A DNA stretch of 64,000 nt from Eledone cirrhosa (Eukaryota), in assembly GCA_964016885.1 (NCBI GenBank), contig OZ024743.1:336102001-336166000 (forward strand), in the 5' to 3' direction. The position numbers were made by a program, and so were the translations under genes. The notes beneath the pieces are model-generated. The model saw nothing but the letters and a program-made list of their open reading frames with translations, did no database searches and was not told the DNA's origin. Below are positions 1-64,000 of this stretch, one piece after another; the first letter of the stretch is position 1, and each line of letters opens with the position of its first letter.

Positions 1-1680
1 TTTAATGACAGGATGAATAATATCACAGAGAGACTGTCTTCTTGAAATATACCCCTGCGATATTTTATTTTATCAGTGAAAATAGAGTCTTCCCTCTCTG
101 TCCTTAACCTTAGGATAGTAGCCCAAGAAGAAGACAGCTTCTCTATGGCTCTGATAATAATGTCTGGGAGTTTAGCAAGTTGGAGGGCCTCTATCATCCA
201 AGAGTGGGGAACAGAATCGAAAGCTTTCCTGTAGTCCTGCCAGACTGTAGCCATATTCCTCCTAAGTTGTCGCACCTCCGACATCGCAGTTTTGTTGATT
301 AGGAGTTGTTCAGCACATCACCAAACCCTTTTTTTTTCCATCTGCTTGTTCAGTGTGATGATGTTATTATTTTCACAGTGATCTTGGTGGAATAGGTTCA
401 GGCAAGCTGTATACATCTTATAAGCTTCCGGCATACAATGGTTCGGTAGTTTTTTGCCAAGTGGGTGTCTTTGCTCTTGGGTACCAGTAATGTTTGTGCT
501 AATGTCAACCATTCTGATATAGGTGTATCTCACTTAAGAACATGTTGGTAGTGGTCGGTAAGATACCTCCGATAGAATATCAGTTTTTTGTACCAGTAGC
601 CGACAATCATGTCTCTTCCTGGTGTTTTCTTATCTTGGAGTTTTCCTATCACAGTCTCAAGGGTATCCTCACTTATTTCGTATGTTTTTGTTGTAGTGTA
701 GGAGCAATAGTTCTTTCGGATTTCTTTTAGCCACACTGCATCTTGGTTGAAATTCTTCTTTTCACCCAATATTTTTCTCCAAAAGGAATCTATGTCTTTC
801 TGGGATGGGGCCTCAGTGATACTTATTATTTGTTCTTCATATCTCTATAGACTGATGTTTGGTTTCGTCTGAGTCTTTTATTAAGCACTTTTCTTTCATC
901 TACCTTCTCCAGGTATCGGCGTTTTTCGCTAATAGCTCTCAATTTTTGTTTGAGGGTGATCAACTTATATTGAAGAGTTCTAGTTCTACTGTTACCAAAC
1001 ATCGTCTCTATTTTATTTTTCACTCTTTGTTGGTGAGTAGTTAGGTTTGTTTGTCTTTGTTTGCATGTAAGGAGCATTGTCATATATCGTATGGTTTTTC
1101 GTAGGTCAGGAATCCTTTTTTCTATTTTAGTTATATATGATGGTATTTTTGGTGATGTTTTGTTCTTGTTAATATCTCTGCTATCACCAAGATAATGCTT
1201 CACTGTCGTTGCTAAGGCATATAAACAGGCGTTGATTTTCCAAAATGTTGGGTTTTTATCCGTCGTAAATATTCATCCCCTATTTCGTCAAAAACACGTA
1301 ATATTTCATTATTTAGTTTTTTTATTAAATATTGTTGTTTTAATACGTTCAGCAAGAGAGATATTTATACATGAATAAATTTTTCTCTGGAAGATTTCGT
1401 TGAGGCAAATTTTCAATTTGTTATACTTTTGATTATTATCATTATCGATAGTATTTTCCACAATAATCAAGGTAGACTCGGATGGTACACGTGGTGTCAA
1501 ATTTCTTCGATTATTATTATTATCGATAGTGTTTACCCCAGCATTCGTGGTAGACTTAGATGGTACACGTGGTGTCAAGTTTCTTACAGGCATAGTTGTT
1601 TCAAGGCACTGTTCGACCTGGCTGCTAGGAAGTCTAGTAGCATGGCGACCTGTAGCACGTGTTGTTGATCCCATATTTGT
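1..1680 (-). mobile_element. Degenerate non-LTR retrotransposon, R4/Dong-like (RT N-terminal half; continues off the window edge)
   Basis: Minus-strand frames give KTPGRDMIVGYWYKKL, CAEQLLINK, WQDYRKAFDSVPHSW and GIFQEDSLS-like motifs, broken by stops and frameshifts. A 75-bp in-frame duplication (RNLTPRVPS x2) lies at about 1430-1585. Confidence 0.8.
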
Positions 1681-2230
1681 TGTGGGGAACTTACAATTAA
1701 TAATATTTATCTTATTTTTACATTCAACAAACGTCGCTTGTTGGCGTAATTGTTTCGCTGTGAAATGATTTAGCTATGGGTGTATTTCGTCCAAGTGTAG
1801 CTTCATTCTGTTCATATAGCCAATGGAGGGATTGTTTTTTGCCATTTTATAACAATTAAATAAATCATCATTAAGTTCGCAACCCCTAGAGAAATTCGAG
1901 TTATAATTTCGGTTTCTTCTGTAGCTACAACTGAATAAATTTTGTTTTCCTTTCTCGTTGTTTTTCTTCGGTACTTCCTTAATGCTGTTGTTGTTGATGT
2001 TGTGTTCAGCTATGTGCTGTTTGTAGCAAATCCTTGTAAAATGAATTATGTATTTAGTCGGCTATCTCTACGAATTCGAATAAAAGGTGTCTTCAGTAGA
2101 TATAGTTAGAAGAATATCCAGTTATTCAACATGACTGTAGTTGTGGCATTACTGTCGGAGATACTATTCATCTTAAATTTAATGAATAGTCTCCCACACC
2201 AAAATATGCGACTGATCGCGTTGACTGACT

Positions 2231-2320
2231 ATGTATGTATGTATGTATGTATGTATGTATGTATGTATGTATGTATGTATGTATGTATGTATGTATGTAT
2301 GTATGTATGTATGTATGTAT
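2231..2320. repeat. (TATG)n microsatellite
   Basis: Direct reading. Confidence 0.95.
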
Positions 2321-3173
2321 GGACTCGGGGACTCGCAATTCACGAAGGAGTCGTACTCTGTTTCCTAGATATTTAAAAATCTGCCGGAATCTGAATACAG
2401 TAGATTTCTTCCAGAGATGTATAGAGAGTGAGAGACTGGAGGTGAGAAAGATATATTGAGTATGAATAGACTCTGGTACAAGGCTGGTACATTTTTATTT
2501 TCCTTGAGTGAATGAAAGGTATAGTTGATCTCTGCTAGATTTCAACTGAGAGGGCAGAGAGCCGAAACGAAAAGTGCAATTGGCTGCCTTATCTAACATA
2601 TATAAAAGGCCCAAAATATTAGGAAGAATCAATCGATTAAATCGAACTCATTATTCGAATACCATTTAATGTATCCTGCTGCTCACCATGACCATTTTAC
2701 TAAAGTAATTGCTGGATGCATTTCGTCCAATTTCTACTAACTAATTTATGTCACGAGTCTGGCGACACATCATTACTTATCCCAGTTTCTATGACGTGAA
2801 TCAAATGAGAGTACAAGACCAGCTCCCCCTGGACAGGACGCTAGTCCATTGCAGGTTTAAACATCCAACTATTGTTGCTGTTAATCATTTTCAGCTGAGT
2901 ATACTGGAGCAACGTGAAAAGATAGTAAGTCCAACACCCTTATCGTCTTAAGTATTACAACACTAGATGTTAGCAGTAATTTCAGGAACAGAGATATAAT
3001 TCAAACAATTAAATTTAACTCACTTGAAATTGGGAAAATTTAGCACGCAAATTGCAGAACATATCTTCGGATTACATTTGGATACAAATAGCTTCATTGG
3101 ATGTGACAGACCTAACTTGTTTGCGAGTAACTAGCGAAGGATTCACACACACACACATGTCTGAATATGTATA

Positions 3174-3213
<40 letters not shown>

Positions 3214-3526
3214 CTGTGTGTGTCTATTGTATATATATATATATATAAATATATATATTTAGTTTGTATGAGATGAAAGAATGGTATTCAACTAATGTAA
3301 TGGTACGCGATGGAGCCCACCCACAGCCCCGGCGGACAGAATGGAGAAGGCGTTTCCCCGGAGGACGGTAAGGGAGACGCGCTGGAAAAGCCACTCAAGC
3401 CACTCATATATATATATATATCAACTAGAAATTGATTGACATTGTCCCCAGTGATTGTTTCATGTGTTTATTTTAAATATATATATATATATATTTATTT
3501 TAAATAATTATATATATATCAATTTC

Positions 3527-3774
<248 letters not shown>

Positions 3775-3819
3775 CGTAAAATAAGAAAATTATAAAATTA
3801 ACTTACTTACTAAAAAATC

Positions 3820-3903
3820 ACTTCCAACTAATTAGTTTCTGGAATGGAGTAAATATATTTTCCGAAAAAAACATATGGAAAATCATTCCGTCATCAGGAA
3901 AGT
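3820..3903 (-). ncRNA. Type I hammerhead ribozyme (second minus copy at 4345-4427)
   Basis: Reverse complement reads actttc-CTGATGA-c-ggaatg...cattcc-a-GAAA-ctaattag-TT-ggaagt. Confidence 0.85.
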
Positions 3904-4755
3904 CTTTTTCCGTATAGGTCTCCAGGCATAGCGAGGACACTGGAAACTTATTAAAAAAATAATTCAGTGGAATGGAAATAGCGATGCGTGGACTGGATTC
4001 CAAGCCATTGAGAAATCACTGCCTCTACGTCCGTGGCAAATTCAAAAAGAATCAATCACGTGACATCGAGGTCAATCAGAGGAAAGCGAGTGGTTATTAA
4101 GACAGCGGCTAGCTTACTACCATAGTAGCAGTCATGGCCAAATATTGCTCGACAAATGAATTGGAGATAATTATAAGGAATTTATATCTAGTAACATTTA
4201 TATACACACAGATGCATATCAATGCTAGCAAATATATAGGTTTTGTCTTATTAACAATGTGGTTCAATGCATGGGGTTGCAGAACAATAATATGAGAGAC
4301 GTAAAATAAGAAAATTATAAAATTAACTTACTTACTAAAAAATCACTTCCAACTAATTAGTTTCTGGAATGGAGTAAATATATTTTCCGAAAAAACATAT
4401 GGAAAATCATTCCGTCATCAGGAAAGTCTTTTTCCGTATAGGTCTCCAGGCATAGCGAGGACACTGGAAACTTATTAAAAAAATAATTCAGTGGAATGGA
4501 AATAGCGATGCGTGGACTGGATTCCAAGCCATTGAGAAAATCACTGCCTCTACGTCCGTGGCAAATTCAAAAAGAATCAAATCACGTGACATCGAGGTCA
4601 ATCAGTGGAAAGCGAGTGGTTATTAAGACGTAGAGGCAGTGATTTTCTCAATGGCTTGGAATCCAGTCCACGCATCGCTATTTCCATTCCACTGAATTAT
4701 TTTTTTAATAAGTTTCCAGTGTCCTCGCTATGCCTGGAGACCTATACGGAAAAAG

Positions 4756-4838
4756 ACTTTCCTGATGACGGAATGATTTTCCATATGTTTTTTCGGAAAA
4801 TATATTTACTCCATTCCAGAAACTAATTAGTTGGAAGT
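4756..4838 (+). ncRNA. Type I hammerhead ribozyme (second plus copy at 5281-5363)
   Basis: actttc-CTGATGA-cggaatg...cattcca-GAAA-ctaattag-TT-ggaagt; palindromic stem III; predicted GUU cleavage. Confidence 0.85.
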
Positions 4839-5569
4839 GATTTTTTAGTAAGTAAGTTAATTTTATAATTTTCTTATTTTACGTCTCTCATATTATTGTT
4901 CTGCAACCCCATGCAGCGAACCACATTGTTAATAAGACAAAACCTATATATTTGCTAGCATTGATATGCATCTGTGTGTATATAAATGTTACTAGGTATA
5001 AATTCCTTATAATTATCTCCAATTCATTTGTCGAGCTATATTTGGCCATGACTGCTACTATGGTAGTAAGCTAGCCGCTGTCTTAATAACCACTCGCTTT
5101 CCACTGATTGACCTCGATGTCACGTGATTGATTCTTTTTGAATTTGCCACGGACGTAGAGGCAGTGATTTTCTCAATGGCTTGGAATCCAGTCCACGCAT
5201 CGCTATTTCCATTCCACTGAATTATTTTTTTAATAAGTTTCCAGTGTCCTCGCTATGCCTGGAGACCTATACGGAAAAAGACTTTCCTGATGACGGAATG
5301 ATTTTCCATATGTTTTTTCGGAAAATATATTTACTCCATTCCAGAAACTAATTAGTTGGAAGTGATTTTTTAGTAAGTAAGTTAATTTTATAATTTTCTT
5401 ATTTTACGTCTCTCATATTATTGTTCTGCAACCCCATGCATTGAACCACATTGTTAATAAGACAAAACCTATATATTTTCTAGCATTGATATGCATCTGT
5501 GTGTATATAAATGTTACTAGATATAAATTCCTTATATATATATATATATATATATTTATATGTGGGGGG

Positions 5570-6520
5570 GGGGATAACAAGTTATCGTTATAGGTAATCC
5601 AGTTAGAGGTCGTGGATAGTTTTAACGTATGGCTCTGTTTGACTCAACAAGATGTTTCCATATTCAGGCAGCGAGTTCGCGGGAATTCCTATGTAGGTTA
5701 TACTTGGAGTAATAATAGTGAAAGATTGAAGAGTAACATGGTTGTCTGTACAAGGGGGTTTATTTCAGATATTAACATTTGTTTCATTGATCAGGTGAGT
5801 CTAGAGGCCGCTAATCGCTCGAAGTTGCGTCACTCGATCTCTATTACATTATTTACCCCTGATCAAATCTTCAGAATACAAATAATTCATACATGGCAAG
5901 ATATATATAGAGAAATAGCGTAGAATCAAAACAATAACAGCAATAATAAAATATATGATAAATAGGTAAAGAAGTTACAGATGTAAAAAGTAAAAAGTAA
6001 GAAAAAAGATACAATAAAAAAAAATAGAAAAATAATAAAAATATAAAGAAATAAAGATAAGTGAGAGCATATAAGTACAGAATATGATAGTGGTGGTGGT
6101 GAGTAAGTGTCCGGTAAGGATACTGTGGTGGATGTAGTGCTAACATGAAAAGTCATATTCGAAACATACATAGATATGTGTAGAGAATCTGAGGTTGTAA
6201 GAAATGACAGATAAAAGAAAAAGCAATAAATTAGAAATTAAGTGGGAGATACTAGTATGAGACCCAAGCGCTAAGGGTGGAGGGTGAAGGGGGGGGGGGG
6301 GGGGGGGGGTTACAAGTGTGTGTGGTAAATGTTTTGCTGATTGTCTTGTCTTAATGGGGTTGATGTGGTTTCAGGGAGAGAGGGTGAAAGAGATGTTAAG
6401 AGATTTATGATCAATTGACCGGTCGGTTGTTTGACAGCTAATAGCGGTGTGATGGTGTGTATTCCGTACGTTAAAATCCAGGTGGTTCATTTCTAATTTT
6501 GGGAATGCTGGGTTGAATCA
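5570..6520 (-). mobile_element. PLE 3' remnant (end of ORF plus 3' repeat region)
   Basis: Carries an HHR at 5770-5878. A short ...PPGF(N)-type C-terminal fragment lies near 6470-6510. Confidence 0.5.
5770..5878 (-). ncRNA. Type I hammerhead ribozyme
   Basis: tatt-CTGAAGA-t-ttgatcagg...cctgatcaa-t-GAAA-caaatg-TT-aata (9-bp stem II). Confidence 0.75.
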
Positions 6521-6590
6521 CGGTGGTTTGAAATTTGTGAACTTGGTATATATATATATATATATAAAGTTTCAGATATCTAACATGTAT

Positions 6591-6674
6591 GCGCGACCAT
6601 TGGTTTCGGCGTCCACTTGTGGCCCCCACTGTATAGAGTATGGGTTTCTTCAAATATGGCCTCTCATCAGGTGT
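6591..6674 (-). ncRNA. Hammerhead ribozyme, degenerate stem I
   Basis: acac-CTGATGA-gaggcc...cgcc-GAAA-ccaatgg-TC-gcgc. Confidence 0.55.
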
Positions 6675-6699
6675 TTAGACAAAAAATGCGAGAAGGGTA

Positions 6700-7990
6700 A
6701 CATCTTTAGACAACTATATTTGGTTTTAAACAGTGAAGAGTTTCATTTCTGAAAGATCACAATGGTCATGGACCTCACTAGCGTAAACTTTCTTGACGTC
6801 AACCAGGACGTATCAACAAATACATACAACCCTATCATGAACCGAATGAGTGGCTAAATTATATCGTCAGAGGATCCTGCCACCCATCTACGGTTTCTTT
6901 TTAAATCTGGTGCCCAATAGCCGTAGAATCTGAAACTTATCATCTAGTTGAGAAATATTTGGGAAGGAAGCGCCGTACTATAACAAGACCCTCCAAGATA
7001 GTGGATTCAGGGAAAAGATTAAATAGTTGCCTACTAGACACCCACCTAGAAATATAAATAGAAAAAAAATAATCTGGTTCGTGCCTCCTTTCTTACTAAT
7101 TTAGGTAAGAAATTCTTACACCTTATTGATAAACATTTCACCCCACAATATAAAGGGTAAAAAAGTAAAGACCCCTTCGGTCACGAATGACCAATGGATT
7201 TGCACCTAGGAAGTTCCCCTCTGAGGCACAGATTCGATCAAGGTTGTTTGTGGAGTCTCCCATGCATACCAGTCTCCCCTCTCCACGTCACCGATGTTGT
7301 CCAAAGGAAAGGCAAAGACAGATACAACTTGGCACCAGTGACGTCGCAACTCATTTTTACAGCTGAGTGAACTGGAGCAACGTGAAATAAAGTGTTTTGC
7401 TCAAGAACACAACGCAAAGCCCGGTTCAAGAATCGAACACACAGCCTCTAACCACTAAGCGACGCGCCTTCACTCCCACAACATAAATATAGTAAACTCT
7501 TCAATCGATGATCGGTGGGATTATCCTATTCTTGTGCACCATCCATGAGATCCAAAATGACTGCAAAAAACAAACCAAATGAGAATCCAGGATGTTCTTG
7601 CAGAGAGAAAGACGACTGTCCATTACAACAAAAGTGTAAATTGAAGTCCATAGTATACGAGGCTGTGATCACATACACAAGCCAGCCGAAATCCCGTGGA
7701 AAATATCTGGGTATGGTCCAGGACCGATTTAAGCAAATTATTCCATTTAAGAAATATGTGAAGGTTACACATTTCTGTGGAACACTCAACCGCTTTCTAC
7801 AGTAAGTCAATGAGAACCTTATTCTAGTGATCGAACTGTTGCACGCACTTATTTCGTTATCAATAGAATAATCAACTGATTGGCTATTATGACTACAAAT
7901 CTGCACTTATCCCCACCTCACTGGCCTAATATCTGCTCGGAGTAACTCTTAAACCTAAGACATCATGAAATATAAGATAAAAGTTCAAAG
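6700..7990 (+). mobile_element. Degenerate PLE fragment (RT thumb, Cys linker, GIY-YIG start) interrupted by a SINE
   Basis: VNFLDV and IWFVPPF-like remnants; CSCREKDDCPLQQKC..SIVYEA..YLG in ORF 7515-7805. Confidence 0.75.
7155..7474 (-). mobile_element. tRNA-derived CORE-type SINE with apparent TSD
   Basis: A/B-box head; CORE-like ttgagcaaaacactt...cagctgtaaaaatgag; flanking cccacaa(t/c)ataaa duplication. Confidence 0.75.
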
Positions 7991-8180
7991 CGGTGTTTGT
8001 TTTGTTTTGACTTAATTTAGTCCCATTTTAAATCCTTTATTTCTAACTTGCATAGTACACAAACAATATTCACCACTCCCACACACACACACATACATAC
8101 ATACATACATACATACATACATACATACATACATACATACATACATACATACATACATACATACATACATACATACATAC

Positions 8181-9292
8181 ATGATTGCTCCAAACTCTGC
8201 TAAGGGCATTGCAATCGCTTGTCAGATTCAGTTGCGTGACGCTCGGATATGGCTTTTCAAACCTGCTAGATACTTGCACTCCTTCGCACACTGACAACAA
8301 CTATGGATCTCCGTGTAGATCATAGTTCACTGATTCTCTTTTAACATGGCTGCCATTGTGGCTCCTGAGACCAGATTTGCTCAAGCAAATTTTTCCACAC
8401 TCAAGGCACTTCAATTGAATGGAGACACCGATCGTTTCGAGAGATGCACCAGGGCATTGCTTACGCACACCCCGTTTGATCTTCTCGGGCTCTATGCGCC
8501 TGTCCTCAAAATTATAACCATCATCATTCACCATTCCACGCCAAGTTTCTCTTTCAAGAACTTCTATCTCCCAGTCAGCCATCATCAAACTAGTTTTTTT
8601 CAATGAGTCCTTTACACAATCCTTGAATCGGAGCCCTGGCTTGTGAGGTGGTCTCTTACCCTCACAGAGCTCGTCATACAAAAGTTGTTTTGGGATTCGA
8701 TCATCTTCCATTCTGCAGAGGTGTCAGGTCCATCGCAAACACCGTTGGTCGATGGTACTCTCCATGCTCCGACACTCACTTCTCTCAAGGACCCAACATC
8801 ACTCACATGCATCTGCCACTTAATACCGAGCATCTTTCTGACACACTGCTGGTGAAACCGTTCCAGTCTATGGATATGCCATTTGTAGGCAACCCATGTC
8901 ACACACGCATACAGCAAAGCTGACAGTACACATGCAGCATACACTCTCACCTTGGTCCTGATTGTGATTCCTCGCCTCCATCAAAGACGGTCGCTGAGCC
9001 TTCCAAATGACTCACTTGCCTTACTAACACGTAGACCAACTTCTGCAGCCAGAGAGCAGGAGACACTCAGAGTACTCCCCAAACACACAAATGTGTCAGC
9101 AGCCTTCAGTCTTTGACCGTATACGTATATGGAGGGTTCATTGAAAACTTTATCCGGAGCAGATTGGTACATGGCGACAGTCTTCTTCAGACTGATTGTC
9201 ACTCCCAAAGCACTGCACGCATTGGAAAAAGAATTCATAAGGTGTTGCATGTCACTCTGGGAGTGTGCAAAGATATCACAATCATCTGCATA
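8181..9292 (-). mobile_element. RTE-clade LINE, 5'-truncated at YADD, frameshifted, with C-terminal C2H2 finger and (TATG)n tail (8092-8180)
   Basis: YADDCDIFA, SALLYACVTW, RIPKQLLYDEL..GKRP, CLECGKICLSKSGLRSH. Confidence 0.88.
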
Positions 9293-9313
9293 CATACATA
9301 CATATATATATAC

Positions 9314-9344
<31 letters not shown>

Positions 9345-9399
9345 CATATATATTTATACACACATCCCGTGTGTATAAATATATACTTAAACTTTAATC

Positions 9400-10980
9400 T
9401 GTTATTTGAATAAATATATATATATAAGGTAGAGAAAGAATAATAACAGGTAGACATCATAAAAAGGTAATTTATTCTGTGTGCTTATAAATGTTTCCAC
9501 GGTGGTTATACAGCCTAGTTATGCTATGTGCAAATGTATAACTATTTGCAAAACTCAATTATCAGATGCTGTGACCACTGTATCATCAGAGCAGAATGGT
9601 TAAAATGTACAATGTAAATACCCTTAAGTGAGGTCATTGGGGAAGATAGAGTAGAAAAAGAAGAGAGAAAAGAAGGGGAGAGGGAGAAAGAGATATGCAG
9701 AGGTTGTAGAAATGGGAGATGTCGTTTGTAGATATCTTAATCAAAATGTTGTAGTAGGGGTTTTATTATACTGGTTACTCATAAAGCGACAACCTTAAGC
9801 GATGCGTTGATAGTCACGGTTGGAATTATTTATTGCCACAGAGAGCAGGTTCATAGATGTGAGAGGGAAGGAGGTGGACCTAGGGTGAGAGAGATAGAGA
9901 GGGAGAGAGTGTGGAATGGATAGAGTGGGAGATATAGAGAAACAGACGAAAGCTATGGGGTGGGTGTACATTGGGTTCATAGTAGTAATCTGCGAATTGC
10001 ACTAAGTTTCCATTTATAGTGATAAGCAGGGCATTGTCTTGTAGTGTGGGGGTAGAGAAAGTGGTTAGCTAGAAAGCAATGTTATAGTTACAGGTTCGAA
10101 TGTTAAGTTATTTTATAGTGAGAGAATTTAGTTTTCAGTTTGTGGTTGCAGTATAATGATCGTTCGATTCTATCATTTAGTAATTTATTTTTGGATTTTA
10201 AGATGTAAAAGAGTTCAAGGTTACATAACCTACAGTACTTCAATCCACTCCGATATGCACTAGCGCTGGAAAGTATATCCCATTTCAAAGTGAACTGTTG
10301 GTTGCGTTCACAGAGTTGCCAGGTCTTGTTGGCGAGCGTGGTCACAAAACGGTGATTATGATGTTTAATTGAGAATCGATGACGGTACCAGCGAGATTTA
10401 AAGGAGGTAGTGGTAGACCCGATGTAATACCATTTCTAGTCGTTCGATTCAACAGTGCATTGGTAAACAATGTTTGACTTTAGGTATTTATTCTTCAATG
10501 GACATCTTTCAGGTAAGTGGCAGTTACAGTATACCATGGATAGGTTATGATAGCAATACAGGTGGGTTGTGTAATACCTGTCTCCCATTTAGTGGTTGGG
10601 AGGCCGATATTACATTATGCTCATCTGTTATTAAAATATTTTGTTTTATAGTGTTGTTTAATTGCTTTAAGTTAAGTTTCAAGGTTTGGTGCCGTGGAAT
10701 ATGATAGTTTAATAGTTTTAGAGTTCAGAATTTTACTGTATTTATGGGAACTAGGGAAATGTTTGTTGATTAACTTAAAGAATGAAAGAGATAGTTTTGT
10801 ACTAATCGAAGCATTAAAAATGGGATTAAACCAGATATACTTTCTACAACGTGATTTATTTGGTGATGATTTTGTGATGATTTCAGTACCCCGGTTACGT
10901 ATTCTTTGATTTCGTGTAGAGCTATGTGTGTTATGGAGATTCTTATCAATGTATTCTATTGTATCCCGGTGGTCGGCATT
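9400..10980 (-). mobile_element. PLE 3' fragment (GIY-YIG domain plus 3' region with HHR at 9482-9593)
   Basis: WYYIGSTTTSFKSR, LKWDIL, CRLCNLE, LLN motifs; tgct-CTGATGA...GAAA-cattta-TA-agca. Confidence 0.8.
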
Positions 10981-11050
10981 CCTTAATGCATTATTATAGT
11001 ATTCAGCATGTGTATATATATATATATATACATATACATGTATGTATGTA

Positions 11051-11085
<35 letters not shown>

Positions 11086-11089
<4 letters not shown>

Positions 11090-11503
11090 GTAGGAGGTGA
11101 GTTTTATTGTAGTACAATAAAGCAATGCAGATATCGGATAAGAAGCACTCTACAGTTTGTGGGACTGGAGTATGCATAATATAAGATCAAAAGATGGTTA
11201 AAGGAGTTCAATATATTTTATTATGCGCATTTCAAAAACAAACATCATCAAACAATAATATTTGTGTTTTCATCAGATAAAACAGGAGAACATGATATGA
11301 AGGCTAAAAAAACACTTGTTGATAGTGCAGTTGATATGTTGATTTAAAACTGCACTATCAACAAGTGTTTTTTTAGCCTTCATATCATGTTCTCCTGTTT
11401 TATCTGATGAAAACACAAATATTATTGTTTGATGATGTTTGTTTTTGAAATGCGCATAATAAAATATATTGAACTCCTTTAACCATCTTTTGATCTTATA
11501 TTA
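11086..11503. mobile_element. Fold-back HHR element (about 155-165-bp arms plus about 90-bp one-sided extension) in (TA)n
   Basis: Inverted arms around about 11335. HHR ttttat-CTGATGA-aaaca...tgtttt-t-GAAA-tgcgca-TA-ataaaa at 11398-11464 (+) and 11216-11282 (-). Same family as 29512-29937. Confidence 0.85.
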
Positions 11504-11639
11504 TATATATATATATAAATATATATATTTTTTAAAAAAATAAGACTTCAGTTGCATTTTCGATTTCATCTCTTTTTCATTATACTTTCACTCGTGTAGA
11601 ACACCTCGGTTATTTTTCATTTTGTAAAAAAAACCTCAC

Positions 11640-12134
<495 letters not shown>

Positions 12135-12338
12135 GTATTAAGGATACTATTTATGGTTATATATATACTAAAACCTTTTATAGTTATATATATTTTAAAC
12201 CCTAAACAGTGAAGGACAGTAATTTATTACTACCTTATTACCAGTAAGATAAATAGCTCAATGTAATAACATCCGTTGTTCTACAGAGCAGTTATATAGA
12301 AAGTACATGAATCAAAGTTCTGTTCAAATCATTTATTA

Positions 12339-12383
12339 GCTTACAATTGTTTCGTCCAAACCGAGGCTTGAAGTCTTCGGAGC
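12339..12383 (-). ncRNA. Hammerhead ribozyme variant (CCGAAGA core) in probable PLE 3' remnant
   Basis: gct-CCGAAGA-cttcaagc...gtttggac-GAAA-caattg-TA-agc. Confidence 0.6.
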
Positions 12384-13109
12384 AATTTTTCAATGATTGT
12401 TTACATACATGACCTCCTTTCCAACACAAGAGACATACAGAAACATATGTATATCTCGATGCACAGTGGGTTGACATCCATTATAATAGTTTAGCATGGC
12501 AATTTACATTCAAAGATTAAAATCATATTAAAAGAAAATTAAAATACAACATCGGCAGTTTACGAAGATAATGCAAGAGGATAGTTTGAAGTAGTTAGTG
12601 TATGCAATAGTTACACGTGGGGCATGCACGTGTGTCTTATTTATATAAGATTATAGTGCGGCAAGGTGTTATATGGAATACAAGCACTTTAAGCTGGTAA
12701 TCAAGAGTATGTGGGGGTTGTATTGGTAAAGTATTTTTTATGTATGAGATAGAAGCTTGTGTGCGGAGAAATATTAAAAGTGAGAAGCAAAATAATGTTA
12801 TGGTTTTCGTATACACCACCATTTTCACAATCTAGGAAACGTAATATATAGATTATATGTCCTTCACATAATCAACGATGATTCAGTATTGGATGCTTGA
12901 TGAATTAGGCTAGATTATTACAGATTGTTGTTCTTTAATTCAATTTTATAGAGCCGGTTGTTTTTGTTGCGAGAATTAACATCGTTTTATTTTCCGGAAG
13001 TGTGTGTGTTATTAAGGGGAGTTAATGCGTGAGGGGAGGTAACTAGCTGATTTCAATAACTAAATTTATTATCCCAATGTACATTAAATGGTGCCCCAAT
13101 TGAGTCTCT

Positions 13110-13194
<85 letters not shown>

Positions 13195-13203
13195 TAATAT
13201 ATA

Positions 13204-14235
13204 AGCAGTGGCACGCCGCCCAGGCTTTGCTCTTCCTCTCAACCACATCATCTTCCGTATTCCCAATCTTTGCTCCTAAATACAGGAAGTCTTCAACCAA
13301 TTCTAGCGGCTTCCCGCCTACATTAGTGATCCGCTCTGACTTCTCAACATTCTCTACCAGATATTTTGTTTTTGTCTCATTCATTCTCAGCCCCACACTC
13401 ATCGACACAGTCTCAACCTCCTGCATCAAATCCTCTGCCTCCTTCATTGTATTTGTCACCAAAACTATGTCGTCGGCAAATTCAGCATCCGATATATTTT
13501 TCGCCTTAACTCTCCTGCTCTGAGCCGGTGCTACAGTAAACCCAGAGTCCTGGTGTTTCTCCAGTGCAAGGCGCATACAACAGTCCACTACGATGATAAA
13601 AAGGTAGGGAGCCAATGTATCTCCCTGGAGCACTCCAGCCTGTATCTCAAAGAACTCTGTCATCCCATCAGGTGTAATGACTTGGGATTTGGTGTTGGTG
13701 TATAGCAGTGATATCAGGTCCACTATCTTCTTGGGGATTCCATAAGCCACAGCTTGAGATCGGTATGGAAGTCGGACCTTCGTAAAGACCTGAAAATCCT
13801 CCTCTTCATTGCTGTAGTGGAGTCTGTGCTGCTGTACGGGTCTGAGACTTGGACACTGACCAAGAAACTCACTCAGATGGTGGATGGGTGCTACACGAGA
13901 ATGCTGAGGATAGCTCTGAACATTATTCAGTATACACTGAGGATGAACAACTCAGAGTGTATGGGAGCCTCCCAAAGGTCAGCTCAAAAGTGACACAGAG
14001 GAGACTGAGGTTAGCTGGACATGCTCACCGACATCCAGAGTTGACATTGCACTCAGTGCTCCTGTGGGAGCTCCTACATGGACACACTGGAAGAGGAAGA
14101 CCAAGGTTAACGTATGTTGATGCCCTAAGTACAGACACTGGTCTGTTGGAGATGCAGGACATGGCAGCGATAATGAGGGACAGAGACCGCTGGAGAGAAC
14201 ACGTCCATGGATCTCTGGAATTTTACCCGTCCTAG
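13204..14235. mobile_element. RTE-clade LINE with 5' inversion (13204-13750 minus, 13748-14235 plus)
   Basis: GVLQGDTLAPYLF and FADD on minus; the continuation HSLRSVWK...EFYPS* on plus; TSD tatataagca; closely similar to 24414-25980. Confidence 0.92.
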
Positions 14236-14340
14236 ATATATATATAAGCAAAAGGGATATTCAATTTGTTGGTAATTCAACAAATATAAATGATTATAAC
14301 TGATTCAGAGCACTCGACAGTTTTCTGGAGTATAATATTC

Positions 14341-14681
14341 AATGATATTAAATAAATGGAAACTATATTTATAAAACCATATTTATTGTATTATATATAT
14401 TTCAAGGGCACCAAAACTTTTGTACGCTTTCATCAGATAAAATACAAAATTTGTTTTATAAATTTTGACATAACCAAGGAAAGATACCTTAACGCTTCAA
14501 GTTAACTATCCAAGGAAAACTTGAACCGTTAAGGTATATTTACTAGGTTATGTCAAAAGTTATAAAACACATTTTGTATTTTATCTGATGAAAGCGTACG
14601 AAAGTTTTGGTGCCCTTGAAATATATATAATAGAATAAATATGGTTTTATAAATATAGTTTCCATTTATTTAATATCATTG
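14341..14681. mobile_element. Fold-back HHR element, diverged arms
   Basis: Inverted arms around about 14510. HHR tattttat-CTGATGA-aagcgtac...gtgccctt-GAAA-tatata-TA-atagaata at 14577-14637 (+), mirrored at 14384-14444. Confidence 0.75.
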
Positions 14682-14867
14682 TATATATATATATATAATA
14701 TATATATATATTTATATATATATTTTAAGTGTCAGACTCTCTCGTTGATATTGATATCATTCAGAAACGCACGTGCTTATAACAAAGAAATACAATGTAG
14801 CTCAAACTTCTATTAAGTCGTATTGTACATCTTTATATGTTCCTTAGACGAGTTTCATATATGTATG

Positions 14868-14980
<113 letters not shown>

Positions 14981-14999
14981 GCACATGTATATACATACA

Positions 15000-15030
<31 letters not shown>

Positions 15031-15591
15031 GTGCATATATATATATATGTATATGTATATGTATATGAAAATATGTATATGTATATGAAAATCGTCTAAG
15101 GAACCTATAAAGATGTACAATATATATACGTCGTCATTCATTTATCTACCTACCTATCTAACACACTATATTTCTCTTTATCACTGTATTTATTTGACGA
15201 CAATGTTTCCATATATCTATATATATATTTAAATAGATAAATAGATGTAGTTATGTGCACAAAACATGCACTAAATTCACAAAACATGCACTAAACGTAG
15301 GATTCATGAACATTTTATAGGGTCAAAGTAATTTTAATTTTAAATAATACATATAAATATGTGTGTGTGTATATGAATATATCTATATGTGTTTATATAT
15401 GTATACATGTAGGTGGGTAAGTAAGCAGGGCGGTAGTTAAGTAGGAAAATTATTTCAAATTGTCTTAATTATTTTAACAAAATGAAAATAAAAGTTAATC
15501 ACAATGCAATTGTAACCTAAGCAAACATGAAAGAAGAGCCGAACTCCCACTATCATCGCCTCCATCTCTCTGACCCTCCTCATCTCTCCGT

Positions 15592-15850
15592 ATGGTGATC
15601 AAATGGGGTCCCACGTGCTGGCCTCCCCAGAGCCCCGGCGGACAGAATGGAGAAGGCGTTTCCCCGGAGGATGGTAAGGGAGATGCGCTAGAAGAGCCAT
15701 TTCAACTCGTGAGGCTCAGACCTGCGGCTGGCCAGCTCAGCGCCTATGGTGGTGAGTACGGAGGTAGGCCTAGAGCGAAGGACACCAGAAGTCTCCACTG
15801 CCAAGGGTACGACCGCAAACCTGTCGCATTTAATGGCGATCGGAAACACA
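15592..15850 (+). repeat. GC-rich dispersed repeat (partial copy at 3320-3398), possibly a LINE 5' UTR
   Basis: Shared agccccggcggacagaatggagaaggcgtttccccggagga... Confidence 0.5.
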
Positions 15851-16404
15851 GAAATATAGCCTGCAATTTCAGAAATATATTTCCTCTCAAGTACTCAAAC
15901 GTTGTGTCCCCAAACTGAAAAGCAGAAGTGATCTCTCCTCTACAATCAGTAGTGCTATCAACCACTCCCAGGCCCTACTGTACTTTACATTCTAATTTGG
16001 ACACATCAGCTGCCCAGTTGAAAATACATTTTAAACGAATTTACAAGATTCGCAATCTCGGACAGGGTGATGCATTATGTCCTTGAGCAAGACATTTTAA
16101 TCCATGGTGCTCTTTCTGTCAGGAGTTGCGACCGGTAGATAGTATCAGCAATGGAAAGATCAATAGAAACATTTTTTCCTTGGACCGATTTAACGAGTTC
16201 CACCCAACTCGGTGAGCGAACAAGATCTGGGATCTTGTCGCTCGACATTCATCTTCAAGTGATGCCTCTGATTACTTGATGGTCATGTAAGTACAGGGTG
16301 TAACAAAATGAATCATCAGACATATTCACTCGATTATAGGACGTGTTTGACTATCGTGTAGATTTATGTCGGGTGTCTGGAAGAGGGCATATAGAGTTTC
16401 TTCT

Positions 16405-16715
16405 GCTTCTTCTTCTTCTTCTTCTTCTTCTTCTTCTTCTTCTTCTTCGCCCACTTATTCCTGAGGGGGTCGTCGTGACTGAGTCCTCAAAGACTCTCTC
16501 CAGTGGATCCTGTCAGAAGTAACCGCCTCCAACTGATCCGGCTGGATACCCAAGCGAGCGTAACCTGCCAGTCTCGTGGATGTTATCTAACCATCTTGCT
16601 CGGAGTCTACCAATGGGTCTCCTACCTGTTAGTTTGGCTCGTAAAATCTGTCCAGCGATTCTTTCCTGTGACATTCTACCACATTATCATAGTATCGGAA
16701 CTGTGGTTTTTCAAT
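16405..16715 (-). mobile_element. RTE LINE 3' end with (GAA)n tail (relatives at 20790-21060 and 31734-32230)
   Basis: Minus frame gives GRRPIGRLRARWLDNI-like C-terminus next to the (TTC)n tract. Confidence 0.7.
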
Positions 16716-17569
16716 TCCGAGAATTAGCGACATATAGAGCATTTGTAGAAATTGTACATAAGACGCTATATTCAGACATGTATTGTACAAGTTATCGCAT
16801 GATGATATGGCCATTTGATTAAAAAATATCGTCTGTTGAAATCAGATGATTCATTTTAATACAGATTGTAAATTTCGGGTGAGTTTACTCGATAAAGTGG
16901 ATTTATCTTTATTTTGATATCCTTATGATGAATTCGTCATCGTATGCTAACAAAACTGTGTTTTTCCAGTGCTAACATCGGCTACTCGTTACCATTATGT
17001 TATATATGTACAGCCGACTTAATTTAGGTCGAAGTGAAAATAGGAACTACTGACCTATCATTTGTTCTCTATTGATTCGGCCATTTGTGCTCTCCGGAAA
17101 TTAATATAACATTAACTTGTATTTTTTATTTTGATTTCGATTTCCTTCACGAGATTAAACTGTCATACAGCAAGTGCGTTCAGTTCGTTTCTATAAATGT
17201 TTACAATCTTATATCAAATATTTATCTTATGTGGTTATATAATGGTAGGATTTGAGGGTTTAATACAATTCTAAATGTCGATCGCTACCGTCCGCAAAAA
17301 TAACTGATTATAATTCTCCGACATAAAATCAATGAAATCAAATATGAAAGTTTCTGAAAAATATATTTTTAAAATGTATTCGAATTATTTCAAGATTCGA
17401 TACAAAAACCAAACAATCATAGACTCTAGAGTTTATATATTTTATTATGAAATAAAACAGAATTACAAATGTTCCTACCATACGTTTAAAATATGAAATA
17501 TGGTGCATCCATGATATATCTTGTTGGTGATATACATCTTTCTTCAATCTATATACTGAGACTGTCTCA

Positions 17570-17790
17570 AACCTAGAGGCTTATCAGGTCGCTGCTTATT
17601 CCCGTTCTCGTGGAGTGAAGCGACTTAGAGTACAATATTTTTCCCTTGAGGGGACGCCAGTCCATCGCAGGGTTAAACTTCCAGCTATTGCTGGTACTCA
17701 TTTTCAGCTGAATATACTGGAGCAACGTGAAATTAATTGTTTTGATCAAGAACACAACACACAATACAGTCCAGGAATCGAACCCACGAT
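17570..17790 (-). mobile_element. CORE-type SINE (relatives at 2800-2915 and 47715-47985)
   Basis: B-box gggttcgattcc; CORE-like body; ccctgcgatggact tail. Confidence 0.7.
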
Positions 17791-17829
17791 ATTATATGAC
17801 CGTACGTCCACGCACCTATTCGACTCAGC

Positions 17830-18110
17830 ATGGTCCAATGGTTAAACAGTTTCATTCACAATCATTAGGTTTCGGGCATCTTGGACAAAGGGAATTTACT
17901 ATAGTCTCAGATCGACCATGTCTTGAAAGTGAAATTGGATAGATAGAAACTGTTTGGAAACCCGTTGAATGTCACGCTGAATCTCCCTGAGAATTATATT
18001 AAGGGCACACGTGTTTACGGAGTGCTCAACCACTTACACGTTAATTTCATGAGCAAGCTATTCCGTTTATCCATCAAACGGAACACTCATCGCCGAAACC
18101 AGTGGAGGCT
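17830..18110 (+). mobile_element. SINE-like dispersed repeat (related inverted copy at about 30670-30850)
   Basis: Shared ctgaatctccctgagaatt...cacttacacgttaatttcatgagca. Confidence 0.5.
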
Positions 18111-19129
18111 CATTATATAAACTCAAGCTAGCGATGATTCCTGGGTTATATTATAAAACATTTAGTGCAGATAGAGTTAATGTTTTGACCGATCGGAAGA
18201 ATCCCTCAAAGCGTAATCAGCCTGTTATTTTTGTTTGTTTGTTTTTTTGCGTGGGTTTTACGATCATAATGTTGTGGGTTCGCTTCCTGGGCTGGGCTTT
18301 GGGTTGTGTTCTTCAGCAAAACACTTCATTTCGCCACTTGTTTTTTAGGGGGGTTTTCAGAATATATTTGTTATATATAGCTCTGACTAATCCTATGCAT
18401 AAAGCAACCTTTTTCAGACAATAGAATGTTATCTTAGAGCGATATGGTTGCTATTTCTTGTAGAATAATCGACCACGAAGCGGCTCTAAGTTTGGCGATA
18501 TAATACATGTCGTTATATTTCTGTTATCTCCAATTAACACGCTGTTGTTCTATTGTAGTAAATTAAACGAAAACAGGGCTTAACTCCTGGTGGAGTCACA
18601 CTAGCATTGACCTAACACAAACTGTGTCTTTCTCATATTAAACCTGGCGGAGCCCAGCCCTCAACAAGTCGGAACACATACGATTTCTACCAGAGAAAGA
18701 AAGAGATATGAGATATTGGTAAAGAGAGACAAGAAAAACCAGGACCAGAACTGGACTGGTATTTTATTTGTCGATGAAAAGCAAAATTAACTCGGACAAG
18801 ATTTGAATTCAGAGTGCAGTAAGCCGAAATACCGACGAACTTCTAAAATAACGCCATAATGACTTTCTCCTGAGGTACTTGAGCGAATAAGTTCCTATCC
18901 ATTACTGTTGATAATTCTAGCATGATATTAATCTTTCCTTATCACGTTTTTTTGATAGTTTATTTTATTTTATTCTATAAGAGCGTGAGCTGGTTGGCTG
19001 TTTTCTCACATTTCCAGTTTTCAAACGATCAAATGATTAAGCCTATACATATTCGCTGGAAATAGCAGCCGAATCTCCCTCAAATAACACATCTCTTAAT
19101 AGTTTTAAAAAGATTTTCTGCGAAACATC

Positions 19130-19620
19130 TGTTGAATCAGTGTTGTTGAATGGACCAGATACATGGACTCTGACACAAGCACTCCAGAAGACTCTAGAAG
19201 GTGTATACACTAAAATGTTTAGAGTTGTAAACAACCTGAACAGGTGTCAACGTATTACAAATGAAATTTTTATGGTAACTTGCCCAAGATAACAACTACA
19301 ATTGCTCAAAGACGGTTATGATTTGCAGACGATTACTGGAGAAATAAGCAGGAAGTTATACAGAAGCTACTATTGTGGGAACCAATTCAGGAAGTTATAT
19401 ACAAGCTACTATTGTGGGAACCAACTCAGGAAGTTGTATATAAGCTACTATTGTGGGAACCAATTCACGGGAGATGCAGTAGAGGAAGACCTGGTCGAAC
19501 CCTCACCGATCAACTCTCAGATGATACAAACCTCAGTTCAGAGTAGTTACCAGGAGCAATGGAAAATCAGGAATTGCGTAGAGACTTTGTCAAGAATGTT
19601 CGACCAGCAAATTTGAGGGG
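19130..19620 (+). mobile_element. Old RTE LINE 3' remnant with internal 41-42-bp triplication
   Basis: TWTLT..LEGVYTKMFR, LLLWEP x3, RGRP motifs in broken frames. Confidence 0.7.
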
Positions 19621-21214
19621 TGGAAAAGTCAAATATATCAACCCTGGTATTTTGAATGATATTTTATTTTAACCCTGAAAGAATGAAAGCAAAGTTAACC
19701 TTGGTGGTATTTGAACTCAGAACGTAAACATCTTGAACAAATACCGCAAACAACTTTCCCGATGCTATAATGATTCTGCCAATCTACCTCGTCCTCTAAT
19801 GCATCACCCTTACGCCTTTTGTAAAAGAAGTAGATATTGGATTATATAGACCTAGGTGCACTACGCAGGTTCGAGCAGTTCTTTCTCGATTTTTCCTCTA
19901 TCTCTTTCATTATCTATCCTTCTCTAAAAGAAATCTGCTGTGTTCAGACCTGGAGCGGGATGGGGTCTGCTAGGTTTTAAAATGCCCAAGAAACGCCGAA
20001 TGTCTCCGCAACGACTCCATTAAGAGATACGGGTTTTAAGAAAGAATATACTAGACTATTTTCTATCAATTATTTCTTACCGGTACGTTCCTAATAAAAA
20101 AATTATTATTATTGCTAAATTCCTATAATGATCAAATTTCTTGAGAAAAGCGCTGCCTAATTGATTCAGCAATAGGATTATGTCAGAAATCAAGTCAAGA
20201 CTCTTTAAATGAAATATATGAGTAATTATTTCACAAATACATCTTCTAACATTATATTGCATCAAATTCCAATCGTTTTACTCTTCGTGAATAATAAATT
20301 GTTCCGTTGTAATTTTTGCTTCATTAATATGTCAAAGTATAAAAGCAAATATATTTTCTCAACAGCTTATTAATAAAAATTATATAAAATGCATATGGAA
20401 AACAATTTCGTGAGATTTGTTTTCCCCATTAAGAAGGATTATACAGTAACATTTTAAATTACAAGATCAATAAATACATTATTATTATTATTATTATCAT
20501 TCTGTAGTCTTATTTTTATTACTTGCTTTCACTGCATTACGGAGCACAGCTCTGTGTGCTTTGGTTATGTACAGTGTTATGATTTGATTTTGTGGTTTCT
20601 ATTTGATTGAAAGTATTCTACGTAATACGTATGCAATACTTAAGAGTGCTATATATACTTTGTGCTGTATATTTTGCATATTTGTAAGTGGGCAAGGAGA
20701 GTACGAATCTGCGTTATTCTCGGAAATGGAGGCGTATCTTTTCTATGAATTTAAGGAAGTTTTAAAAATCTGTTTTCCTGGTTTTACACGTGGAAGGAAA
20801 ATGCGAATAGACCAGCAGAGAAAATCTGCCCGTAAAATCTGCCAAGCATTTCTTTCCTGAGACAATCTAACCTCATTTACATAGTATCGGAGTTGCGATC
20901 TCTCAATCCGGAGAAATAGCTACTTTACCTGGAGTGACTCTTTGATCTTCGAGCTATGCACTCAAACGAGTAACGTTACTCTAAAGACCTTTCGGAGGGA
21001 TCCCATTTAGGCGGCTTGTATTGGCGATCATATTCTTTTGGTCATTGCCCAAGATTCATTTCATAATTCTAATTAGATGAGCTGATCATTGAAATGTTTC
21101 TCGCATGTTGACCTGAAGTCAACAATACGAAACAGCAAACCTTCAGTTGATTGTTTGATATCTTAGGAATTCAGCCTGCTCCAACTTAACTTAGAAGTAG
21201 TAATAATTGTTTCT

Positions 21215-21575
21215 AGTTATGGCACATGGCCAGCAGTTACCCTAGTGCATTACTGGTACTTTATTTTACCGACCCCGTAAGGATGAAAGGCAAAGTTAAC
21301 CTCGGCGGGATTTGAACTCAGAACGTAAAGTGTCATAACTCTATGCTGCAAAGCATGGTGTCTGACGCTCTACCAATACTGCCAATACACCGCCAGTAAT
21401 AATTGTTTCTACTTTGGGCCAAGGCCAGCAATTACCCAGTGCATTACTGGTACTTCATTTTATCGACCCCGTAACGATGAAAGGCAAAGTTAACCTCGGC
21501 GGGATTTGAACTCAGATCATAAAGGGGCGTAACTCTATGCTGCAAAGCATGGCGTCCGGCCCTCTACCGATACTC
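21215..21575 (-). mobile_element. Two tandem Meta-type tRNA SINEs (further copies at about 2480-2570, 18750-18830, 19650-19785, 22700-22805, 32465-32680, 46670-47080)
   Basis: gagttcaaatcccgccgaggttaactttgcctttcatcc..ggggtcgataaaataaagtaccag. Confidence 0.75.
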
Positions 21576-21832
21576 TAATAATAATGTGTTCAATTATCAA
21601 GCTAACTGCCATTAAAAATAAATAACTTTAGGCTTTATCTTTTCATTATTTGCTCATTGAACTGTCTCTGTCCATTTCAAACCTTCTTAAAGCAACGATT
21701 CTTTTTCCTTCTAATTCAACAGAACATTAATCATAAGACGCAATCAAAGTTTTACAGCAAACTATAACTAGACAGCTTCCACCAACTATTAACCCTTTCC
21801 AAATCAAAATGAATATTAATCATTGCAATCGC

Positions 21833-22560
21833 AACTACCCAGCTCCCATTCTTCAGTTCTATGTTAATATAAAAAGCTTTAGGACCATCATCACACTACC
21901 TTAACAGCAAACATTGAATAGATAAAATAAAAACGTGGTAGTGAGAAGGAAACTTTAGTCAGTCGTTTGATCTGTTAGAAATAGTAGCCAAATCTTACTC
22001 AACTACCGAGCTCCCATTCTTCAGCTCCATTTTAATATAAAAAGCTTTAGTACCATCATCACACCACCTTATCAGCAAATATTGAATAAATAAAATAAAA
22101 ACGTGGCAGGGAGGTGGAGACTTTACTCAGTTGTTTGATCTGTTAGAAATAGTAGCCAAATCTTACTCAACTACCGAGCTCCCATTCTTCAGCTCCATTT
22201 TAATATAAAAAGCTTTAGTACCATCATCACACCACCTTATCAGCAAATATTGAATAAATAAAATAAAAACGTGGCAGGGAGGTGGAGACTTTACTCAGTT
22301 GTTTGATCTGTTAGAAATAGTAGCCAAATCTTAATCAACTACCAGCTTCCATTCTTCAGATCCATGCTAATATAAAAGCAACAATTCCATCATCCCTGTC
22401 TTTTGTATTGTCTCCTATATATCGGCCCATGTGACCAATAAACAAATTATTATTAGCAAACATTGAACAAATATATATATAAAATGAAAACGTGGCAGGG
22501 AGGAAACTTTACTCAGTTATTTGATCTGCTAGAAATAGCAGCCACATATCACTCAGAACA
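21833..22560. repeat. 168-bp tandem repeat, about 4 copies
   Basis: aactacc at 21833, 22001, 22169, 22337. Confidence 0.9.
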
Positions 22561-23780
22561 CACCCTATTATTTTAAACGATATATTTTTAAATAAGATAA
22601 GATTAATATGGATGGAATGCCTTGAATTATATGTCTGTAGTGGATTGGCAGGATATGCAGGATATGTAGAGGGTCGGACAACATGCTTTACTACCATATA
22701 GTTACGGCTCTTTACGTTCTGAGTTCAAATACCGCTGAGGTTAGTTTTACTTTTCATCCATTCGAGGTAGATAAAAAAAGTATCAGTACAATACTGGGGT
22801 CGATTCTTCTTCAATATCACTTTTGCATTTACATTCTCATATTTATATCGTTCTTTGGGTTAAATCTGCTGTAGTCAGATCCGGAGAGGAGATGCCAGGT
22901 TTAAAGATGCCAAGGAACGCCGTATGTCAATATGGTACCTCTACGACCTCCTCGGGAGTTACGGAACTTAAAGAGACAATCATGATATCACTTTTACTCT
23001 CAGCATAGACGCTAGTGGTTCATATGCTTCCACCAACTCAATGTTATGTCTATAGCCTAGATATCTAATTCACAACATCTCATTTCATCTGATACTAAGT
23101 AAATGCCACTCTAAGAGGAAGTAGATGCCACTCTAAGCCATGTCGAATTCACACGTATTTGTTTTTTAAACCAATCATAGATTGCACCAATAAAAAAATA
23201 ATCAATATAATTCGTATAATAAGATATGTTCGTGGGCCGTGGGCAAAAGCTCTCAGCCAACGTGTCTCAAACACAAATTAATAAGAGGTGAAAAGATGGT
23301 TATTAGAAATAGCAGTCCCACATCGATATATATTAGAATGGTAGCATTCGGTTCAGGTCTCCAAGTTCCATGGCTAGAGGAAAGCGATAGTAACAATGGT
23401 ACTGCCAAGAACCTTTAACGAACATGAAATGCCAGTATCTATTATAGAGCGATATGGAGTAGCGAGCTGGAATGCGGCAGCTACGTGTGTAATCCAGTCT
23501 ATTTCACAACTTAAAAGAGTGAGAGATATAATTAATAGCAGGAATTAGAGCGTATATCAAAACAAAAACACAATAAAAAAAGTGAAAAATTGTTTAACTT
23601 ACTCTCATTAGTCTGCTAGTTGGGAGATAATAAGGAGTTGACGGACCCAGCATATTTATCAATGCCAGGACCGGTTGTATCTCACCGCACTGCATAGGTA
23701 ATGTAGGATACATTCCCAGAGTATACACATAGTTATACGCTTCAATACAACACACGTAAAAAGGGTGCCTATAGTTGTTC

Positions 23781-23891
23781 CCCGGACTCGAGTTTCGGCC
23801 ACACTTAATGCAGCAGTAAGGTGCACTTCACCCTCTGTCTGCATATATTATGCAACAATGCATAATCAGTTTATGCGACTTCATCAGCGGG
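23781..23891 (-). ncRNA. Type I hammerhead ribozyme in an about 870-bp ORF-less element bounded by direct repeats (23253-24120)
   Basis: cccg-CTGATGA-a-gtcgca...tgtggc-c-GAAA-ctcgag-TC-cggg; predicted GUC cleavage. Confidence 0.85.
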
Positions 23892-24140
23892 TATCGCCTA
23901 ATCAGTAACCAATCGATCGACAGAATCCAAACCCCAGCGCATGCCGGCTATGACTGTTTGTAACAGCTGACACGGTAAAGTGATTAGCAACTGGAATCTG
24001 ATACAATTCTGTCCCTCGACCAGCCACCGATTTACAAACTTTACGTGGTGGAGAGAGAATAGAAAACAAATCTTTTCGTTCCCGTCAAAATCATTCAGCC
24101 AACGTGTCTCAAACACAAATAAATTAGAGATATGTATATG

Positions 24141-24207
<67 letters not shown>

Positions 24208-24232
24208 CATATTCAAACATATATATATATAT

Positions 24233-25982
24233 ACTAGCTGAGGTACCCAGCTTCGCCAAGGTTAACAAATGATAAATGAAAACCGGCAGAAGAGAAAACG
24301 TCTTGTTTACAGTGTGTGAGTCTGTGTGTTTGTATTTTTGTGTGTATTTGTGTATATATATATATGTGTGTGAGTGTGAGTGTGTGTGTGTGTGTGTGTA
24401 TCTATCTATCTATCTAAGGCGGGTAAAATTCAAGAGATCCATGGACGAGTTCTCTCCAGCGGTCTCTGTCCCTCATTATCGCTGCCATATCCTGCATCTC
24501 CAACAGACCAGTGTCTGTCCTTAGGGCATCAACATATGTTAACCTTGGTCTTCCTCTTCTAGTGTGTCCATGTAGGGGCTCCCAAAGGAGCACTGAGTGC
24601 AATGTCAACTCTGGATGTCGGTGAGCATGTCCAGCCAACCTCAGTCTCCTCTGTGTCACTTTTGAGCTGACTTTTGGGATGCTCCCATACAGCTCTGAGT
24701 TTTTCATCCTCAGTGTATACTGATTAATGTTCAGAGCCATCCTCAGCATTCTCGTGTAGCACCCATCCACCATCTGAGTGAGTCTCTTGGTCAGTGTCCA
24801 AGTCTCAGACCCATACAGCAGCACAGACTCCACTACAGCAATGAAGAGGCGGATTTTCAGGTCTCCACGAAGGTCCGACTTCCACACCGATCTCAAGCTG
24901 TGACACGCCGCCCAGGCCTTGCTCTTCCTCTCAACCACATCATCCTCCGTATTCCCAATCTTTGCTCCCAAATACAGGAAGTCCTCAACCAATTCCAGCG
25001 GCTTCCCGCCCACATTAGTGATCCCCTCCGGCCTCTCAACATTCTCCACCAGATACCTCGTTTTAGTCTCACTCATTCTCAGCCCCACACTCATCGACAC
25101 AGTCTCAACCTCCCGCATCAAATCCTCTGCCTCCTTCACTGTATTTGTCACCAAAACTATATCGTCGGCAAATTCAGCATCCGATACCTTTTTCGCCCCA
25201 ACTCTCCTGCTCTGAGCCGGTGCTACAGTAAAGCCAGTGTCCTGGTGTTTCTCCAGTGCAAGGCGCATACAATAGTCCACTACGATGATAAAAAGGTAGG
25301 GAGCCAATGTATCTCCCTGGAGCACTCCAGCCAGTATCTCAAAGAACTCTGTCATCCCATCAGGTGTAATGACTTGGGCTTTGGTGTTGGTGTAGAGCAG
25401 TGATATCAGGTCCACTATCCTCTTGGGGATTCCATAAGCCTGCAAGATCTTCATCAGGCAGTAACGGTCCACAGAATCAAAGGCCTTCCTAAAGTCAATG
25501 AAAACCATGACCGCAGGAAGGCACTTTGCTCTAGCTCCCTCTAATATCCTCCTCAGTATCAGGATGTGACTGGTGGTTGATCTACCCTCTCTGAAGCCGT
25601 TCTGGTTGTCCCTGAGCTTCTTCTCCATCTCAGGCTGGATCCTGTTAAGAATCATCCTGTTGAGGGTCTTTGCCACAAGTGACGTCAGTGAGATCCCCCG
25701 GTAGTTGTTGGTGTTAGAGAGATCTCCCTTCTTTGGCACTGGGACGATGTTACTGATCCTCCACTGATTCGGGGCAACTCCTTTCTCAGTGCCCCGTTAT
25801 AGAACCCCAGGATGATATCATCAAAATCACACCTCTTCATCACCTCTGATGCCACTCCATCTTCTCCATGAGCCTTGTTGCCCTCCCTGATCTTCTTCTT
25901 GGCTCTCTGAAGCTCCTCTCTGGTGAAGGGCTCTGTCTCAACATCCAGTTCCTCAAACAGCCGCCTGATCTCCCCAGTGCTC

Positions 25983-26037
<55 letters not shown>

Positions 26038-27500
26038 GTGTGTGTGCCTGTGTGAGTGTTCGTGTGTGTGTGCGTGTGTGTGTAAACCACCGTTGGAATC
26101 GGAGACATAGGTCGCGAAACACGATCATCACTGACAACGAACTCGCTGAGAGAGTCCCTTATGGTTGATTCCCAACCTGCTAGAAATAGCAGTCAGGCTG
26201 GTTAGCATACGTGGTATGTCTTTCTTCTTCTTTGGTGTTATAAAATTAGTATCAATAAACTTTCCTGGATATACTCTTATCCTAATCCTGTACATAGTTT
26301 CCGATTGTCACTTTCCGTATTTTTCGTGTGGTACGCGAAGGAACCAACCAACAAACATCTCTCTTCTATATCTCTTTTATTTGTTCATTCAAAATATTTT
26401 TCAGCTAATTCTGTCGTACAATATACATCAGCAATCGTTATCTAATGTTTAAAACATATGAATAACTGCAATATATGCACCATATCAATCAAAAACGATA
26501 TGAGAATGGAATACCATACTAAAGCGCCAGTAAGCTTGCTAAGAACCTGCAGATAGAAATGTTAATAAATACAACATTTGGCTTGGGTAAACTTTAAGAT
26601 GTTCTTTCATTCTAGGTTTCTTTTTTCAGCTAGTACGTTAAAGAAAATTGATAGTTACAACAATAAATGTTGAACAGAGAACACATTTTTTAACAAACTT
26701 TACAATAATTTGTACAACCATAATGGAAATTCCAAGTAACAGAAAATAGATAAATTATATTGTTAGAGCCCCAGAGTATACAATATTTTTTGTTCGGCCC
26801 TCGGGAGCAAAGATGAAGAGATTGTTTGGCGAGCTCACTCTAGAGCATCCTACATACAATTGACCATGGTTTTCCCAGATGAAGGCCAGCCACTTTTAGG
26901 ATTTGACCCTGAGCTTTGTTGATGGTAATCGCGAAGCTTAGTCTCTCTGTTGCTCTAGTAACATTTCTTCTTCTGGAAAATCTGATCTTGCGCTCGGCTA
27001 GGACTTTTTGGGTCGCATATCGCCAGTAGCAATGACGATAAGCAGTCTGTGCTTTGGTAAAATAAATACGTTTGTTTATATTTTGTATTTGTGTATGCAA
27101 AAATTTCTGTATACGAATATATAATTATATATATATTAAAATAACAGATTAAAGTTTAAGCAAAGAACCGCTGCTTTCACCCTTAATGGGATCTTCTGAA
27201 ACTAAAAAAAATCAGTCTGTGAACGCAGAATTAAATATTTCGAAAAACGTTGCAAAAGAAGGAAAACAGGAAGATGATACTTTCGTTCGTGAAGGCGTTA
27301 GGAATATCGTATAACCGGAAGTGTTGACATTTGAAAATTTTAAAGAAGTGAATATTTAAATAATGTCTTTAATCTTTTAACAAAATTCAGTAGACAAAAA
27401 TACCCTAACTTCTATGGAGCAAATTTGGTGCCGTTTGGTCCAGCCGCTTGGCGGAAAGTTTGTTACTTACATACGGCCATCAGCTTTAAAATATATATAC
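24233..27500 (-). mobile_element. Non-autonomous Helitron-like element with PIF1 helicase remnant, hosting a nested RTE
   Basis: 3' hairpin plus CTAG end (reverse complement of tactagctgaggtacccagcttcgcc); LSFAITINKAQGQ...HGQLYVGCSRV at about 26835-26945; a 5'-end-like motif near 27420-27500. Continuity of the span is inferred. Confidence 0.6.
24414..25739 (-). CDS. RTE-clade reverse transcriptase (5'-truncated LINE extending to about 25982; no 3' UTR, (TAGA)n tail)
   Basis: 441-aa open frame with NYRGISL, QNGFR, FIDFRKAFDSV, GVLQGD, FADD, FLYLG, LLYGSETW. Confidence 0.95.
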   Translation of the reverse strand: MPKKGDLSNTNNYRGISLTSLVAKTLNRMILNRIQPEMEKKLRDNQNGFREGRSTTSHILILRRILEGARAKCLPAVMVFIDFRKAFDSVDRYCLMKILQAYGIPKRIVDLISLLYTNTKAQVITPDGMTEFFEILAGVLQGDTLAPYLFIIVVDYCMRLALEKHQDTGFTVAPAQSRRVGAKKVSDAEFADDIVLVTNTVKEAEDLMREVETVSMSVGLRMSETKTRYLVENVERPEGITNVGGKPLELVEDFLYLGAKIGNTEDDVVERKSKAWAACHSLRSVWKSDLRGDLKIRLFIAVVESVLLYGSETWTLTKRLTQMVDGCYTRMLRMALNINQYTLRMKNSELYGSIPKVSSKVTQRRLRLAGHAHRHPELTLHSVLLWEPLHGHTRRGRPRLTYVDALRTDTGLLEMQDMAAIMRDRDRWRELVHGSLEFYPP

Positions 27501-27727
27501 ATATATAAACCCCAGTCCACCATTTTCCTCCATCATGGATCAACTAAGCACCCTTGCTATATTAACACATTTTGATCTGCTTATTTTCAAGAACTATGCC
27601 TGTAAATAACATTATTTTTTCTTTCACATTGACTCATTATGCTCCACATTACGTCCCTTTTTTTCTTCTTTTTTTTTCACTTCATAAACCTTGTTTGTAA
27701 ATAACATTATTCTTTCTGCACCATTTA

Positions 27728-27822
27728 TTTAACATCTCCAACACCACCATTCTACACCAATACATATTATTATCGTTTGATAATATGTATTGGTGTAGAA
27801 TGGTGGTGTTGGACATGTTAAA
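27728..27822. repeat. Hairpin with about 43-bp arms followed by a degenerate HHR 3' half (GAAAccggTA)
   Basis: Direct inverted repeat. Confidence 0.7.
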
Positions 27823-28056
27823 GATAATGTTAAAGATAATGCATAAAAATGCTGAAACCGGTAATAGACAATTATTAAATATATAAATAAATAAATAAAT
27901 GCCATTCTTAATTAATAAATAAATCAACTAATACCTTTACACTTCACACAAAGTAAAATATTTCGTTTTAATCATTTTCTAACCCAGAAAAAGAGATAAA
28001 TAAATAAAAGGGAAACAAATATATTTTTCTTCCTAATAATCGTATTTTCTCCCTGT

Positions 28057-28102
<46 letters not shown>

Positions 28103-28106
<4 letters not shown>

Positions 28107-28452
28107 AAAAAGAGATGAAATCGAAAATGCAACTGGAGTCTTATTTTTTTTTTAAATATATATATTTATTTGGTTCCTTTACCGGTTTCGCAGTTCTTCT
28201 GCTTTTCGAGAGGTGTGTTGAGATGGAGATTCTGTGGTTTTTCTCACATCTGTGAGAAAAACCACAGACCCTCCATCTCAACTCTACTTTTGAAAAGCAG
28301 AAGAACTGCGAAACCGGTAAAGGAACCAAATAAATATATATCTTTTTTTTTAAATAAGACTCCAGTTGCATTTTCGATTTCATCTCTATTTCTTTATACT
28401 TTCACTCGTGTAGGACACCTCGGTTATTTCTCATTTTGTAAAAAAAACTCAC

Positions 28453-28460
<8 letters not shown>
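28103..28460. mobile_element. Fold-back element with variant HHR (UUGAAAA core) in (TA)n; partial copy at 11520-11648
   Basis: Centre at about 28249; ctt-TTGAAAA-gcag-aagaa-ctgc-GAAA-ccgg-TA-aag at 28287-28322. Confidence 0.75.
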
Positions 28461-28504
<44 letters not shown>

Positions 28505-28508
<4 letters not shown>

Positions 28509-28700
28509 ATAGTCAGGACTCCGACGGCTGAGCTCCGGCTGTTTCGACCGCTAGATCCGAACTAAACCAACACTGCTGGCTTAGTTCTGATCTAGCTGTC
28601 GAAACGGTCTGAGCTCAGCCGTCGAAGTCCTGACTCTTTTCCTATTATCCACTCTACTACCCTCAGTTGGTTGTGATTTCTCTTCAGAACAATAATATAC
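28505..28700. mobile_element. Short fold-back element, related to 53952-54137
   Basis: Arms gtcaggactccgacggctgagctc / gagctcagccgtcgaagtcctgac; GAAAcgg HHR 3' remnant; shared gtagtagagtgg extension. Confidence 0.7.
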
Positions 28701-29238
28701 TGAGACATATATATATAAACTGTACATATTATTTTAATATGAGTATTTTAAGAAAAACACGAAAAACAAAATTCTACAAAGGATATTACCTGAAATACAT
28801 GTTGATATATATACATTTTTACATAGAATAACAATTAAAAAATAACAACAATCATTATAACTACCATTAAACATTACTAAATAAATATATAAAATGATAA
28901 CTTTTCAATGCATCATTAATTAAGCTTCATGCAACAAAAACAGAGACAGGCGGCGGGAAAAATAATAATTTTGTTTGCCCTGTTCCTTGGATGCAGTTTA
29001 AAGATTTCTCTCAACTGTAGTAGTAATGTCATTAGAGCGAAATGCTTTGATTGGAATATTGATTATTCTTAGTTTTGGAATTTCTTCTGAAAATGAAACA
29101 CCCACTGATCTCCATGATGTGGTTTGTTGTTATTCAACATAGTTTTTGCCTTTGAAATTTACCGCACACCGCAGGATCTAAAACGTTAATAAGAATAACT
29201 GGATATATATATAGAGAGAGATACATACATACATGCAT

Positions 29239-29365
<127 letters not shown>

Positions 29366-29511
29366 TACGTGTTTAGATATATATATATATAATTATGTAT
29401 ACATGTTTATATATATATATAAATATGCATACATGTTTATATATATATATATATAAATATGTATACATATTTATATATAAACATGTATACATATTTATAT
29501 ATATATATATA

Positions 29512-29937
29512 TAATATAAGATCAAAAGATGGTTAAAGGAGTTCCATATATTTTATTATGCGCATTTCAAAAACAAACATCATCAAGCAATAATATTTGT
29601 GTTTTCATCAGATAAAACAGGAGAACATGATATGAAGGCTAAAAAAACACTTGTTGATAGTGCAGTTTTAAATCAACATATGTTGATTTAAAACTGCACT
29701 ATCAACAAGTGTTTTTTTAGCCTTCATATCATGTTCTCCTGTTTTATCTGATGAAAACACAAATATTATTGCTTGATGATGTTTGTTTTTGAAATGCGCA
29801 TAATAAAATATATGGAACTCCTTTAACCATCTTTTGATCTTATATTATGCATACTCCAGTCCCACAAACTGTAGAGTGCTTCTTATCCGATATCTGCATT
29901 GCTTTATTGTACTACAATAAAACTCACCTCCTACATT
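29512..29937. mobile_element. Perfect fold-back HHR element (centre 29679/29680), same family as 11086-11503 in opposite orientation
   Basis: Spacer-less palindrome with about 167-bp arms; HHRs at 29742-29808 (+) and 29551-29617 (-). Confidence 0.9.
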
Positions 29938-29969
29938 ATATATATATATATATATATATATGCATACGT

Positions 29970-30008
<39 letters not shown>

Positions 30009-31239
30009 TATATACGTGTTTAAATATATATATATAATATGCATAAATATATATGCATGAATCAATGCTAGCTAGATAGCTATATACATTAAACGGAAAC
30101 TGTCTATTTTTTCTAGATAACGAGATAGAATAGAGATAGAGAAAGAAAAAGAGAGAGCAAATTATTTAAAAGAAGTAATGACTCTCCAACCAATATATGT
30201 TAGAATATGTCAGAAAATAAACAACACAAAAATACAAGAGGAACAAATAATTTCCTCGTTAACTTTTGATGAGAATGCATTTTCCAAAGCATCAATGTAT
30301 TTCTTACATATTACAATACATGTTTAAAACACATTAAATACATGTGTTAAATAGATTTACGTAAACAACCCGTTAGTCACAGTTTCTATAAAGTAAGGAA
30401 GCGTGATGCTGCAAACAGGAAATTACACAAATATTCAAAATCAGTTTGAATGGTTACACTGTGTAGTCAAATGTCAAGAATGACATTTGCAGCAGTAACG
30501 ATTGATAGGATTTGGTATTTCATTTGCATTACCTTTCGAGCAGTATCATTTACCATCTTTAGTTGACACTCACAGACGTATGAACATCCGTGTATGTATG
30601 TGAGTGTATGTATGTGAGTGTGTGTAGAAATTTGTCTTTGTGTATGGTGTTTGTGTTTTAGTGTGTTTAACATCCGTCGATTCCGAAGACAATTGTTTCA
30701 GTTGTTCGAGCAACAGAACAGCCTGCTCATGAAATTAACACGTGCAAGTGGCTGAGCATTCCACAGACTCGGGCGCATGCTCCTAATGTAATTTTCAGAG
30801 ATATTCAGTGTGACACAGTGTGTGAGAGAATGCTAACCTTTTGAAATACAGAAACAGTCCATCCGACGGGCATCAAAACAACTTCTCTCTACTCAATTTC
30901 ATTCACAAGGCATGGTTTGAAACAATGCTATGGTAATTTACACACGAACAAGATGCCACGTTGGGGAATTGAAACCAGGACCAATTGGTAGTAAAGAGAA
31001 CTTCTTACCAATTCGGTCATGATGTGTCCACAATTAAACCTTAATATAAAGAAAACTATTGCTGGGGAGTAAGAAGGGCAGCCATTTAGAAAATAAGAGA
31101 AATCAATTTGTTCAAAATATACACTCAAGTTTGGGTTACGGTGTGCGGCTTAGTGGCGTTCTCTTCACGGTCATACGGTCGTAAGTTCGGTTCCAGGCGA
31201 CGCGTTGTGTCTTTAATCAAGACAATTCATTTAACATAC

Positions 31240-31590
31240 TGAAGGTGCATGGCTTATAATTTAGAGCATTAGATTTACAAACGTGGTGTCGTGAGTTCTA
31301 TTCCCGGACCAGTCGATACATTCTATCTTTGAGCAAGACACTTCATTTCACGTTACTCTAGCTCGCTCAGCTGTAGAAATGAGGTGCGACATCACTGGTA
31401 TCAAGCTGTATCGGCCTTAACCTTTCCATTGGTAACATCAGTGGCATGTAGAGAGTAGACTGGAATGCATGGGCAACTGCAGGTGTTTCACAAAAAAAAG
31501 AAAACTTGCCTGGACATAAGCTTCGGGGTGGAGGGAACTTTCTAGGTGCACATCCCATGGTAATTCGTGACCGAAGGGGGTCTTTACTCT
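31240..31590 (+). mobile_element. CORE-type SINE, same family as 7155-7474
   Basis: ttgagcaagacacttcatttcacg...; tail cgtgaccgaagggggtctttac. Confidence 0.75.
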
Positions 31591-31731
31591 TTATTTCACG
31601 TGGCTCCAGCCAGCATAACCATAAAAAATAACTGATACCAGTCATTTACTGAACAAACATCCGGAACGTTCATCATCAAAGCCGATGAAGGTTCTTTCCA
31701 TTGTAACATCGACCCCACACCACCCTTTAGC

Positions 31732-31762
<31 letters not shown>

Positions 31763-31804
31763 CTTCTTCTTCTTCTTCTTCTTCTTCTTCTTCTTCTTCT
31801 TCTT

Positions 31805-31835
<31 letters not shown>

Positions 31836-32936
31836 ATCCCTAGAAGGTCATGGGGGAAGAGTCATCAGACACTTCTTCCAGTGCGTCCTGTTAGAAGCAA
31901 CCGTTCCTAATTGTTCCGGGCGGATCTCCAAGCGAGATCAGCCAAGTTCATGGATGTTATCGAACCATCTTGCCCAGGGTCTACCATTGGGTCTGCTGCA
32001 AATTCTTTCCTGTGATATTCTAACCAAATGCCCATATTATCGGAGCTGTGATTTTTCATTTCGGAGAAAAAGCGTCTCTAACTGGAGTGAATTCCAGGTC
32101 ACCGAGCTACGCACTGTATCGAGTAACGTTACTCCAAAGACTATTTCGCAGGAACCCCATTTAGGCCGCTTGTATCCGCGATCGTATTCTTTCGACCATT
32201 ACCCAAGATTCATGACCATAGGTATGGGTTGGCACGAACAACTTTGGCAGTTGATTGGCAAAATTGTTAAAACATTTGATAAAAACGCTGTGTGGCATTT
32301 GCTTAGGCTCTTTACCATCTAAATGGTCAACATTTCATTCTTCTGAACTCCTTCTCCCTGTAATATATTGACAGAGATGGGTTACATTCAGGCAACTATA
32401 TTATTTCCCAACTTAATACTTTTTTATTTGTTCTTGGTCAAAACACATTATTACTCATATTTATAAGGCGGTGGATTGGCTGCTTTGGTAGAGCTTTGGA
32501 CGGCATGCTTTGTGGTATAGAGTTACGGCCCATTACCTTTGTGATTTCAAATCCTGCTGGAGTTAGATTTACTTTTAATCCTTATGTCTTCAATAAAATA
32601 AAGTAGCAGTAACGCACTGAGGTCTATTTAGTCGACTCTGCTGTCCTTTACAATTGCTGGCCTTGTGCCAAAAGTAGAATTATTTACTTTTATCTTTATA
32701 TATCACTCATACTTATAATCCCTCCTCTTGGTGTCTCCTCTATTTCTCTGCTTGTAACTTTTTCTGTCATTGCTTTACTATTCTGCCTATGATTCGATTT
32801 ATATATGTGACTTATATATGTGTGTATACACTTATATATTTATACATGTGTATACATATATATGTATGTATGTATATCTATACATGTGTGAACACATATA
32901 TATTTATTCATTTGTATATACACATATTTATACATG

Positions 32937-33003
<67 letters not shown>

Positions 33004-33037
33004 GTGTGTATACACATATATCTTTATACATGTATGT

Positions 33038-33068
<31 letters not shown>

Positions 33069-33087
33069 ATAGAGAGAGAGAGATATT

Positions 33088-33142
<55 letters not shown>

Positions 33143-33360
33143 ACATACATGTACTTATTACCAACGATTACTTATCCTACGCTAAACCGCAATGAGACAT
33201 AGATATGGTTTCCATTATTAAACAGGCCTTTGTCTTTTAATTTTCCATTGTTAAAATTTTCTGAAGTGAAGTTTGGTGATATTAAAAGTGGCAATGTGGT
33301 TATTGTCAGGAGAAAAAGACAAATAGTATTAGAAAGATCTTGATAGAGAGAGGGGGGAGA

Positions 33361-33410
<50 letters not shown>

Positions 33411-33413
<3 letters not shown>

Positions 33414-34424
33414 CTTTAAGTCGTTTGAAAGCCTCGAAAATGCAGATGGGTAAATCTCCGGGTAACAAGATCCGGTGGTGGAGAAAGAGATGTAAGTGGG
33501 TGTACGTTGAGATGCGTGGTGTGTATAAGACGTGTAGAGGAATGAAAGAAAGAACGTAAAGGAAAAAATTAAAATAACAACACGACTTCCTCGACTTCCG
33601 AATCAACATCACGGAACAGGGAGGGCTCCACTGCAACTTCTACCGAAAGGCAGCCTGCAGGGACCTGTTCTTCCACTACAAGTCCGCCCTCCCTAACAGT
33701 GCCAAAAGAGTATACATCACGAACAAGATCGCGCGAATCAAAAACAGATGCAGCGATCCCGCGAGTGGTGTCACTCATACCAAGCGATTCCTCGAGGTTC
33801 TGGAGACGAACGGGTACCCTACCTCGCTCACAGACAGAGGAGGAGACACCAGACACAAGAGACAGAGAGGCACCCAAGGCAAGTGCTTCCTTAAAATGCC
33901 ACACCTGGGCGAGAATACCACCAACGCTATCCGCAAGGCTATACAGAGGGGGGGGGCTCGACCTCCACCTGGCCCACTCGGGTCACTCCCTGCGAAGATG
34001 CTTCTCCAGGAAACTCGGGAAATCAACTGACGCGTGCTCCCTCAGAGACTGCCCGATGCGCCATGCGAACCGTTGCCTACGCACATACGTCGTGTATAAG
34101 ATAGAATGTAATAACTGCAACTAATACTATATAGGTAGCACAATCCGACCGTTGCACATCCGGATTAAGGAACACACTAAAACCAGGGCCTCGTCTTTCC
34201 GGAAACACATAGCCAAATGCGGAAACAAAGACGGAAGGCCCATTGTCACAATTCTAGCGACAGAAAGAAACGTCGGCACGTTACGTATCAAGTAAGCACT
34301 TTGGATCAAACGCCTAGGGCCACAATTAAACAACCGATCTGAGAGAAGCGATATGAGGTGGTTGGTTTACGTTAACAAACGATGCAGCACCACACGCGCA
34401 CACACACACAAGCGAGACAGCAAC

Positions 34425-34464
<40 letters not shown>

Positions 34465-35046
34465 AGTAGCACTCCACCATACGAACATACTACACTGCCA
34501 ATGCAGAGGAACAAAGCAACAACACACGCACACACACACACACACACAGTAACATTCAAAAAACAGGCAGAGAATGGACTGACAGCTAGCGCCACCCCAC
34601 TCCCACAATTGAAAGAACTACTTCGGCCGCTGACCTCTGCCTGACCGACCCCATTGCACGCGCACGCGCGCTCTGCTGAATACCTCAGATATTAAAAACA
34701 ACGAACAGCGGAGGACACGTTTCGCACCTTTCCGACAGACAACCTTTCCCCCACCCCGGAATAAAACCCCAGTTGATGGATGTGAATCCTAAATATAGAG
34801 GGACAATTAAATCACTCTCAAGGTAACTCTCTCTCGTGTTGTTATTTTTATGTTTATCCTTTACGCTCTTTCCTTCATTCCTCTACACGTCTTATACACG
34901 CCACATATCTCAACGTACACTTACATCTCTCTCTCCACCACCAGATCTTGTTACCTGGAGATTTACCCAATTGCATTGTCGAGGCTTCCAAACGACTTAA
35001 AGAAATTTACCTTATTATTCCAGAATGCTTCAAGCAAACTTCAATA

Positions 35047-35050
<4 letters not shown>
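33411..35050 (+). mobile_element. 5'-truncated PLE with inverted 3'-repeat copy at its 5' end
   Basis: FLDFRIN..FYRK (RT thumb); VVYKIECNNCN*YYIGSTIRPLHIRIKEH (GIY-YIG); 33411-33586 is the inverted copy of about 34833-35006. Confidence 0.85.
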
Positions 35051-35095
<45 letters not shown>

Positions 35096-35097
<2 letters not shown>

Positions 35098-35422
35098 CGT
35101 TTCTGAATTTGTTTAGCAAGATTCTTTATCTGAAATCGTGTGTTGAAACCGATATTGTTATACTTTGGGAGGGTCATGTTGCCAATAAGAAACACACGCA
35201 CCAGTTGCTTTCACTTCAATTTATTATATATTTATAAATTTATAAATTTACAAATCTACAAACTTATAAATTTCTGGTTGGTTGGTTGGTTCCACAACCA
35301 GATAGTTGTTTATATATATATAGTCTATAATATAATATATATATATAGTCTATAATAATAAATTGAAGTGAATGCAACTGGTGCGTGTGTTTCTTATTGG
35401 CAACATGACCCTCCCAAAGTAT

Positions 35423-35428
<6 letters not shown>
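35096..35428. mobile_element. Fold-back 3'-end fragment of the 50-54 kb PLE family
   Basis: Matches 50052-50245; inverted arm ends at cccaaagtataacaat. Confidence 0.85.
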
Positions 35429-35466
<38 letters not shown>

Positions 35467-35470
<4 letters not shown>

Positions 35471-36316
35471 TCATTTAATTTATTAATTTATTGATATTTT
35501 ATTTGAGTGACCCGAATCTTCCTGGTCGTTCTTTTGCGGTTGCACGGGTGATTTTAGGCATGATCTCTGTGTGTTGGTATTTTGACGATAGTTATAACTC
35601 TGGTTTATCCAAACTATTGAGCCCTCTGCCACACATGTCGGATATTGTTTATCGTGATTTCGTGGGCCGATATTCCGATTCTCGATCATTCTACTGTATT
35701 TAGCTCCAGTCTTTAGCTATTGACCAGTTAATTTTATTGATTTTTTTTGTTGATCTTATTGACTGATAAATAGCTCTTGTTTATTTTAACACGTCTGTTG
35801 AGCACTCTGATTCGATGTGTGATCCTTTGTATTTTTACATAAATTACACATCACCGAATTCTTTCGCTAATATAGGGGTTCCCTCCCTTGCTGAATACCA
35901 TGTGCGTTTTTGGCTGTGGGTCCCTCCGTATTTTTGAACTGAAACTCGTTGAAGAAGCTCTTCCTCGTTCGTCTCCTCACTAGAAGTCATATATATGTTT
36001 TATGTGGGCTGATAGTGATTTGATTGAGGAATTGCCGAAACCCCAAAAGCTAGAATTTAACATCCTTCTAGCGGGTCCGGGTGAGTTTTTTACATTCATT
36101 TAATTTATTAATTTATTGATATTTTATTTGAGTCACCCGAATCTTCCTGGTCGTTCTTTTTCGGCTGCACGGGTGATTTTAGGCATGATCTCTGTGTGTT
36201 GGTATTTTAACGATAGTTATAGCTCTGGTTTATCCAAACTATTGAGCCTTCTGCCACACATGTCGGATATTGTTTATCGTGATTTCGTGGGCCGATATTC
36301 CGATTCTCGATCATTC

Positions 36317-36320
<4 letters not shown>
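35467..36320. repeat. 625-bp unit plus about 230-bp partial second unit between (TA)n tracts
   Basis: Direct repeat 35468-35697 / 36093-36320. Confidence 0.85.
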
Positions 36321-36361
<41 letters not shown>

Positions 36362-36364
<3 letters not shown>

Positions 36365-37755
36365 AAGATGAATATAAAATGAAAGTGCTTTTTTTAAAAA
36401 AGGAATTTATTAGGTATTGACATATGTTTCTGTAACAGACGGAATACCTATGTATCGCTGCTTGCGTAATCATATAATGTTAGCATGTATTCGATAGCAA
36501 ATGTATAATCAGTTGTCACTTCTTCAGAGATATTGGATAAATTGGAAAAAATCAGAAAAATTGAAGTATTTATATTAGTTGTAATAAAGGAAGAAGAGAG
36601 GGGATAGTATATGACAGATGGCAATTCTATTTACTGGTAAACAAGTATATAAAGGGTTTCTAATGAGAATACAATGAGTATATGGTTTATTTTATCTAAA
36701 TAAGAATATTTGGGAGTGCCTATTTTAATCTATACTTGACCAAATGAACAATGGACAGGGCTGGTCGTTTGATGTAGTAGTATTAATTATAAAGTGTCAA
36801 TTAAGGAAGAGGGAGATTTTCACTGCTACTGAATAACAACAATGCTGGTAGCCTGCTGGTATATGCATTAGGGAATTGAATTAAGAAATCTCATTTTATC
36901 TGTAGCAGTTTATATTAAATGGTAAAGAATAGAAGAGTTGATAGAATTAAGACTAATAGAGAATGTTAATATGTATTTTGACAATCAAACGGAGATGGAG
37001 ACAGGCGTTCAATCCTGGTAGTGTTTGTAATATGAAAATGTAGATTTCAATCGATGGTTACAGTATAACGATCCCTCTATTCTGTTATTTAATAAAATAT
37101 TTTTGGATTTCATAATACAAAATAATTGCATATTACACAATTTACAAAATTCCTGTCCGTGGGATAATGGAGTGGCAGTCACTATTATATCCCATTTTAG
37201 GTTAAATTGTTGGTTATTTTCGCGCAACTGCCAAGCCTTGTCTGCGAGTGTTGTTACATAACGCTGGTTTTCATGTTTTATCGAGTAACGATGTCTATAA
37301 AGGCGAGATTTGAAGGAGGTGGCTGTAGACCCCACATAGTACCACTTCTGGCTATCCGATTCGATAGTACATTTGTATATGATGTTACGTTCAAGATACT
37401 GATTGTTCAACGGACACATTCCTGGTTGGACACAGTTACAGTTATAATTTTGCGTTGTTGTATTGGCGTGGATGGGTTGATGAGGTTGCTTAGGTAGGAC
37501 GGGATGTTGTTTGTTGTTTTGTGATGTTATAGCTGATGTTTTACGTGTATTGTTATGTGTTGGAAGGCGTTTATACAACCGTTTTGCGTTAAGCTTTTTT
37601 ATATGTTGTTCAATATTAGGGGCGGTTGAATATGAAAGTAGAATAGTGTTAGGGTTTAAGATTTTATTATATTTATGTGATGTTGGAAAGTGTTTTTAAC
37701 TAATCGAAAGAATTGTGAGGGTAGATTGGTTTTAATAGAGTTGTTATAGACCGGG
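36362..37755 (-). mobile_element. PLE 3' fragment: GIY-YIG ORF 37009-37578 plus HHR at 36414-36532
   Basis: CNCVQPGMCPL..NIIYKC..YYVGSTATSFKSR..CKLC; CTGAAGA-a-gtgaca...tgttac-a-GAAA-catatg-TC. Confidence 0.85.
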
Positions 37756-37779
37756 TTGTACCATATATATACTCTTTAC

Positions 37780-37925
<146 letters not shown>

Positions 37926-39143
37926 TTATATTATTGTTCTGCACCCTCCTGCATTGAACCACCTAGGTACTATGACATAACCTGTGTATTTGCTGGCATG
38001 GACGTGCATCTGTGCGCCTATGTTAGTTGATATATTAAATTATCTATATTTATCTCCAAATCACTGATTTGTCGAGCAAACCTGCCAAAACCACTTCTAA
38101 ATTTTTTTTGGGGTGTTAGTAGGCGTCAGTCATCTTACCATCCCATTCCTTCTAACTAGCCTCTGTGTCACGTGATTGATTCTTTAGAATCGGCCATTTG
38201 ACTAGAAGCAGTGAGAATTTCAGTACATAGAATCCAGTCCTCGCCAGCTGTTCTTTCTACCGAATTATTATTATTTTTATATGAGCCGCCAGTGTCCGCG
38301 CATTGCCTGGAGACTCAGCTGAGAATAGACTCCCTGATGACGCAATGAATTCTCGACAGTTGGATTACGTAACTGTCTTTATCCCATTGCAGAAACTAAT
38401 TAGTTGGAGTGAAAATTTAAGTAAGTAACTAAAAAAAAAAATTTTTTTAAGATCTTTTGAAAAATATTTTCTTATTTTACGTCTTTTATATTATTGTTCT
38501 GCACCCTCCTGCATTGAACCACCTAGGTACTATGACATAACCTGTGTATTTGCTGGCATGGACGTGCATCTGTGCGCCTATGTTAGTTGATATATTAAAT
38601 TATCTATATTTATCTCCAAATCACTGATTTGTCGAGCAAACCTGCCAAAACCACTTCTAAATTTTTTTTGGGGTGTTAGTAGGCGTCAGTCATCTTACCA
38701 TCCCATTCCTTCTAACTAGCCTCTGTGTCACGTGATTGATTCTTTAGAATCGGCCATTTGACTAGAAGCAGTGAGAATTTCAGTACATAGAATCCAGTCC
38801 TCGCCAGCTGTTCTTTCTACCGAATTATTATTATTTTTATATGAGCCGCCAGTGTCCGCGCATTGCCTGGAGACTCAGCTGAGAATAGACTCCCTGATGA
38901 CGCAATGAATTCTCGACAGTTGGATTACGTAACTGTCTTTATCTCATTGCAGAAACTAATTAGTTGGAGTGAAAATTTAAGTAAGTAAGAAAATGTTTTA
39001 AAAAATATTTTCTTATTTTACGTCTTTTATATTATTGTTCTGCACCCTCCTGCATTGAACCACCTAGGTACTATGACATAACCTGTGTATTTGCTGGCAT
39101 GGACGTGCATCTGTGCGCCTATGTTAGTTGATATATTAAATTA

Positions 39144-39150
<7 letters not shown>
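37926..39150 (+). mobile_element. ORF-less tandem HHR element: two 540-560-bp units plus about 120-bp tail, flanked by (TA)n; homologous to 3768-5533
   Basis: Unit start atattattgttctgcac at about 37929, 38488 and 39029. Confidence 0.88.
38329..38410 (+). ncRNA. Type I hammerhead ribozyme (second copy at 38889-38970)
   Basis: actcc-CTGATGA-c-gcaatg...cattgc-a-GAAA-ctaattag-TT-ggagt. Confidence 0.88.
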
Positions 39151-39185
<35 letters not shown>

Positions 39186-39188
<3 letters not shown>

Positions 39189-39390
39189 CGTTTCTGAATT
39201 TGTTTAGCAAGATTCTTTATCGGAAATCGTGTGTTGAAACCGATATTGTTATACTTTGGGAGGGTCATGTTGCCAATAAGAAACACACGCACCAGTTGCT
39301 TTCACTTCAATTTATTATAATAAATTGAAGTGAAAGCAACTGGTGCGTGTGTTTCTTATTGGCAACATGACCCTCCCAAAGTATAACAAT
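39186..39390. mobile_element. Minimal perfect fold-back of the 50-54 kb PLE 3' end
   Basis: Centre on atttattataataaat; about 60-bp one-sided extension. Confidence 0.88.
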
Positions 39391-39446
39391 ATATATATAT
39401 ATGAAACAAAAACAAAGAGCGCTTTCATCATCAATTAATCTTTATT

Positions 39447-39492
39447 TGCTGACAGTGTTTCGTCCTTGCATAATTGCAGGACTCATCAGGGC
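39447..39492 (-). ncRNA. Compact hammerhead ribozyme
   Basis: gcc-CTGATGA-gtcc-tgcaattatgcaa-ggac-GAAA-cactg-TC-agc (one stem I mismatch). Confidence 0.75.
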
Positions 39493-39755
39493 GATATAAA
39501 GAGGAATTAGATCAATAGTATAAACTCTACCGACCTATATCACAAGAACGATCCATATGTAGCAAAGAGGACTAAGAACAGTGGGGTGCTTGGACGACGC
39601 GTCACCTCTAGAAGCCGATACATATAAGACCAAAATCATTTACAATAATTAAAGATAAGGAAAAATAAAAGATAAGGAAATTAAAGATAAGAGATAAAAC
39701 GTAAAGGGCAGAGCCTAGAGGTAAGGATAAAATAAAGATAACAATAAAGTGTGTG

Positions 39756-39822
<67 letters not shown>

Positions 39823-39934
39823 ATATGTATATGTATATGTTTATATATGTATATATCTATCTATGTACAGTGAGTGTGTTCTGTTATTAATTCTGGCAAT
39901 ATTACGCAAATATGACCCTCCCCAAGTATAACAA

Positions 39935-39940
39935 TATCTA

Positions 39941-39973
<33 letters not shown>

Positions 39974-40179
39974 ATATGTATATGTATGTATATATATGTA
40001 TATGTGTATATGTACGTATATGTATGTGTGTGGTGTATGTGTGTGCGGGTGTGTGTGTATGTATGTATGTATGTATGTGTGTGTGTGTATGTATATATGT
40101 ATATGTATATATATATATATGTATATGTGTGTGTGTGTATGTATATATTTGTATGTATGTGTATGTATATATATATTTA

Positions 40180-40210
<31 letters not shown>

Positions 40211-40235
40211 GTGTATATGTGTATGCATGTGTATT

Positions 40236-40266
<31 letters not shown>

Positions 40267-40495
40267 ATATATTTATGTATATGTGCGTGTGTATGTATAT
40301 GTATGTATATATATATATATGTGTATATATGTATACATATATATATATATATATACATATATGTATTTATATATGGATATGTATGTATATGTGTGTATAT
40401 ATGTATATGTGTATATGTATATATGTGTGTATATGTGTATATATTTATACATATGTGTATATGTGTGTGCATGTATGTATGTATGTATGTATGTG

Positions 40496-40540
<45 letters not shown>
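39935..40540. repeat. Compound (TA)/(TG)/(TATG) microsatellite
   Basis: Direct reading. Confidence 0.95.
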
Positions 40541-40695
40541 GTAGGTCCCGGATTGAGTCGGGGATAACCACAGTAAGTAAGGTACTCAATACATGGCAGA
40601 GTAAAAATGTTTTTGTTTTATAGAAGGAGCTTCTACAGGACTAGTACTGTTTCATTCAGATGAAACAGTACTAGTCCTGTAGAAGCTCCTTCTAT

Positions 40696-40699
<4 letters not shown>
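40541..40699. mobile_element. Short fold-back turning inside an HHR; relative at 45769-45900 retains the whole HHR
   Basis: Arms ttttatagaaggagcttctacaggactagtactgtttcat and its reverse complement. Confidence 0.75.
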
Positions 40700-44935
<4,236 letters not shown>

Positions 44936-45039
44936 TATAATAACTTGTGCGTTACACCTCTATTCTTTTAACTATATATATATATATATAATATGTATGC
45001 ATGTGTATATGTATGTATGTGTGTGTGTGTATGTCTGTG

Positions 45040-45077
<38 letters not shown>

Positions 45078-45193
45078 TACGTGTATATATGTATATATGT
45101 ATATATATGTGTATATATATATGTGTGTATGTATGTGTATGTATATGTATGTATGTGTGTATGTGTGTATATATATATATATGTGTGTATATG

Positions 45194-45229
<36 letters not shown>

Positions 45230-45768
45230 CATATATATGTATATGTGTGTATGTATATATATGTATATATATATGTATGTGTAGGGGGTGCGCGTGTGTG
45301 TGGTTGTCAGTGTGTGTGTTTGTGAATGTGTCTGTTGACATTTGGAATATAGCTTAAGAGAAATTTGAAGATAATTGTTTGATAGGCACTCAATATTTTG
45401 AACTCTGGTCTATAGAATTCTCTAGGCCTTTGTCACTCGAAGTAGAACCTTAAAGAATTAGATTTTAAAGAATTTCCCTTTCCTTTAAATCCATCAACCA
45501 TGACTGACCCCCAACGATCTTATAGACACCTGAAATATAGGCATTGTTAGCTTAAGAGAAACTTAAAAATAAGGAATGACACCCCATTCTGAACTTGTTT
45601 ATAGAATTCTTTCTGGCTTTGTTACTCTAAATATAAACTATAGCTTTAAAGAATTAGCTTTTAATGAATTCCCTTTTCTATCAACCAATGACCTTTACCC
45701 ATCCCACTCCCTACCCTCTCCTACCACCCGAAGAGGCCTATAATTACCATATTTATTTTTTGATACCT

Positions 45769-45821
45769 AGATTCCTGATGATTTTTTTAAAGAATGAAAC
45801 AGTTCTAGTCCTGTAGAATCT
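45769..45821 (+). ncRNA. Hammerhead ribozyme
   Basis: agattc-CTGATGA-ttttt..agaat-GAAA-cag-ttctagtc-ctg-TA-gaatct. Confidence 0.7.
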
Positions 45822-45896
45822 CATCTATATTAAAACTGTTATATTATGCTATGTATTGAGTACCTTACTTACTGTGGTTACCTCCGATTCAACCCG

Positions 45897-45944
<48 letters not shown>

Positions 45945-48899
45945 CTTTTGTAATTTCTCATATCCTCTATCGTTTTCCATCTACTTTCTCTATTTTGAAT
46001 TTTACATATCTTTTGGTTTCTATTGTGCAAAGCAAACAAAAAGAAAACTAATGTTGAAATGTTACAAGAAAACTATTGCTGAAGCCGTACAACACTGCAA
46101 GTGATACAATATTATTATTTGCCTTTGGCGTTGTCTTTAGCGTTTCCCCAGATAAAAACAATACTTACACTTACTTGCCAAAAGGCATCATGATCATTCA
46201 TGAACTATCTACCTATTCATAATTTGGTTAGTGTTACTGTTACTGCTTTCACGCTATTTTCGTTACTCGCATACGAATTATCAGGAGAGAAGGATCTAGA
46301 GGAAAAGAGGAATGGATGTTTAATTTTAGATTTAAGTTTTTAGATGCTAATCTTTAGCTTGAACTCATTGGAATGCTAATCTTTTACTTCAATATTTTAC
46401 AAAAATTTGAATTTCGAAGTGTGAAACAAAAGTTGCGAATTACCATAAAAGCTTGATAATTTCAACATCCAGCAGTCGACATTTCAAAGCTATATATTCT
46501 GAATTCAAATCCCGATGTCAAATTTAACTTTCATCTCTCCGGAGTCTATTTCATCGACTAAAAAACCATTTCTCCACATTCCTGACCTTGTATATGTGTT
46601 AGAAAACGATTCTATATTATCCGCTGCGGGTGGTACTATTGTCACCATTGCAGATATTATTGTTATTATTATGGCGGTGGGTTGGCAGTATCAGGAGAGG
46701 GTCGGACGCCATGTTTTGACGCATAGAATTAAGGCCCTTTCCATTCTGAGTTCAAATCCCGCCAAGCTTAACTTTGCCTTTCATTTCATCCTTACGGGGT
46801 TGATAAAATAAAGTACCAGTAATGCACTGGGTAATTGCTGGCCTTGTGCCAAAAGTAGAAACAATTATTATCATTGGCAGATTAGCAATATCGGTAGAGC
46901 GTCCTTTTACGTTCTGAATTCAAATGCCACCGAGGATGCCTTTGTGTTGCATCCCTACAGTTTCGATAAAATAAATTACCAATAACGCACGGACGTCGAT
47001 ATAATCGATCACCCACCACCACCACCACCACCACCACCACAAACAAAAATTGTAGGCTTCGTGCCTAGCTTAGAAACTATAATTACTATTGCTGGTGGTG
47101 ATGGTTCTGCTTGTGTTTAACCATAGTTATGATCGAACAGATATCTATTTAAAGTTTTTTCAACCATCTTTCACTCAGGCGCAATATATCTATAACTGCA
47201 TTGTCTGATACGTCCTTCATTTTTCTCAATTCGATGGAATGTAACATATGGTTGTTACATTCCATCGGTTGCTATTTCCAGCAGGTCAGCGTATATACTT
47301 AGATGCATCATGTCATTGCAAAAAGTTAAATTAAATAGGACATTATCCATCATACTTCACTAAACATTTAAAAGCCCCCAAATCCGCTAAAAGCTGTTTT
47401 ATGTGAACTAAAACAAAAACTGAATCCCTACAGTCTGGGTTCCAATCAAGCTAAGATCCAGTTTGTCTTTCATTTGCGCAAATCTGGTTAATAAAGCACC
47501 AATTTAAGTTGAGAGACAGGTGAAGTTGTTACAACCTCGAATAGGATGCTGGGGCTGACTTTAATCGAAGACCTGATCTGTTAAAAGTACATGGGACAGG
47601 TATCTGGTTTCAAATTACATACTTACTTCCCTTCCATAAGTCTTGACTAATTTAAAAAAAACCTATGGAATTTCAACTGAGATTGTAACTTTTAATTCCA
47701 AGTCTAAAGTCTGTTTCGGTCCCGGAGGTTCGTCATGCCGGTGCTTATCACGGTCTCAGTTGCGTGACGCGACTGAGAGTACAAAGCTCACCTCTTCTGC
47801 ACCTGACTCCAGTCCATTGCAGGGTTAAACCCTCAGTTATTGCTGGTACTCATTTTCAGCTGAGTATATTGGAGCAACGTGAATTGAAGTGTTTTGCTCA
47901 AGAACACAACACATAACCCAGTCCAGGAATCGAACCCATGACATTATGATCATTCCAACACTATTACCACTAGACCACACGCCTCCTTTTAATTGATATG
48001 ATGACATATTTCAGTTTAAATAACCACGTATCTGCTTTTAACACGTGTTTGCTTTTTTTATTTTCAAAAACCATAAGTATTCACTGGTGAGATAAAAAAT
48101 AGGACGAACGGATAACATTTTGTTTTTCCGTTGTCATTTTATTCACAAGATAACAAACGTAGTTTGGTTTAGTTTGAATGTCAAAGTTTTCTCAGCAGCT
48201 TGACGTCTAATCATTTGAAAAAATCTTAGTCATAATCAAGTTACTAGTATAACTGCCTCTTATATTTCTATTAGTTTTGCTTCTTATTCTTATTCTTATT
48301 CTTATTCTTGTTCTTGCTCTTGTTATTCTTCCTTATCTAGTTCACCTTCTTGCTATTTTTTTCTTTTTACCGACAATTTCTTAGATCGAATTCTTTTTAC
48401 AGACAACATATGACAGCTATGGGCGTCGGTTCAGATTCGTCACAAATATGTCAGTTATAACATCATACTATAAAGATCTCCATTTTCCTTTTCTAATGCC
48501 ATCTTTCACAAATGATAACTTTGTTTCATTCGATGTTCTTTCAACAGATGTTATATCTACCTTTGCATATATATATATATATATATACATACCATATATA
48601 TATATATGCTTGATTATATATATATATATATATAGTGGTGGAACACTGGAAGGTAATATCCGTAGTGGTAGAGCACTCAGTCCAAGGGACGAGTTAGGTA
48701 GAAGTGGTTACACAACAGTTAGTTCACCATAACGAGAACAATTGTTTCACCTTCGCTCGAGATGTGTATGGTTATAGGAACAGGAAGGACAACCGTACGA
48801 ACGCGCATGCGCAGAGACTCGGTCACTTCACACAGGCAATACTAGACTGCGTGCGGGAGGTGTAAGGGAGATAACTGCGAAAGTCCGGAACGTTTTTAG

Positions 48900-49540
48900 G
48901 TTGAAAATAAAATAAAAAAATTAAAAATTAAATTACAAAGAATCAGTCCGGAGCCTTGTAGTTATGCAATAGAGGTTTGGTGACGTGTGAACAACGTGTG
49001 AAAAATTCACTTCTCGTGTTTAGGCAATCACTATTGCATAATCTCTTTAGGATAGTTATTCGTTCGTCAATACATAAGGCACACGTCGAATTTCCCCTTG
49101 CATATGGCTTGAACTTAGTGATGGCTTTCCATTGAATGGAGTAGCCTATACTTGAGTCCTTGAGGGGCCATACGTGGCTCGCGAGTCTCGTGGATGAACG
49201 TCTGTCCGGGTATCTGAAGGTAGACTGGTGGTTCAGGAAACGCTCCTTGAATCGGCTCTCCGCCATGCCCACATAGGATTTGACCTCCTATGGTTCGTTT
49301 GGTTGGTTGGTTGGAAGTGACCACAGCTTCATAGATTACAGCTGGTGTGTTGCATTGCTGTTGAAGGGGACAAGTTTCAGGATTACTGCAAGAGCACCCT
49401 GGTGGGGTGTTGCTCCTAGGGCTGCTAGTGATGTGGGCCTTCATGTTCTTAGCACAGGAGTATCCTAGTTTAACTTTGTGTCGGTTAAAGATGGGCGGTA
49501 TTTATGACCTATAGGGAAGTGTCTATCTAAGAGGGCTAGA
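48900..49540 (-). mobile_element. PLE GIY-YIG fragment
   Basis: CSCSNPETCPLQQQC..AVIYEA; YVGMAESRFKERF..H; CALCIDE; LNTRSE. Confidence 0.85.
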
Positions 49541-49892
49541 AATTTGTTTGTATCCTGTTAGCAGTTAGTCGAATCTGCCAAGCTTCTTTGCGGTCTTTAG
49601 AATGTTGTGCTTTCTTTCTCCGGGCCTCTGAAGAGAATCTTCTATATAATGATATAAAGTATTTCGGAGGAAATGTAAGAGATATTAAATACCACACATA
49701 CTTCAACATTGAAACTACTATAAAATCTATTGGAAGTTCAATCAGTAATGTTGTTACAACAGACCATTTATTAGAATAAACATTATATACACACCTATGT
49801 GTAATGTAGTTCTGCAAATATCATAATCAAAGAACGCTGTTTCTCCTCTCTGTAACACATTTTCACCTTTCTTTTTATAATTTCATTGAAAA

Positions 49893-50039
<147 letters not shown>

Positions 50040-50051
50040 GAGAGAGAGATA

Positions 50052-53000
50052 TTTCGTTTCTGGATTTGTTTAGCAAGATTCTTTATCTGAAAACGTGTGT
50101 TGAAACCGATATTGTTATACTTTGGGAGGGTCATGTTGCCAATAAGAAACACACGCACCAGTTGCTTTCACTTCAATTTATTATAATAAATTTATAAATT
50201 TCTGGTTGGTTGGTTGGTTCCACAACCAGATGATTGTTTATATATTGTCAAAGTTCTTTCGTCACACATTATGTGACCTCTTCAGTGACTGGGGATTCTT
50301 TTCTTTGTTTTTGTGCCTCTCCTTTGTTCTGTCCTACGCCATCTTGTTTTTGTGTGTGTGTGTTGTGTGCTTAGTTTGCGCATGTGTTACATCCGGGTGT
50401 CTGTGTGTGTTTATATTCGTTTATTTATTTGTTTATTTACATGTTACTGGTTGGTTGTTTGTTCTATATGCGTGTGTGTTTTCATTTTGTCCTTAATTGT
50501 AAGATGTGATGTTGCTGTTCCACTCATGTTTTCTATTTAATTTTGGTTGGAGTTCATTTATGTTTATTGCCTCTGTGATCTGTCTAAACATTGCGTCTTT
50601 TCTGTGTGTAGATTCTATTTTTATTTCTATGTTCTCTAATTTACCCTTATGTTCTATTTTAGCATGTTGGTAGAGTACAGATGATTCTTTACTATCTTGA
50701 AGGTCTCGCCAGTGTTCATATATCCGTTCCCCTATACTACGAGCTGTCTCACCTATGTACACTATATTGTTATCTCTACATTTTCCTTCAGTACATCTTA
50801 TGCTATATACCACATTTCTTGTTTTACAGTTAATATGAGGGCTTAATTTACAGATTATACATTTCTTCTCTATACAGGGAGGTCTTTGAAAAGGGTATGT
50901 ATTGCTAATAAGTCTTTTTATGGAGGTACCTGGTCTTTCTACTATCTTAACATTGAGTTTATATTTATCTAGGGCCCTTCTAAATTTGTAAGCTAATTCA
51001 CCTCTAGGGGTTGTATCGATGAACATTACACTCTGGTATTTATTGCTATCATACCATGAGTTTATTCTATTAGCCTTATTCCTAGTTCTTTCTATTCTAT
51101 TCCAAAAGTTGCTCCTATACAAGGGGCAGGTCCCATTTGTGTCGTTATTTACCATTTTTTTCCATTTGGTTCTGGCTCCTCTATATACTCTGATTTTATC
51201 TCTCTGATTGTAACCAGAGAACTGCATACGGTGGATGAAGTGTTGTATGTGTCTCTCTAGTTCATCGGAGTTGCACATGCGGGACACGTTTCTCATCACC
51301 CGTACCAAATCCGCAATCAGTATGTTGATTTTGGTATAGTCCGAAACAGCTGAGTTTCGGTGGATCAGGTATTTGGAAGTCATGGGTTTGTCATAATGGG
51401 AATGGAGGATTTGTTTTTTCTTATTGATGGTATCTAACCAGAGCTCTGTGTCTAGTGCAGGTAATCGATGGTTGGGGTATTTGCTTGGGTAGTCTATAGT
51501 GACTCTAATACTCTGTGGATGGAGTTAGTTATTTGCTGGATGCTTCCCATTGTGTTTTTCTCTAACTCCTGACTGTTCTCTAGTGGGGGTGTTTTAACTA
51601 CGATGTTTATATCATCAACGTAGCGGGAGTACATTATCAGGTTTAAGGGGTCTTCTAATTGTTCTTTAAGTTTAAGTCTACTGTCCCACCATACCATGAA
51701 TAGATTAGCTATGTCGCCTGCAATGCTAACACAAATGGCTGCTCCCTCCTCTTGGGCATATGTTTTTACGTTAAATTTGAACATATGTTCCATAAGGGTT
51801 AATTTTATGCAGGCCCCCACCGCATGTGCAATCATTTTCTTTACTTCATCGTGGTTTTCGGGGGTCCGTATGGCTCTGGTCCACCCGTTCCATCTATCTG
51901 TGTGGGTTTTCTTGGCCATTGAGGTAATGGTAGGTGGTCTGCCTCTTGCTGGTCTTGTAGGGCACAGGTTGCTAAAGCCATATGTATCTAGATAATTATT
52001 ACTATATGTAAGTTTAAGTAGGAGTCCCAGCTCACCGGTATCAATCCCACGGAATTCAACATTGCCCTCACTGATCATTTCTACGCATTTCTCCACAGCA
52101 AAATCCACGTCAATAGATGGATACAGGGACACAACATCCATACTACATATTATGCAGTTTGTTAGGTCCCTAGATCGGTTACTCTCGCCGATTCTGCTGA
52201 GGAGGTCCTCCGTGCTGTCACATACATCTGGGGACATTTCAATGATGGGGCGTATGATCAGGGAGAGGAAGTATGAAAGTCTGTAGTTACTAGCAATGTT
52301 AGCTCCACAGACTGCCCGTGTTGGTGGACCTGTGACAGGGTCACTGCTCGTTTTATGGTCTTTTCGAAGCCCATACAACGCTGACACGTCATTGTTCCAG
52401 GCCTGGAAGTTGTTGGTAGTTCTTTTGTTGGGCAGAATTATATTTGTCCACATCATCATATAGGCATTGAGGGCTTTTTCCCTATCCTCATGCTCTTGTG
52501 GTGTTACTACTCTTATGTTAGTGATGTGGGGTTGCATAGCCTGGATGTAGTTTCCGACATTCTGCCAGACCTGTCTGTTGGAAAGCATGCTGTCTCTCCA
52601 TTACGCGAGCGCTGCATGAGCTTACGCAAGCCATTAACAGATTTTTCTCCCAGTTGCTGGGCCTCCATTCTATTATGCTTCTTGCTATACTGTTCTATAA
52701 TATTTTTAAGTTTAGATCTAGCTATACTAAATTGTGCTTCTGTTTGTTCATCGACCTGCGATGGCAATTGCGTGCGTTTGTTAAAAGCTAAAGTCTTGGA
52801 CTCGTCGCAGGTCGAACGACTTATCGGAAGGATTATAAAACGTAGAGTTCCAGGCTGCTGCTTTATGTGTACTAGTGCTATTGTTATTGTTAGTTGTGTT
52901 GTTTCTATTTCTATTTCCAGCAACAGCCTCGTGGTTGTTTCTATGTCTCTCATTATTACTCCTGTCTCTTTCCTCTGGCTCATTGTTATTATCTACTCTA

Positions 53001-53935
53001 TTTTGTGTGTCTGTGTGTTCGTCCTGATTATTTTCTCTGTCCATAGTCTCCCTTCTCCTTTGAATCCTATTACCTTCCCTTATTTCTGTGCTACTGTCAT
53101 TAACTGTTTTCTGTGTCTGTGTGTTTGTTAAGATTGTGGTGGTGGTGAGAGGCATTGAATGTGTATGTGTTGTTGTTGTTGTTGTTGTTGATGTGTGTTG
53201 TTATTGATGTGTGTTGTTGTTGTTGTTGTCTCCGTGTATGTTATTATTGTTGTTTGTGTCTGCGTGTCTGTTGTTGTTGTTTCTGAGTATGTTATTATTG
53301 TTGATGTGTGTGTTGTTGTTATTGTTGTTTGTGTCTGTGTGTCTGTTTTTGTTGGGATGTGTGTTGTATATGTGTGTGCGTATGTTGTTACTTTTGTTTT
53401 TGTTTTTGAGGCTCCAACGTAATATTGTAAATGATTTTTCTATTTCTGACAAACATTTAATCATATTTACCTTATTAAATGTGGCATACTTAGGTGGCAG
53501 TTGTAATACTGATAATTCATCAGAGTCGACCGTAGTGTTGCCGTATATATTTGTGTTGTTGTTGTTGAATTCATCTGTTAATGAGATGTCGGCCATATTT
53601 ATACCTTCAAAACGAATATAAACACACACAGACACCCTGATGTAACACATGCGCAAACTAAGCACACAACACACACACAAAAACAAGATGGCGTAGGACA
53701 GAACAAAGGAGAGGCACAAAAACAAAGAAAAGAATCCCCAGTCACTGAAGAGGTCACATAATGTGTGACGAAAGAACTTTGACAATATATAAACAATCAT
53801 CTGGTTGTGGAACCAACCAACCAACCAGAAATTTATAAATTCCTAAATTTATAAATTTATTATAATAAATTGAAGTGAAAGCAACTGGTGCATGTGTTTC
53901 TTATTGGCAACATGACCCTCCCAAAGTATAACAAT
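50052..53935 (-). mobile_element. Naiad-like PLE, frameshifted, with inverted 3'-repeat copy (53610-53935) at its 5' end
   Basis: LYGLRKDHK, SMDVVSLYPSI, IANLFMVWWD, RYVDD, DKPMTSK, MQFSGY, NVVYSIRC..YIGETARSIGER..EH across ORFs 51494-52588 and 50493-51383. Confidence 0.9.
50247..50289 (-). ncRNA. Minimal hammerhead ribozyme in PLE terminal repeat (mirror copy at 53741-53783, +)
   Basis: gtca-CTGAAGA-g-gtcaca..tgtgac-GAAA-gaac-TT-tgac. Confidence 0.8.
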
Positions 53936-53951
53936 ATATATATATATATAT

Positions 53952-54247
<296 letters not shown>

Positions 54248-55216
54248 CTTCTCTCTCTCTATCTATCTATCTATCTCCCCTCTCTCTCTACCTTACTTTA
54301 AAATTTACAATCTCATGTTCTTTCAGATTCATCTCTTTCTCCTCTAATATTCTATTGTCTCTCCCTCTCTATTTCTGTTTTAGTCGCTCATTCCCTGTTT
54401 CTCACATCCTCTCTCTTCCACTCTCAAAACCTCTCTGACCTTCTCTGCAGAATGGAGAAAGAGAGGCAATTCAAAAATAAAAATAGTTAGATTGTTTTTA
54501 TTTGAATACGGAAAAATAAGTACAATTGATATTTGGTGATGGTCATGTTTCCCGTCTTGGCAATAAAAGAAACATACGCACCATGTGATTTTCACTTTTT
54601 CACTTTATCTTTATTACTAGTTATTCGTTATATCATCATGGTTCTTTCGTCATACATTCTGTGACATCATCAAGGACTCTCTGTTTCTATGGTGCCTCCT
54701 CTTCGTTGTCGTTTTAATCTGTAACTCTATCTTGTTTTTCGCTTCATATCAAGAATTATGCAAAACAAGTACAGAAAGTGAAACAGAATTGAATTTAATG
54801 TAAATTACTGCTTTATACATCAACATAAATGCTACCATTATTCCGGTGGAATAAGGAACAAGGAAATGTTTTGTGGGGATTCGTTCTCTAATTTCTGGGT
54901 ACAGCTTTTATATGCATAGCAACAACTTGTCTTTATAATACTAATTGGTTCAACTAGTTTAACTTCTCTATTGTTATCTCCCCGAGGAAATATATTTATA
55001 ACTAACCGTTATAAGGAAAAGCTATTCTAGTATTGTCCACAACCTGTTATACCTTTCTGCATCAAATTATGTTTAAAGATAAATAGATAACATATACATA
55101 CATATATACCTATATTTTTAGCATATGTATATATATATATACATATTTATGTGTAAGCGTATGGATATATGTGTGTGTGAGCCTATACACACACAGACAT
55201 ATACATACATATATAT

Positions 55217-55366
<150 letters not shown>

Positions 55367-55731
55367 GCGTGTATATGTATGTATATGCCTGTGTGTGTGT
55401 ATATATATATAGAGAGAGGGGGTGAAACTGGAAATAGCGCGGAAAATATATTTAAGGATCTGTTTCTCTTTTTTCCTTTCTTTGATTCGTCAAAGTGATA
55501 TTTTTGAAAAAATGAGAGGGGCAATTCTTTTTTAAAAAGTTTCATAATATATATAAAGTATTACCGATTATTAACTTCTCATCAAATGTTGAGTATTATA
55601 ATTAAAAAGAATTAATAAGAATTGAAAATTAAAAATTAAAGATTTAAAAGCGTTTAGGCAAGTTTTTTCATCTTCCTTATTAAGAAGGAAACTGAAAAAA
55701 TGAAATCTTGTACATATATATATATACATAT

Positions 55732-56873
55732 ATCATTATCTATAAAAGGCAGATTGTTGTTGTTGTGTGTGTGTGCATGTTCCATGTTTATACATTTGCA
55801 CAATTTCAGACCAATTCGACTCAAAGTCTGTAATAATGTTGGAAATGGTCAAACTCAGGTCACCCACTATTTATTTCATCCAAACTCACCCACAATTACG
55901 GAAATAATCAATAAAACTAAATACATGACGCTTTACCCCTCTAATTCAATCAGCTGCCCTCTCTCTACTCCCTTAACATTCGAGAGAGAGAGTGAGAGGG
56001 AGAGAGAGAGATAACGTTTGTTTTTGATATACGATTAAACTTACAAACTTCCTTTAGGAACGTTGAAGAGAGAGGGGTGAGAGGGAGAGAGAGAGAGACC
56101 GTTTGTTTTTTAATGTGGAATGGTCAAACAATTATTTACTTCAATGACAAAGAGAAATTATTACATTTCATACGAAACAACAATTATTCAAAAGCAACAG
56201 ATACATTTATTCAACAACAACAAAAATAGCGATAAATCTTTTTTAAAACCTCTCAACGAACGTGGAAGAAAGAAGTATCAGTTTATTTACTATACACAAT
56301 AATATCCTCTATGAGGTCACTAAACCTGCTAGAAATAGCACCTAACTCTTCCCCATATCACACCCCTCCCTACTGTTTTAAATTTAGAAAACATATCCTC
56401 TATGAGGTCACTAAACCTGCTAGAAACAGCAGCTAACTCTCCCCCATATCACACCACTCCCTACTCTCTTAAATTTAGAAAACATATCCTCTATGAGGTC
56501 ACTAAACCTGCTAGAAACAGCAGCTAACTCTCCCCCATATCACACCCCTCCCTACTGTCTTACATTTAGAAAACACACATTAGACAACCATGCAGAACAA
56601 CTCCATCGCAGCTCTGTTGTTCGGCTGGCATCGTCTACACGCTTGTTGCGCAAGTACTGTGAAACAATACATTTCATCACTTCTTTGCACAGAGATAATA
56701 TCCATAGGCGAAACTACAATTGTCACTGGTGGCGCAGCTCCTGCTTCGGCAGTCCAGGTCTGCAATTCATTCACTCAGTGCCTGGTAGACAAAAAAGTGC
56801 TGCCATAAAATGGGTGGTGCAACCTAACTTTGGTAACTTACTGACCCCGAGCAACGCGGGGCTTTAATGCTAG
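55732..56873 (+). mobile_element. Non-autonomous Helitron-like element containing a 91-bp x3 tandem repeat (56302-56575)
   Basis: 5' tc..tctataaaaggcaga followed by a microsatellite; 3' ccccg..cgggg hairpin then CTAG. Confidence 0.75.
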
Positions 56874-56877
56874 TATA

Positions 56878-58455
<1,578 letters not shown>

Positions 58456-58479
58456 ACACACACACACATATATATATTT

Positions 58480-58961
58480 ATATTTGAAAAAGAGGAAAAG
58501 AATGACTTCACTTGTAGTGTTAAAATATTTTTTTTCGATTTAATGTTATGTAATATTATAATATTATGAGTTGGTAGATCCAGTAAGTTCTTTGTTAACT
58601 TCGGTGGAAAGAACTTTAGAGATTCCTGGTTAACTTGGGTTGGAGAACTTTCTCGCATTCGTCTGTCTGTGGCAATTGTCAAACTGAGATCAGTCACACA
58701 TTTCAACACAACCTTATCTCAGTTTGACAATCGCCACAGACAGACGAATGCGAGAAAGTTCTCCAACCCAAGTTAACCAGGAATCTCTAAAGTTCTTTCC
58801 ACATAAGTTAACAAAGAACTTACTGGATCTACCAACTCATAATATTATAATATTATATTATAACATTAAATCATTAAAAAAATGTTAACACTACAAGTGA
58901 AGTCATTCTTTTTCTTTTTTCAAATATACCTAACTGTACCAAGGATCTCACACATTTTCCA

Positions 58962-58962
<1 letters not shown>
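58480..58962. mobile_element. Fold-back element (about 210-220-bp arms, 25-bp spacer, about 35-bp extension) between microsatellites
   Basis: 58480-58690 is the reverse complement of 58716-58927. Confidence 0.85.
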
Positions 58963-58995
<33 letters not shown>

Positions 58996-59027
58996 ATGTG
59001 TGTGTATGAGAGAGTGTGTGTGTGAGT

Positions 59028-59060
<33 letters not shown>

Positions 59061-59277
59061 TCTGTGTGTGACTAATGGTAGCTAAGATACTTCCATAGGC
59101 GGTATGCTGGTTGAGCACTCTATGCTCCTACGAAATCAATAGACGTGTCCGAGGAACCTGCGAGTCTAGAGTCAGGTAGATCCACACACGGATCGCACCT
59201 CGAGCTGTTCGCCGGGGAAACAATTGTAACACAGAATAAATTCACTTCCGATGCATCACTGACTTTTCGTTTTCTAT

Positions 59278-63746
<4,469 letters not shown>

Positions 63747-64000
63747 GTGTTGGGTACCATGCGGTTTCAGCAACGAAGTCGTCTGTATAATTAATGATTA
63801 ATATTTACTTTTGTTCCAAGGAATATTCCCTCGGGGATAATACAAGTATTTCCAATATTGGTTATTTCAATTATTTAGAATGTCTAGAATTGTTTCTTAT
63901 GTTTCTGAAACCATGGTAGGGAAACGTTCATATGAGTGAGACTAACTTATTTTAGTCTGTCTGTCTTATACGCCCTCGAATGGACGTCGAGCGGTTCGTG

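Follow-up and report, generated by a model that had tools for sequence, protein, structure and literature searches.

Introduction

Insertions of Penelope-like elements (PLEs) have been described as carrying an inverted copy together with a tail at one end, and these tails are 30–40 bp long (Arkhipova et al. 2013, PMC3846280; Craig et al. 2021, PMC8557442). In vitro, both strands of AT-rich DNA are cut and extended by a Poseidon protein for which a dimer is predicted, and the tail was explained as the interval between two internal reverse-transcription start sites; according to the accessible text of that study, insertion was unaffected by ribozyme mutants (Frangieh et al. 2024, PMC11167929). 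Hammerhead repeats also occur in tandem, as the so-called non-LTR retrozymes (Cervera and de la Pena 2020, PMC7229834), and these have been linked to PLEs by co-occurrence and similarity (Li, Clavereau and Pollet, bioRxiv 10.64898/2026.07.22.740005). Minimal hammerhead families with compensatory changes have also been reported (Cervera and de la Pena 2014, PMC4209133). How tandem, inverted and tailed PLE insertions arise, which RNA feature fixes the start sites and what role the hammerhead plays are named as open questions in the available parts of two of these papers (PMC8557442, PMC11167929).

The locus described here lies in a window, by which we mean the whole stretch of 64,000 nucleotides that was analysed (Eledone cirrhosa, assembly GCA_964016885.1, contig OZ024743.1, positions 336,102,001 to 336,166,000 of the forward strand). 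It holds a non-coding hammerhead tandem in (TA)n, which is likely a non-autonomous Penelope-like retroelement (an animal retrozyme) copied by the RT-endonuclease of a partner that is autonomous and probably belongs to the Hydra clade. A literature search on cephalopods returned nothing on this repeat family.

Results

The tandem element and its repeat family

The element at 37928-39150 (plus strand) consists of 560 + 541 + 122 nt and is flanked on both sides by (TA)n, with the left target run at 37763..37927 and the right one at 39151..39186 (no strand is assigned to either run). Unit 1 (37928..38487, 560 nt) has its 5' boundary at a site that we call S1. Unit 2 (38488..39028, 541 nt) is 19 nt shorter in an A/T tract, and the tail of 122 nt (39029..39150) runs from S1 to a second site, S2, whose fixed 3' end is at 39150, the last bases being ambiguous with TA. 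The first-pass annotation had described a 560-bp tandem unit; the tandem is there, but only unit 1 has that length. No ORF of at least 150 aa was found over the element and, therefore, it lacks the RT plus GIY-YIG ORF of an autonomous PLE. Besides the ribozyme core, further boxes such as TGTCACGTGA are conserved, and this box (38166..38175 and 38726-38735, plus strand) is a possible internal promoter element. A hairpin upstream of it (37966-38110 region; unit positions 150-190) folds in both families of the window from different sequence, and none of its pairs had three compensatory branches. A splice-donor-like GTAAGT was seen 3' of the ribozyme, with no conserved acceptor apparent.

A sister family with units of 525 nt forms a head-to-head insertion at 3768-5536, in which the inverted arm (3768..4629, minus strand) has its 3' end at S1 and the direct arm (4627..5536, plus strand) has its 3' end at S2. 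The two families are about 70-77% alike (69-75% by blastn, 72% between family medoids and 77% over aligned columns), which bears out the earlier alignment of the unit with a diverged 525-nt family. It was also correct that the two elements stop at positions that align with each other, 122 nt beyond the start of the next unit. The further claim that the element starts at atattattgttctg (37928), where the inverted arm at 3768 stops, describes two boundaries that are both present, but it sets a 5' end against a 3' end.

In the host genome of 3.0 Gb, a pattern made of the core and the palindrome had 8,596 matches, with 0 for the reversed control. Two non-overlapping variants of the ribozyme pattern add 1,573 and 344 copies, so the family has more than 10,000 ribozyme copies. 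At least 12 subfamilies are present, since 216 distinct ribozyme stretches from 157 fetched regions fell into 12 clusters of at least three members at 93% identity and 8 singletons, and a relaxed ribozyme pattern gave one additional non-coding subfamily. Full units cluster at about 522-530 and 543-556 nt, and the 84 full units of the window subfamily measure 516-581 nt. The median total insertion length is about 800 nt, and 27 of 79 position-ordered insertions have at least two same-strand ribozymes. With non-coding tandem units, one hammerhead in each and no LTR, the family has the make-up of a non-LTR retrozyme. A 2.55-kb repeat at C4:38.10 Mb, considered as a long form, was rejected because it arose from a single insertion within another element that was duplicated locally.

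Two fixed 3' ends and unlike pairs of arms

Ends were tabulated with two overlapping profiles in 176 regions, and 178 of 187 insertions were kept after one that was cut by a locus edge and eight local duplicates had been dropped. The 3' ends of 282 arms fell at S1 (124), at S2 (128) or elsewhere (30), and this pattern was seen in every stem II class. S1 corresponds to unit positions 0-7 and S2 to about position 122, so that the sites are 122 nt apart; each carries ATA(T) and lies 3' of a predicted hairpin. Nearly all S1 or S2 ends (248/252) abut (TA)n. Genome-wide, 4,615 3' ends at S1 were counted (pattern control 12) along with 5,386 read-throughs of S1.

The 5' ends, by contrast, are spread over the whole unit. 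Only 6 of 272 lie within 8 nt of S1, where about 8 would be expected if they were uniform, and the genome has 12 matches in which the start of the unit directly adjoins a clean TA run; a 5' end fixed at S1 was rejected on both counts. Since 5' ends are scattered and starts at S1 rare, the start of the window copy at S1 is likely a chance 5' truncation at TA microhomology. The ribozyme cleavage site does not set the ends either. None of the 282 3' ends lies within 10 nt of it, and 5' ends fall on it (464-468) in 2 of 282 arms, with a broad rise just upstream of S1 and no sharp peak. Past the cleavage site extend 111 of 128 S2 arms, a proportion biased by the choice of loci for whole ribozymes. 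Because the ends avoid the cleavage site and S2 arms pass it, a cleaved linear monomer is unlikely as the main template. The earlier view that the termini are fixed and do not coincide with the cleavage site thus stands for the 3' ends but not for the scattered 5' ends. Randomly distributed termini had been named as the outcome that would speak against it, and 252 of the 282 tabulated arms end at just two sites.

How the two sites combine was seen in 104 two-armed insertions, of which 81 were S1+S2, none S1+S1, none S2+S2, and 23 had an arm that ended elsewhere, mostly against non-TA sequence. Three like pairs (two S1+S1 and one S2+S2) had appeared in a census that split arms at the model junction, and they were gone with two overlapping models. 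TA was found at both outer ends in 80 of the 81 S1+S2 pairs, and a target-site duplication is unreadable since both flanks are (TA)n. The 74 single arms were divided between S1 (36) and S2 (34), although about six of these had a short partner arm that the profile had missed, mostly of the opposite class. A position-ordered sample of 79 insertions (C1 below 56.6 Mb) contained 38 S1+S2, 18 S2 and 15 S1 insertions and 8 with an odd end. As loci were mostly chosen for a whole ribozyme, arm lengths are biased upward and some very short arms were missed. Arms of the same insertion differed by a median of 1.1% compared to 2.6% between insertions, with the lower value within the insertion in 49 of 56 cases, which shows at the sequence level that both arms of an insertion share a lineage.

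The family has the structure of a PLE, with 5' truncation, an inverted head-to-head copy and a tail at one end. By analogy with described PLEs, the two fixed ends are the Penelope-like 'tail' signature, carried here by a non-coding tandem retrozyme. The first-pass annotation had overlooked this signature, and also that the arms of a head-to-head insertion come from different sites. Two fixed ends 122 nt apart likely mean that a Penelope-type enzyme copies from two start sites at once, and we regard Penelope-type mobilisation of the unit family as very likely. Under this model, arrays would be transcribed into RNA of more than unit length. The partner protein would nick both strands of a (TA)n run and prime one cDNA at S1 and one at S2, each priming site lying a few bases 3' of a hairpin, with 3-4 nt (ATA/ATAT) matching the target. 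Both cDNAs would stop at variable points and be joined head to head, mostly via microhomology of a few bases, and the failure of one cDNA would leave a single arm such as the window copy.

The copied RNA

The copied template is likely an uncleaved multimer or a circle. Within the two-start-site model, a circular monomer copied by rolling circle is a possible alternative to a read-through multimer, though we lean somewhat toward the multimer. Units within an arm differ by a median of 0.8% compared to 2.2% between insertions (lower in 40/47), as would be expected from a circle, but a homogenised source array would give an equally low distance within insertions. One arm has about 35 units (19.2 kb; C1:301308221-301327581) and clean S1 and S2 ends. 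Its length would suit rolling-circle copying, yet three non-CpG variants recur in 9, 6 and 4 of its units, which is not expected from one circle. Monomers fold better than shuffles (z -3.2 and -3.9), and retrozyme circles have been documented in other animals (PMC7229834). On the other side, a second long array of the window subfamily, about 50 kb at C2:312.60-312.65 Mb, carries one core mutation in at least 16 units. The spread of this mutation through the array indicates that long arrays also grow locally.

A candidate partner

The left neighbour of the element, at 36362..37695 on the minus strand, is a separate, 5'-truncated PLE with an endonuclease end, a 3' UTR, a hammerhead and an S1 end. 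Its family has 8 uninterrupted 781-aa ORFs in 6 loci, with RWK, DKT, a CxCX5C linker, CxxC and CxH around E and N, and a C-terminal endonuclease, in agreement with the definition of the Hydra clade as far as it is given in the available text (PMC8557442). On this motif definition, rather than on a tree, the family is assigned to the Hydra clade, and we take it to represent the likely class of partner. Its tandem copies are 3,115 nt apart, its tails measure 105-119 nt (about 110; 16 ends), and its hammerhead has an extra base on both sides of stem II, a palindromic helix III and about 60 nt to S1. The ORF-bearing PLEs of this genome share the two-end layout, with tails of about 41, 60, 65 and 110 nt, and tails in other two-ended families of the fetched loci are about 30-170 nt long.

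A second feature concerns the stretch just after S1. The element has a hairpin with a 2-nt 3' bulge, GUUC-UG..CA-UU-GAAC, 8 nt after S1 (39037..39060 in the tail, 37936-37959 and 38496-38519 in the units, plus strand), which is a candidate recognition signal. In several sequence-unrelated families, a hairpin follows S1 at a distance of 5-12 nt; it is built of a 4-bp base and an upper stem, has a 2-nt 3' bulge, and its base changes between families, e.g. GUUC/GAAC to GCUC/GAGC. With one scoring rule, whose rates are flattering since it was tuned by eye on the same tails after these had been seen, the hairpin was found in 10 of 11 hand-picked tails and in 0.2-2.2% of shuffles. It was present in 4 of 4 scored Hydra-linked tails (those downstream of endonuclease ORFs), one of which had been found via the motif, versus 0 of 3 Neptune- or Poseidon-like tails. 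It was part of the minimum-energy fold in 6 of 10 other families and not in that of the best-documented Hydra family. In a fifth Hydra family, 0 of 29 ends had the motif; the six of them that were inspected reach no further than the likely S1.

A search of 70 GIY-YIG loci, 66 Hydra loci and 176 regions, a minor share of the first-look candidates, which number more than 50,000, turned up no ORF-bearing element with homology to the unit, and thus the partner is inferred from layout only. Shared non-TA flanks, taken as a possible trace of a partner, were short inverted arms or other elements. Unit matches in loci L310 and L330 lie near GIY-YIG ORFs, the one in L330 being a separate insertion beyond a long TA run. 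Single-protein searches for a partner returned only their own families, and the contigs of four runs contained nothing on a partner; two runs labelled as other organisms had a few contigs at low depth.

The layout makes the Hydra clade the better candidate for the partner of the unit family, and we think it probable, if by a modest degree. A partner of the Neptune or Poseidon type is unlikely. Elements of these types are common in this genome and likewise have (TA)n targets and two ends, and the failure to find a homologous partner applies to any clade; however, their tails of 41-65 nt are without the bulged hairpin, whereas ribozyme layout and tail length of the unit match the Hydra family. 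A broader proposal, which we put forward tentatively and as nearly an even call, is that Hydra-type proteins use the bulged hairpin after S1 as the RNA signal for choosing their template and placing the two primings on it, and that a guild of sequence-unrelated hammerhead repeats keeps only this signal, the ribozyme and a long structured tail in order to hitchhike. If this were true, each head-to-head insertion would be a record of one protein dimer copying one RNA lineage from two programmed internal starts.

Other elements were observed in the window and in the fetched loci. The family of the left neighbour also occurs at L405-L410, with many uninterrupted 781-aa frames, and at least four more Hydra-type families were seen in the loci and in the window (10112-10528, 48955-49275, 60645-61959). 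Further two-ended families that are unrelated in sequence were observed at L208, L212, L236, L323, L332, L339 and L200. Their tails measure 80-166 nt, S1 is followed by the same bulged hairpin, and some of them are tandem; the same class is found in the window at 12298 (minus) and 36203 (plus). The L323 family appears to be tied to a Hydra ORF in L112, but other sequence lies between the two and no connection is claimed. A Neptune-like element at 40739-44975 has an RT (41368-43332), a frameshifted endonuclease, a head-to-head arrangement in (TA)n and a tail of about 41 nt; a pattern search found no hammerhead core in its terminal repeat. A Penelope/Poseidon-like element at 50049-53937 carries a minimal hammerhead, and its tail measures about 60 nt; a 200-nt head-to-head end stub of it, with the tail on one arm and none on the other, lies directly to the right of the window element (39187-39392). 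A 5'-truncated PLE that has an inverted arm and whose tail is about 45 nt long is located at 33411-35051, and a compact hammerhead motif of another family (CTGATGA, 6-bp stem II, GAAAC) at 39440-39500 (minus). Other elements are tandem (619 and 625 nt) or palindromic (56879-58341, 35466-36327, 11012-11848 with 29200-30015, and 14331-14691), and several of them have CTGATGA..GAAA motifs. LINE-type reverse transcriptase fragments were seen at 24414-25796 and 13043-13951 (minus).

The hammerhead motif

Each unit contains a type I hammerhead motif, with a CUGANGA core, GAAA and an NUH triplet in order and stem I open. In copy 1 (38329..38410, plus strand), stem I is formed by 38329-33 and 38406-10, the core CTGATGA is at 38334-40, and stem II pairs 38342-47 with 38385-90 and carries a distal hairpin, with an extra C at 38341 opposite an extra A at 38391. 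On the 3' side are GAAA (38392-95) and a palindrome (38394-38405), with cleavage predicted after GUU at 38405. For copy 2 (38889..38970, plus strand), cleavage is predicted after 38965. The order along the unit is ACUCC, CUGAUGA, the extra C, stem II as GCAAUG/CAUUGC, the extra A, GAAA, the palindrome, GUU and GGAGU. Small dimeric hammerhead variants are the subject of Lunse et al. 2017, and the extra bases at stem II may be among the features reported there. Rfam at the gathering threshold had 0 matches in the window, its hammerhead model included, and the long stem II insert and the extra bases may explain the miss. Copies 1 and 2 are predicted to co-fold via the palindrome and a swapped stem I into a double-hammerhead topology; the palindromic helix III duplex of the predicted fold has -9.0 kcal/mol and would allow a dimer.

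The first-pass annotation had deduced selection on ribozyme function from the two families of the window. Stem II is GGAATG/CATTCC in the 525-nt family and GCAATG/CATTGC in the window element, stem I is ACTTTC/GGAAGT and ACTCC/GGAGT, respectively, and the CTGATGA/GAAA core and the 12-nt palindrome AACTAATTAGTT are identical in both. These changes and identities are present as it described; one of six stem II pairs differs, and stem I shows a 1-bp indel on both sides and a U.G to C-G change. Taken alone, these differences would be weak evidence for covariation. Selection on the ribozyme fold is supported by the comparison of many subfamilies rather than of the two window families. Across 216 sequences, stem II pair 2 was C-G in 112, A-U in 42, G-C in 31 and U-A in 26, with 5 mismatched, and these four Watson-Crick forms go along with three two-sided changes on the tree, which upholds the claim of selection as far as the fold is concerned. 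Pair 5 was U-A in 152 and G-C in 59 and is mismatched in some multi-copy subfamilies. In 16 natural copies, 99.3% of 141 cells in stems I and II were paired, compared to 37-61% for slid controls, and two-sided changes occurred in 2 of 9 stem pairs. Stem I varied on one side only, plus the indel.

A G-test that takes the tree into account, with parsimony-shuffled nulls (216 sequences, 9,870 pairs, 40 nulls), ranked a pair in the distal stem II hairpin first (E 0.025), the one pair at E<0.05 among all pairs. Stem II pair 2 came second (E 0.175) and pair 5 fifth (E 8.6). A near-whole-unit test for compensatory branches, run on 48 sequences thinned from 110 and 496 columns, found two pairs that were at least 90% paired with three such branches, namely stem II pair 2 and one pair of the long tail hairpin (39086..39135, plus strand), which ends shortly 5' of S2; no pair of this kind arose in 30 of 30 null runs. 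The 9 pairs with at least two compensatory branches were not above the null (mean 3.9, maximum 10).

The pattern behind the 8,596 matches fixes the core by construction and, therefore, core changes were counted separately, at the three positions A6, N7 and G8. N7 is the free position of the hammerhead core. It was changed in 1,573 copies, nearly all of them CUGACGA among the first 100 matches listed, versus 186 copies for A6 and 96 for G8 (the latter counted among copies with U at N7 only). The copies changed at A6 and G8 are spread over subfamilies in a decay-like manner.

Another possible explanation for this conservation is that the fold serves to bind a protein or has a structural role, and that it cleaves hardly, if ever. 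The U of the GUU triplet can pair with A14 within the 12-nt palindrome, in the lowest-energy fold of the monomer the core is paired with the palindrome, and ends are not piled up at the cleavage site. In other systems, ribozyme mutants of a Poseidon element were unaffected in insertion in vitro (PMC11167929), and 8 of 9 Xenopus retrozymes were uncleaved in vitro, according to the available text (bioRxiv 10.64898/2026.07.22.740005). On the other hand, the only one of the three core positions at which a change has spread as a subfamily is the free one, N7, and the palindrome, on which cleavage as a dimer would depend, is identical in 12 of 12 multi-copy clusters, though it was required by the search pattern. 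We consider little cleavage rather improbable and favor a ribozyme that likely cleaves as a dimer via the palindrome, would act upstream, in monomer release or circularisation, and does not set the ends.

Joining of the two arms

The S1 arm had the longer 5' reach in 48 of the 81 unlike pairs and the S2 arm in 28, and junctions overlapped by at least 1 nt in 24 of 32. In 21 of 81 pairs, no more than 25 nt in unit phase separated the 5' ends of the two arms, compared to a permutation mean of 9.3. This excess could be taken to mean that head-to-head insertions form by fold-back (self-priming) of a single cDNA, as has been proposed for rotifer elements (PMC3846280), but it also fits two cDNAs annealing at self-complementary stretches. 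A fold-back copy cannot exceed its template or add a tail and, since either arm can be longer, neither arm is a fold-back copy of the other. The arm lengths show that fold-back is excluded for most insertions; it could have a minority role, and as the general route it is highly unlikely. Spread as a satellite by DNA-level recombination, with ends set by TA microhomology, would suit the local amplification of some long arrays and the ATA in both end sites but has next to no probability, being largely refuted by the end census with its thousands of dispersed short insertions of strict polarity, its two ends only, despite further TA-rich sites in the unit, and its 81 unlike pairs out of 81.

Comparison with known systems

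The unit family provides a genomic count for the two-start-site model, with 81 of 81 pairs unlike, and it is a retrozyme in which the Penelope insertion signature is complete although no homology to a partner could be detected. Its ribozyme is conserved although the ends are not set by it. A non-coding substrate of 550 nt, a candidate hairpin and an intact candidate protein in one genome make the mechanism testable in the published assay.

Like the animal non-LTR retrozymes, as described in the accessible text of Cervera and de la Pena (2020, PMC7229834) and of Li, Clavereau and Pollet (bioRxiv 10.64898/2026.07.22.740005), the family consists of tandem units that are non-coding, low in GC and equipped with a single type I hammerhead, ranges from monomers to long arrays, has thousands of copies and belongs with elements proposed to be non-autonomous PLEs. 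The unit is 520-560 nt here, compared to 170-400 nt in the 2020 paper and up to 972 in the preprint. The link to PLEs was made there through co-occurrence and similarity, whereas here it comes from the insertion signature, with no sequence similarity found. For the window family, circular RNA and cleavage are putative.

With PLE insertions that have an inverted pLTR and a tail, the family shares 5' truncation, partial tandems, a truncated inverted head-to-head copy, a tail at one end, microsatellite targets and ends that are not those of the ribozyme (Arkhipova et al. 2013, PMC3846280; Craig et al. 2021, PMC8557442; Frangieh et al. 2024, PMC11167929). It differs from them, as far as they are described in the available sections, in having no ORF and a tail of 122 nt instead of 30-40 bp, with two conserved hairpins, one of which covaries. 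The Poseidon start site was reported to be non-homologous to the cut DNA, whereas both start sites here match the target over 3-4 nt. The Hydra clade has (TA)n targets and hammerheads as well (PMC8557442). The Hydra family at 36362-37695 also resembles the unit in how its ribozyme is laid out and how far this lies from S1, and it has a tail of 110 nt and a bulged hairpin that can be drawn; the unit differs from the Hydra elements examined in having neither an ORF nor detectable sequence homology.

The ribozyme resembles the minimal dimeric hammerheads of PLEs in its short stem I, long G-C-closed stem II, extra base after A9 and palindromic helix III, and also in the many families per genome and the compensatory changes (Cervera and de la Pena 2014, PMC4209133). 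Compared to the accessible description of these, it has a second extra base (A) before GAAA and a GUU triplet, and its distal stem II hairpin is often capped by C(UUCG)G. In the literature that was covered, mostly papers outside subscription, no report was found of a count of unlike arm pairs, a structured tail of 120 nt or a hairpin shared among Hydra-linked tails. The non-autonomous PLE retrozyme is a known kind of element, set apart here by the longer structured tail, the unusually clean record of priming at two sites and the candidate recognition hairpin.
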